Shown here piece after piece: positions 1-64,000 of a DNA stretch of 64,000 nt. Numbering within the stretch: the stretch's first letter is position 1; every line of letters begins with the position of its first letter. Below the pieces are notes generated by a model. That model was given only the letters and a program-made list of their open reading frames with translations, did not search any database and was not told where the DNA came from. The DNA is taken from positions 1,736,001 through 1,800,000 of the forward strand of contig JBLDXI010000032.1 of the NCBI GenBank assembly GCA_047495785.1, given 5' to 3'. The DNA comes from Lepidodermella squamata (taxonomy: Eukaryota; Animalia; Gastrotricha). The position numbers were made by a program, and so were the translations under genes.

Positions 1-1
1 T

Positions 2-67
2 GCTAGAGTTTTCAATTGCCCCGTCGGTTCAGTGATGAACCCGGCTAAAAAGTGCTTGCTATGGTGA
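2..67 (+). CDS. 3' end of an M13 neprilysin-like gene (partial, window edge)
   Basis: Frame 2 reads ARVFNCPVGSVMNPAKKCLLW*, the typical M13 C-terminus (FxCPxGSxMNPxxKCxxW), also seen in the neighbouring paralogs. Confidence 0.85.
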   Translation, partial: ARVFNCPVGSVMNPAKKCLLW

Positions 68-258
68 GAAAAATAATACAACAGGAAATGCGTAATGAGT
101 GTGCACAAATCATCTTTCAACTCGTTTCTTAAGTGTGGGTCGAAAAAGTAACGCTATTTGTAAACAGTCGAATACATGTAACAGAGCTGGAGCGTCTACT
201 GTATCGATATATAGACAGAATTAGGATAAGACTCGTCTAAGATAATTTTCCATCAGCT

Positions 259-2394
259 ATGTCTTGTTTCTCAGGTCAATTCGAGAACTGCGCCATTTTG
301 AGGTGCACCCTCACGGACGAACAAGGGGAAAGACGTCTTAATTTAAGTAACAAAAAATACAAATTTATTCGTCATTCTCTCAAGTTTTATTTTCTACCAG
401 GAAAAGCTGTTAAAATCATGCTGACTATCGTTCCAGTGCTAATGCTCGCTGTTATTGCCGTAGCAGCTAGCTTGCCAAGCCGGTCTCACAAGAACAGCTT
501 TGTTCTGATCTCTGAAAAATCACATTTAACGATTTGCCAAGAAAAAGAATGCGAAAACTATGTTTCACGCGTTTACAGCTCGTTGGACACTTCTGTAGAT
601 CCATGTGAAAACTTTTACGACTTCGCCTGTCCAAATAATGGGGCGTCCTATTGCTCTGATCAAAACCAACAAACAATCAACGCTAATCAGTTGTTTTTGG
701 AGATTTTTGGTAGGTTTTGCTCCGAATCGATTTCAAAATTTAAAATCTTTCTGGTAGACAATGCTACGAATCTTGACTGGGAGACGGATAAGAAAGTGCG
801 GATGGCTTTTGACGCTTGCGTAAACGATAATAAGTCTTTGGACGCCCATCTCCCTTTTATCAAGGTAATCGTTGAAGAAATGGGTGGTTTCGACACAAAA
901 TTAACAATAGATACCCTCCAACATCGCATCGAACGGCTTCTCGCCTTCAACCAAGACCACATGTTCCGCCTAGCTTTTGACTTCACGCAAAACAACATGG
1001 CTGGGCTTGTTTTGGGCCGAGGTAACAATGAAGAGGATGATCGAATTTTCAAGAAATGGCGGCAGATCTCTGCAAAACTTAACGGCCCTGTTGAAGCAGA
1101 ACTGCAGGATGTAATCAAATTTTCGAACGAGCTCAGAAGTTATGGAGAGCAAAGCAAGTATACCGAAACTGTTTTGAAGGAACTGTCCTTTCATTACGTA
1201 CAAAAATGTTGCGCTCTACTGAGATGGCCGGCGATCATCGATGCATTCATTTCCCACATCAATTACAAAGCAACGAAAATTACGAAAGTCTGGACTAATT
1301 TCTACCAATGCGGGTACTTGAGGAACATGTGCCGGGTTATCGAGGAGACAATTATAACAGAAGAAGGACAGCAAACCATTCAAAACTACCTCGTCTTCAA
1401 GGCGATCGAAGTCGCCGTGCAAATGGATTTCAGTTCTCGGGAAGATACTGGGGAAAGCCGTAAGATCAGTTGCATAGGCGAAGTCGCGGAAATGCTGCCA
1501 TTCGCTGTTGGGTCAATAATGAAACGAAACGCTTTGAATAGCTCGAGGCTCAATGAGCTTAAAGATCTTGCGCTTCATCTCAAGAGCCAATTTTATAATG
1601 AGATCGCCTCATCGCCAAAGTTCAAGCGAACTGAAAAATCACACTTGAAAGACATGCTTGACACCTTGAAAATTGTGATTGGACCTCCGAACTGGACTGT
1701 GGAGCAGCGGCTATTGGACGAATTTCACTCGGATTTTCAAATCAAAACTAAAGATGATTGGTTGGAAGTTCTGTTGGAAGGCCGGAAATTTTACATGAAG
1801 ACATACTTGAGTTACGCCTATTTAAAAGAAAACGCTACTTTTCAGCCGCTTCAAGTGAATGCTAATTACGACCCTGTAACTCATACAATTAGCCTCTCTC
1901 TTCCTTTGGTACTGAAACTGCTCGGAAACCGCGATACAGCTTTTTCAAATGAGTTATTTCCGATATTGTATGGAAAGTTAGGATTCATTGTTGGTCGCAA
2001 GCTGAGTCGATTTTTCAACTACCTGCCCGGAGGAAATCCTCTACTCCGATTGAACTGTTCAGTTAGAGATGTATACAACAAGATTTCAGATCGGCATGAA
2101 TGTGGAGAGAACTTCGGGCTTATTTCTGAGGATTTCGCGGATTTAGCTGGTCTTCAGCTTGCCTTTAAAGCTTTCAGAGAAGCCAAAGCTAATATCAGCA
2201 ATTCTCATGACCAACTGTTTTTCATCTCATTCGCTCAGCGCTTCTGCCCGGGAAACGTCCAACCGAACAAGAATCACTCACCTAACTACCTCAGAGTACT
2301 TGGACCTTTGTCTATGAGTAAAGAATTTGCTGTAGCCTTTAGGTGCCCTCGTGATTCAGAAATGCTTAGTGAAGAGCACTGTGAAATATGGTAG
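259..2394 (+). CDS. M13 neprilysin-like type II membrane protein, catalytically degenerate
   Basis: TM anchor, DPCENFYDFAC, VNANY, EDFADLAGL, HSPNYLRVLG, FRCP...C. The HExxH position reads GRKLSRF. The ORF probably contains short in-frame introns (~348-400, ~709-757), so the start is uncertain. Confidence 0.88.
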   Translation: MSCFSGQFENCAILRCTLTDEQGERRLNLSNKKYKFIRHSLKFYFLPGKAVKIMLTIVPVLMLAVIAVAASLPSRSHKNSFVLISEKSHLTICQEKECENYVSRVYSSLDTSVDPCENFYDFACPNNGASYCSDQNQQTINANQLFLEIFGRFCSESISKFKIFLVDNATNLDWETDKKVRMAFDACVNDNKSLDAHLPFIKVIVEEMGGFDTKLTIDTLQHRIERLLAFNQDHMFRLAFDFTQNNMAGLVLGRGNNEEDDRIFKKWRQISAKLNGPVEAELQDVIKFSNELRSYGEQSKYTETVLKELSFHYVQKCCALLRWPAIIDAFISHINYKATKITKVWTNFYQCGYLRNMCRVIEETIITEEGQQTIQNYLVFKAIEVAVQMDFSSREDTGESRKISCIGEVAEMLPFAVGSIMKRNALNSSRLNELKDLALHLKSQFYNEIASSPKFKRTEKSHLKDMLDTLKIVIGPPNWTVEQRLLDEFHSDFQIKTKDDWLEVLLEGRKFYMKTYLSYAYLKENATFQPLQVNANYDPVTHTISLSLPLVLKLLGNRDTAFSNELFPILYGKLGFIVGRKLSRFFNYLPGGNPLLRLNCSVRDVYNKISDRHECGENFGLISEDFADLAGLQLAFKAFREAKANISNSHDQLFFISFAQRFCPGNVQPNKNHSPNYLRVLGPLSMSKEFAVAFRCPRDSEMLSEEHCEIW

Positions 2395-2421
2395 TAAATA
2401 AAACAAATCCTGACTTCAATT

Positions 2422-4461
2422 TTATTGGCAATTCATCGGAGTCTTAAACTTTGACTTTGGAGGGCATTGAAATGCAGCGGAAAATCGTTCACTCGAAGAT
2501 ACAGCACCAAGCACTCGAAGCTGAGCTGATGAATCATCCTTCCGTGAACAGAGGCCTTGCGCACAAGCAATAAAAAATAATTGATCGTCAGCTGTTCCTC
2601 TGCTGCCCAACTGTTGTTGCATCAGATCGAAAGCTAGTGGAAGACTCAAGTACTCCGATACGTAGCTGAAAGCATCCTTAAAATTTGGTGCTGGTTTCCA
2701 ATAAACCCGGGCGAGTGATTTGTAGTAACCGAGAATGCATTCTCTTTGATTTTGCAAGAACCAATCGGACTTCAAAAATCCCTGAAAATGTTGGGCTGTT
2801 AGTAACGCCTTGAATATTGAACCGACGTAACCTCCGTAGATAATCGGAACTGGGAAAGATCTGTCGAAAAGGGGAGGGGCGAGCATAGAAACAGGTAGCA
2901 TGATTTTCTTGGAAGAAATGCGGTCGTAAATCGGTCGAGTGCCAAAAGGCGCGTAGGAACCGTCTTTCCTCGAGTAAGGGAATCTCAGGTCTTGCCCAAG
3001 ACTGAAATCTTTCATTCTTTGATAATTTTCTGGGTACCATGCATTGCGATCAATTTTCAAACTTTCGAAATGCTGCTCAATCTTTGTGGCATTATGCGTC
3101 CAACTTGGAGGCCATTGAGTAAACGGGAAGCCTTCCAATTCAGCCATAGTCGCAAGCTTCGTGTTATCTGCGAATTTTACTGACAATAGCTGCTCTCGGA
3201 AGTATCTGACAGATACTCTTGCGAGTTCCATAGCGCTTGGGATATTATTTTCGTCAAAATAATCTCTCCGATTTATCGCAGCAATTGCAAGGGGCATGTG
3301 ACGCTGAATACTTCGAAAACAATGCTCCTCAATTGTTTGGTAATCGGCGATTGATTTGAAGATGAAATAATTCTGAAGTGTCCTGCGGCCGTCGATGGAT
3401 CTCAGGTGAGCCTCCATTATTCGACAAGCATCGCCGATGTAATTACAGAAAGACCGGTCTGAGTAGAACTTGACGTTGCTAAGGTTGAAATTAAAAGTTC
3501 CCGCAATCACATCCGAGATCGACGGCCAGTTCAGAAGTTGACAACATTCAGCAGGAGATGACAGTTCAGTGTCTTCCAATGGGCCATCAGTGTATGGTTT
3601 GATGTAAGCAAGCGCCGCGGTGAACTCCCTTAACTGATCCAAATCATGTTGCTCCAAGCCAAATGCAGCGAGAAACTCTTCGTCCTTCAGTTTGAAACGA
3701 TGACTTCCGCTGACTAGGACGACTTTGACGGGTAACTTGAGATAGTGACCTGGAATGGGATTTATTGAGTGCGGGAAGTCTGATCTCGCCAACATGAATA
3801 TGCTGTCCAAATTACGAGCGACCATTTTTTCAAACTGAGATTGGAGAGAAGACTTGTTTCGAACAGAGACATCCGAGTTGAATCCACCCATTTCCCCTAT
3901 AATTGCCTTAATATAGGCCAAATCTTCATCCTTTCTCCAATTCTGGCAGGATTCGTAAATATAAACCAATTTGCGATCTATTGCCCATGTGTAATTCAAC
4001 TTAGATCCTGAAACATCCCAGTTTGTTAAGTGTCACAAATTATAGTAAAACCGAACCGGAAAGAAGGGCCTCGAATCGCTGTTGAGAATTAATGGAAACC
4101 CAATCAGCTAAATTCATGTCCAGCTCGTTGTTACCACAAGCGAATTCGTAGAAGTCATCGCAAGGATCAGCTGACATGTTCATTTGTTTGAAAATACTTT
4201 TGACACGAGACGCGCAAGTATCTGTTTCACATGCATCCAAGACGTAGTCCAATGATAGTTTCGTAGACATCCTTGCGAATATCACACATGCCGTTGTGAC
4301 GAGTAGAGCCGCTGTAAAACTTGCTAACATTAGAAAAGTTAGCGTAGTGATTTGCCGTGCTGGAAATATTGAAAAAATGTAACTGGACAGAGAATTGTTA
4401 TCGATTTACCGGTAAAACTGTTAGAGACAAAATTGATTGGATCAATGCGACTTGAGAACAT
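2422..4461 (-). CDS. M13 neprilysin-like protein, highly degenerate (3 exons)
   Basis: Joins a short 5' exon (ATG 4461) with ORFs 4040-4330 (TM, DPCDDFYEFACG) and 2422-3999 (LAPPLFD, QLFFIACAQ, LRVLGAVS, FQCP). No HExxH or ExxxD. Confidence 0.8.
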
Positions 4462-4947
4462 CTCGTCATGCAGGATTACATATTCATGGCTTGGCGCTCA
4501 TACCTGCTATATTTCCTCCTTATTTATTTAATTGAGTAAAGAGCTGCCGCTATCCCTCAATCAATGTTTTCATCCCTTTTCTTTGCATCATAGAACTGGA
4601 ATCACTCATTCAACAAGTTTGTTAATTTTTCTAACTAAGATGCATGTTTTTTCAGCTTCCTTGGAATGATAATTCAGTGGCGCGTTGCTGCCAGAAGATT
4701 ATAGCCTCAGTCTTCCGTATAAAGCAAAATGCTTTTTTATCATTAGTAGAGCTTCTTCTGAACTCCAACAAGGTAATTTACAGTATATGCAGGTAATAAA
4801 TAATGCGTTCCATATCCATTCCTTGGTTGAGAAACTCCGTTTTTTCTGTTCAATAGATCCCATTTGTTTACGATATTAGTGCTGCTGTTGCTGGATGCGC
4901 GCCGTAACAACGAACTATTCCTCCAGTTATTTTAAAAAGTAGGTATC

Positions 4948-7090
4948 ATGCAAAATAGCCTTACTGAGCTGAAGCGACGGACCAGGCGCCATCTCTCTAC
5001 GAGTACATAATTTTTGAAAATTTAGTGAAATGTTCTAATCAAATCAAATTTCAGATGCGTCCTCCAGGCGAGTTCTCGCCATCATTTTCGTTCTTGTTAT
5101 CGTAGTCGGAGCACTCCTCGTCGGTATTGCCGTTTACTCAAGTCGAGGCAGAGTATCAGTGTCTCATTTCGGAGATGACTTGAAGGCGGTCTGCGAAACT
5201 GAGTCATGCCTCGATTACGTAACAAACATGGTTGTAATCATGAACTCTTCCGCGGATCCTTGCGATGATTTTTACGAATATGCTTGCGGCGAGATGGCGG
5301 AACGAGTTTTGATTCCGGAAGACTACGACGGGAAGACATGTTTAGACACCATGTGGGCTGATGATCCATTCAATCCTCGTCAAACTTTCTTCAACATCCT
5401 AGGTAAACAATTTATTAAAAAATCTAATCAAATGAGGAATATTTTGCAATTTTCAGAGGACGAATCGAATATGAAAACTCTGACGGATAAGAAGTTGAGT
5501 TTTTACCTGGATTCTTGTCTGAACAGTGCAACATGGGATGCAAACTTACCCTACATTCAAAGCATCGTGGATCGGCTCGGAGGATTCAGCTCAACCCTGA
5601 AAAAGGACATTTTACAAGCTAGAATTGAAAAAATGCTTTCGTTCAATTTCGACCACTTTTTTGCTCTGGACTTCGTTTACTCCTTCGACGTTTCTCGCGC
5701 TAAGGCTGCAGGATTGGCTCTGACGAAAGGAAATCGGATAGGAAATCCCGAATCCCGGGCTCGAATTTTGAAAATTGCGAACAAACTTGGATCCCTAACA
5801 ATCGAGGAATTGAAATCAGTCATCGAATTGTTCGATATCATCGCAGAAGAAGAGTTTGATGAGGACGGAATGGTTGCTAAGCCCACTGCAATGTCGGAAG
5901 TCAGCTTCAATTACCTGTCAAAATGCTGCCCACTTCTCAACTGGTCATCGATTGTCGATAAATTCCTGTCCCAGATAAATTACAACGGCACCAAACCGCA
6001 GAAAATCGGATCGAATTTCTTTAACTGTGGCTACTTAAGGCGGATGTGTAAGTCGTTCGAAACCCAGCTTGAGAGTGAAAATGGCGCGAAAACACTGCAA
6101 AATCTGGTTATTCTCCTTGCGATTCCTATCGATGCGAAAATTGTTGAGGATAATACGGCAGTTTCTATTAACAAAACCGCTGATCTTTGCTTGAATCAAG
6201 TCACAGCGAATCTGCCATTTGCTGTTGCGTCACTCTACCGGCGTTCGAAATTCGACGAGGAACATCTGAAAGAACTTCATTCGTTCTCAGGCGACTTAAA
6301 AACTGCATTCGAAGAAATATTGCTCATGTCCTTACCCCATAAATCGAAATTGAGGGGCGTATTCGACCGCCTTAGAATTCAATTTGGAAGCCCGGATTGG
6401 GCGATGAATGAGCAGTTATTGGATGGTTACCACTTGAGTTTCAACCCTAATCAAGCGAGTTGGTTGGAGAGCCTTCACGAGGGCCGGAAAATGTATATGA
6501 AGTCGTATCTAGAATATGCCTATCAAAAGATTGACTCACCTGTTCAACCGCTTGAAATCAACGCGATGTATTCCTACTACAGCCATACTATCAATTTCAA
6601 TTTGCCGCTTTTACATCAAGTTTGGGATCCTGATGAATCATCTCAATCGGCTAGCAACGACTTTCTGCCGCGATTGTACGCGAAAATGGGAATGTTGATC
6701 GGGCATGAGTTGAATCATCTGTTTGACTACGAAATATGGGGTCGAAAGCCAGAGTGTTTGTCTCAAATGTATCAACCTTTCGCTCAAAAATTCAGGTGTA
6801 AACTGCGGAATGACACCTTTGAGGAGGATTTCGCTGATCAAGTTGGAACTCAGTTGGCCTATCGAGTTTTTCGAGACCGTCTACCGAGCAGTAACAAAGC
6901 CCGAGATCGAATGTTCTTCATAGTCATGGCTCAAATGATCTGCACGGCAAATTTTGAAGCAACTGTTGGTCATACGCCTAATGCCTTCCGCGTGCGAGGA
7001 AATATGGCGAATAGTGAGGATTTTGCGAAGTCATTCGACTGTCCTATTGGTTCTCCGATGAATCCAGCGCAAAAATGCATGGTCCTGTAA
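4948..7090 (+). CDS. M13 neprilysin-like zinc metallopeptidase, probably active
   Basis: Exon 1 (ATG 4948, MQNSLTELKRR...) splices in phase 1 to 5055, giving TM VLAIIFVLVIVVGALLVGIAVY. Motifs: DPCDDFYEYACG, INAMY, GHELNHLFD (HExxH), EEDFAD, HTPNAFRV, FDCPIGSPMNP. Confidence 0.92.
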
Positions 7091-7172
7091 ACAATGCATC
7101 CGTTTTTACTGTCTCAGTCAGCATTTATTTCTGTGAGATTTGTGTGAGAATATTCCGGTGTTCAATAAAATC

Positions 7173-7943
7173 ACCTGGCTGAAGCTAGCAGGACGATTCC
7201 TGCAGGATTGTGTTCCGCTCATTTTCGCTCTTGTGCCACCCTTGTGCCATCAGTCTGAGGGCCTAAATAGTTTATCCAGGTGTATTCCAGAGATTGCTGC
7301 ATCGATTTCATCAAGTAATTAACGATTGACGCAATTAAGGGTCACAGTACATGCGCCCTGTTCTAAATTAACCTCGCAGGATACTGTGCCAGTCATAAAA
7401 CTTGGTGGACTGGGGTAGAATTTTGCGCCGATTACGAATATGCAATCCTCTTGCGTGTCCAATCTGCACAAAATTCGATTTGTGCCATTATTTGTGAAAA
7501 TAAGCAATAAAATGACCCATCACGTGACCTTTGACCTCAGGTGAGCTTGTGCCGGCAATGCAGGATTGACCAATCGATAGAGCGGGGTCGATTACCCTAG
7601 TTTGCCAATTGACAGCCCAATGCAATCAAAATTGAGTGCGGAAAACGTAGCCGAAATACCGTAAAATATCAATTTTTAGCACCGCAGGGTGACTACAACA
7701 AAAAGTGGGTCAAACACCCTTGCAGGATTGTGTGCCAGGCATTATGATATGACCGTCTAGACCAGTTTTCGGCCCTGATCACGAATTTCAAGTCCGTTTG
7801 CGTAACCGGAGCCGGCAAATCGGTTATTTTGCCTGATTTATGAGGAAAAACCGCGAAAATTGGCTTGTCACGTGACCTGTGACCCCAGGTGTGCCTGTGC
7901 CAGTGGCGCAGGAAGCGCCATTCGATCGGGCGTGGTCGAAAAC
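7173..7943 (+). repeat. Left terminal inverted repeat of the MULE
   Basis: Reverse complement of 16500-17270 with about 8 mismatches by eye. The mirrored spurious ORFs 7319-7507(-) and 16936-17124(+) are identical except for the last residue. Confidence 0.95.
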
Positions 7944-8382
7944 GGTGGTTCTCTACGGGGCAACCTCGCCTAATGAAATCTGAGAATTTAAAACGTTACT
8001 GAAAATAAGTATTTCGATATTATTACGTAATTTTTATTTTTTCTACAGATTATAATGTAATTAATTCCACTGTTTTTTCTTATAGTACAAATTGAACAGG
8101 AATGGAGAATGGAAATAAGAATGGAAAATTATTTGGATCATTTTCACTCTTCGGAAAAGCAATTAGACACCGACTGTGTAAATAAGACGTTAGTAGGACT
8201 TCGCATCTCAAATATATAAGAGATGCCTAATAAACAGCGCGAGTATAAATGGTATTGTATCGTGTATCGTTTCCATTCTATGTGAAGCGGTATGATAAAT
8301 GTCCAGCGATACCCTGTAGATATTAGTGTATCCCAACGAAAACCAATAGCGGAGATTAAAAATTCAAAACGGCAAAAAATAG

Positions 8383-11300
8383 TTAGCGGTCAAATATGTA
8401 GTCGCCTGAATTCAGTTCCGGTTCCGGACAGCCTAGTTCCTGTTCGTCTGGCGTACGCCCAAGAATAAGAAAAACGCCTAGCCATTTTTTCAAGGCCGGT
8501 GATTCAGGCCGCAGGTAATTCCGTCTCGCCTTCCCCTCTGTGACAAGGGTATAATCCAACGGGAAAGAACCAGGCGTAAGGAGGCCGTAGTTTGACGTGC
8601 CGCTTTGCCTAGCCACGACGGCGACGACTTCATAGCTGGATATTACTGCTATATTACAGGTTTTACGTTTCTTAACAAAAATTTACCTCAGATTCTGGAA
8701 TGATAATTGCGTTAGATTCAGGCATTTGCTAAGGGCTACAAGACCATCAATGGCGATGATGATGGTGGGGCTGGGCGAAACTCGGCCATCTTCGTGATGA
8801 TGAGTGCCAACACTGATCAGCCTCGTGCCCTGGCATGGCGATCTGAACAAATTTCAACCCCAACATTTTAACCTGGCCGTTAATTTAACAATCTTTAGAT
8901 GATTTTACCCGCTAGATTCCACGTATTGACAATCGGTCGAAGTCTGACCGAATCGGTTGCCCAACATTTCCTCTAGCTGCCGCGTAGATGGAAAGCTACG
9001 AATTAATTGGCATTCAAAATTGATCCGAACAAATTAATTGATAAAGCAAACCCATCCGACTCGATGATGAGGAACGGATTCGTAATGAATTCTGACCCAG
9101 GCGGAGAGGTGCAGAATTCATTTTGGCAGTTGCCAACTTTCCTAGTAAGCCCACATCGGTCAATAGCAAAGATCGCTGAGCACAACTGACTGGGCCTTAT
9201 GTCGTCAAAGCTGTACACTCTGCCCCCATCTTCACGTCGAACAGCGAGATCAGAGTAGAGCTCTTCGATCAAAATGCCTCGCCTAGCTCGGAGTTCGAAG
9301 CGTGTCGCTGCTTTATTGCTGATGGCTTCCAAATAAGAAACCCATTTACCTGGGCATAGACTTTGGCGAATTGGGGCCATGCCCATAGCAAATAGGTCAA
9401 AAGGTCTGGTGCTTCTTAGGTCAACGTCATGACTTGCACTGTCAGAGGCAGGCAATTGGTCGAGCACGCTGAGACCCAAGGCGAAGCTGATTTCTTGGGC
9501 TTCCGATCCGTCCGAAGCCAAATCATCGAAGGTCCAAGCGCCCTTGCGTGACTTACCTTTTATGGTTTTAGGAGCCTTGGGAGACTTCGGAGACTTCGGA
9601 GCCTTGGGAGCCTTGGGAACCTTGGGAGCCTTGGGAACCTTGGGAGCCTTGGGAGCCTTGGGAACCTTGGGAGCCTTGGGAACCTTGGGAGCCTTCGTAG
9701 TCTTGAGAGGCTTCGGATCTTTTACGGTCTTCACAGTTCTTCGAGGCTTTGAATCTTTCGAGGCTGACGTTGGAATTTCCAGTGGATCCGGTGCATTCGC
9801 AAGCTTTGGAATTTTCCTAGGCTTCGAATCTTTGGGTATCAGGGTTGTTTCTGGAGCCCTTCGTCGCCGGGATGCCATGGGCTGACTTGCTGTAGCCGAG
9901 CTGACACTTGAGGCCGGCTCATCATCCATAGCCGAAACTATCGACGAACTTTCAAAGACCATCCCGCTGTCTTGCAATCGTGAGGGTATTTCAAACTGGA
10001 AATTGCTCAACTCGGAAATCGCCTCTAGACCGGCCAGTCTATATAGTTATAACATTAAAGTCCCGATATCGTCCCATATAAATAAGCCAATAAGCAGGCA
10101 GCCATTCTATACCTAGAAAATGAGCTTTTCCCAACAGCCGAGGGCTGCTGTGACTCTTTGCTGCTGAGATCCATTGCAGCATGGGCATGTTCGGAATAGG
10201 GTGGAGGAGGTGAAGGTGGAAGTGGGACGCTAAATTATCATATAGCTAGACAAGTCCTTCAAAGTAAAACACAAAAATCACCTGGAAGATGGAACAGATT
10301 CCACGAGCGTAGCAACATGAGCCGAAACAGGTTTGGGACAGCAGTAAAAGAAAATAACTGCGTAGTAAAGGCGATAGAATTTCTCAAGCTCATTGTCGAA
10401 TTTTCGCCAAAACGGTTTCCGTGTACGTGAGCTGACTACAAGATCGTCAAGCAAGTAAGCGTCACCATCGATGATCCTGATAGTGACGTAATGTCCCGAG
10501 CCTTCCCTATCCTCGGTTCTCTTGCCTTCTGCTCGATTAGGCTCGCTGAAAAGAATAGCGCTGTGAAGCGAATATCTTTAGGGGAAAGGAGATCTGACAT
10601 TTGGCTTCATTTACAACACTGAGATGAAGACTTACGAAAAGTGTTCCATTTCAAGAGACTTGGGAGCTTGGTTGAGAACAGTGGTTGCTGTCCACTCCCA
10701 ACTCGACTCAAACTCGATGGCAATAAAAGGTAGGGGCTTGCTTGGATCATGATGCCTAGCGGGTGATAGCATTCGGTGATGGTTTTTGCAACGGCACATC
10801 ACAATGTCCTCAAAAAATAAGGCGTCGATTTGCGCTTGGAAAGTCACCCTTTGCAAAGCTGTATTTGCTCGAACAGCCTCATAGTGCTGCGCATTTTCCC
10901 TACAAATTAATGAAATAAATAGATAACAGCCTTGAATGGGACAGAAAACTGACGCCTCAATAGAACCCAATAAGACAGGATTAACCACTTTTTGTATCTG
11001 AGTCGGCTTACGGCATTCTTCACACGGATGTAGGTCTCGCAATAAATAGCAGCCATCAAGTTCACACATTTGCGTAAGCCAAAGCATACAATTTCCATCT
11101 CCAACATTGGAAACTCGCATCTCGTAATGATCAATTGGGCAGCAAATTGATGAATCAGGGGATACTTCGATGACCCGACCGAAGCAATCAATTGGCAACA
11201 ACCTAGTTTCATTGTTCCTCGGAAACACTCTGCCCATAAATCTGAATCTGGCTAACTGAGCCATCCTCTCGCCGTTTTCACTGGAAGCCGCGTCCTTTAG

Positions 11301-14300
11301 ATTCCTCAGATAGTCCACCAGCTCGGACCCACAGAAACGCTCCATTTCGCAATGGGACACGGCGTTAATCAGGCTGTCCACTGCACACGTGTTGCTGGTT
11401 ACGTGATAGAACTCTTCTTTATCGGTTGAGAAAATTTTAACACTCCCTCCGTTTTGCAGCAAATATACGCCACCTGACAACATTGTTTCAGTAACGATGA
11501 CCGATTTCGAAGCCCCGCGTTGGTCATTTCCAGTTCCACGCGCAGGTCTTTCCGAAGTCCCAGCCGTTGGACCAGTCGAGGTTCCAGCCATTGGACCAGT
11601 CGAGGTTCCAGCCATTGGACCAGTCGAGGTTCCTGCCATTGGACCAGCCGAGGTTCCAGCAATTGGACCAGCCGAGGTTCCAGCCATTGGACCAGTCGAG
11701 GTTCCAGCTGTTGGACCAGCCGAGGTTCCAGCAATTGGACCAGCCGAGGTTCCAGCCATTGGACCAGTCGAGGTTCCAGCTGTTGGAACAGTCGAGGTTT
11801 CTGCCATTGGACCAGTCAAGGTTCCAGTTGTCGGAACAGCCGAGCTTCGAGTTTTTGGACCAGTCGAGGTCCCAGCCATTGGACCAGCCGAGCTTCGAGT
11901 TGTTGGACCAGTCGAGGTTCCTGCCATTGGACCAGTTGAGGTCCCAGGCGTGAAAACACATCCCAAAATGTCATCAGACACAGAGAAGTCGGATTGTTCT
12001 GAATCAGAAGTTGAAGAGCTGAGGATGTCGTTGTAGGCCTCGTCCACACCCCCATCACTTCCAAGGTCCCAAATGGGACGTTTAGGAGGCAAGGATTCCG
12101 TTGCTGAGCTAATCTTGGATGTTTGCTGGTAAGTAATTTCGAACCTCGCAGAAAATTCCTTAACCAGACGTTGAGCAGCATATCCGATCCTTTGCCGACT
12201 TTTTTCTTTCCGAAATTTTTCGACCTCTTTATCAGCAGTATCAGCCTGTCTGTTTCGTTTCTGTGGGGCCGGCATCTCGTCGGAGAGCTCGATTGCTGCC
12301 AGACGGCCTGATTGGCTGACTTCCAGCTTTCGTACAACAGCGGCAATTGACTGCTTCTTCTTACCTCCCAAGATGACGTTCTTCGTTGTATTTATTTCTG
12401 CTTCAACTGCCCCATTAGTGTAGTGACCAGGCGGCTTTTCCCATTTGGGACTGAAAGATTTGAAAATATTTTTACGAGTCCATTCTACTACTTTCAACCA
12501 CCCAGGGTGCCATGTGACTAAAATACTGAACTACGTTTCAAATTTAAGAGCACCAAGTGATCGAAATTGTTTTTATTCATAGTTTATTATTAAAACTCAC
12601 AAACGCTTCGCTGCAATTCCGCTAACAAAGAGAGCAGACCAAAGAGGAAAAAGCGGCAAAAGTCTGTCTAGAAGCGCATCCATTGCGAATTTCGCGTAGA
12701 AGATATTGCGGGTTGAATCACCATCAGCTTCCATTTCATCTGCGGCTGGAATTGAGTCGTCAATCGACCGTTCCCGAATGTAGGAAAACATTCCACAACA
12801 GGCCGAGAGCTTTTTATATGTCCCACATTGAAATTCTTTGGAATCCTCTGGCCCAGCTATGATATTCGAACAAGCTTCACCGTTTAAATCTTCAACAAAT
12901 TCTTCATCTCCTTGTATGGGAACCTCGGCTTTTGGCATACTTTCTGCGTAGATCTGCATCAGTGAGTTTAGATGGCTAATAGCCAACTCAACGTCTTCGC
13001 CATAATTCTCGGTATCGAATACCTTGCACATCAGGTGGAAAATCATGAGAGCCAGACCAAGGTTCTGAGCACTCTGCAGAAATGCGAAGCATTGCATAAA
13101 AAAGGTTTTGACATGCTTTTGCAAGTATTTTCTTCCTTTTGAATTCAAAATTCCCATGACTTCTTTGAATAGATGAGCCATGCAAAGGACGAGCAACGTG
13201 AAATGACCCAAATCAGACTGGATCTCGCTTTGAACTTTCCCAGAAGAATCGCGAAGGGCTGAAAAGGTGTAGTTGAGAACTCGCTGCAGGCGGCATTGAT
13301 TATAACATCGTGCTACAGCTTGCATCAAGGCAAAAGAATGATCGGTTACCACCGCATAAGGAGCCAGAACTTTGCCGCCTACTACATCATCCCAAGTGCT
13401 CCAAAGTACCTGAAGTGCATTGGAGATGGAAAATGCGTGCTGGTCAGAGAGGAAAAACTGTCCCATCGGAACCTTGGGACCACTTTCACCCAGCATTGGA
13501 CAACGCATGCAGAGCAGGTATAGGAAAACCCGTTTTCCAGTTAATAAATCATCCGCAACGACTTCACCCGTTGAATTAACATGAAAAACGTGGGATCTCC
13601 TCGCTTGCCGAGCCCATGTCTGACCCAGCCGAAATTGGCGATCGTAGCCAAGTACTACGCCAAGCGGTAGCATTGAGACGCCTCGAGCGTACCGTAGCTC
13701 ATCGTCCAGCGTCATTTGATCAACCAGCCACAAGAAGAGGTCAATGTATGGATTCTCGTGCATTCTTTGCTCCAAGTTTTGATCCGAAGATATCTTCTGA
13801 AGAACGGTCTCACTTGGTATAGCAGCCAAATTCACAAACTCTCCTTGTAAAAGGAAAAATACAGGTCATAACCAGTAAGAAAAAGCCAGCTAACTTTATG
13901 TAAAAATAATATCGAATAATAACACATTTCGTCTTTCCATTTCGAACACCGAACCAAAACTACAACTGACTCGGAAGTCGAATCAATGCGGTGTTATAAA
14001 AATATTCGGGTATGAAAAGTGGGCACCTTTATTTTAGGATTCCCGTGCTAACTACAACCGATATTGATTTAAAGTTCAGATTTTACAAATCTATTATTTT
14101 GATAATATGAGAAGTCTCGGAAGAAAATATTCGAAATATTTCTTCTTAGCTGACGACATTATTTATAGGCTAACAGCATGTGTTCGTGAGCGCTTCAATA
14201 TCGATCAAGAAAATTAAAGGCTGGCCAACAGCGCGCAGTTTGCAATAAAATAAAAAATTCACCTCGAACTCTTCTTTTGTGAGCCTGATCGAGCAAAGCC

Positions 14301-15143
14301 CATAGGTAGGCCGCGGGTTTCTGCTGTCGTAGCTCTTTCGCCAACTGTTTTCGAGCAACACCTCGCGTTTGGATGGTTCGTGGCGTAACCGGCTCATGCA
14401 CCAGTGTCCCAATAATGGTTACCGTTACAGGAATACGATTATCCTGATTGAGTTGCCTGGGGTTGAACCTGAACTTGAACTTGCGGCAACCACTTTCTGC
14501 CTGGCAATACCCAGCACAAGTTACCGATGATCCGTTCTTAGTCACGTCGCTGTATTTCAGTTTAACGTCGCATTTGCGGACTTCTGCGGTCATTTTCGAC
14601 TGAAATAGGGTTGTCCAACCTGGCTTCAGGTGTTTGGACTGACGAGCTGATGGCAGATAAGGCGCAACTTCTTCTAGCGTTAACTGGAACTCATCGACAG
14701 CCTCCGGTATTGTCGCTGGCGATTTTTTTTCCATCACCTTCTTATTCCTGATGATTGGAGCCTCCGATGACTCGGTCAACGAAGAGCTGTTACTAGTCGA
14801 CTCGCTGCTGAGAAACTGAGGATGGTTATTGGCTATGTGCGTGTAGAGCCTGTGGCGAAGTGGACCGTCATTTTCACTGAATAGACGAGCTGCCAACCGC
14901 CCTACAACGGACTCGTGCCGTCGCCAACCTACGAATTCCATTATTAAAATCTCCATCAATTACGTATATCCCATTTTTATCACCTGAAACTAGTTGACCA
15001 GGATTTTTTTTGAAGAAATCCAGCAGCTTTTTGTCATCGATTGGCCTGTTGTCCTTGGCCCTCCGCCGAGCAGCACTGGCAGCAGGTGCCTCTATAGACA
15101 GCATCACCAGGTACAGCAGTAACAAACCGATAGGCTTGAACAT
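8383..15143 (-). CDS. Multi-exon NOF-like MULE transposase fused to a USP-like peptidase and a second degenerate USP-like domain
   Basis: GT-AG introns link exons at approx. 15143-14984, 14930-14263, 13843-12601, 12450-10636, 10575-10282, 10229-10113, 10038-9052 and three short 3' exons ending at 8383; frame was checked by hand at most junctions. Motifs: LKPGWT..C..C N-terminal domain; HVNSTG / VVTDHS / CMAH / TNGAVE (DDE core); NTCAVDS and GHYV...LLDD (USP boxes). Start codon uncertain. Confidence 0.8.
9572..9695. repeat. 9-bp tandem repeat (GAGCCTTGG/GAACCTTGG) encoding (KAP/KVP)n in the transposase
   Basis: About 13 units, seen directly. Confidence 0.95.
11556..11947. repeat. 24-bp minisatellite encoding (PMAGTSTG)n in the transposase
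   Basis: About 16 units of GGTTCCAGCCATTGGACCAGTCGA, seen directly; open in all six frames. Confidence 0.95.
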
Positions 15144-16499
15144 CACATTGCGCCCTGAAAAATATAGGTTGAATATATATCGACTGATCAGGACTTCAAT
15201 TTTCAATTTGAAATTGAACCAAACGCAAATGTATAAAAAAGTTGACATCTTCGAATATTTTTTAAATAATGGCGACTACGCCGCGACCTGAAGATGAGGA
15301 ACAGGCCTTTCATGTTTATTGTTTCATCAATCGTAAAATTCCAGAAAATCCAAAAAAACAGTTTTGTGAGAATTAATTAAAACTATAAGTAAGACCGCAA
15401 ACAATTATGAAAACGGCGATAGCCTCCGGCCGACCCTCCTCGGGAATATCTTACGGGTTTCAATTTAAATGTGGAGAAAGCTGAAAAAATTAGAAATACT
15501 CTCAAAATTTCCTAAAATTCAGAATGAACATGAAACCCGAGAGCGCCCAATCTATTCGAACATGCTCAATATGTATGCTCATTTCCTGTGACTGCGAACT
15601 CCTCAATAGGCGATAATAGATAATTTAAGACACTTTTAACATCGGCAATATCGCAGATATTACAGCCGCGAAATACTGAGGTAATAATAAACAGAAAATA
15701 CTTACTTTTTGGCTTTGACATCCCAATCTTCAAGGCCCTGTTAACCGTATGCATCTGAGTCACCCTCTAGTGTAACTAATTAGGAGATTCAAATGTATTT
15801 ATCGGTAATATCCAAAATATTTTCTAAAAAAGTGTCCGCATTTTGTAAATTGATTTTATTACAGATTTTAAGCGTTAGGCTCGAGAAAGGTGGGGGCGCA
15901 TAGTAGGCTGTAGTAGGATAAAATTAAAGAGCTGCATCGTCAATTTCGCTTTTTTGAGAGAAAAAACGGTGTTTTTCACCAAATATAAGCAACGTATTTC
16001 TTTAAACACCGCAAAATGACCTCGATCAATTCTGCGAATTTCTCTAGTCGCCTATGCCCCCATACTCATTAGCAAGAATAGGCCAAACAAATCTGTCGGT
16101 CAGTAGTCAGTACGCCTGCGCGTACGCGGGAGGGGCTTTATTGCGTGTAATAACTTTCGAAGAAGGCGCCCATTTTATTAGCGCACACCTGTTATCGGCA
16201 ATCACTTGTAGTAGTGGCGGCTCAATGTATAATAAAGCCCGTCGATAATTAGTAGACCAAATTGTATGTGGCAAATATTTTCATCTCAGCATTCTGTAAT
16301 TGTAATTTCATGTAAAAAAAAAGAAACAGCAGAGAAATCAGCAGAGAATCGGATAAAATCGCCTGTGAAAGCGCATTCTGCTAACCGCTCAAATTGAAAA
16401 TACATTGGAAAAATATATCCATATATTATTTCGGCTAATTTCAGTAACGTTTTAAATTATCAAATGTTATTGCCTAGAGCTGCCCTGCTGACAGAAAGT

Positions 16500-17270
16500 G
16501 TTTTCGACCACGCCCGATCGAATGGCGCTTCCTGCGCCACTGGCACAGGCACACCTGGGGTCACAGGTCACGTGACAAGCCAATTTTCGCGGTTTTTCCT
16601 CATAAATCAGGCAAAATAACCGATTTGCCGGCTCCGGTTACGCAAACGGACTTGAAATTCGTGATCAGGGCCGAAAACTGGTCTAGACGGTCATATCATA
16701 ATGCCTGGCACACAATCCTGCAAGGGTGTTTGACCCACTTTTTGTTGTAGTCACCCTGCGGTGCTAAAAATTGATATTTTACGGTATTTCGGCTACGTTT
16801 TCCACACTCAATTTTGATTGCATTGGGCTGTCAATTGGCAAACTAGGGTAATCGACCCCGCTCTATCGATTGGTCAATCCTGCATTGCCGGCACAAGCTC
16901 ACCTGAGGTCAAAGGTCACGTGATGGGTCATTTTATTGCTTATTTTCACAAATAATGGCACAAATCGAATTTTGTGCAGATTGGACACGCAAGAGGATTG
17001 CATATTCGTAATCGGCGCAAAATTCTACCCCAGTCCACCAAGTTTTATGACTGGCACAGTATCCTGCGAGGTTAATTTAGAACAGGGCGCATGTACTGTG
17101 ACCCTTAATTGCGTCAATCCTTAATTACTTGATGAAATCGATGCAGCAATCTCTGGAATACACCTGGATAAACTATTTAGGCCCTCAGACTGATGGCACA
17201 AGGGTGGCACAATAACGAAAATGAGCGGAACACAATCCTGCAAGATACGTCCTGCTAGCTTCAGCCGGGT
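16500..17270 (-). repeat. Right terminal inverted repeat of the MULE
   Basis: Ends ...GCTAGCTTCAGCCGGGT, mirroring the left start ACCTGGCTGAAGCTAGC. Confidence 0.95.
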
Positions 17271-20200
17271 AATAAAATCAAGGAAAACAAACACGAAGGG
17301 CGGTAAGAATGCTTCGAAATAATATTAAGGAGGACTTTTCAATTTACGCAAGATATTTGATTAATCCGCACGTGTGGAAGAGATGTGACAATTTGTATTT
17401 CAACTTTCGCTTCTCACAAAGGAGAAGCCCAAGAAATCGCCCGAAGGCTCATTGAATGTTCCCACGCACGGAAATCTTTAGTAAAAGGCGAAAGATTTGT
17501 ACGTTTTGCGCGGAAACCAGAGTACTGATAACTCGTAGATTTCTCAACCGCTTTCACAGGCAACGCACACCCTGCCCACCAGGCACATTTGCATATGCAC
17601 ACTTTTGCCTACGTATTGTGTTTGCACTTTTAATGCGCACGTGCCGCTTTGATAATAAAAGGAGTGACAAGGCGTGCACGCGATGAATCACTACTACGAC
17701 TCATTAATTACTTTCTATTTTATTATTTTACTATTTAAATCGGTGATTTTTTTAATATTTTCCATGAGTCTTATTTGATGGATAAAAGTAACCATTTTGG
17801 TACAAAGAATTTTCGGCCTTGAGAGTGTTATTTTCCAGTCTATTAGCCTAAGGTAAACGCAGATCGCTTTCTTGATCCGCAAGAAAAAAAATACCCTAGT
17901 AGCAAAAACGAATGCTGATTATCTGAACCGTGTCAATGATGCAAACACGCCCGGTAAATATACATTCACACCGACTCATTGCTTGATACTATACCTACCT
18001 ACAGAAAAATAAACCTCATTAACCAGTCGAGAGGTAAATAATACAGCGTGGGGCGTAACGGCTTGTCAGAACACGCGTTGATCGAAAAAATAACCCGGTG
18101 CAGCTCGATTATTTATTTTCATTATACACTTGAAAAATAGGTACAAAAGTTTTGTTACACCGAGGTAATATATCGTATCGTTCTAAAAACAATAAATCGC
18201 AATGTGCCGAATGCTGCGTATCTGCGGATACATCTGCACACATGTTTGCCGTTGTATTTTGCAGCATAGGATCCTGGGCTTTACTTCCTAGATTCTCGCA
18301 CTTGATGGTGTGGGGTCGTGAGTTTTGGCAGCAAACAAATTGGGTGCTAAGTTGTGATTGTGTTAGGTAATCGCGCGTATTTATTTTGGCGCGCGCGATT
18401 TTGATCACCCTACCCTGCTCGCCCCCTTAATACGCGCGAGATAACGGCAAAATAGTAAGGCCACGCGCCCGGGTGCGCATCCTCATCGCCACCACTTTGC
18501 CTCGTTAGGCTAACAAGCCCTTAACAACGTAATGTAACGCGTGAACAGACAGACGAAGGGTACTAATAATGGGGGTCATTATTTATATTACACCAAGCAT
18601 TATCTACGCTGTATATACAAAATCGATCATTTGTTGTGGTTTTATTAGCCTAGTGGGCCTTTAACGTTTCAACAATTCGTTGATTTCATTTGAGGGCAAA
18701 GCAGCAATGTTACTAGAGGTATAAAACGCTTGGCTAATCACATGGTAAAATCTCGTGTTGGCTTTTATACATTTATTTATTTATTATCTCACTCGACATA
18801 ATTTACTTAACATTTTTAGGTATTTTCTCATTAATGATGCTTCATCACTTCTTTGTGCGCTCGCAAACATGTTGTTTTTCCGTCGTGTTTAACAGCAACG
18901 CTTTACCTGAGATGGATCTAAGCTAATTTAAACAATGCAAACCTGTTGTTTGAAAGACGGACGCTTTTCGTCTTGAAAAAACACCTTTAAGAACTTCATC
19001 CAAGGAATTTCTCGCAATATTCCTCAAAAATTGCAAATTCAGCATGAAAGTTAGAAATCATTTCTAAAAGCTGAGTTTTTTTATTTTCCCAACAAAGCGA
19101 ACCTTAAATAACCCTTAATCATTTAAAACATATTAAATATCCATATTTTGTTAACTTTTTTATGAATTTGTTTGAGTGTTCTGTGGAAGGCGGCGAAGAA
19201 TGATTAGAAGGCGCGCTTTTTTGCGGCAATAATTACCGCATCTTTTATGGCGATGGCTGATGACCGCGCGTCAGCGGCTGCGTGACACGTGCATGTGACG
19301 GCGTCGCGGCAATTCACGTCAAATTTTTACGACTCGCGCGCTAAATTGGCACAAGAACGAATAACGCCGGGTGGTGGCTGCCGAGCTCTGTGTTCTACAC
19401 AGGCCGCGTGTGCCGCAAAACGACGGGACGCTGCTGCCACCCGTTGCGCTTAAAAATATATATAGCCTGTGACAAGCTTTTTCCGTGCGCGCGCGCTCGC
19501 GACAAATAATAGCAAACAAATAAATAAATAGCTGGTGATCGCCGCCGTTTTTCTGCTGTGCTGGGCGGCCGGGGCGATTAAATGCGATAAATAAACGCGC
19601 ATTTAAACACAGCCGTCAAATATTATCAGCACACCACATCCGTTCGTCGTTTTTAGCCCGCCACACGTTCGTTTTTGCTCACACCATGAAACTTGTTTTA
19701 AAAATTAACCATACAACTCTCGGCCTGGTTCTATACCGCTGTAAAACGACATCAACACATACAACACCCAGGAATTAAATAAGTAATAAAAATAAAAACA
19801 GTAGCAACCGTGCGCTTGTATGACGGCTTGTTTGAATAACGCACGCGCAAAAATAATTATTATGCATTTTTCGAGCGCGCAATAAATGCAATCAAAGCCA
19901 ATTTATCCTATTAGCGTTTACCTAGCCAGCCACTATACGTCACAATCAGGTAATCATAGTAAAAGGCACAATCAAAAATCATCAAACCAGCTGTATATTA
20001 TTGTCGCATCTTCGTCGACGGCGCTGATGCGTCGCGTCCCAAATCCGCACGCGGCGTTTTATTGTTGTTGATAGCTATGATAGTCAGTCAGTGCGTCCGT
20101 CGCCGATAAATCGCGGCTTGTTTTTATGCGGCGCGTCTTCAAGGCAAGTACTCTCAATTACGTCACTTGGCGGTCAGTATGGTAATAAATTTTAGGCACG

Positions 20201-21438
20201 AGTGACTTTTCTAAACAACGACGACCGCGTTTGATTATTGTTTATTACTAGAAAAATCACCATGCCGAAAATCCAGTGCAGGAATTATTTTTGATTATTA
20301 TTTCTTCTCGGTCAGTCTACTGTTCTTCTATTGCTGCGAGCCAAATTATTGCGCTTTTCAAGAGAGTGACCTACTTTGCTGTTGCTGCTTTTATTACCAG
20401 GGCGGGAGAATAAAAACTCCTCCTTAATGTAATAATTTTAGTGAGTCACTCGCATTTTTCTTTTGTGTTGCTGCTTTGGCGCGCTTTTTCTTTCTTGTCG
20501 ATTTGTTTAGATCGGTTTACTTGTTTGCTTGCTCACAAGTTGAGCCCCGCTGCGTGACACTAATACCCGTCGTCCGGCGGCTCCGCACCTCACTGAAATC
20601 CCTCGGAAACTAAATAACGCCAATCATCTCTAACATTAATCCTGCGGCTTAGATCGGCACCTCTCCCCGAAGACGGCCGCCGCCGCCGTCGCTAAATCTG
20701 CGTCTAATATTTTGTTTGTCTGGCTGGCCGAGTGTCTGCTGTGTCTGTCTGTCGCGAGAGGGGTTAAAGTCGTCGTCGAATTTTATTGCCCAGATGATGC
20801 GTGTGTAGCCTTATTAGTGCCTGATATAACTGATGTACCATGTATCATCATCATTAATTCATTTTTCATTCATAAAACGCGAATGCCTTTGCGCGCCTAG
20901 GCGATAAATCGATGCGTCTGGCCGGGCGCCGGGCGCCTTCCGCGCATGTTTATATTTACACGCCTTTTCGATAGCCAGTGGAAACAAGCTCATCATCATC
21001 ATCGCCTATCATCACGCGACTAGTTGCCGGCGTTACATAACTTGGCACGGCTGTTTCTTGGCTTTTCAACAGTAGCCACTATCTCGCCGTCTAGAATACA
21101 CACGGCCCGCCTTAATGAACTCAGATGAACTCATCCCGAGGGCGCTTATTGTTACATTGACTTGAAAACAGCCGTGTTTCATTGCCTACTTACTACTTAC
21201 TTACTTGACTAAATGTATTGCCATTTTATTTACCCGTCTCCCGCCGGTTATTTGTCGAAATTGGCCTGGCGCCGGGCCGCGTGCCTTAATTAAAAAACCG
21301 TTTCCTTTAATTGCGACTAAAAAGGAAACGATGCATCTCCTATTTTGGCATAAAAAAATGACGTTAGGCACGCGCTATTTTCATTCAGGAATTTCTCTAA
21401 TTGATTTTTTTCTGCTTAGGCTTATTTAATTGCCAAAG

Positions 21439-24400
21439 ATGAATGGTGAAGATGAGTTTAAGATTCAACTACCCCCGCCTATGCCGTTATTACTATCGAC
21501 AGCAGGCAGTAACGTTGCGAGTAGTGAGTCGAAACCTTTACTAAGCTCGGCCGGCTCTGGAACCTCTTCATCCTCAACGTCACCTACAGGCGCCCGGGCC
21601 TCTTCTTCAGACATCGCCGACGACTCGATTTGTTCGGCCAGCACCTGCAGTAGTAGCAACGGCGGGGCTGGGAAACGAGCCGATTCCGGCGTAAACAGTT
21701 CATCAGACGATTGCGCCGGGGGGAAGCACTGCATCTCAGCCTCTTCGTCAGCGAATCGTTTGATTCAAAGTCCGCCGATCAGCGAGCAATCAACTAAACC
21801 TAGCCAGCAAACTGCTCAGTCGAACCTGCGCCCAGTTTCGCCGGCGTTATCTCACGTTTCATTCGCGAATGAGCCGAAATTTCACATTTTAACCGACATT
21901 AATACGACGCCGATTAATGGCAATAGTAAGGCAGTGAATGGTGATATATCAGAGTCGAGTAGCAGCGTGATGCTGCCGCATTTTTCAGCAACTTTGATGC
22001 CGCATCGTTATTTCAACTCAAACCCGCGCTGCACTCGAGCTTCAACGCCGACGACAGCGAGGAAATTACTCCACCCGTCACTGCTAGTTTCCGCCAGCCA
22101 CCATCAGCTACAACCTATCCACATCGACCCGGCGACGGGTATGGCGATTCGCGTGAATGAATTGCAACACGTTTCGAACACGTTGCCTCGCCATCACGTC
22201 GTGCGAATCGATGAGGCGCGGCGCGAGGTGTCTAGCGATGATGATTCATCGTCGTCGGACGAAGACGACGCGCGCATTTTTTCAGACTCTTACAACCGCC
22301 GCGCTGTTCGCAATAATTTACGCCGATCTGTTCAGCAGCAACAGCAGCAATTACAGGTGATGTACCAGAATCAGCCGCATCATCATCTATCGACGATTCC
22401 TGAACTCGCCGAGTCGTCGATGATGGGGTCGGTTCATGCGGGTGTGGTGGCTTCAAACTTGGCGATTTCATCGCCGAATCGGACGTTATCTCAAGTCTTG
22501 GCCTATGTTTATGCGATTTTATTGTGCTCATTATCGCTCGCCTTCCTGTTGGGGGCAAATACATCGCCGAATTCGCTCAGTCCGACCTCGCTAACTGCAG
22601 GACAGGTAATTTTTTTTAATTTTTAATCGCCCTTAAATTTTTATAGGAACTAGTAACCTATAATTATTTGATGGCTTATTGACGCGGTTACTTGACCCGA
22701 TTTGACACTTGAACATGCTGTAATTACTGTATTAATCCACTTGAACGGCGCGACAATAACAGCCTTAAGGCTGTCGCACAAATGACCACCTCAATGCTCA
22801 ATACTCATTGCTCATTGCTTATTGCCTAGTGCCTATTGCTCACAGTTTTTGGGTCTTCACCACACACTGGTGCTCAATGCTCAAGTCATGAGTATTACCT
22901 ATAACTTAGGTATATAACACAGCTAACCAATGCTCATTGCTCAACTCAAAGTTTGAATCGCTCCAGGAGCGATTCAAAGTTGAGTTGAGCGATGAGCACT
23001 GGCACGCGCGCACGCGATTGGCTAGCGCGCGCGGGAAACCGGTTGTCAAACCGGCTCACCGTTTCAGACGAATATCGCCAATTGGCGAACGATTCAATGA
23101 ATTGATCAAATCAATTGGATAATTTGAAACTTAAATTTTGGGAAATTAATTTCGCGAAATAGAACATTTGCTCAAAAACTGATTTAATTTTTGTGAGCCA
23201 TCTATGATAAAAATTTGTTTAACTGCGCTTAAATAAAATGTTTTTGGTACCACTACGTAGCTCTCCAGTTCATTATTCAGATTTTAATGCCATATCAAAC
23301 GAATCGCGCATCATTAACAAGTTAAGGCGGGGTAAAATAACATCTACGCGCACATTACTCATTTTACTAGGTATTCATTTATGAATGTTTTTTTTACGCG
23401 CTGCTTAAGCAATAGGTATTGCTGAAACCGCCATTGCTCAATGCCCAATGCCTATTGCTCATTGCTCATTGCCTATTGCTCAAGGTACTCATTTGTGCGA
23501 CAGCCTTTAGGGCTTCTTCCTTCTTTTAGTAACGGGCCATTTTTAGGAGGGGCACATCCGTATTATATTATATCATCTGACCTAGTGCGTAGTATAATTA
23601 AACCGGCGACGGGGCGTTAATTGGCGACTATACGTGACGCCAGGCTCTAATTCAATAAGACACAAGCCATATGCTGTGAAAAATGATGTTGTCATTTGTT
23701 TACATATTTATTGTACCCTATTATTACCGCTGCGATATATTGGTGTTTTTAATTTAGGGCTTTTCGCATTTCCTGTTCGCGGGTTCGCTGATTGTTGCCG
23801 CCGTAGCCGCCTATAAGCAGTTCACTTCACCGGTTGTTGTCAAACCGGGTAATAATTCGCATCGCCGGTCTTTGCGGCGGCGTCGACGCGTCATCGCGGC
23901 CAACACCAAGCATCAAGATACTAATAAGCAACAGCTATTCGATCACGTGGCCGAGGAACATGGCCGGCTTACCGAGGCGACGCTGCCTATTGCGTCTGAT
24001 GGCAGCGGTAAAATCACGTCTCATCAAGGCTATCTTCGCAATTTCGAAAAAGCCACTCTTACAGGTAATTTATTTTAATTGAAAAAATCGAAATAACGAT
24101 AGAATGAAAATGAATGGCGACTCAATTTAAAAAATTTGGAAAAATTGAAAATATGTTTTCTTCAGAAGTTTTTGGGATTTTTTTAAATTTTTGAAAAATT
24201 AATGTTCAATTAAAATTTTATTATTATTTTGTAAAGCTGTAAACATATGGTAAAAATTTTTTTTATTTCAGTCATTTGCCTGGCCTCGTTTTTCTACTAT
24301 GGCGGCAGTTTTGCCGAAGCGCTTAACAATGCCGTCGGCTTCTTCACTAGCTCGGCTAGCAGCGAGCCTAGCGTTGAAAATGCCAGCAATGCCTCGATAA

Positions 24401-25756
24401 TGGACAAGCAATTGTGCCCTTTCGATCTTATCACAGCTAAACATCACGCGCTATCTTCGGTTCTCGTGCAATTTTGGCAGTTTTTACTCGCCCCAGCTCT
24501 TGGAATGCTCATTCTAGTTAATGAAGCTAGATTTGCAATGGCATCTTCGAAATCAGCTGTTTTCATGATTGGTCTCGCCCACCTGATTAGCACGCAATTT
24601 CACCTGTTGATAAATGGAAATCGTTTTTTCATTTCTCAAAGTAAGCGAAAATTTTTGAAATTAAATCATAAATTTTAATTTTTAATTTTTAGATTGCACA
24701 AAAATATCAAAACCAAACGATGAGTCGAATGCGTTGAACATTGTGAATCCAACAGTTTTACGCGAAATTTCTGATGACTTGAAACCGCTTGGAAGTTGTC
24801 TCGCAATGGTTTTTGCGATTTTCGCGGGTACCATAATGCTGCGATATTTCGTCGCATCGAGCCGTAAAATTCGCGCAAGATTCGCACAGGGTGACTTGAG
24901 TAATCACCCGGTTGCCATGGTCACAATTGACGCATCAACCGGGCATTATTCCTGGGGCCGGCTGAGCTCGATAACCATCGGCAGTTTGCTGTTAACTGTC
25001 GCCGTTATCTGGAACCTGGCCATTATTGTCGCGTCTTTGAGCGCTAAAATCAATAGGAAACAAAACGTTTTCCTTATCGTGTCCGGTTCGCAAAATATGG
25101 AGACAACTGCGACAAATAATCTAGGTCACTTTTTGTCGCTAGCCGGCGACGGTGTGACTGTCGGAATTCTCGGAATTTCAATCAGCGTTACAGTAATATG
25201 CGCGCTAATTGCGTATTTCCAAACTTCAGACATCCACCTTAATGTCGAAGATGGCAATTTGTTGCCTAATGATTATTCATTGAGTCGCGAATCCGTGCCG
25301 AAATTTTTGACCCGGGCTATGTTGTTGACATGCGGTGCGGTTTTGCTGCTTCATTACCTCGAATTATTAAGCTGGACTTCAGCGCTTGGGGTGAATAGCA
25401 GCATCAGCAGCAAAGCGCCTCAATATTCGATAAATTTATGGCTATGTTATTCTCAAATTGTTCACGCTTTCGTGCAAACCGTCGGCCTGGTTATGGCGCC
25501 GCGGTTGCTGAGCCGGTTTCACGTTAATAATCACCGCAACATAATCGGCTCGTTGTATTTGCTCAACGCTTTTGCGAATGTGGCCCTGTTTCTCACAGCC
25601 ACCCTAAAAACATTTGGTGCAGAATCTTCGTCGTCGTCGTCGTCATTGCTAGTGCCGATTCTAGCTGCTTCATCGCATTTACAGCCGGTTGTTCAGGCGC
25701 TGAATGCGAGTCACTACCTTGTCGCGGCTTTTATCCTGCTTCGGCTAGCTAGTTGA
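21439..25756 (+). CDS. Divergent otopetrin-family multi-pass membrane protein (4 exons)
   Basis: Exons approx. 21439-22605, 23758-24064, 24272-24640, 24693-25756. TM segments occur in otopetrin order: LAYVYAILLCSLSLAF, GFSHFLFAGS, HQGYLR, IGLAHLISTQ, VQTVGL, NVALFL, ASHYLVA. Confidence 0.65.
22768..23506. mobile_element. PIF/Harbinger-type MITE (739 bp) in otopetrin intron 1
   Basis: Perfect 18-bp TIR AGGCTGTCGCACAAATGA; TTA TSD (22765-22767, 23507-23509); subterminal ATTGCTC-type heptamer repeats; no real ORF. Confidence 0.88.
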
Positions 25757-26130
25757 AAAAATTGTTGATTTCGTAGTTTATATTATATAAAAAATGCATA
25801 TTTGTGTAAAAAAACCGATGTGTAATATTCAATGCAAAAAATTGTCACATTAATTATATTATAAATATTATTTGATTATTTATTTAAACGTGTCTTCTCT
25901 CTGATGACTGAATCATCAAAAATTATTGTGTTTCTGCTTTTTTTTTCGAGAAAATCTGTCGACATGAAATAAATCCCGATTTGATCAACGGCTTCACGTG
26001 TTTTTTTTATTTTTGAAACGTAAATATATAATATATTATATTCAAAAAAATTGGAGCGGCCAATTTCTCGATTTTCCACAACATTGAAGCAAAATTAGTT
26101 TAATATTTTTGAAAAGATAGCAGTGCATTT

Positions 26131-29100
26131 TCACTGCATGTAGCGAACGATAGCTCGCGCTCCAACGGAAGCAGCAGCGGCAGTTACCACAACGACGACG
26201 CCTACTGCCGGTTTTACGAACGATGAATAATGTTGATCTTGCTTAGCGGCGGGTTTCGATACATAATCTGGTTTCGCATAATCCTCGCCCGAATTCGAAT
26301 CGCTGTTGATGTTAACCGAAGCTTCGACCTTGACAGAATTAACTTGCTGTTGTTTAAACATTGGAATTTCTTCAACGGCCTTAGTTTCAGGCGTTGTTGA
26401 AGTGGTGGTAGAAGTTGACGTTGAGGTGGATTTTCGCCGAGTTCCGCCCGTCGACGCAGATCGTCCGGTGAGAAATGTCGATCGCTTCGATGTCACCAAG
26501 CTCTGGATAATTTATTTGAAAATTTTTGGAAATTTTAAGCCATGGGGTTTATTCACCTTGCTGACAGACACCGTGATCACTTTGCATTGAGCTTGGCATT
26601 CTTGCTTTGTATTCCAGTGCTGGCTCTGGCGCATTTTAGGGTTTCAAAAATTTTACAAATTAAAAGAAAAGCGACTCACATGCCAAGTTTCGGTGCAAAT
26701 TTTCTTGTTGAAAGAGTCTACGCATAGACAGGTATCACCCTTCCAACATTGCTGCCGTCCATCCTTAATAATTTTCCGTATAAAAAATATTTTAATTTGA
26801 TCGAAAGATCCAACTTACCCCGACTTGAAGCATGCAGTCTAACTCATTTTTAGGTTTCGTCGACTGAAATTTTAATTTCAAATTTTTCAAATTTTTCAAA
26901 TTTTAAAAATTCAAACCATATATTTGCAAGATTTTGATTCGTTAATATCGACGCAAGACGTTTTTGTGGAATATCGGTTGTTGCAAAGGATGTTCTAAAA
27001 AATGGGACAGATTCAAAACTAGCGTGAAAAAAAGGTTATTTATTTACCTTTTCAAGTTGGCAAACTGCTTTCATGCGCTGCCGCCCGATGCGTGTTTGAT
27101 TGCATGGGAACGTGTGCCAGCTGAAGTCTTTCCAATAGGCTACACAGTCGCGAACTCCAGCATCTCCTTCGAGTTGCTTCGCGAAACTTGGCTTCGGGTC
27201 GAATTGCGACACGTTGAAAATTGAACCATCGTTCCATACAAAGCCGCGGCCCTGTTTTGACCTAAATAGCCCAATCCAGGCAAGCTCAACTAAAACGGCA
27301 CAAATAATTCGTAATTATTTAATTGGAATTTAATTTACCGTCAAATGAAACGATAGCAGCGTTATCTTTTGGACTTTTGATGATAGCCAACCGACCGTGA
27401 CGGGCCCCGCACGCCGCCCTAGCACTTCGATAATCTCCCACATTATCGACCACGAAATAACCATTTGTATTGACGATTGGCCTTCTCTAAAATTTGATAA
27501 ATTGGTGTTTTTATCTGAAATAAATCGAGAAATCTCACGTTAGGGAAAACTGTTCGATCAGTGTTCTCCAATGGTAGGTTTGTCGTCGGATGGCTTGGAA
27601 ATTCATTGGGTAAAATTGCATGCGACCACTCGTCTTGCGAATCTTCGTGACCAACAACTGGCTCTTCGGTTGTAGTAGTAGTCGTAGTCGTAGTTGTCTT
27701 CCTCTTCACCTCCATATCCTGGCCATTGATTTCCAGCTTGAAACTAACCGTATTCATCCGCGGATCAATCGGTTCCTCCGGCGGGAATACCGTAATCCCC
27801 GTTGACGCTGTCCGATTCAACGGCCATAACGAGGTCCATTTTTCCGGCGTGTATTGTTGCGTATTCCGCAGAATTTCCGCTGTCAACCGGTCCAATGTCT
27901 CATCGATTGTCTCACGTTGAACCCATCTATCAATCAGCGGCGAAGCAGTTGTGGTTCTAGCTTCGTACGAAATGAATTCCTCCACCCTAGGTGCTGTAGG
28001 CCGGTCTTCAAACGTTGCTCTTTGCGCCTCAGTAGTGGTCGAAGTTGGCCTTGAAGTTGTCGAGGTAGTTGAGGGGGATCTCCTTGTTGTAGTAGTCGAA
28101 GTAGTAGTTGCTGTTGTTGTAGTAGTGGTCGGCATAGTCTTTGTTGAGGTGGAAGTTGTAGTTGTTGTCACTGGATCCGTTGGTTTCGAAGTCGTTAGGG
28201 TCGTCGAAGTTGTTTCGGTATTTATTGAAGTAGTGACACTGGTTGGGATAGAAATCGTAGAATTCAACATTTTCCGCCTCGACTCGCAGTACTGGTCAAG
28301 TTTTTCCAACAAAATCGACTTATTCTTCCCCTCCGGAATCGCGTCCAAATCTTGCAACGACGGCGCTTTCATCGATAAATGGTACTTGCTGATCTGTTCG
28401 CTGATCATTCGTTCGATTTGTTCAAATGTCAACTGCTGATCGGCGTAGTCTTCCTTCGGCGGCGTCTCGTAAGGATCAACCGTGAAAGCCGGGGTTGTTT
28501 TCGGCCGTCTAGTTTTTGTCCGACCCGGCGACGTTGTAGTCGTCGGCTTTCGAACCTTCCGCCGCTTCTTTTTCGTTGTTTTCCCTGATTTTAAGGTGGT
28601 CGTTCGAAGTTTAGACGTTTCCTTTTTTGTAGTAGTAGTAGTCGGTTTCGAAGTTGAACGTGGCTGCGAAGTTGTCGAAGCTGTTGTTGCCTCAGTTTTA
28701 TTCTCAGCTAGAGTTGTCGAGATTATCAAGGTGGTTGTAGACTGAGTGGGCGGTAGGGTTGTAGTTTCCGTCGTAGTCGAAGACGTGGAAGTAGTGGTCG
28801 TTTCAATTTTAGTTGTAGGCACTGCTGTGGTTTCTGTCGATTGAAGAGTTGTTGTGGGCATAGTCGTTGTTGATGTAGAAGTTGTTGTAATTGGTTTCGT
28901 TTCCGTTGATTTCGAGGTCGAAGCCTGAGTTGTTGTTGTTGTTGTTGCTGGTGTTGTTGAAATTTTCACGGTGGTTGGTCCAGTCGTAGTTGAAGTCTTT
29001 GATGTGGTTGTTGAGCTTTTTAAGGTGGTTGTTTCACTAGTTGTTGAACTTCTTAAGGTGGTTGGCGAATTCGTTGTTGGGCTTTCCGTTGTTGTATTCG

Positions 29101-30616
29101 CTTGCATCGTTACAGCATTAGTTTCATTAGAATCGATTGATAAGTTTGTTGTTATGACATGCAATCCTTCGATTTCCATCTCACTGCTGTCGTAGTTAAC
29201 ATCCTCCATCTCGATCGACTCTGAATCGTACCCCACAGGATCGCCTGATCCGATAAGTTCTAACAATGGCAATGAATCATTAGAACTCATTGTCGATGTC
29301 GATGATGTTAAAGTCGTGTTAGCCAAAAAAGCTGTTGTAGGAACGGTTGTAGTCAAAGGGACTGTTGTTGTCGATGATGTTTCTGGAGGAGATGTGGCTG
29401 TAATTGGCGGGGTCGTATTCAATTCCGGACTAGTTTCAGCCACAACTGTAGTATTCGGCAAAATAACTGTCGATGGTAACAAGGTGGTTGTTAATGATTT
29501 CGTGGTTTTAATTGGCACATCTACTGACTTGGTCGTGAAATTTAAGGTTGTAGGGCTCAAATAAATGATCCCCATTGTCCGCAAATCTGCAGGAGTTGTC
29601 TTTCTTGAGATTGTTGTCTCGTTTAAGGTGGTCTCAGTCGCTCTGAGAGTTGTTCCTTCAGTTGAGCTAGCCGTGGTAGACTCTGCAGTCGTGGATGTTG
29701 CCGGCTCTTCAGTGGTCGATTTCGAAGTCGCCGTTGCCTTTGAATATTTCGAACTAAATCGACTAGTTTTAGTCACCTTGGAATGAACTAATTTCGTTAA
29801 CCGGCTTGTTTTGAGTGCCGAGCTGGTTTTAGCTGTAGTAGTACTAATAGAACTGCTAGCTTTACCTAAGGTCGAAGACGGAATCCGACTTTGCTTAGTA
29901 GAATCCGATAAAACCAGACTCTGCTTGGTTGGAACTTGGACGATTTTGAGCAGCTTAGCATCTTTCGTTTTCACAGTGACCCTCTCCCATTCTCTACTAT
30001 CGACATCGTTGCTGCCATCATCGGCCGTAAATTCGTTGTAGTTTACGTGGTATTCCGCGTCGTCCAGCGGCCCGTCAGCCCCGCCGTAAAAATCAGGCGG
30101 TTCCGCAGTATTAGGTTCGGCTGTAACATCCGCCTTATTCCTATTCAACTGCCGCTCCAACTCTTCAACGATTTGCTCGAGCTTCGACGTTGTCAACGTC
30201 TTCATCGTTGTTTGCTCAAGCGTAGCCCGGGAGACGCGTATCGTCGCCGAATCGTCATCATCATCATAAGTTTCAAAGGTTAAATTCGCTCCGAGTAGCC
30301 GTGCTAGCGCCTTGGATTGAGCATCGTTCGGAATTTCGTCCGAACGGAAACGGGATAAAAGTGTTGAAAGCGTGTCGTTGGGATTAGTCGACGATTCCAG
30401 CAAATTTTTCAGCCATTTTACTGTGCGGGCCTTCTCGAGAAGCGACGGCAGTTCTTCTAGCGATTTCCGCGAATTCTCCGCCAATCGCTTGCATAAATCA
30501 AGCTGCTCGGCGGTAATTCGCGGGAAGGCCGATAGCGGGCAGCCGCTAATTAGAGCGATTTGGTGGCTAATTATCAGAATAATCGGTATCGAGGTAAAAC
30601 TTGCGAGTTCAACCAT
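26131..30616 (-). CDS. Secreted or membrane mucin-like protein with a C-type lectin domain and Cys-rich modules
   Basis: Signal peptide and a ~1000-aa Thr/Ser-rich exon. Intron 27487-27538 joins it to YRSARAAC..GRLAIIKSPKDN, then AWIGL..WNDGS..DCV..W..C..VCQ (CTLD). Small Cys-rich exons follow (QCWKGDTCLCVDS), then a hydrophobic C-terminus in ORF 26131-26499. Confidence 0.75.
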
Positions 30617-31305
30617 TATTTGACTGCAGGTGATGCGAGTTCATTATTTTCGCAAATTATTATTATTATTTTCTCGGTCACTTTTTAGGGCGGCTATTGT
30701 TGCAAAATAATTTACTCGCTCAATTCCAGGTTAAGTCAACTCGCGGCGATGTTTGGTTCTGCAGCCACCTTAATAAGCAAACAACTGCGTCCCTAATTGC
30801 TGTTGACGGCTATGCGACAATGAGGTCACAATAATAACAATTGCAAAATTGCGAGCCCAACTCGAAAATAACACGCGAGGTTTTTTTTATTGAACCCGAT
30901 ATTTTACTCGTTGCAAATATTATCATCAATAATCAGAAAAAACGAGCTCGAACTTTTCCATTTTTTTGTTATATACGTGTATAAGAAGCTAACAAAAGAA
31001 GACAAAACACCGGTCGGACAACATGAATTCAACCACCAACACCAGAAAATTGCATAGCACTAAACTACGCAAAATATTAATCAAGTAAATATTATCACAA
31101 AAAACGATAATTCGCCCGAAAAAAATGCAATCAAACCCCATAATGCAAATGATGGAAGCCCCAAAGGTGACGTTTTTTCTTACAAAAAAAAGAAGCCACA
31201 TTGATCGAAAGCGTGTGTACCGAAGATTGGAGAAAAATCAATCATTCAGATGAGCAGGGAGGAAATTATATTTCCACTACTGAAAAATCGGTCAGTCAGT
31301 TTTTT

Positions 31306-34300
31306 TCAAAATCGCATTTTCGAATTGCTGAAACCGCTGCCGTACGGTGACGAGCTGCCGTATGACGACGACGAGCCGCGAATGGCGCGCGGGCTCAGGT
31401 CGAAGGGTGAAGACGGGTTCCGCCAGTTTTGCCACCAGCGGTACGCGCCATATAGCAGACTGCCGGCGACTAGAGCGGCGCCGCCAATGGCGAGAAAACG
31501 GCGGAAAATCGACGCGTCGGCTAACAGCGAGCGGCGCACCTGCTCGACGAGATCACTTTGCCACCACGAAAGACGCCTGAAAATCATGAAATGATTTATA
31601 AAACATATTATTAATTGGGTGCTTTCTAATTTTTCAAAGATTTTCAAATCTTAGAATCTGAAACTTTGGTTATAAGATTTTCGACCGGCTTGGAATTTAG
31701 AATAGAAATGCCTAATAGATCGAGTTCGTTGTTTTCGAAATTTTAGCCGTTGATGGTACAGTTTTTTCGCTAAATTAAGCTACCCTGATCGAAAAATTTG
31801 AGCTCAGTCTAATTCATATTCAGAAATTTGCAAACCTCAGTTTAGTCATTTTTGAAAAAAATCATCAAAAATGCATATCAATAGCGTGATGCCCCAGATA
31901 GAAAAATAAACGAAACGATTTAGGGCATTGATGAAAGATCAATCAGGTAAAAAATTGACCTCCCACAAAAATTTGAATTCTTATAAATTCCTCATAGTTT
32001 TGAGGTGATTAAAAATGTGTTTAAAAAATGCAATTTAAAATTTAAGGTGGACGGTATAAAATGGACTGGGCAAAAATTCTCGGTAAATAAAAATTTCCGA
32101 GCTATTCAACATTGACAATGAGTTCAATTTTCAGTCCTCATAATTTCCATGAAAATTGATAGCAACAAAAACAAGGAAGCAGTTTCAATTGTGCATTATT
32201 TGCTGCGAGTTAATTTGCAATTTAAATTTGCGCGTCCTACCAATAGCCACTGAACCATAAAACAGTGAAGGTGACCGCAAATCCAACTTAGCTATCAATG
32301 GATTAGAGTTTTGATCGAATTGGGTGGAAATATTTCAATCTAAATTTCAAATTTTTTTCCGCAAAGAGCAAATTCATCGATTCAATCAATTCAATCAATA
32401 CTCAGATGATCATATTTATTACATCACTATTTTAATTTTGATTCATCCAGAGTTGAAATTATTTAAATTGATGTTCGGTATTTAAATTAATTTGACTAAT
32501 TTTTGGTATAACTTACGGGTAAGCAGCCATTGTAGCGAGACGGACGTAGATTTCCGAAGAAATATGATCGACGCAATAAAACGGCTGGGGTGGCGGTAGG
32601 CCGTGCCGAGCGCAAAATGCAGCCGGCTGCATGGCGTAGTCCTGCAGGACAGCTTGTTGTTCATTCTTCGTCGAAACAACGAGAACAGGCGTTTGATTCA
32701 ACGCGAAATGTTTAACATAAATCCGCGCAATGTAATCAAACGATTTCGGATCTGTCACGTCGTAAGCCAGGCAAACTACATCGCAACGCCTTAGTTCAGC
32801 CTGCGTTAGCACATCCGTCAGCCCAACGACGTCGATTTCGTGTAAAATCAAATACTTTTTCGACCCGATACCGCCTTTACTACGACCGTGCGGTAGGGTT
32901 ACTGAGTTTATTGTGTAGCCAGATAAATGGGCGGTGTCTAGCGTTCGAACGTAACGCAAACTGCGCCCGAGTAGGCCCTGTAATAGGGTCGATTTGCCGA
33001 CTCCTCTAGCACCAATAACTTGGCACTGGTATACAGACCTGGCCGGAGCGCGTTGAGGCCAAGGCTCCGAGGCAAGAACGCTAATAGCTGAATACTGATT
33101 ATCATGTTCGTAATTATACCCAAGGTAGGCTAAATACTCGAAAAGCATAGGCACATCTGTAGTGGCTAATAAAGTCCATTGAGCTAGGAAACCTTGCAGG
33201 GAAATCCAACCCCTCGCGTCGGTTTCAACCTGGTTCCGCACCTCAGGACCCCAGGGCGAGACGGGGCACAACGAAAATAACGACGCTTGTTCGGAGGGCG
33301 ATAAATGCCGATCACCATCTTGGTCCGCCTTTCGGAAAATCGAGTACAAAAATTGGTAGCCATCGGGCGATAACTCGACGCAATTGCCGTATTTTACGTA
33401 CAACCCAGGTCTGAGGTACTCTTTATTAAAACTAGGCAAATTATCCGAGTAGCCGAAACGGCGTAGCACCGTCCATGTCGTTTCTTGACGGCCTCTTTGC
33501 ACGAATAATTTGTGCAGGAAAATGAACCCGGCCAGTGTTAGACCGTCGTCTTTTACCCCATCGGGTACGTATCGCCGAATAACGGCTTTCACGTCATCGA
33601 GAGATTGCGGCTGTAACGGCGCCGCGAAACATTGACGCTGAAATGTGTTCAACTCGCTGTCATTCAGCTTGCTATCGCCGTCTAAATCGACGATTTTGAA
33701 AATTCGAGTCAGAGCCCGACGGCAGTCGGGTGTTAGCTCTTTCTCGTCTGCGTTGTAAATCGGCGCCGTCGGGTGAATGACGGCTTTTTGGGCGTAGTAA
33801 AACATTTCGCTAATATTTTTCAAATTCTTTGCCGAGCAATGAATGCAACTGTCAATGTCAACGTGAGACTCCATTAGTTTGACAACTTCTTCCTGAGTAA
33901 CAACAACTGGAAGATCGTCTTTATTGCCAGCAAGGATGATGGGCCGATGGCACTCCTCGCCAAGAATGCTTCTGATGAGAGGTATCCAATGACCAGCGAC
34001 GCGCATCCAGGTTTGAGCGTCATTCAAAGCGTAAACAACTACGATAACAGATGCCTTGCGAATTTCGTCTCGCAACTGATCATTAGACTGCTCTCGGCTC
34101 GAGAAGTCAACAATTTGCGTTGGCACACGTTCAGGAGTAACATCTGGAGGAATCGTGATTTCTTCCACTCGAGCAGGGATAGCGCTTTGGTCCAAAAATT
34201 CTTCACTGACCAAAGACATAATTAGAGATGTTTTTCCAACGCCATCTGAACATTTTAACTTAAATTCAAAATAGTTACCAAAATATGGGGAACTTACTGT

Positions 34301-34334
34301 CGCCAAGGAGCAGAATTCGCACGTTCTTCGACAT
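31306..34334 (-). CDS. RHOT1: Mitochondrial Rho GTPase Miro (3 exons)
   Basis: MSKNVRILLLGD..GVGKTSLI, two EF-hands (DLDGDSKLNDSE, DQDGDRHLSPSE), second GTPase domain (GARGVGKS), C-terminal TM in the last exon (31306-~31577). Confidence 0.96.
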
Positions 34335-34448
34335 CTCAATTAACAACCCTAAGAGAAACAACAACATTGCATAAATGAGGGATGCTTTTAGCTAAAATTT
34401 ATTGGGTCTGTCTTAATCATTCACATAAGAGAATGAAAAGCTTCCTGA

Positions 34449-34868
34449 CTATGACAAGTCCGGCTGATGGTAACGCTTTTCGCGATTGACGTTGGCGGTA
34501 AAGTCTTTGAAAGCCTGAAGAATCTTCGAGTCTTTCAAGTCTTCAGGAAAAGGATTCTTGCCAACGGCCCAATAATAAAGCTCCCAATCTCCAGCTGGAT
34601 GATTAAGAATACGGTCGAACTCCTCGAGCTCGCTTTCGTTGTATTTATTTAGGTTGGCTGCCGCAAAGTTAGACAAAAGCAATCCACTCTCGAGAGTGCC
34701 TCGTTTTCTAGCTTGATACAACAATCTTGCTCGTTTCTTTTTCAAGTCTTCAGTTGGTGCAGCATCAGTAGATAACATCATACGACAAATATTGTTATTT
34801 CTTGGAGCCAGCAGCGTTTGTCTCAGGATAGGACTTTGCCACTTCGCGATCAATTTCATCCATGACAT
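34449..34868 (-). CDS. SDHAF2: Succinate dehydrogenase assembly factor 2 (Sdh5)
   Basis: RARLLYQARKRGTLESGLLLSNFA and DWELYYWA; basic, acid-free N-terminal presequence. Confidence 0.93.
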   Translation of the reverse strand: MSWMKLIAKWQSPILRQTLLAPRNNNICRMMLSTDAAPTEDLKKKRARLLYQARKRGTLESGLLLSNFAAANLNKYNESELEEFDRILNHPAGDWELYYWAVGKNPFPEDLKDSKILQAFKDFTANVNREKRYHQPDLS

Positions 34869-35079
34869 TTTCTTGCTTTAGAGCAAAAACAGAATAGACG
34901 TAAATACCGGCCACCAAAAGTCCAAGTCCAAGACCAGTTCGAAGGTTGAATCCCTTGACTCGCTTGGTATCGGTCGCTCGCTTCAAATTCAAGTCTTCAA
35001 CTTTTTTAACGTAATGCTTTTCAAAAGGAGTAAGCTTTTTCTTGTCAAGTTTTGGCATCAAATCTCCATCACCAGACAT
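34795..35079 (-). CDS. COA3: Cytochrome c oxidase assembly factor 3 (CCDC56)
   Basis: Basic coiled segment, NLRTGLGLGLLVAGIYVYSVFALKQE TM signature, acidic tail. Confidence 0.85.
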   Translation of the reverse strand: MSGDGDLMPKLDKKKLTPFEKHYVKKVEDLNLKRATDTKRVKGFNLRTGLGLGLLVAGIYVYSVFALKQENVMDEIDREVAKSYPETNAAGSKK

Positions 35080-36723
35080 GGGTGATAGCAATATACTATA
35101 TAAAACAGTTATGAAATCGGAGTAGTACTAACAAAGCGGCACTGCATCTCAAGCACAACCGATGATTGAGACAAATTTCACTTACATGCATGGCATAGGC
35201 AAAGAAGGCATGTGAAAAAAAGAAAAACCGTGGGCTGACTAAAGTGTGAAGGGTAATAATACAGGTGGCAATTACGCTAAAAGCAGACAAGGATAATGCT
35301 ACGGTAGAAGTTTAGAAGAAGGTGTTGAGCTATGGTTTCATCCTCCATGGATGTCCGATTTGAACCAGAGAACTGGCTTGAGCCAGCCATTCAGCGCCCT
35401 TCCAGAAAAACAAGAGAAGGCAAAACGGTCTTTCGCGGGTTTTTAGTCGGGTTGAATGACAATTTTGAATAAGTGAAAATACTTTTTACGCTACTCTTAC
35501 AAAAATTTAAAGTAGCTCACATAGATATCAAAGAAAATAATTATAAAATTAGCCGCGGTTTTTGTTTAATTTTTCGAAAAATGCGGGGTGCTCATCGCCG
35601 CTCAAAAGTTCCTAAGGCCCAAACCCTGCCTGCTTGACCTGACCCTGGTGATGTCCACTGCTTCTCATACTATGGAAAGTGCAACAACAGTGTATCGAGA
35701 AACGGTTCCGCATATTGCATCAGTTCAACCAGGAATTGAACGAAGCCTGGGTTTATTTTTCGGATCCTCAGAAAAAAAGCAAGAGATGAAGGAATGTAGC
35801 TGCCAGATAGGTTTCTTCTACTTTGAAATTAGAAAATACGCTCTACGGTTCAGAAATGCAGCATAGCTTACTTCTTACGCGGGCATAATTTGTTGGGCTT
35901 ATTTCTTATTTGGCATAACTTATTCACAGTTGAAAATCCTCAGATCCAAGACCATGAAGTTTGAAACTCGTCTGCTGCTCGGAACTCTACTCTCCACGAC
36001 TGGGAAAGAAGTACATAACGTCTAAATAACCACAACATGGATAATTTCAGATGAAAAAGATACGCTAGCCACGCTTTGTTTGGTCCAGAAACAGGATGAA
36101 TTTCAACAAGTTGAAAGACTGATCTTTAACTCTGGATCTGACCATAAACTCTCTATAGCATGTGGGGCTAAAATATTCAACTAAAACAGATAAATCAGAA
36201 AATCCGCTGACCGAAAGTGAACAGGTGATAAAGTAGCCGAAATGTCAATAACAGTCATCTTCGCCCCTGACATTTTCGTTATAAAACTCGATAATCTTTG
36301 CAATTTATTTATTTATGAGCATTAATATCCAAGGGGTGTGCAGGACAGCTCAGCTGAAAAAGAAGCATGATTAGTACAATAAGATTCAATGTGAAAAGGC
36401 CATTATGTAGATATCAACAAAGAAAAGTAGGAAAAAAACAATGATGTATAAAAAAACATCGTTTTAGACTCAACAAGGAATTGCAATGGCGTGTTATCTC
36501 TCTGATGACGACGACCTGCAGAACGTGACCTTCTTTTTCTTCTGCTGAAGCGACTGCACACATTCTTGATGCCTAGTACACATTATTGATGCAAAATAAA
36601 CTCGAATCAACCACGAAGCATAGTGACTTTTATTTTCGCAAAGTCATAGTCAATTTTAAATATCAGCAATCAATCGCTAAAGAAAAACAGTTTCATATTC
36701 AACGATAGACTATAATGTCATAT

Positions 36724-38712
36724 TCACGGAGATGCCTGATCCATAGCCTGGTCAGAATCTTTATGGCCACTCGAATGATTGCCACCGGAAGACACACCAC
36801 GAGAAGGCCGCACCTTTTGAGAGAGACGTAAAATACTTGGCAACGCCGCGGCAGGCACAGCTCCCAGTTCGGTCACAACAACTGAAATCGAATCGGCTGA
36901 GATGAGATCAGCGTCCTCGGTGTACAGTTCTGTCGTCACCTTGCCGCCAGTGTTCGAACCAGGCGGTACAAGACCCTTTAGAGTCTCATCTATTTCATCC
37001 TGACCGCCAGCAGTGATTTTGTAGGTTTCAGCTAACACGATAACCGGGCAATGCCACTGAGCTCGGGCAGCCAGTGCCAACATACCAGCCCCGCGCGGCG
37101 CTAACACCGCCGAACCACGATTCGCCAGAACAGCATCTGCTGGCAGGAGGACGCAAGAAATTTGCCCATGCGGAGCGATTGCCGAGCCCAGGCGAGACAG
37201 CGGTACCGGAAAAACGACCAGACTTTTCGATTGGCCAAGCTCACCATGGTCAAACAGATCGGAATGGTGGCTATTTGCGCAACAGCCAGGCGTCGCGACT
37301 ATCACAGTAAGACCAGGTGGTCGGAATTCATGCTGCTCCACTTTTTCATCGTCATTTTTCAAATGACGCCGGTTCTCCTGGTCACATTTTCGAGCCGTCA
37401 TTGCTAATGCTCGAGAGATGAGGTGGGATATAACGGGAGGGCGGACTGTTTTGTTATGCGGGATGCAGGAAGCAGATGCCACAGCTGAATTGCAGGTGCA
37501 AGACGCGAGTGTGACGATCACACTTGACGGGAATGCCGGGTTCAGATTCAGCCCGTTAATCGAAGGCATAGCGGGCGAAATTGGACGGCCTGACGTGCAG
37601 GAAGTCAGAATCTCAGATCCAAAACGGCATAATCCGTCGGCAGCCAGTTGGATTCGCTCGATGTACAAATCGAGAAGCGATTCGGCCAAGGAAGCCAGCA
37701 TATCAACAGCCCCTAAATTCAAGGCAATGTATTAGATTCAGCTAATAAAAATGGCCATGAATGGGTAAAAATTGAAATTTTGACCACCAATTTGCTCGAT
37801 ATTTAGAATTGTTCTCTTTGGAGAAACTCGCTCTAATGGTAGAAGTACCACAAAAGTGTCAAACCAACCGATTGGTATTGATTTTGAAGCCTGCAATTGT
37901 TGCTGAGAGGATGACGCCGTAAGATTCGAGCTCGATGGATTGCTGCTCAGTGTTGGCGAAGCACGCGCATCAATACGCTGAGTTAGCAATAGTTCTCGGA
38001 CCCATTTAATGACAGCAAGGTGACCAACACAGAGTAGCGATTTCCTTGGCCCAGATACATTTCCACTACCGCAGCCATTCAGGACTAAACCGAGTTTCGA
38101 TGCCAAGAATGGCCGCAGATGAGCTTCGTCGAAATGCCGCAGTAATTCATCAGCCGCTCCAGTTGTGCCACCTCGCTGTTCCTTACTCGCCTTTAAGGCG
38201 GCTGCTGCCAAGCTGCAGTCGTGCTCGTCCTGATTTTGGCTAATAGAAACAACTAGCCGCCTCAAAGCCGCGAGAAGAGGCACGGCTCCACTCGACCAGT
38301 CATCAGGGAAATCGGAAATAAACATCGAAACATGAGGCTTAATCGGGGCCGCGTCCGGTGCCGTGGCTTCAGCCGGTTTTTTAACCGTAGCGGCAACAGC
38401 AGTTGGTTCGGGTTTTTTCGCAGGCTCAACTTTCGCTGGGGCAGGTTCCGGCTTTTTTGGCGGATTATTTTGCTTAGGCTGCTGAGGTTTAGTCTCTTTA
38501 GGCTCTTTCGCTGGTTTCGGCGGCTTTTCGTCCTGCTCTTCGCGAGCTGCAGCTTTCGCTACTTTACTCTGTTTCTCCTCCTTAAAGAAAACAAATCTTC
38601 GAGATGATTACAATGGCTAGAATCAACGTACCTTTTTCTTATCTTTATTCAATTTTCGCAACTCGGCTTTGCTCAGACCAGACTGGTCAGCAGGCTGATT
38701 GGCGTCTGACAT
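36724..38712 (-). CDS. EIF2B4: Translation initiation factor eIF2B delta-like (divergent, multi-exon)
   Basis: N-terminal SKAELRK plus a Lys/Pro-rich extension. C-terminal ADAVLAN..VLAPRG..LALAAR...PVIVLAETYK...VVVTELGAVP matches the IF-2B family delta subunit. Confidence 0.72.
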
Positions 38713-38797
38713 ATTTGTTAAGCTGGATTATATAAATTACAGATCTATAACCGAAAAAATAGATACGATTATTTCAAACGAAAATAATTTGCACAAT

Positions 38798-41567
<2,770 letters not shown>

Positions 41568-43199
41568 TTCCTTCGATTCTATGAATAAAGCAGAGCGTAA
41601 ATTGGCGTAAAGAGAAGTTCAAAAATCAGAAAAGGCTATGAAAGCGGCAAAATATCTGTACTCGTAATAGAGACTCAGCAGACAGCAGATAGCAAACAAA
41701 CTTTTCTCATTTGGAATATGTAAGTAGTTCAATATGCGACACAAGACCTAAAGCTCAATTTTCTTGAAGCTTTTAAACGTATCCAACGAACAGCGAAACA
41801 ATGTCGAAGTTAAGTTACCGACAAAAAACCTCAAAGTACAAATCTTCATTCTTCATTTTTTACCGTTCACTTGGCAAGTCTTTAAAGTTTCAAGTTGATA
41901 CAAGAAAGAACCTACATAAACTCTGAATATTCAACAGCATTAAATGTCTCACGTGACAGAAAGAAGCCAATACTAAGGGACATTGGAACCCGGAACCAGC
42001 AACTGGGACAGAGGTTTGGCAGGTTTCAGGATCATCATGAGATCGCTTTCGTCACGTGCTGGGCAGTCATGTGCAATCAAAAACTATTGACATGATTTTA
42101 TATCACATTTTCTTGAATAAGCAATCGTCTTAGTTTTCATAGTTTATAAATATCAAAAAAAATTACATAAATTTTTGCCGCATGCGATTTTGCTGACTTT
42201 TGGCGGGGGTTTCTGGTTCATGGTTTTTTTCTCATTCGTTGCGGTGTTTCAAGGTTCTAGTTTCTTACGGTTTGTGACAGAGTTGAGGTGGTTTTAGTTC
42301 TTTAACAGTTTCTACAAGTCTTGGATTATTCGATTGCTCGTATTCATTGTCCTTTGCCTTCAATTTTGCCACAATGATTATTTTTGCTTTTGTCTCAGTG
42401 CTTGATATGCTCATTTGATTAGTAACGCGAGTGCATTTCGTGAATTACTAAGGCACTGGCTGACTGATTCTATCGCAGAGAAATTCTATCGTGTATCACT
42501 GGCGTCGCTCATCGTCCGTCGCCGGTTCCTCCTCGTCGTCTCTCATATTTATTATTCTTCATCTTAGTTTTGCGCTTTTTTCATTCATGTTTTGAACGGT
42601 CGAAACACTTTGTAAGATTGGGGATGTGTAATGCCCGAATTTAGAGCAAGATGTTCATACTTATCCGTATTCCCCGTTCCGAATGATTCTCTTCGCACTC
42701 CAATTTCATATTCTTCTTTATTTGAATCGTGGGTGATCGACTACTTCATAGTTTTACGTGCAAGACGCATAAAAGAACGGGTCCAGGCTCAGATTCGGGC
42801 TATTCTAATCGGGGAGGGCGAGCGAAACCGCTGAGCCCCGAACCACCCTTCTTTAGTGCTATCACACTGTATACTAACTGTTTATTAAATAGACTGATAG
42901 AGTGAATTGTTATTTTGAGGAAATAGTGGTGATTGAACATGGTTTGGGAGAGGTTAGGGAGATGTTTGTTAGACTTCGGGTTAGATTTGAGGTTTCCTGT
43001 ATGTTGACCCGTGCCATGGCAAAATTATCTTTAACAGCTTAGAGGCTTGGGGTGCCAGTTGACACAGTCGAATTCCGATGCAGCTAACATACTAAATACT
43101 CACAAGACATAATGCTAAAGACCATGCCCTTGCGTTTTTTTCATAAATTGTTATGTTTCTATTAGTTCTAGGGTACAAATTACCGAATTTGAACATTTG

Positions 43200-44133
43200 A
43201 TGCCTAAAATGAGCTTTAAAATTATACCAAACTTATCGACAATATTTACCGACCTGCCGATGATTGAGCGCCTAGGGGCAGCTCGCAAGGCTGGGTTCAC
43301 GGCGATTGAAATGCAGTTTCCATATGAGGCTGGTAGTCCCGAGGCCTGGCGTCAGGCTCGACAAGCAGCGGGCGTCAAAGTCAGTCTCATGAACATGCAT
43401 CCCGGCGATCCATCTAAGACCGAGCAAGGTTTTGCTTGCAATCCTGACGGTCAAGAGTTCCGCCGAAGCCTTGATTTGTCCATTGAATATTGCAAGGCGC
43501 TGGAATGCAAACGTCTGCATGTTTTCGCTGGAAAGCGGCCCGTTTCTGTTACTAAGGAAGAAGATATTATCGATGCTTATGTTTCCAATATCAGCCATGC
43601 AGCATCGCTACTGGAAGAGAATGGGATTTTAGCTCTTATCGAGCCTATCAGCAACATCTTCTTCCCTAATTACTTCCTTAATCACCCTGATTTAGGTATG
43701 AAAGTAAACTCAGATTGATTCTGTGATGACCCTTCTTCTGTTTTTCAGCGCTGTCCATAGTTGAAAAAGTGCAGCACAAAAATCTTAAAATTCAATTCGT
43801 GAGTATTAATCTTTGTAATCTATGTCCATATTTAATGCTGTATTTTTTCTCAAGGATTTCTTCCACTTCCAGCTTATTTGCGGCAATCTGACTAATCAAT
43901 TCAAGCGTCTACTTCCGTATGTAGGCCACATCCAGCTTGCCCAAGCTCCTAATCGTGACGAACCCGACCAGCCGGGTGAAATAAACTTCCGTTACGTCTT
44001 TGAGCTGCTGCGGTCTAGTGGCTATTCGGGTCATGTCGGCGCCGAGTATAACCAAAAGCGCCCGACCAATGCATCTAATGGTGGCCGCGATACTTTCGCA
44101 TGGATCGAAGAGTTTGGCTTAGAAAAGGCGTAA
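43200..44133 (+). CDS. HYI: Hydroxypyruvate isomerase (3 exons)
   Basis: NLSTIF, AARKAGFTAIEMQFPY, RLHVFAG, LIEPIS, DFFHFQ..GNL, GHIQLAQAPNRDEP..GEINF, GAEY. Confidence 0.93.
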
Positions 44134-45544
44134 AAGCGGCGTATTTATCATTTCATGACACGAATTTACACAATTGCCATACATATTTTGAGAATCGGTG
44201 CTTTTTTGATTCGCGATATACCGTAATAAGTTGGAAAGTGGATTATGTTCCCTCGTCTAAGATTAAAGTATTAGTCATGCTCTACTTTTGAAAGGCTCAA
44301 AATTACACCCTGCTCATGAACTGAGTCTATTTTTACATTAATAGTGCGTTTTAGATTTGTTGATGAAATAATAATAAGAAGAGAAGACAATCTAGTCCAA
44401 TAGCGGCTTTTTACGGTATACTTGATATTCATTTGAAGCTTGAATTTCCAAATATGTTAATAAAATTATTGATATTTTCTCGAATGTGTTGTGTTATTTT
44501 TAATTAAACTCATATCGGATCTCGTGTATTGACGAAACAGATTGTGCTAAATTTTGCTGTTACATCGATTCAAAATAAAATGTTTGCAGTGGATTGTTCT
44601 TTTTTCGTTTTTATTTGTTTCTGTAAATTGAAGCAAAATCGTGATGATAAATAAAAGTAATATTAAATTCTTCTGTGAAGCTTTGCTATACACTTCATTT
44701 GGGGCAACTCAGGAATAGGTTAAAAATTCCAAATTTGATCGGTGAAATTATTTTCTGTTTCACGTGAAAGGAAGATTATCAAACGTAGTAGTATAGTGCA
44801 CGCTTAATTTTGACGCTAACTATCTCGAAACATCGACAGTATAATACCAATTTAATTGTTTTGAGCAACCAGCAAAAAAAAGGGAAAATTTAGGCTATAA
44901 AATGCAAATTGAGGCAGGAGATCATGTGGAAATTGTAAACCGGACTAGAAAAGGCAAAAGCGTCCGGTTCAGAGCGAATCCTTTCCAAACGACCGCCGGA
45001 TAGCAAATACCTATGAAAACGTCCGGTTTAGACGATTCTGTATTATACAACTTCTCCTGCATATATTATGCAGCATTGTCTTAATATAATTGAATAACGA
45101 TATACCTAGATATTCATTGCTATTTTCCGATTAAACGACACAGAGAAATCAGTCTCTTAAAAAGCCTGTCATTTGGCTGTGAAGTACATCCGAGATGATT
45201 GCGTGACATTTTTCCACCTATGAAAGGATTATTTGGCTACATGCCACATGCCATCAAGTGGGTTGAATTCGGCATGTCAAATTGGGTATGAGACGTATAT
45301 TATAGGATGCTGCGACTGGCAAAAAAGCAGGAGAGATATGCCTTTTTTGAATGAGAGGAGCATAACTATATAATTTTGAAAACGACACTTTTTCGAAGAA
45401 AATATGTAGCTCAAGTGGAATATACAACAAAACCGTAACAAGCGCTAATAATCTTGTGGAAATCTTGCACAAGAAGCTTCTTGTTCATGTTCAATTTTGA
45501 TCTAATGAGGCCGGCAAGATCGTGCTCCCGTAGGGCCAGACAGA

Positions 45545-45860
45545 AAAAATAACATGACCCGTCAGCCTTCAGTACTCATTATACGTGTAACTCGTAAAAA
45601 AAAGCTACCCGCGGACATCAGTATATAGTCTTTAATACCCGATAACGCTAGAATAAGTATATTCTCATGACACTGGACATCATAGCGTACTGCTCGGACA
45701 TCAGTATATTGTTAAATACCCGATAACGAGTGAATAAGTATATTCTCATTACACTGTACACTGGACATTACGAGTTACATAAAAATGAGTACTCCGAGGG
45801 GTCGTGTTTTTTCAATTTCATAAAAAATGGTCTCGAAACTCAGTACTTCCCTATATGTGA
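45545..45860. repeat. Palindromic MITE-like element upstream of CYP copy 1
   Basis: Imperfect inverted arms (~45545-45597 vs ~45768-45812) enclose a ~65-bp direct duplication (CGGACATCAGTATA..AATACCCGATAACG..GAATAAGTATATTCTCAT). Confidence 0.65.
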
Positions 45861-45915
45861 CGATTTGTTTTTCTTAGTTAAAAATAGCTGAGAACGAACT
45901 AAGCGCACAACATGA

Positions 45916-45929
45916 GCGTCTATATAAAG
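45916..45929 (+). promoter_or_regulatory. TATA box of CYP copy 1
   Basis: GCGTCTATATAAAG ~60 nt upstream of the ATG; identical 14-mer upstream of the paralog. Confidence 0.75.
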
Positions 45930-45987
45930 GTGGAGATCCGGCGAAATAATTCAATAACCTTTCTACATTGCACGAAATTACCAAGAA

Positions 45988-47518
45988 ATGATTCTTCTAC
46001 TGTTGTCCGGCAGCATCACTGCATTATTTCTGATAACGTACCGACGTTTCCTGCTGGACAAGCGCTTTCGCCTTCCACCTGGTCCCGCCCCTATACCATG
46101 GCTCGGTAACCTCAATAAGCTGATGTTTAAAGGAGAGCAGCCCATTTTATGGCAAACTCTGAGAGATATGTCGAAGCAGTACGGCCCAATTATGACGTTT
46201 TACATGGGTTCAATCCGAATGATCGTGCTGACCAGTACCAAGGCTATTCACGAGGCGCTTGTTGAGCAAAGCAAGACGTTCAGCTGGCGCATGGAACGAC
46301 GCTTACCTGGCTATGAGGAGATGCCAGAAGCAATTGTGTTTGCCAGCCATGAGAAATGGCGGAAAAATAGACGATTTGGTCTAAAGGCAATGCGAAATTT
46401 CGGTAAGTTGTAGTTTGAGTGCCACAGGTCGCATGATCAATTTTTATATTTTAGGTATGGGTAAAGAAACGATGGTGGTCAAAATTCAGGAGGAGGTTTC
46501 AGTTCTGCTGGATGAACTTCAGGAAGTGGCCAAGGATAAAAAGCCGATTCAGCCTAACACCATTGTCACGAATGCTGTTTGCAACGTCATCTGTTCCTTG
46601 GTCCTCGGCAAGCGTATGTCCTACGATGATCCAAATTTCCTGGACGTTGTGAAGAAAGTTGAGATGGCAACTGCGCATTCAACGGTTGAGAGCTCGAGCT
46701 TCTTGCTTTTTCCGTTCCTGAAATATTTCAAGACGCCAAGTCAAGTTCTAGCGATAAAAGGCACTGCGGATCTACTCGAACTGCTGCTCAAGCAGGCGAT
46801 CAAAGAGCACCGTGTGGATTATGATCCCGAAAACATCCGCGACTTCCCTGACCTCTTCATTGCTACGGAAAATAGCAAGGACGAAGCTATGGATATGCGA
46901 GAATTCGCTGAGATTATGAACGAAATGTTTTTAGCTGGCACCGAGACAACATCCACTGCACTAGGCTGGACCCTTTTCTATCTGACAAAGTATCCCGCCA
47001 TGCAGCAAAAATGCCACGAACTGATCGATACGGTGATTGATACAGATCGTCTGCCGACGCTGGCTGATCGCCCCAAACTGGTTTACATCGATGCCGTTAT
47101 GTATGAAGTTCTTCGGCATGCTTCCATTGTTGCTCTTGGGCTTTATCACTCGAATCTTGATGAGCCGGCCAAGCTGCCTGGCTACGACATCCCACCGAAT
47201 TCGCTGGTTTGCTACAACGCTACAGCTCTGCATTTCGACGAAACATACTGGAAGAACCCCGAAACTTTCGACCCAGAGCGTTGGATCGGCAAAGATGGCC
47301 AATTGCTCAGTCACTCGTCACACTTCATACCGTTTGGCTGGGGTCCAAGAATCTGCCTTGGCGAGGGCCTCGCTAAAGTGGAATTCTTCATTTTCTTAGC
47401 CGCGGTTCTACATCGATTCAAATTCACACTGGCAACGCCTGCGTCGAAGTACGAGGATGGTTACAACGGATTAGTGCACAAGCCACCGTTTTACAACGTT
47501 ACCGTTGAAAGCCGCTGA
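45988..47518 (+). CDS. Cytochrome P450, CYP2 clan (copy 1, 2 exons)
   Basis: PPGP hinge, WRKNRRF, FLAGTETTS, EVLR, PERW, FGWGPRICLG; intron ~46403-46454. Confidence 0.95.
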
Positions 47519-47758
47519 TCGATACAGACGTTTGTACCAACTTTTGCTTCAGATACCAAATAGTTTAATCAACGTTTAATAATAAATTGAATGTCATCAA
47601 ACACTTTACAATTTTATCCACCTATCGTGCTATCCACCTATTATATCCACCCGGATATTGCATACTATATCTCCAAAGAGGGTCAGGGTTTTGGCTGCGC
47701 TTTTCAGGGATGAACATTAAAATTTGGAATATGCTCTGTAATCTCAATGCTATACTTG

Positions 47759-47955
47759 TATGATATAACATGAGTAGGAATCTATATTTGAGTGAAGCAC
47801 GAAATATAGATCGAGTAAAACGAATGAAACGAGTGAAATCGAGGCGGAACGAGCCGGCAGGCGAGTGGAGACGAGATTTCACGAGGTGAATGAGTTTAAC
47901 GAGATCTATACGAGTGCTTCACGAAAATATAGGTTTCTACGAATGTTGTATCGTA
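47759..47955 (+). other. 197-nt imperfect hairpin with ~10 tandem GA/GA mismatches
   Basis: Paired by hand: complementary blocks (e.g. GTGAAGCAC/GTGCTTCAC, GTGAAATC/GATTTCAC) separated by GA opposite GA; apex GCC-GGCA-GGC. Confidence 0.85.
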
Positions 47956-48970
47956 AAATATTACACGGTGTCTATATTTTTCGCAACGCAAAATAATAAA
48001 TAATAAAAAATCCAACTTAAAATTTCATTGAAAAATGGCTTTCTATTCATTCTCGCTCATTTTTCTCATTCGTTCGAATTTCGTCTCGTTTTGAAAGTCG
48101 ATTTTCTGTTCGACCGGAATTCTGCTCGAATTTCACGAACAAATGCTCCCAGAATTCTGTTCCGATTGGCAAAGCTGCCGCAATTGAAGCCGAATGGTTC
48201 GATAAACCATCAACCCTGAAACCTGGTTCCTTCGAAATCAACGTTCGCGAAAACCATGCGCCTTACAATCCGAAGAAACTGGTTCGATTTGAACGACACG
48301 TTTGGTGGCGGTGAAAGAAGGTCAAGCAGTCCGTCGGAATTTCATCTCTGGTTGTTGAAGATGGCTCAGTTTCGGATAAGCGCGTCGCAACGGTGTTTGG
48401 TACGTCGATGTTTTCAACGTGATCGAATCGGAACTGTCGCTGGCAGAGTGCTCCAAGTTCAATCAAGTTCAAGGTGGTGATTTCTGCGAATTGGGGTCAA
48501 AATGCTGTCCGATTTTCTGGATTTTCTGCTCAGTGTTGCCGGCACGTTCTATCGATCTAAGGAGACGACTTGCTGACCGTACCTGTTCGATGATCTTCTG
48601 CGCGATCCGATCCACGAATCGCTGCGAACTCATGCACAGCGGGGACGAAATGCTGCCCGATTTTCCGGAGTTTTCTGAGAAATTCTGGTTCCTACGGCCA
48701 ATTTTTGCAGCCCGCCTGCCAAGCTGTCCCCGTCTAAATTATTCTCAAAATTGAATCTCTCCATTTTCTTTCATAATAAATTGCGTTGCGAAAACTATAT
48801 CCCTGTGTTTTTCCGTTAGAATTAGCTGTTTCAAGACCTCGGAAGTATTGGGCTTGGAAATGGGCATCTATATTCAAAATATAGATTTTCCAGGTCAAAA
48901 ATATAGATACACCTGAATCTATATTTCAGATATAGATCAGAAATATAGTTCATATTCAAATCTATATTTG

Positions 48971-49112
48971 TATGGTATGACATGAGTAAAACGTTTATAT
49001 CTGTACGGAGCCGCCCGAGATTTACGAGTCGTGACGAGCCGGAGGCGAGTTGCGATGAGTAAATCGAGTGCGGCGAGTTCAGATATGAACGATTTACGAA
49101 TGTTATACCGTA
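48971..49112 (+). other. 142-nt imperfect hairpin with 5 tandem GA/GA mismatches, related to 47759-47955
   Basis: Same terminal motifs (TATGRTATRACATGAGTA...TACGAATGTTRTAYCGTAAAATAT); apex ACGAGCC-GGA-GGCGAGT. Confidence 0.85.
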
Positions 49113-49424
49113 AAATATCGAATTGTCATAGCGACTCGACCTATATTTTTGGCGACAATTCTATATTTGAAGTATGAAAAAATATAGATCTGTGTTTCAA
49201 GGTTAAAAATATAGACACAGTGTTATTCAGCTTAAGTTTAGATGCAAAAAATGTAAATATACAAGCTGAAAGGGCAAGCGAAGCTTTCATAACATTGTGA
49301 TAAGGAGCCTCGTGTGCCTCAAGCCATTGGTTGCCTATTATATTGCTCAGAGTAATATGTTAATGTTTTGGCCGACTGCGTTGGACAGAAATTGATCTGT
49401 TCATCACAGTCGGTCAATGAAAAC

Positions 49425-49650
49425 GACCACGTCGGACGACAGTGCTCGTTACATTCAACTCGTAAAAAAATACTTCTCTTGAACATCAGTATACCTGATT
49501 AGAGAAAAAGCGCATATACTGATGTCCGAGGGTTGAGTTGTGTGCTGATGTCCGAGGGGGTCATGTTTTTTGTCAACTGCAAAAACCCGGGAAAAAAATG
49601 GCCTCGGACATCAGTGCTTCCCTATTAACGAGACATTTTTTTCTGCTCAT
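49425..49650. repeat. Degenerate relative of the 45545-45860 element upstream of CYP copy 2
   Basis: Shares AACTCGTAAAAAAA, GACATCAGT, TCCGAGGGG.TCRTGTTTTTT and CAGTRCTTCCCTAT at the same position relative to the TATA box. Confidence 0.6.
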
Positions 49651-49674
49651 ACTAGTTTTAGGAGACAAAGTTGT

Positions 49675-49688
49675 GCGTCTATATAAAG
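49675..49688 (+). promoter_or_regulatory. TATA box of CYP copy 2
   Basis: GCGTCTATATAAAG, identical to 45916-45929. Confidence 0.75.
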
Positions 49689-49756
49689 CTCTCCGATTCG
49701 GCAGTTTCAGGTGAGAATAACAAATTTCATACCCCAATTTCATAACTTCAAAGGAG

Positions 49757-51284
49757 ATGCTTCTCTTACTGCTCGCTGGCAGCATCACTGCATTCTTGCT
49801 GATCACGTATCGACGATACCTGCTGGACAAGCGCTATCGCCTTCCTCCTGGCCCTACTCCTATACCATGGCTTGGAAATCTCAATAAGATGATGTTTCAA
49901 AATGAGAAACCAGTTATGTGGCGATTTCTGCGAGATCTGGCAAAGCAATATGGCCCCATTAACACTTTTTACATGGGTCCTATCCGAATGATTGTGCTAA
50001 ACAGCACTGAAACGATTCATGAGGCACTAGCTGAGCAAGGCAAGACATTCAGCTGGCGCATGGAACGGCGTATTCCAGGCTACGAAGAAATGCCGGAAGC
50101 ACTTATAATGGCAAACCATGACAAATGGCGAAAACACAGACGTTTTGGTCTGAAGGCTATGCGAGACTTCGGTAATATTATTCTAAAATTTGATATCTCA
50201 AACTCATGATTGTTTTGTAGGTATGGGCAAAGAAGCGATGGTGGTAAAAATTCAGGAAGAGGTCGTAGTTCTGCTTGATGAATTCCAGGAAGCGGCCAAG
50301 GATAAAAAGCAAATTCAGCTCGACACAATTGTCACGAATGCAGTTTGCAACGTCATCTGCTCATTAGTTCTCGGCAAGCGTTTGCCGTACGACGATCCGA
50401 ATTTTCTAGAAGTTGTTAAAAAACTTGAGGATATCAGCGACCATTCAACAATTGAAAGCACGAGCTTCTTACTTTTTCCACTTCTGAAATATTTCAAGAC
50501 GCCAAGCCAAATTCACGCGATAATATCCTCTGCGGATTTACTGGAACGGCTGCTTAAGCAGGCGATTAAGGAGCACCGTATGGATTATGATCCCGAAAAC
50601 ATTCGCGATTTTCCTGACCTCTTCATTGCTACTGAACACAGCAAAGATGAAGCTATGAGTATGCGGGAATTCGCTGAGATCATGAACGAATTGTTTCTAG
50701 CTGGCACTGAGACGACTTCTACTGCACTACGCTGGGCTATGTTCTATCTTACAAAATATCCAGCCATTCAGCAAAAATGCCACGAACTGATCGATTCCGT
50801 TATCGATACCGATCGTCTACCAACGTTGGCTGATCGCCCCAAGCTGCTATACATCGATGCGTTCATGTATGAACTTCTTCGACACGCTTCCATTCCTGCC
50901 CTTCCGCTTTATCATTCTAACTTGGACGAACATACCAAGCTGTCAGGCTACGACATACCACCTAATTCGTTAGTTGCTTACAACTCTACAGCTCTGCATT
51001 TTGATGAAAAATACTGGAAGAACCCCGAGGTTTTCGACCCAGAGCGATGGATCGGCAAGGACGGCCAGTTGCTTAGTCATTCTTCACACTTTCTGCCATT
51101 CGGCTTGGGTCCGAGGGTCTGTCTGGGCGAGAGCCTCGCTAAAGCAGAATTTTTTATCTTCTTGGTATCGATGTTGCACCGATACAAATTCATCCTGGCC
51201 ACGCCTGAGTCGAAATACGAGGATGCTTACAACGGTTTAGTGCACAGGCCACCATTTTACAAGGTTACCGTTGAAAGCCGTTGA
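49757..51284 (+). CDS. Cytochrome P450, CYP2 clan (copy 2, 2 exons)
   Basis: Close paralog of copy 1 with the same intron position (~50172-50220); FLAGTETTS, ELLR, PERW, FGLGPRVCLG. Confidence 0.95.
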
Positions 51285-52047
51285 TTACTGTATAGGTAGA
51301 CCTTTCTTATAATCATTGAAAACTTAACCGTTTTATATAGCCTTGATGAAACAGCAAAACGTGAAATATTTTTTTTATAATAGACAGCATGTCATACAGC
51401 AGGCATCAATAAACAAGACTCATAGTTTAAATCGGGTTCCTTTAAAACATGCTACAGCCCTGAGGAGCGGAAATGTTTTACTGTCAAGTTTTTTCGCAAT
51501 TGTTTCGATTAAATGTTTTGGACAGTGTCCCTTCGGCTTCACAGGTTTGCATCGCCGATGCTGGATAAAATTTCCCCTGTGCTCAGCTTTCAGTAAAATG
51601 TGATTCCGCCGACCTGCTACTTTTTAGCCGTTGATCGCATGACTATTGGCGATGGCTCCAAGAAGCCAGGCACGAGACCTCTTTCGTGGAAATATTCCGC
51701 AAATCGACGAGACGGCAATTTAAAAACTTTGGTGGAATTTCATTGGACATTGTATATAAAATGCAAGAAAAATGTGGCACGTGACTCGATTTTTCTCTCA
51801 TAGCTAACAGGTGAAATTTAAATGCCCGTCATTGATGATATTATAAAAAGGCAATTTAAAACTAGGCTCGTGAGCGTCGAAAGCTTTTTAGTTTTATTCA
51901 CCACGATGATAACAATGAACATGAGAGGTATTTCGTCAAACATGCAATATTTTTTCTAAAATTCCTATGTACAGAATTATTTTTATTAGACTTTCAAGTC
52001 TCTGCATATAGTACCTATTTAAAATTAAAAGCGCTTGTAGAATTGAT

Positions 52048-53223
52048 TTATTTCAAAATGATCGTCGCCGAAGATCGGTAAATGGTACCGGAGTTCGAAC
52101 TCATCGCCTCGTGAATGACCGTTTCATTGGTTTGGTTATGATCAGTTACTGCCGCGTCTGCGTCGCTATAGCAACCATCGTCGTGCGATCCATTAGCGCC
52201 ATTTTTCACCGATGATGACTCATCACCAGCCGTTGAAAGCGAAGAGGACGCTGCTTCTGAATGGTTGTCATCCGCTATCACCGCCGATTCAGAAAAGCCA
52301 GTGATCAATTGCCCTGTCGGTTCAGCCGGTTCAGCTTCTTGAAAATGCTGCTGTTGTTGAGGAGGTTCGCCAACTTCTGTTCCTTGAAATATGTTTATGC
52401 TGGCCATCCTAACCGGTTGACAATTCTTGTTGCCACCATTCGGACTGTGGCTGTAAATAACATTGCTATTCGAGTTATCGACCTCGACATCCAAGCCCAA
52501 CGCGGCTGATTTTTGCAGGAATTTCTTCTTCAAACTCCGCATCAGCTTCTCGCCAAGCTCTTCGTCCGCAGTTTTCGGCGGTTTGTTCGACGACTGCTTC
52601 GAGCTGAAGCTATTCGAACTTGCGACACTCCCAGCTAGCGTTAAATTCGAATCAGACCTTTCGAATGAAGACGATTTATCAGCCTCCTTAATAGGCGGGG
52701 ATATTTTCGGAGTCGGCACTACGTCACGCTTTTGAAGCTGAAGGGACATTTGCTTGACTTTCCTCTCGACGTTGCTGAGATGCTCGGGCGGTTTCGGCGA
52801 TTCAACTGCGGTTTTAAGGAGGCTGCACGACGTTCGAGCCGTAAAGCACGGCCGCGATCCATTCGTTTGCAAATTCACGCTTTGAATAGGCATCTCTGCA
52901 ATCGTCGTCTGGCTGCCGTTATTCGTGTCTTTCGTCAACACTTTGGACAAACTTGCCGAGACTAAGTTGCCGCACGACCCCCACTGCCATTTCGCGGCTG
53001 GTGGTTTGAATTTGTTGGGCGTCCATACGCGCAGGGAGACACGCGCTTGTCCAACGTTCAGCGCCTGTTTCGCGCTTTTCACGCACCCAGTCGCCACCAC
53101 CTGTTGCTCCTGTTTCTTCGACACATTCTCGAATTTCGCTATCATTTGCCGAACGCTGGCGATTGAAACTTCGCTGCTGTTGTAACTTTCGCTATCGTCG
53201 TTATCACTGTTTTGATACGACAT
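52048..53223 (-). CDS. Uncharacterised Ser-rich, probably disordered protein
   Basis: 391-aa ATG-initiated ORF in an AAAAATG context, flanked by AT-rich DNA; no recognisable domain. Confidence 0.6.
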   Translation of the reverse strand: MSYQNSDNDDSESYNSSEVSIASVRQMIAKFENVSKKQEQQVVATGCVKSAKQALNVGQARVSLRVWTPNKFKPPAAKWQWGSCGNLVSASLSKVLTKDTNNGSQTTIAEMPIQSVNLQTNGSRPCFTARTSCSLLKTAVESPKPPEHLSNVERKVKQMSLQLQKRDVVPTPKISPPIKEADKSSSFERSDSNLTLAGSVASSNSFSSKQSSNKPPKTADEELGEKLMRSLKKKFLQKSAALGLDVEVDNSNSNVIYSHSPNGGNKNCQPVRMASINIFQGTEVGEPPQQQQHFQEAEPAEPTGQLITGFSESAVIADDNHSEAASSSLSTAGDESSSVKNGANGSHDDGCYSDADAAVTDHNQTNETVIHEAMSSNSGTIYRSSATIILK

Positions 53224-53774
53224 TTTTCTCTATATATTGTAAAAATTGTGTTTATATTGTTAAGGTGGATGCAAGAAAATGTTGTGATGGGCGCAGCGGA
53301 TTACAAGCACTGGTAATAATTGAGGGGTTTAAGGCGGAGTATTGCCACACAGGTGAACACGCGAACCATCGGCCTTATCAACAACTGATGGCGTCTATGT
53401 GCGATCAAAATAATCGAGGACAATATCGCGCTCGTTTAACGAAGCGAAACGACGCCAAGACTTTCGCCCAACGCCGCTATAGCTGTAATGACAACAGCAA
53501 ATACAACAGCAGCTCCCTGATTTTCGCTTTGTTTGCGGCCGATGCGCTCGACTTGCAATGTTTAGCGCGCGCAACCATCAGTCTACGCACACTTTGTCCA
53601 GCGCAACACTCAATTAGCAAGGTGCTCTCGCTAGGGACATAGCATCAATAAAACAAACAAAAAACCAGCCGTAATTTCGGATTTATTGCATTTTTTTTCT
53701 AGAAAAACTTTGCACTAAGTGTTTTTAGTTTTGTAGCAACAACAACAACAATCAACGACTATCACAGGTCATAT

Positions 53775-55419
53775 TTATTTTTGCGGTTCAGCAGATGAGG
53801 AAGCTTTACTCAGGTCGCTTTGGTCCGTCGACGCAGATGGCGCCGATTCCGCGTTGTTTATCGCCTCGACGTGGTGCCGCTTCGGAATCGTGTCCAAAAA
53901 CGCGCGCTGCCAGTCCTTGTACTCGGCGTACTTGGCCAGAATTTCAAAAACTAGGAATAATTAAGAAAACAAGTCCAATAAAAAATATTCCACGAAGGAA
54001 GGTTTATGGCTTAAAAATTCAGACATAAATTCTTAAATTTCAAATTTTCGATATCAAATTACGAAAGATAGATAAATTTGCAAATTTAGCCATTTCACTA
54101 TTAAGGTGGAATTTTTGGAAAAAAATTAGCAAAATTAGCAACTGTAATCGGTAAATTCGACAAATCGGTTCAAAATTATTTGGTCAGAAAAGTAAGCATG
54201 GAAACACTTTGAAAAGGGTCCTCATTTTACCGGACCAAATTCACGGTGAGCGGAACCAATTTTTGGAATTTTCTAGTGGCCTGAAATTACTTTTCGGATT
54301 TTTCAAGATTGACTACACAAAAGAATTCAGCATAACATTCTCTATAAGACTGAGTGTTCGATTCAGAACTCATGATTCGCCTAAAATTCGTAAAATTATT
54401 CAAAAAATGGCCTATTCGATTTTGGTTCCGCTCAACGCAAATTTAGTTCCGCTCTGTAAATCATCCAAGCTTTAAATCTTGAACAAACTTTTTTTATTTT
54501 TGAAAAAAAATTCCCAACAAATAATTGCTCAGCCGATGAATTATATTTTTGTAGCCAATAGGTATATAATCTGAAATTCGGCGATTTTGAGCTTTGAATT
54601 GACTCACCATGGCAAACAGTTAAAACTTTGCGATAGAGCATTTTGACGTATTGACCAATCGGAAGTTGAGCATGAGCGATTCCCATTTCATTCGCCAGTT
54701 TGAACGTGAGACCCTTGTGCTTATTATGATCAACTATACCGCCAATGACGTAGACTTTCGATTCGTCGAGCGTATCGAGGATATTCGGCGAATCACTGGT
54801 CAAGTAAACGACTTCTTCCTTCTTAAAACCAGCTAAAATTGCGGTTGATGGTGATTTTCGCTCGCCTTCTACGGGCATATCCTCCATTAGCATGTTAACG
54901 TCCCAGTGCCCGGTACAATTCAAAACATTCATTCGCTGCCTGGTTTGCTCGCTGTCCTTACCATTCGCTGCTACAATATAATACTGAGAAAATTTAAAAT
55001 TAAATTGAATCAATTAATTAATTAAATTCAAGTCTCACCTGAATTGGATTTGGTAACCGCCGGTTAATGGAATAGCACCTAGCCAACTGGCCACCGAGGT
55101 CTTTAATGTCCTTATCTGCCATGAGCGAGTCAAAAGAGCAGTCTATCGCCACCCGAAGTTGGCAACTGGACGTCGCCATTGAGTTCCGCTTCAAAACTTT
55201 CCGCGATATAACCGCGTCGGGCCCTTCAGTTTCGCGAATTTTCCGCTTTTGTTCCTTTTTCTTCTCACGTTCTTTTTGGCGACGTTCGTGTTTAAACTGG
55301 TTTTTACGCTCGATTTTCGCCAACTTTTTCGCTTTCCTCTTCGAAATAGCCACCTGGCTTGCTTCAGATGTAGCCAGCTCTTCCACCTTAATCGGCTCAA
55401 TCACTTCACTCGACGCCAT
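53775..55419 (-). CDS. TRMT10A: tRNA m1G9 methyltransferase TRMT10A-like (3 exons)
   Basis: [49 protein letters not shown]|VFEIL...[13 protein letters not shown] (last exon ~53950-53775). Confidence 0.92.
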
Positions 55420-55760
55420 TTTTTCTGGTAATTAAACTCTAGGAAACAAGTTAAACAACCTTATTTTTTATTACAGCGAAGAAAATAAAATTTCATTCAG
55501 TCATGATTATAAAGATTCGAATATTTTTCATATCAAGATGCGTGATGGAAGAGAGTAGAGTATTCGCGAAAATAATTGCGGTTCGAAAACCGAGATTGTG
55601 AAACAAAAAAATCTATCAACAACCGGCGTCTCACAACCCACGCCAAAACAGGAATAATATTATCATTAAATACAAAAAGGAAGCGATAAAACAAAAGATT
55701 GCAGCGATCCGGATCTCAATATATAATAATTAGGTCCCAAAACATGAATTTTTTGTAATC

Positions 55761-58321
55761 TCACCGGGCGACGGTGCGACGTCGGACTTTTTGCAGTTCT
55801 TCGAATAGAAAATGCGAATCTTCCCTCGCTAGAACTAATTGCTTGGTAACAAAATCAAGTCGCCGCTTGACCGCGACAATTCGAGCCACCGCGAAAATTG
55901 CGACAACAGCAACAGCCAACGCTATGAGATAGGCGAAAGGCGGCTGGTCTAGAAGGCGAACCAGCCAGCCGATGACAGGCACTTTCACGAGTGGAAGAAT
56001 CAACGCCTCGCGGATAGCTCGAATTCCCGGGCGCAACTCGGTTGAATTCAAAGGCGGCCTTAACACGCCGACATTCGGCGTCACAGGTACCGAGTAGAAA
56101 ATGTACATGTAAAATAGTCCGGAAAATATGTAGGGGAAAAGGCGGAGGAATCGAATTGCAACTGTGGCTTGGAAAACGTGTTCATCATCACTACTGCCAC
56201 GGATTCCAGGCCGCCGATTGTTCCATGAGAAAGCAACAGGTGCATCAGAAAAACGAGGATTGACCAAGCTTGTAACCTGAAAATAAAATTAAGATAATTA
56301 AATTTGAAAATTTTGATTTTGGAAGATATCCTGTCCTATTTGATTTTTTCAATAAATTTTGCAAATTTCAGCAAATTTCGAAAAATCATTAAAAAACTCC
56401 CGAATTCAATTTTTTTAATTCTGAAGTCATTAGATAGTCCGTCTTCCCAGCCGCAAAAATCAAAATATTCCCAATTAAAACGGCAACAATCTGGCTCTCT
56501 AAAAAACGCAAATTCCCGGCCGTTAAAAGGTTGCAATTTTACTTGATCATAATTTCTCTCGGAAAACCTAACCAATTGAGGATTTATGCTTACTGAATAA
56601 AATGTGATTAGAAGCAGCAGAGCAGTCAGGCCAGAAGAGAGCGGGAAGAAGTAGGCGCCAACAAGTGACAACAGGTCCAGAGTGACAGCGTAAGACGCGA
56701 ATCGACTGGCTGGAAAAGTGACAAGAGTTTGCTTTCGATCGGACAGTAGTTTCTTCTGGCGGCCTTTCCGCCATTGAGCAAACGCAAAAATCAGCACGCT
56801 TTCGAAGAAAAAGAACCCAGCAGTGTATAACGATAGCAATACACATTGCCTGCCGACAAGCAACTCCCAACCCTGCGCAAAGATTAACGTAATTACTAAA
56901 ATTTTGAAAAATTTCCTAATTTTACCGTATCGTCTTTTATGCTAGGGCAGAAAGGTGGAGGCTCTTTTGACGAAAACGCGTAAATCGCGCTGGTTTCCGG
57001 GTCCGGTCCGAAGTCCAAACTAGGAACCAAGGGGCGAGGTTTGAAAGTTGTCGTGGTCGTGGTGATTTGAAGAAGAAGATTTTGCTTGGTCGGAAAACAA
57101 AACGTCCATCGATACGCTACGACGATCAGAGCAGAAATTCGAAAAAGTACAGCTCGGAAGAACAAATGCCAAGGCTGGTACAGGGCTAGTCGCTTTTCCT
57201 TGTCCCCAGTCAAAATACCAACAGCGGTTAGATCGGCTGATAACAGGAAGAAAGTAGGTAAAGCAGTCGCTAGAAGTGGACCGATCGTTTCTACGACTAC
57301 GCCACTAACACTAGAATACTCGGCCAAGTCGTAGAAATAATACACTGCAACTAATGTTGCGGCGAATAGCAGACCGAAAACCAGCTCAAATAATACTATA
57401 GCGAGAACTTTCCGCGTAAGCCACGGGAATAGCCGCTTCTTCGTGTTAACAAGAGAGTCCGTTCGACGAACAGCCAGCCTAAGATGTTCCCGTAATCGAT
57501 GGGTGACGAGTGAGCTTGTAATGTTGTACAAATTATCATTAGAAATCTCGTGATTCCAGGCGTTGAAAACCCAGGCGAACAATGGAAGAGACTCAATTCG
57601 ATTTCCAATCGGCTGAAGGCCAAAAACGCTGAAAAAATGACATCGTAATTTTCAGTTTAAGGAGGAATTTTTCAACTCACACTCCACTTGCAGTGACGAG
57701 TCCAACCATGAATAAAGCAGCAAGGGAAAGCAAATAGGCGAGTTGCATATTGTAATAATCGACCAAATGCCGAATCGTAATTAACGGCTGGTACGGCGTT
57801 AGAAAGAACCAAGAGTTTGCGAAGCACGTGCGAAATGAGGTGCATGAAAAGTTGTTCGCTGATCGATTGTAAACGTAAATACCCGAAGTAGCGTTGAGAG
57901 GCGTGACAGGGTTGTAAGGCATGGAAGCTTGCGGGATAATAACAAAGAATACGATAGGCAAGAAAAGCAGGGCGTTGATAAGGAAGAACCATCGATGCAA
58001 CTCGACGCAGCTCGCTACGATAATTCCATGACGAAATTCGATCGCTTCAACAAGTTGCTGCCAGGGTAGAATTTTTCCAAATATTTGAGCAGTTTTCTGT
58101 TCCCGTTTCTCTTTCTTAGTTTCAACTTCACTCATCAATCGGTAAGAAAATCGACCCCGCCTGAATTGTTTATATCGAATGGCGGTTTTCCGCATTTCTC
58201 GAGCTTTGAATGCATTGCTTTCATTTCCCTCTGCTGAATTGTTCGAAGACAATGAAGGATACGGGTAGTTCAATGAAAAATCTGCGAATCTCACGGACTC
58301 TTGATGTTGTGTCATTTCCAA
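55761..58321 (-). CDS. Divergent transmembrane channel-like (TMC) protein, multi-exon
   Basis: ILPWQ..IEFRHG..VAS...RWFFLIN, YNMQLAY, VFNAWNHEI, VGRQC, FFPL, and a C-terminal P..GVLR segment, in TMC order across four ORFs. Confidence 0.7.
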
Positions 58322-58820
58322 GGTAACATAACCCTAAGAAAACAAAACGAACAACATGTCATTGTCAGTAATTTTAGTGTAAAAAAAACAGTCATAAAAC
58401 TAATATTTAGCACTGTGATGATAATTGTATTTTTCAGTGGTGTCGGCAATTGCATACATTTACTTAAACACAACCGCTGTTTCTAAAGCTCAGAACAAAC
58501 GTTTCGAGAGTTTGAAACGGACGTGGAAGAAAATAAATAGTTACCAGGATTATTGAAATATAACTGGTTGATTGAATTCCAATATATTATAGAAAATTCA
58601 GCAGATAAGCATTCGGGTTGCTATTTGACACAAAGAAAAAATGTAGCAAGATTGGGGGCAGCCGTGATATAAATCAATGCAAGACATGCGTTGTTGCTTC
58701 TCTGTCGTAGATGTGAGCAAAGCGTTGTTTGGCCTGACTCCGTAAAAAATAGGAGCCAGGTGTATTATACAAAATTCGAATAAATGTTCCAACAAAATAT
58801 ATATCTCTGTAATAATGTGA

Positions 58821-60161
58821 TTATTTCAAAATATTTCGACTAAGCCTGGTGACAGGTGGCCGAGCGATTAGCACGCACGTGATGTTGTCATCAGATTTTT
58901 CCGATGCCATGGTGGCTAAGCGATGGGCGATATTATTCAACCAATCAGGGTCATTTCGGTGAATTTCTAATCGAAGACTTTCGCTCATAATCATGCACAC
59001 TTCAGATGAAGTGAGACCGTCCCAGAGACCATCAGAAGATAGCATAAGAATTTCAAAAACGTTATTTTGAGCTTGCTGGGCTGGCAAGCTAAATGAGACA
59101 ATTTGAGGTTCAGCACTGACTAAGCCTGATAGTTTATACTCCAAATCTCCGATCGAACGAGAGACGCCGAGTTGCCCATTAATTCTGGCAACTGAGTCAC
59201 CGTTTGCTGTAACGAAGCCGCCAGCCGCTTCGATTCGTTTGCGCTCCACTTCATTGTCTGGGTGGTGAGATGGAACTGTCAAGTTAACAACTTCTGACTT
59301 GAAGCCAACTTCCTGGCGACGAAACTTGAAGAGATCAGCTCTAGAATCACCGAGCCAGCCTACGCATCCTTCGCCACTATCAAGGTGAAACAGAGCGGCG
59401 ACAATGGTGCTACCTACTCTGAGTTGGCCAAGTCTCGAGGCGCGTTCGCAAAACATACGATCGGTCTCTGACAGGGATTTTTCTAAAACTTGGCACAGGT
59501 CTGAAGCCTGAGTGTCATATAAATTCCGATTAATAATATCGGGTAAGAGGCGAGCAGTGTATGCACTAGCATGCTGCCCACCATGGCCATCCATAACTGC
59601 AGCAAGGGCGGTCCTTGGGTAGCTTTTTGGTATAATGTCTTTGCTGATAGATGGCCATAACGACAAGTTAGGTAGCAGCACAAAGCTGTCTTCCATAGCC
59701 CGCCGACGATTTTTCATAGAAATCAGGCCAACGTCCAAAGTAGAGGTGAACTGCTGCGAATTATCAAGATAAGCACTCATATCAGTAGAAACCAACTCGG
59801 AGCAGGCAGATACGACGTTCATGAACAGCTCACTGCTTCCTCCTTCAACAGAGGCATCAGCATGAGATAAGAAAGCCTTGGCATCTTGGCCATGTAAGCT
59901 AAGGTGATTGAGTACAGCTTGCGCAAAAAGAAGGTGAGACTTCAGAGTAGGTAGACGTTTGGATAAGTAATCATTGTTGCGAATAATGCTTCGCACGGCA
60001 TCGATTACTTCCGCTTGAGCCTCGTTCGCAGAAAAACCCTCGCTCCACCATCGAGGCATGATTACATCGTCCGCAGAAAACTTAGATTCATCAACCGCTA
60101 CGTTGGTATCAATCAGCTCCATATGCAAAATGCGAGAGCATAAATTACCTACAGATGACAA
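58821..60161 (-). CDS. PP2C/PPM Ser/Thr phosphatase (PPM1E/F-like); 5' exon(s) unresolved
   Basis: KNRRRAMED, DGHGG, GST, WLGDSRA, VSRSIGD, SDGLWD, DDNIT. Confidence 0.9.
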   Translation of the reverse strand: MSSVGNLCSRILHMELIDTNVAVDESKFSADDVIMPRWWSEGFSANEAQAEVIDAVRSIIRNNDYLSKRLPTLKSHLLFAQAVLNHLSLHGQDAKAFLSHADASVEGGSSELFMNVVSACSELVSTDMSAYLDNSQQFTSTLDVGLISMKNRRRAMEDSFVLLPNLSLWPSISKDIIPKSYPRTALAAVMDGHGGQHASAYTARLLPDIINRNLYDTQASDLCQVLEKSLSETDRMFCERASRLGQLRVGSTIVAALFHLDSGEGCVGWLGDSRADLFKFRRQEVGFKSEVVNLTVPSHHPDNEVERKRIEAAGGFVTANGDSVARINGQLGVSRSIGDLEYKLSGLVSAEPQIVSFSLPAQQAQNNVFEILMLSSDGLWDGLTSSEVCMIMSESLRLEIHRNDPDWLNNIAHRLATMASEKSDDNITCVLIARPPVTRLSRNILK

Positions 60162-61109
60162 ATAAACGGCTTAAAATAAGGATTGGGATTGACGCCAGTA
60201 AGTATCGCCATTGACGCCATCAAGTAATAGTTTCAGCGCTTCTTGTTTCTTGTAAAACACCCAAACTTGAAACTTAGGCAATCATTTGTGGGTAAGTTTT
60301 AATGAAATCTTTAGTAGAACAGTAGATGAGCCGATTGATGATCAATACGCCCTCAGCCACAAGCTCGAAGCAAGCAGAAGTTGGAAAATCTTCCCAAAAC
60401 CTACGAAACACTTACATAAAACTTGGCACTTATCACCTGAGGGTGGAACATAAAAAACTAATCATCCGTTTGAAAATTCAAATTTACTTCAAGCCTAAAA
60501 ATTAACATTATCATGACAAGTGGTATCATATAAATAAACCAAAAATACCAAACTTATAAATACAGTGTTGCCATGGATATAACGCTCGTTCGGCAGTGCT
60601 TTCGCAAGCTTGGAGCAAGACTGGAGTTGCTGAAAAGGATTATTCAGTTAGGTAATCAAAGACAGCAAGCCTCTGCAAGACAGCAAGAAATCAAACATGC
60701 CATCTTACCTCATGTCTATATCAACTTATTGCTCAATGTTCAGAAATTTTCGCTGGTTGCTGATAGCATTGAGTTGCGAGATAAAATTCGCCCGTGCCTA
60801 TCGTTATTCTCGTATGGGTGTTTCATGTAATCGCATTGAATAGCATATAATCAGATAATGAACTGCTGCCACACGAATTATGAAAACAATCCAAGTCGCT
60901 TTGTAATGCCATAACCCTTAATATCTTTATGATCTGATAATTTTACTAATTTTTACATCGCCCTGGTCGATGCGAGTTTTAGATCTTTGGTAGGCGAATT
61001 CCATGAACATGAAGCTGAAAGCGCATCAAATTCCTGTTGCATCGGTTACCTGTGAAAGAAATTGATGTTTTATTCTTTAATCTAGAGTTTGACTTATTTG
61101 AATCGAAAA

Positions 61110-62516
61110 ATGGCGTCAGGAAAAACAAATGCTTTGGAGGAATTCTTCAGACAGGCATTCGAGGACAAGCTGACAGTGTAAGTCGATATTATCTGTAATT
61201 GAACTTTAAAAGCATCATCTTAACAGGAAAATGCCGGAACGCGAAACCGATCATCTAACAGCCGCCTCAAAGGTCCTGGAAAAGAGAAGGGAGATGAACG
61301 AAGTTGAAATAGCTCTGAATGCGCAAAAAGAGGTAGGTTCATAACTATCAAACTTTTTGTTTATTACTATTTAATATTTCCCATAGGAATTCCAAATGAA
61401 AGTCGAGAGTTTGCAGCAGCGAAAGGATGACCTTGAAAGGAAAGAATTGCAGTTGAAAGAGTCGTTAGTCAAGTTCGACAAATTCCTCAAGGTTAATATC
61501 AGTTCTGTATTGTTACAATGTTGCAATTTTTGTTTTATTTGATACTATAGGAAAACGATGTCAAGCGCGCCCGAGCTATCAAAAAAGCTAATGAAGAGAA
61601 GGAACTATCTGTTCAAAAGGAGAAAGACATAAAGAGGTTTGAAAGGATATAAAGAAGTCCGCGTCTTGTATCATTTGCAATTACTGCCGATAGGTTGACT
61701 GATGACATTCAAACGCACCTTGAACTTCGGGAGCGCTTGTACAAACGCATCGATCGAGACCGTGTTTATCAAAATTTTCTTGATTCACTCGTCAATTCGG
61801 GCGACGACTTTGGAGATGTCACCGATGTTATCAAACGCTGGAATACCCTCACATCTGCAAGTGGAGAGCTTGTTTTCTCAGCCTCAACTTGTCAGAAGCA
61901 ACTTGACGAGCTTAAAAGAGACTTTAAACACTATGTTCACGTAATTACCTTGTTGACCTTCATATTTCGATTTCTATCTTTTGCGCCAATTTTAGGAAAA
62001 GAACAATCAAATTGTCGGTTATAACAACACCCTTGCAGGATTGCAGAGTAGACTAGACGCTGCCGTTGCCGATACGATGAACCTTGAGTCGCAATGGAAT
62101 CACATTAAAAACACGGCTGCCAAGAAAACACTGATGCTTGGGAAGATCAAGGTTGCGATCAACAACCTGTACGCTCTCGTTCAGCGCAACATCAATCTAC
62201 CAACAACACTTCCGGGCGTTGATGAAGACGACGACAATGGCGACACTGGCGAAGGTGCTCCTGGCTTTGCTCAAACGCAAGACGAACAGCTTGACAGGGT
62301 TGGTTATTGAATTTATCGTGATTACTCATGCATGTTATTATCTTGATCGCTAATTAGGTGCGCCAATACCTCGTCAATTTGAATGAAATTGTCGGCGAAG
62401 TGAAACGAGTACAATCCCATGCTGTAACGACCGCACCTGTGTCAGAGGAATCGGGTCGCCAAACCAAAACGCCTAACCGCCGAGGTAACAAGAAGAGGGA
62501 CCAGTCCTTCATGTAA
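61110..62516 (+). CDS. CCDC42: CCDC42/CFAP73 family ciliary coiled-coil protein (multi-exon)
   Basis: Spliced exons read KVLEKRREMNEVE.AL.AQKEEF...LKESLVKFDKFLKENDVKRARA and WNHIKNTAAKKTLMLGKIK. Confidence 0.85.
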
Positions 62517-63626
62517 AAACTGAAATGATATTTTCAATATGAAATCATAAATTTTATGCGAGCACGCTGTGTTATTAGTCTCTTGCTCGTAATTTTTGTT
62601 GTATGAATAAAGCGTTTTTTGCATACATAATGAATTTTGACTCAGGCGTAGCAAGTTAAACAAAAATTGTAGCGAGCCAGTTGTATTGCGAAACCAGAAA
62701 AAATAGGCTATAGCTGGTTACTGAGAGCTCATCGTAATACTTCAAATATAACTGATGCGCTAAGCTTCCCGCTGTTTTTTTCTAGAAAGAGAGGCATCTG
62801 CGGGCAATATAAATAATCCATCGCGCGCCTTATTTTTCAGCAACGAATATAACGAGCTCGGATTCCCGTTTGGATGAATAGACCGCAAACGCACGTCGCC
62901 GTTTTAAATATAATTATGCTTATTATCCATCGGCCTTGTGCTCCCTTGTATTTTTTTACCCTGTAATATAAATGAATAGTTGCAATATGCTTGCTTGCTA
63001 AGGTGGATTTCGGATATAAAAGAATTGACCGTTTTTGACGTATCTTCTATTTATTATACTAACATTTCCAAACAATGTAAGTGGTTAGTTTGACAGAAGA
63101 TTTTGCCAATTTCTATCATAATAATTCACCTGGATAATAAGCGACTGCACACAGATTCCATGTGACTACATCAGAATTGTTGGCGGTGATCAAAATGATG
63201 ATGGCAAAGTTTATGTGAACACATCACTTGGATACGTTTGCATATGAATAGATATAAACATAATCGAAACACAGCAATCACGTGTGTATTATAGGGTTTG
63301 AATTACATTAATTCGAAGACTTGCTTAAAGCGTAATTTATAATAATAATAATACAGAACAACCTCACATATCGAAACGGGCACAGGCAAAAAATCAAAGT
63401 CGCGTTTACGTATGATCACACACAGTTAAACCTTGCATGATAATACGCGATGACGTGCTACGATTTATCCAGGAGGACGAAAAAGCGGACTACATGAAGA
63501 GAGGAAATTAAAATTTCGGCCTATTTTAGTCATTCACCTACAACTGATACAACATTTTGCGTGTTTTGATAATTTCTTTTGTGACGCTAGTTAAAATTTC
63601 ACCGTGCGTCGTCGTTTTACGAGGCT

Positions 63627-64000
63627 TTACGCGGACGAGGCGTCGAGGTCGAGGCCGAAGCCCAGCTTGTGGCCACCGTGCGAGAAGTTGCGCACATCGA
63701 CAAGGCCAGACAGGGTAAGCTTGATGCCCGGGCGCAGAGCCTGAACGTAGGCGATGCCTAGGTGGCTGTCGCTGGTCAGCTTCGTCTTGAGATGGGCGTC
63801 CTTGTCCAGCTGGTACTTGGCACCGAAGCTGAAGCGGGTACGGCCAGACGGGTTCAACCAGGCCAGGGTGGCTGCGCCTTCGAGGCGGTCGCTGATCTTG
63901 TGGTAGACCGAGCCTCCGTACTCCTGGCAGTCGTTGACGTAGGTATGGAGGGTGAAGTCCGAAGCGCAGTAGCCGAGGCTGAAGGCGTTGCGGGTCATCT
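63627..64000 (-). CDS. VDAC: Voltage-dependent anion channel (porin), 3' part (window edge)
   Basis: LHTYVND..EYGGSVYHK, FGAKYQLD, GIAYVQALRPGIKLTLS..D...GGHKLGFGL. Confidence 0.95.
   Translation of the reverse strand, partial: MTRNAFSLGYCASDFTLHTYVNDCQEYGGSVYHKISDRLEGAATLAWLNPSGRTRFSFGAKYQLDKDAHLKTKLTSDSHLGIAYVQALRPGIKLTLSGLVDVRNFSHGGHKLGFGLDLDASSA

Follow-up and report, generated by a model that had tools for sequence, protein, structure and literature searches.

A Mutator-like DNA transposon of Lepidodermella squamata with a predicted USP-fold protease and a catalytically dead duplicate, both probably joined to its transposase

The window, the whole 64,000-nucleotide stretch of Lepidodermella squamata DNA that was analysed, contains a minus-strand DNA transposon of 10,098 bp (7173-17270), larger than the feature first reported at 8383-15143. 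On balance, we favor the explanation that its gene is spliced to give a transposase followed by a C19-like protease of the USP fold (unit 1) and a dead duplicate of that protease (unit 2), with a proposed role of deubiquitinating type. The element itself is intact and belongs to a cut-and-paste DNA transposon that resembles the Mutator superfamily, has few copies and moved recently. The features of the element are as follows.

7173-17270, minus strand: whole transposon, with ends ACCYGG...CCRGGT, delimited by BLAST against three other genomic copies
7164-7172, no strand: target-site duplication (TSD) AATAAAATC, repeated at 17271-17279, read directly
7173-8004, no strand: 3′ terminal inverted repeat (TIR) of about 832 bp, partner arm 16436-17270
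14263-14956, minus strand: exon 1, N-terminal region with a C-x5-C...H pattern (first ATG 14956; donor CGAG/gtgaat)
12601-13843, minus strand: exon 2, transposase core (alignment A3, 8 paralogues)
10636-12450, minus strand: exon 3, transposase C-terminal motif, octapeptide linker and Cys-box half of unit 1 (alignments A4 and A1)
11553-11947, minus strand: coding minisatellite of 24 bp in 16.5 copies, encoding GTSTGPMA-type octapeptides (TRF)
10282-10575, minus strand: exon 4, carrying the His box of unit 1 and reached through a 60-nt GT-AG intron
9052-10038, minus strand: exon 5, Lys/Pro-rich linker and first part of unit 2 (9-bp minisatellite at 9571-9717)
8687-8842, minus strand: exon 6, middle of unit 2, where ..SPSPTIIIAIDG.. 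corresponds to the PLPFIAIEF of unit 1
8383-8635, minus strand: exon 7, end of unit 2 with YEVVAVVARQSGTSNYG.. and the stop codon (8383-8385)

Four copies of the element were found in the genome, and BLAST revealed the other three to be 97-99.9% identical to the window copy from end to end; the window copy was the only one with all exons open. Each of the other three was flanked by its own 9-bp TSD (TCGGTCGTT, ACGGGAAAC and AACGTTGTC), and the two TIR arms of about 830 bp were 97-98% complementary. The assignment to the Mutator type was made because 9-bp TSDs flank four of four copies, the TIRs are about 830 bp long and the transposase carries the motif series D..CxxH..N-G-x-x-E..N..K. The sequence-only reading had called the element Mutator/NOF-like; the Mutator part is upheld by these features, but the NOF/Foldback part is not, as TRF detected no tandem sub-repeats inside the TIRs.

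The same reading had proposed a DDE core, of which the second Asp, the C-x2-H and the Glu motif were recovered but not the first Asp. In the alignment of eight paralogues (A3), the second Asp (codon 13341-13343; D165) and the C-x2-H (13173-13184; C218 and H221) were invariant. Further downstream, exon 3 encodes PGHYTNGxVE..N..KN with the Glu codon at 12402-12404, and this N-G-x-x-E..N..K motif was conserved in up to eight paralogues. The first catalytic position was occupied by Asn (codon 13575-13577) in all four copies; Asn was found in the window family, and Asp in all six other rows of A3 covering the column. Such a replacement should cripple a DDE enzyme and counts against our explanation. 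The ratio pN/pS of the DDE exon against copy B was 0.04. The look-alikes of the transposase in the language-model search included MULE clusters (0.84-0.89), and no match to the Pfam MULE profile PF10551 was obtained at E up to 1 with the window copy or with paralogues from seven further families.

The minus-strand gene model comprises seven exons and 1,813 codons, and its six introns are all GT-AG and in frame. The exons are most likely spliced into a single protein of about 1,813 residues, and one transcript is suggested because the in-frame canonical splice sites are retained in three families. Exon 1 could be aligned with the N-terminal part of single long ORFs in the paralogues L038 and L041, and its C-x5-C...H pattern is possibly a zinc-finger DNA-binding domain. 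A start at 15143 was rejected; it lies in another frame than the conserved N-terminal exon, for which homology supports the ATG at 14956. Between copies, the 24-bp minisatellite of exon 3 varied in length (-96, -72 and +432 nt), and the frame was kept each time. The modules are separated by long, flexible linkers of low complexity. L038, L039 and L040 also have exon 6 as a conserved exon, and the sole AATAAA downstream of the gene was located at 8038. All searches and structure predictions were performed exon by exon, and the MAFFT alignments A5 and A8, in which short middle exons of the paralogues were misplaced, were not used.

All the named motifs of the earlier reading (NTCAVDS, the His box, STRPFD, the Cys pairs, PTIIIAI and YEVVAVVARQSGTSNYG) were found on the minus strand where it had put them. 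In unit 1, positions 11385-11387 hold the Cys codon of the box NTCAVDS. The His codon of the box ..GSGHYVT..LLDD.. lies at 10491-10493 and the Asp-Asp of that box at 10443-10448, outside the listed ORFs; the claim that this exon was missing from the ORF track was borne out, and its frame is entered through the 60-nt intron. The Cys, His and Asp-Asp of unit 1 were invariant across four paralogous families that are about 30% identical, which is beyond what chance would give: alignment A1 showed the catalytic Cys (C32), D, S and H43 to be invariant, and A2 showed the same for H29, Y30, D44 and D45. The Cys and His are separated by about 300 residues, among which lie the Cys pairs CEEC and CRC, resembling the zinc ribbon of USP fingers. 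USPs typically have the Cys ahead of the His-Asp, at a distance of about 300 residues and with intervening Cys pairs. Unit 1 is most likely a highly divergent cysteine protease of the USP fold (clan CA, C19-like). An Ulp1/C48 identity was rejected, since in C48 the His-Asp precedes the Cys and in unit 1 the Cys comes before the His-Asp. Selection on unit 1 was evident from a pN/pS of 0.14 against copy B.

Structure prediction with AF2 gave a poor model for the unit 1 exon (pLDDT 51), in which the Cys stands directly ahead of a helix starting at residue 33. With this model, the top VIA matches were USP1, USP18, Pan2, nsp3 and USPL1, all with Z below 5, and USP chains headed the ranking at Z of 4.3 or less. 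In the language-model comparison the top look-alike of unit 1 was C14orf28 (0.92), followed by UCH clusters.

Splicing of the distal exons would yield a second unit with STRPFD, Cys pairs, PTIIIAI and YEVVAVVARQSGTSNYG. The claim that this unit has the layout of the first but lacks the catalytic Cys and His was confirmed: the two units are homologous by hhalign of A1 against A6 (probability 96.3%, E 1.7e-9), and the Asp was found to be missing too. An Arg (9405-9407) stands in place of the catalytic Cys, and the joint alignment of four families (A9) has R, R, V and K at this position; an Asn (8590-8592) occupies the expected place of the His, and no conserved His or Asp was seen in the last exon of unit 2 (A7). 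The intron before Y-E-V in unit 2 equals the intron before Y-S-L in unit 1 in position and phase, and in total two intron positions and phases are common to both units. Comparison of the His exon with the last exon of unit 2 by hhalign was not significant. Unit 2 is most likely a tandem duplicate of the unit 1 fold. Its identity between families reached 59%, against 32% for the transposases of those families, and its pN/pS against copy B was 0.17-0.20 (0.20 for exon 5). The catalytic residues were most likely lost before the families diverged, and unit 2 is most likely the best-conserved part of the protein.

The model of the first exon of unit 2 was better, with a pLDDT of 69.5 overall and 80-93 over residues 25-130, and as modeled its fold is similar to that of USPs. 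Among 48,161 PDB representatives searched with VIA, USP-fold chains took ranks 1-24 and accounted for 37 of the top 39 matches; the best Z was 5.7 (102 residues, 4.0 Å), and all VIA Z-scores were below 6, values that can reflect a common arrangement only. These rankings, obtained with single-exon models, point to the expected USP fold for unit 2 at modest scores. Foldseek against the PDB gave no match with either unit model, and PDB sequence profiles searched with A1 and A2 gave chance matches only. The atlas shape search with the unit 2 model was also negative. No Pfam match, including UCH, UCH_1 and Peptidase_C98, was obtained with any exon or with paralogues from seven further families, and word-indexed protein searches were blank for the DDE exon, the eight-row DDE alignment and the unit 2 exon. 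When the exon 3 profile was run with HMMER against 1.84 billion public protein representatives, a single match was returned (E 8e-4), to an unrelated repeat protein.

Other explanations were weighed against this evidence. Unit 1 may mainly process its own chain, as do the USP-fold papain-like proteases of coronaviruses, so that the 1,813-residue precursor would give transposase, protease and pseudo-protease, with deubiquitinase activity secondary. This is compatible with our main explanation, and we hold it to be a possible but minority account of the enzyme. Both unit models have PLpro and nsp3 chains among their best structural matches, the modules are separated by long flexible linkers, and in three of four families an L-x-G-G (LSGG, LDGG, LDGG) follows the repeat linker and stands exactly on the N-terminal border of unit 1; the fourth family, however, has PDSG at this site, and no comparable motif is present ahead of unit 2. 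A quite different account takes the tail as some non-USP papain-like fold, or as a functionless piece captured from the host and now in decay, in keeping with the failure of every sequence-profile method to recognize a USP and with the modest VIA scores. We regard it as very improbable, as four families share invariant catalytic residues, pN/pS stays far below 1, the residue order, gap and Cys pairs are those of USPs, and the top structural matches of unit 2 are nearly all of that fold.

It is also conceivable that unit 2, like mudrB in MuDR, forms a second gene of its own outside the transposase-protease protein. The His exon ends at an in-frame stop in every family, and the unit 2 open frame of the window copy has early Met codons. 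Nevertheless, the TGA after the His exon (10278-10280) falls within the donor CAG/gtgatt, and the stop likewise sits in a GTGA donor in family L036; the junctions from the His exon to unit 2 are in-frame GT-AG in three families, although their phase varies by family (phase 2 in the window element, phase 1 in L038), a point against our explanation. In L038 and L039 no Met precedes the conserved domain in the unit 2 open frame, and no AATAAA poly(A) signal was found between the two protease units. A separate gene is thus unlikely, and the single spliced protein is retained here.

Comparable systems are known among plant transposons, of which the KI-MULEs (Kaonashi) and others carry Ulp1/C48 protease domains. 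The window element is like KI-MULEs in joining a protease domain for ubiquitin-like modifiers to a Mutator-type transposon, but C48 belongs to another clan and fold, and the present element lives in an animal, has a predicted USP-like fold and carries an extra, dead duplicate. With MULE/MuDR elements in general, including Rehavkus, it shares the 9-bp TSD, long TIRs, one large ORF and a C-x2-H between the second Asp and the Glu; it differs in having no detectable sequence relative and in the Asn at the first catalytic Asp. For Rehavkus MULEs, a minisatellite is listed in the C-terminal half of the ORF (PMC6446971), and the window element has one there too. Rehavkus transposases further carry a PHD finger, and a minisatellite precedes the 3′ TIR of that group. 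The minisatellites of the window element lie in coding linkers, and a PHD finger was not detected in it by Pfam. Proteases, peptidases and ubiquitin-related domains go unmentioned in that survey of MULE groups (PMC6446971), and in the searchable literature we found no report of a USP-type protease on Mutator-like elements. In Helentrons, VTD and OTU domains are papain-fold deubiquitinases, sometimes two per protein; deubiquitinase activity of transposon VTDs was demonstrated experimentally, and shielding of transposition proteins from degradation was the proposed role (PMC9741609). The likeness lies in a papain-fold deubiquitinase domain, sometimes paired, on a transposon; however, Helentrons are rolling-circle rather than DDE elements, and the VTD active site is Asp-x-His in another fold subclass.

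Human C14orf28 has been assigned a papain-like deubiquitinase domain plus an additional "fingers"-like domain and was grouped with USPs (PMC10318531). Its likeness to unit 1 (C14orf28 is also named DRIP1) comes from the language model alone, with no alignment or E-value linking both, and C14orf28 is encoded by a vertebrate host gene present in single copy, spans about 310 residues and lacks a transposase. Pseudo-enzymes and divergent members of the USP fold (PAN2, USPL1, coronavirus PLpro and TssM) were among the structural matches of the unit models. PAN2 provides a precedent for a USP fold retained without catalysis. Compared with these four, the window element has an active-looking and a dead unit in tandem on a transposase.

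In the proposed mechanism, the protein would run from a zinc-finger-like N-terminus through an RNase-H-type DDE transposase and the repeat linker to unit 1, and then through the Lys/Pro-rich linker to unit 2. Unit 1 would cut after a ubiquitin-like C-terminus and so might free the transposase, host chromatin or silencing factors of ubiquitin or a ubiquitin-like modifier; possibly it would also cleave its own polyprotein. Unit 2 may serve as a ubiquitin/UBL-binding or regulatory partner. The role suggested in the earlier reading, in which a deubiquitinase or deSUMOylase would shield the transposase or oppose silencing, competes with the self-processing account. A bolder proposal, which we consider rather improbable, is that the pair represents an unrecognized transposon-borne USP branch with domesticated descendants, vertebrate C14orf28/DRIP1 included, and forms an eraser-reader module tying transposition to ubiquitin/SUMO marks on chromatin or on the transposase. 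If true, the link would give an orphan human protein an origin.

Ulp1, OTU and herpes-tegument-like deubiquitinase domains are all known from transposons. Transposon-borne proteases of deubiquitinase type are therefore not new in themselves, and an active/dead USP-fold pair on a Mutator-like transposase appears to be a new variation. Similar tails may have been missed in other animal genomes, because current profile libraries miss the domain. The pair, with its more strongly conserved dead copy, would offer a compact natural model of an enzyme and its pseudo-enzyme. If true, the acquisition of a USP-fold enzyme by a DDE transposase would be one more independent case and would add weight to the view that mobile DNA in general needs to remove ubiquitin-like marks.

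The transposase-protease feature at 8383-15143 was found to sit within a larger transposon of 10,098 bp, which BLAST against three other places in the 121-Mb genome (copies A, B and C) delimited to 7173-17270 in the window. Identity among the copies was 97.0-99.9%, and all four were flanked on both sides by their own 9-bp direct duplication. The termini read ACCYGG...CCRGGT, and the terminal inverted repeats (TIRs) were about 830 bp long with arms 97-98% complementary; no tandem sub-repeats were found inside them. When the genome was queried with the TIR, both arms of every copy (eight in all) were recovered, along with a solo arm, a deletion derivative and some short, more divergent partial matches. 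The element is a cut-and-paste transposon of low copy number that moved recently, with the following features.

7164-7172 and 17271-17279, target-site duplication of the window copy, AATAAAATC
14956-14263, minus strand, coding exon 1
13843-12601, minus strand, coding exon 2 (transposase core)
12450-10636, minus strand, coding exon 3
10575-10282, minus strand, coding exon 4
10038-9052, minus strand, coding exon 5
8842-8687, minus strand, coding exon 6
8635-8386, minus strand, coding exon 7, then stop codon
11553-11947, in exon 3, coding minisatellite of 24-bp unit (octapeptide repeats)
9571-9717, coding minisatellite of 9-bp unit (KAP/KVP repeats)
11385-11387, minus strand, Cys of the Cys box ..SNTCAVDS.., after the 24-bp minisatellite
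10491-10493, minus strand, His of the His box on the next exon; Asp-Asp at 10443-10448

The six introns (419, 150, 60, 243, 209 and 51 nt) had canonical GT-AG borders and joined the open minus-strand frames in frame, giving 5,439 coding nt or 1,813 codons; we infer the splicing of this seven-exon model from the sequence, and searches and folds were performed with single exons, each handled separately. The start was assigned to the ATG at 14956, whose frame is aligned by paralogues with an uninterrupted N-terminal ORF, and not to the Met at 15143 chosen by the sequence-only reading, which lies in another frame than exon 1. That Met belongs to an upstream minus-strand ORF (14960-15248, starting MFKPIGLLLLYLV..), likewise out of frame with exon 1, which resembles a signal peptide and may be a uORF or chance.

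All seven exons were open only in the window copy among the four; copy A has lost 1 bp in exon 5, copy B has gained 1 bp in exon 2, and in copy C exons 2, 6 and 7 are broken by frameshifts or stops. Exon 3, with its 24-bp array, differed between copies by -96, -72 and +432 nt, the frame being kept every time. Synonymous divergence of copy B (L012+L015, G000:C29:1922000-1941999) from the window copy was 0.01-0.03 across the transposase and unit 1, the protease-like part in exons 3 and 4, and higher, 0.10-0.17, in exons 5 and 7 of unit 2, the second part in exons 5-7, an indication that its 3′ part is mosaic or arose by recombination. In a deletion derivative (L021/L030, G000:C58:40617-41452), which has one TIR fragment nearby, unit 1 at about residue 82 was joined directly to the unit-2 exon at about residue 135.

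When eight paralogous core exons, all from this genome and 20-31% identical, were aligned, the second Asp was invariant, as was a C-x2-H 53 residues further on; the motif PGHYTNGxVE..N..KN, which opens the next exon, was conserved in four families. A 9-bp target-site duplication, long TIRs and such core motifs are the signature of the Mutator superfamily, which the element, judged by its sequence, matches. Since Pfam gave no match for any exon, or for the paralogues, and MULE clusters appeared among the language-model look-alikes (0.84-0.89) as leads only, membership was not supported by sequence profile. As in Rehavkus-type elements, the duplication is 9 bp, there is one ORF, and a minisatellite lies in its C-terminal part (PMC6446971); a PHD finger was not detected. 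Unexpectedly, all four copies, one of them 3% diverged, have Asn (AAT, 13575-13577) in place of the first catalytic Asp, which was kept by the six other families covering that column. Against copy B, the transposase exon showed eight synonymous changes and one non-synonymous (pN/pS 0.04), indicating strong purifying selection despite the Asn. The spread of a transposase with Asn at this position is puzzling.

The Cys and His boxes of unit 1 were present where the sequence-only reading had put them. Although four families of this genome are only about 30% identical, they all keep the Cys with the Asp-Ser behind it, a His eleven residues further along and, in the His box, H-Y...D-D-L; Cys pairs (C-x2-C, then C-x-C or C-x2-C) lie between the boxes. 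This order, with the Cys some 300 residues ahead of His-Asp and Cys pairs in between, fits USPs; an Ulp1/C48 identity was rejected, as the Cys...His-Asp order does not fit it. Neither Pfam nor PDB sequence profiles matched unit 1, and its profile against 1.84 billion representatives returned a single, unrelated repeat protein. The language-model search returned C14orf28/DRIP1 first (0.92), then UCH-family clusters; C14orf28 has been classed as a papain-like deubiquitinase domain and grouped with USPs (PMC10318531). The AF2 model of a 282-residue exon part was poor (pLDDT 51, but 60-87 within residues 1-160), with a helix beginning immediately after the Cys. Foldseek gave no match with it, and in the exhaustive VIA comparison most top ranks were USP-fold-type chains (USP1, USP18, Pan2, nsp3, USPL1, TssM, USP9X, MERS PLpro, USP25 and USP28), all with Z ≤4.3.

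The claim of a second unit with the same layout and no catalytic Cys or His was borne out. Profile-profile comparison (hhalign) linked the first unit-2 exon to the section of unit 1 that bears the Cys box (probability 96.3%, E 1.7e-9), pairing NTCAVDS with STRPFDL, and in a joint alignment the four families have R, R, V and K at the Cys position; the last exon had no conserved His or Asp and gave no hhalign link to the His exon. Two phase-2 introns, one nine residues past N-P-x-L and the other directly ahead of Y-(S/E)-(L/V), link the units over their full length, each occupying the same position in unit 2 and in unit 1 of some families. The AF2 model of a 179-residue unit-2 exon reached pLDDT 69.5 (80-93 over residues 25-130), and a helix starts at the Arg substituting for Cys. 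Against 48,161 PDB representatives, VIA ranks 1-24 were USP-fold chains only, as were 37 of the top 39 matches by our own count; USP9X was best (Z 5.7, 102 residues aligned, 4.0 A), followed by USP30 (5.5), nsp3 (5.2), USP7 (5.1) and USPL1 (4.9). Such near-exclusive enrichment is good evidence, not proof, of a USP fold for this part-domain model at modest Z; Foldseek and an atlas shape search with it gave no match.

At least four further diverged families were observed in the same genome, at loci L038 (C26), L039 (C17), L040 (C31), L041 (C9) and L036 (C26:406929-); L040 carries a TGA within unit 1. As far as they were sampled (for L036, just unit 2 and the His exon of unit 1), the modules, transposase, unit 1 and/or unit 2, follow each other as in the window copy, so the tail is old within the lineage. 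Searches of public proteins with the transposase exon, the eight-row core alignment, the exon-3 profile and the unit-2 exon recovered no relative from other animals. The distal exons were colinear and conserved across these families, at 59% identity where the transposases are 32% identical, and unit 2 is a constrained coding region, with a pN/pS of 0.17-0.20 relative to copy B.

Unit 2 is quite likely fused to the transposase-protease in one protein, as judged from the junction. The TGA behind the His exon falls within the donor CAG|gtgatt, and likewise in L036 the stop lies within the donor TAT|gtgagc. In L038 and L039 the donor-acceptor pair is in frame, and the unit-2 open frame has no Met ahead of the conserved domain. 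R-L-A-G-L directly 3′ of the predicted acceptor is conserved, and AATAAA is absent between the units, one being present 345 nt past the final stop. Against fusion, the junction phase varies among families.

A self-processing role of the protease, as in viral PLpro, is a live rival; in three of the four families unit 1 is bordered on its N-terminal side (11470-11480 region) by L-x-G-G (LSGG, LDGG, LDGG), which resembles the motif that USP-fold viral proteases cleave. A full-text literature search for Mutator-like transposases, or DNA transposases in general, that carry a USP domain returned nothing relevant. Helentrons carry transposon-borne DUB domains with demonstrated activity, and these have been proposed to protect the proteins of transposition (PMC9741609). 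The conserved catalytic residues of unit 1, together with the age, catalytic loss and stronger conservation of unit 2, suggest that unit 1 may be an active ubiquitin/UBL-type protease, with unit 2 as its non-catalytic binding or regulatory partner.

Follow-up and report, generated by a model that had tools for sequence, protein, structure and literature searches.

The genes for COA3 (CCDC56) and SDHAF2 (Sdh5) of the gastrotrich Lepidodermella squamata share 74 nt of DNA on the same strand in two different reading frames, and translation of SDHAF2 very probably begins inside COA3. The DNA stretch analysed, here called the window, has a length of 64,000 nt. It carries on its minus strand a head-to-tail trio of genes in the order COA3, SDHAF2 and Miro, with a G+C content around the locus of approximately 40–50 %. 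The two frames and their common part have the following positions in the window:

34795–35079, minus strand: coding sequence of COA3 (CCDC56), 94 amino acids plus stop, ATG at 35079, TAA at 34797–34795
34449–34868, minus strand: coding sequence of SDHAF2 (Sdh5), 139 amino acids plus stop, ATG at 34868, TAG at 34451–34449
34795–34868, minus strand: dual-coding stretch of 74 nt, encoding the C-terminal 24 residues of COA3 and the first 25 residues of SDHAF2

The SDHAF2 frame is +1 relative to that of COA3 and contains additional in-frame ATGs at 34859, 34781 and 34778. COA3 aligned over the full length of the Pfam profile PF09813 Coa3_cc (profile positions 1–48 of 48, E 4e-15, 55.5 bits at a cut-off of 27). 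SDHAF2 covered positions 1–75 of the 76 positions in PF03937 Sdh5 (E 2.4e-23, 82.3 bits at a cut-off of 27), the Sdh5 domain being located at residues 47–123. With both profiles matched above cut-off, the protein names proposed in a first-pass annotation of the window were upheld, and its 74-nt overlap of COA3 and SDHAF2 on the same strand in different frames was found correct in all coordinates, including those of the ATGs 34859 and 34781. By reading of its sequence, the COA3 protein of 94 residues has a single hydrophobic helix, GLGLGLLVAGIYVYSVFAL, a predicted membrane helix, which is followed by the charged segment KQENVMDEIDRE. SDHAF2 is known as the "flavinator". The conserved RGxxE motif of the SDHAF2/Sdh5/SdhE family was present as RGTLE in the window protein and in that of a related species. 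Exact-sequence look-ups with the COA3 and SDHAF2 proteins of the window gave no record. The search of the whole genome (121.2 Mb in 151 contigs) revealed SDHAF2 as a single-copy gene, thus the locus overlapping COA3 must supply the functional matrix protein. For comparison, the published assembly of L. squamata comprises 122.8 Mb in 157 contigs with 43.3 % GC (PMC11660948). The independent DNA run X8 and an RNA contig from run X9 had zero indels across the region, and X8, spanning also intron and intergenic sequence, agreed with the window. The frame relationship is therefore not an assembly error.

The related species was represented by the ENA metagenome scaffolds L009, L011 and L012. Its identity to the window was 86 % for Miro, 66 % for COA3 and 54–62 % for SDHAF2. 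The relative retains the gene order COA3, SDHAF2, Miro together with an out-of-frame overlap of 59–62 nt at the same place; a 3-nt indel inside the overlap between its haplotypes leaves both frames intact. On scaffold L009, in-frame SDHAF2 ATGs upstream of the Sdh5 domain occur only at 225, 234 and 264, while the COA3 stop is located at 286; from this stop to the Sdh5 domain the relative has no ATG. As all ATGs of its SDHAF2 precede the COA3 stop, a start behind this stop is impossible there, and on the comparison of the two sequences such a start is excluded as the conserved solution. Synteny in relatives had been proposed as a check at first reading, and the gene order and overlap were recovered; the SDHAF2 start within COA3 claimed at that time agrees with the possible starts of the relative, and the counter-case, a start of SDHAF2 at 34781, fails on the lack of an ATG after the relative's COA3 stop. 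A more distant SDHAF2 locus (L014) had no COA3 upstream, thus the pairing of the two genes is not widespread. A scan of JGI metagenome proteins found no relative and was uninformative.

Eukaryotic members of the SDHAF2/Sdh5 family bear an N-terminal mitochondrial presequence. Judged by amino acid composition only, the long form of SDHAF2 is the only one with an N-terminus that looks like a presequence: five or six lysine and arginine residues, no aspartate or glutamate and a net charge of +5; in both species acidic residues first appear at position 35. A form started at 34781 has 17 residues ahead of the domain, three of them acidic (D6, E11 and D12); so short and acidic a segment would provide no presequence for a matrix protein. 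The first approximately 30–45 residues of SDHAF2, encoded in part by the DNA of the COA3 tail, may thus act as mitochondrial presequence.

When the codons of COA3 were resampled under an unchanged protein, the +1 frame was open across the overlap in approximately 50 % of the trials. The ATGs of the overlap are nearly automatic given the Asn-Val and Asp-Glu codon pairs of COA3. The stretch without ATG between the COA3 and SDHAF2 starts was not significant in the same resampling (P 0.59 and 0.29), and this stretch and the open +1 frame were both discarded as evidence. The overlap is confirmed as real on comparative and functional grounds, not on the open frame alone.

The RNA data consisted of assembled contigs only, and a contig spanning two genes does not prove one transcript. 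In X9, one contig of 713 nt was colinear with positions 35097–34407, showing no break, no branch and no intron in COA3 or SDHAF2. Its 5' end carried 22 letters foreign to the window, CGATTGAATATTAAATTTTCTG, joined at 35097. The two ends of the RNA were assigned to these signals:

35096–35097, minus strand: trans-splice acceptor AG of COA3, placed by the leader junction of X9; the exon starts at 35095 and has a 5' UTR of 16 nt
34398–34403, minus strand: AATAAA, the poly(A) signal common to the COA3/SDHAF2 RNA, 46 nt after the SDHAF2 stop

Since the leader ends with ...CTGAG, the acceptor AG is common to leader and genome. Five hundred thirty-six copies of the 22-mer were present in the genome, and an AG followed in all 28 copies sampled. 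Two types of copies were distinguished by the sequence after the AG. The first type continues with GT and a conserved downstream sequence, some copies being arrayed with a spacing of 8.46 kb (contigs C17, C22 and C27); these copies, e.g., L001, L004-L006 and L015-L025, look like leader RNA genes. The second type is formed by many copies with 5'-truncated leaders, fused to assorted 5' ends that resemble those of unrelated mRNAs and have an early ATG, e.g., L003, L007, L008, L024, L026-L029, L031, L033 and L034. They have the appearance of retrocopies, derived either from trans-spliced messages or from a mobile element subject to trans-splicing. The 22-mer was treated as part of a genuine spliced leader of approximately 31 nt, (A)ATATCTGCGATTGAATATTAAATTTTCTGAG. 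This leader sequence had no match in the literature, and the literature search found no published trans-splicing, operons or bicistronic genes in gastrotrichs; the genome paper of L. squamata is silent on trans-splicing and operons (PMC11660948).

The deepest RNA run, X1, was accepted as RNA because of its SMART adaptors, the removal of an intron in Miro and the end of coverage at 35388. A leader was found nowhere in X1, not even at 35097, and the run is uninformative on trans-splicing. It covers also 35097–35359, a stretch with several ATGs that is presumably the unprocessed outron. The primary transcript starts approximately 130–280 nt upstream of COA3, and the spliced leader is added at 35097/35095. 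Adaptor-bearing loose ends of X1 at 34839 and 34971 were rejected as 5' ends of RNA: they carry letters of the SMART oligonucleotide and the junction sequence resembles the oligonucleotide, which indicates mispriming. One X1 contig ends at 34506 and continues into a stretch of A residues on the plus strand, antisense to SDHAF2, with neither an A-rich template nor a poly(A) signal nearby; this end is probably a library artefact and possibly the end of an antisense RNA. At the level of contigs, the data support one leader-capped unspliced RNA that covers both frames. The bicistronic mRNA postulated in the first-pass annotation has thereby gained a leader-capped contig over both frames, its translation route staying unsettled.

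RNA contigs terminated at 34385–34409, and the relative has an AATAAA at the place equivalent to 34403–34398 of the window. Because the frames overlap, a COA3 poly(A) site ahead of the SDHAF2 start is impossible, in line with the lack of room for a poly(A) site between the genes stated at first reading, and every complete COA3 mRNA must contain this start. Another AATAAA is located within the coding sequence of SDHAF2 (34644–34649, minus strand, codons Asn-Lys). If used, it would yield a COA3-only message ending within SDHAF2; a poly(A) end at this site was not seen in the RNA contigs. The relative lacks an AATAAA at the equivalent position and has an ATTAAA further upstream. Comparing both species, there is no conserved poly(A) signal inside SDHAF2. 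The third gene of the trio begins shortly behind the common signal:

34298–34350, minus strand: start of Miro, acceptor AG at 34350–34349, ATG at 34334, exon 1 to 34298

Miro is located approximately 100 nt downstream of SDHAF2, has a lone splice acceptor and probably continues the same operon, with its own leader acceptor. Its intron at 34297–34246 (52 nt) is missing from an X1 RNA contig in which exon 1 runs directly into 34245. The position of the first Miro intron differs between the species, being located after LLGD in the window and after TQIV in the relative (L009, approximately 888–935). The window is uninterrupted at TQIV, where the intron of the relative sits, and the aligned sequences indicate a gain, loss or sliding of a Miro intron between close relatives. 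In both species the long Miro frame ends with ...RLATMAAYP (window 32513–32520) and shows no obvious membrane anchor at the C-terminus; one more small exon may be located downstream.

Among the routes by which SDHAF2 could be made, we favour, with an even chance of being right, leaky scanning past weak COA3 AUGs on the leader-capped bicistronic RNA. The transcript would be polyadenylated once, after the AATAAA at 34403–34398, resulting in a mature RNA of approximately 0.75 kb with both frames. Most ribosomes would initiate at the COA3 AUG or AUGs, which have weak contexts, and some would bypass them, traverse approximately 190 nt free of AUG and initiate at 34868 in the +1 frame. Met1 of COA3 has a c at -3 and a t at +4, Met8 (35058) has a t at -3, and in both species the two COA3 AUGs share a pyrimidine at -3 and the lack of a G at +4. 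The SDHAF2 AUG at 34868 has an A at -3. Within the 189 nt between the COA3 AUGs and the SDHAF2 AUG there is no AUG in any frame, again in both species. In the small sample of leader-fused genomic retrocopies, seven of nine had a purine at -3 of the first AUG, thus the usual rule for start contexts seems to be valid in this animal. A mini-ORF of three codons, ATG GAG ATT TGA (35058–35069, minus strand), with a strong start context is located in the +1 frame relative to COA3, and its TGA overlaps the ATG of Met8 (TGATG). It is present in the window only; its absence from the relative makes it probably incidental. In the window the mini-ORF complicates simple leaky scanning, and it could feed reinitiation downstream. 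Leaky scanning is also weakened by the nature of the contigs, which cannot prove a single molecule and may have lost a minor leader junction within COA3 during assembly, and by the use of leader trans-splicing in an animal that has a good acceptor-like site 7 nt ahead of the SDHAF2 AUG:

34876–34895, minus strand: candidate internal acceptor in COA3, pyrimidine tract and AG at 34877–34876, 7 nt before the SDHAF2 ATG

Addition of the leader at this site is a possible, tentatively held alternative, by which the primary transcript would become either a COA3 mRNA or a leader-SDHAF2 mRNA in a mutually exclusive manner. The intact RNA would then serve as COA3 mRNA with SDHAF2 as a passive 3' part, and the trans-spliced RNA would be a monocistronic leader-SDHAF2 message with a 5' UTR of 7 nt and a destroyed COA3 frame. 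The tract, ttctgtttttgctctaaAG, has 11 pyrimidines in 15 positions and is joint best among 129 coding AGs, scoring above the proven COA3 acceptor (9 of 15). It is found at the same place in the relative, but there it reaches only 10 of 15 (top 15 %) and contains purine-ending codons (gca, ctg) despite pyrimidine-ending synonyms. Moreover, the internal AG is forced by the Gln-Glu codons of COA3 and the pyrimidine tract by the codons of the transmembrane helix. A change of aag caa to aaa cag in L012, which shifts the AG by 3 nt, was considered as a compensatory change of the acceptor and rejected, since Gln-Glu codons always yield an AG. That the animal performs trans-splicing, as seen from the leader at COA3 and hundreds of genomic leader copies, speaks for the internal site, as does the lone acceptor of Miro so close downstream; either/or processing in operons without spacer is known from Ciona and from SL1-type operons of C. 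elegans (PMC1488885). An internal junction would be recognized by ...TTTTCTGAG followed by CAAGAAAATG or AAAATG, the leader being joined at 34875 or 34871. However, no contig of X1 or X9 had a leader junction at 34877 and X9 was unbranched there, which is weak evidence as the assembler may prune minor junctions. A scan of JGI metagenome contigs for the pattern of leader plus internal junction gave no match and was uninformative. The COA3 frame continues for 80 nt beyond the candidate acceptor at 34877, to its stop at 34795, hence a complete COA3 mRNA cannot end before the acceptor; in operons resolved by leaders the upstream poly(A) site is located at or before the downstream acceptor, and this arrangement is not found at COA3-SDHAF2.

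A separate leaderless SDHAF2 mRNA appears unlikely. It would originate from an internal promoter in or upstream of COA3, or from alternative cis-splicing of the donor GTAAGT at 35185–35180 to the internal acceptor. This consensus donor on the minus strand is located 90 nt upstream of the COA3 acceptor in sequence covered by RNA, but the RNA contigs contained no spliced joint from it, a joint skipping from 35185 to 34876 was absent from all runs, and in the relative a comparable donor is missing ahead of COA3. The COA3 acceptor might serve a cis-intron of a non-coding first exon in addition to trans-splicing. The summed depth of X1 increases from 5' to 3', which would speak for such a message, but it was left unused because contig depth is no guide to the ranking of parts within a gene and the increase sets in already upstream of 34877; no contig had its 5' end at the internal site. 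Less credible still is the lack of any functional overlap, with SDHAF2 starting at 34781, 13 nt after the COA3 stop, by termination-reinitiation or on its own mRNA, and with the open frame upstream being a product of chance. The close succession of the COA3 stop and ATG ATG at 34781–34776 fits this reading, and so does an open +1 frame in about half of the resampling trials. Against it stand the relative without an ATG between COA3 stop and Sdh5 domain, the 17 residues with three acidic positions ahead of the domain, which make no matrix presequence, and the position of the sole SDHAF2 gene of the genome in this overlap. Reinitiation after a frame of 94 codons is generally inefficient, and the start at or just after the upstream stop that termination-reinitiation uses does not exist in the relative. 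Of the three translation routes listed in the first-pass annotation, reinitiation is thus disfavoured by the relative's lack of an ATG after the stop, while leaky scanning and the internal trans-splice both stand.

Leaky scanning, the route favoured here, is known from polycistronic mRNAs of green algae and flies, in which the first frame is short and its AUGs are few or weak, and the second has a start in better context. The gastrotrich locus differs from these in that 24 codons are read again in the second frame as a putative targeting sequence. In animals, it is rare that two nuclear genes, conserved and unrelated to each other, overlap out of frame over a long stretch. Human MOCS2 (MOCS2A/MOCS2B) has two out-of-frame frames in one gene, overlapping by some tens of nt and encoding two subunits of the same enzyme; it was first explained by leaky scanning, and the two products were later attributed to alternative first exons. 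By formal analogy, MOCS2 is the closest counterpart of two out-of-frame overlapping frames of one pathway. In contrast, COA3 and SDHAF2 serve different respiratory complexes, and no isoform with an alternative first exon was seen among the RNA contigs of the gastrotrich locus. Peralta et al. (2012) reportedly described a bicistronic mRNA of Ccdc56 and mt-Tfb1 in Drosophila. Two later sources likewise place Ccdc56 (COA3) on a bicistronic mRNA with mt-Tfb1 (bioRxiv 10.1101/704403; PMC9953451), and the Drosophila COA3/mtTFB1 precedent named at first reading is confirmed by the former. The fly pair resembles the gastrotrich pair in having COA3 as the small upstream frame and a mitochondrial biogenesis factor as partner, whereas in the gastrotrich the partner is SDHAF2 instead of mt-Tfb1 and the frames have a 74-nt out-of-frame overlap. 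The gastrotrich RNA carries a spliced leader in addition; to our knowledge, flies have none. As gastrotrichs and Drosophila belong to different phyla, the arrangement of COA3 most likely had an independent origin.

SL1-type operons of C. elegans and those of Ciona have no intercistronic DNA, and their processing is possibly mutually exclusive (PMC1488885). They share with the gastrotrich locus the occurrence in leader-trans-splicing animals and the lack of a spacer between the cistrons. In these operons, however, the coding sequences are free of overlap, the poly(A) site of the first gene lying directly next to the acceptor of the second (PMC1488885), whereas SDHAF2 starts 74 nt within the frame of COA3 and the contigs showed no leader on SDHAF2.

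The locus thus extends a known type of arrangement to a new gene pair and a new phylum. It would be the second case after Drosophila, and most likely an independent one, in which COA3 is the small first frame of a mitochondrial message with two genes. One protein would have its mitochondrial presequence written over the tail of another, and a targeting sequence would easily arise when an acidic, GA-rich coding stretch is read in its alternative frame. The finding gains interest if the internal acceptor is used: a splicing decision would then determine how much assembly factor for complex IV is made relative to that for complex II, and the same DNA would have three roles, as COA3 helix and tail, as splice signal and as SDHAF2 targeting sequence. 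The locus offers a natural test of whether leader-trans-splicing animals use scanning on uncut messages or tolerate splice sites within coding sequences.
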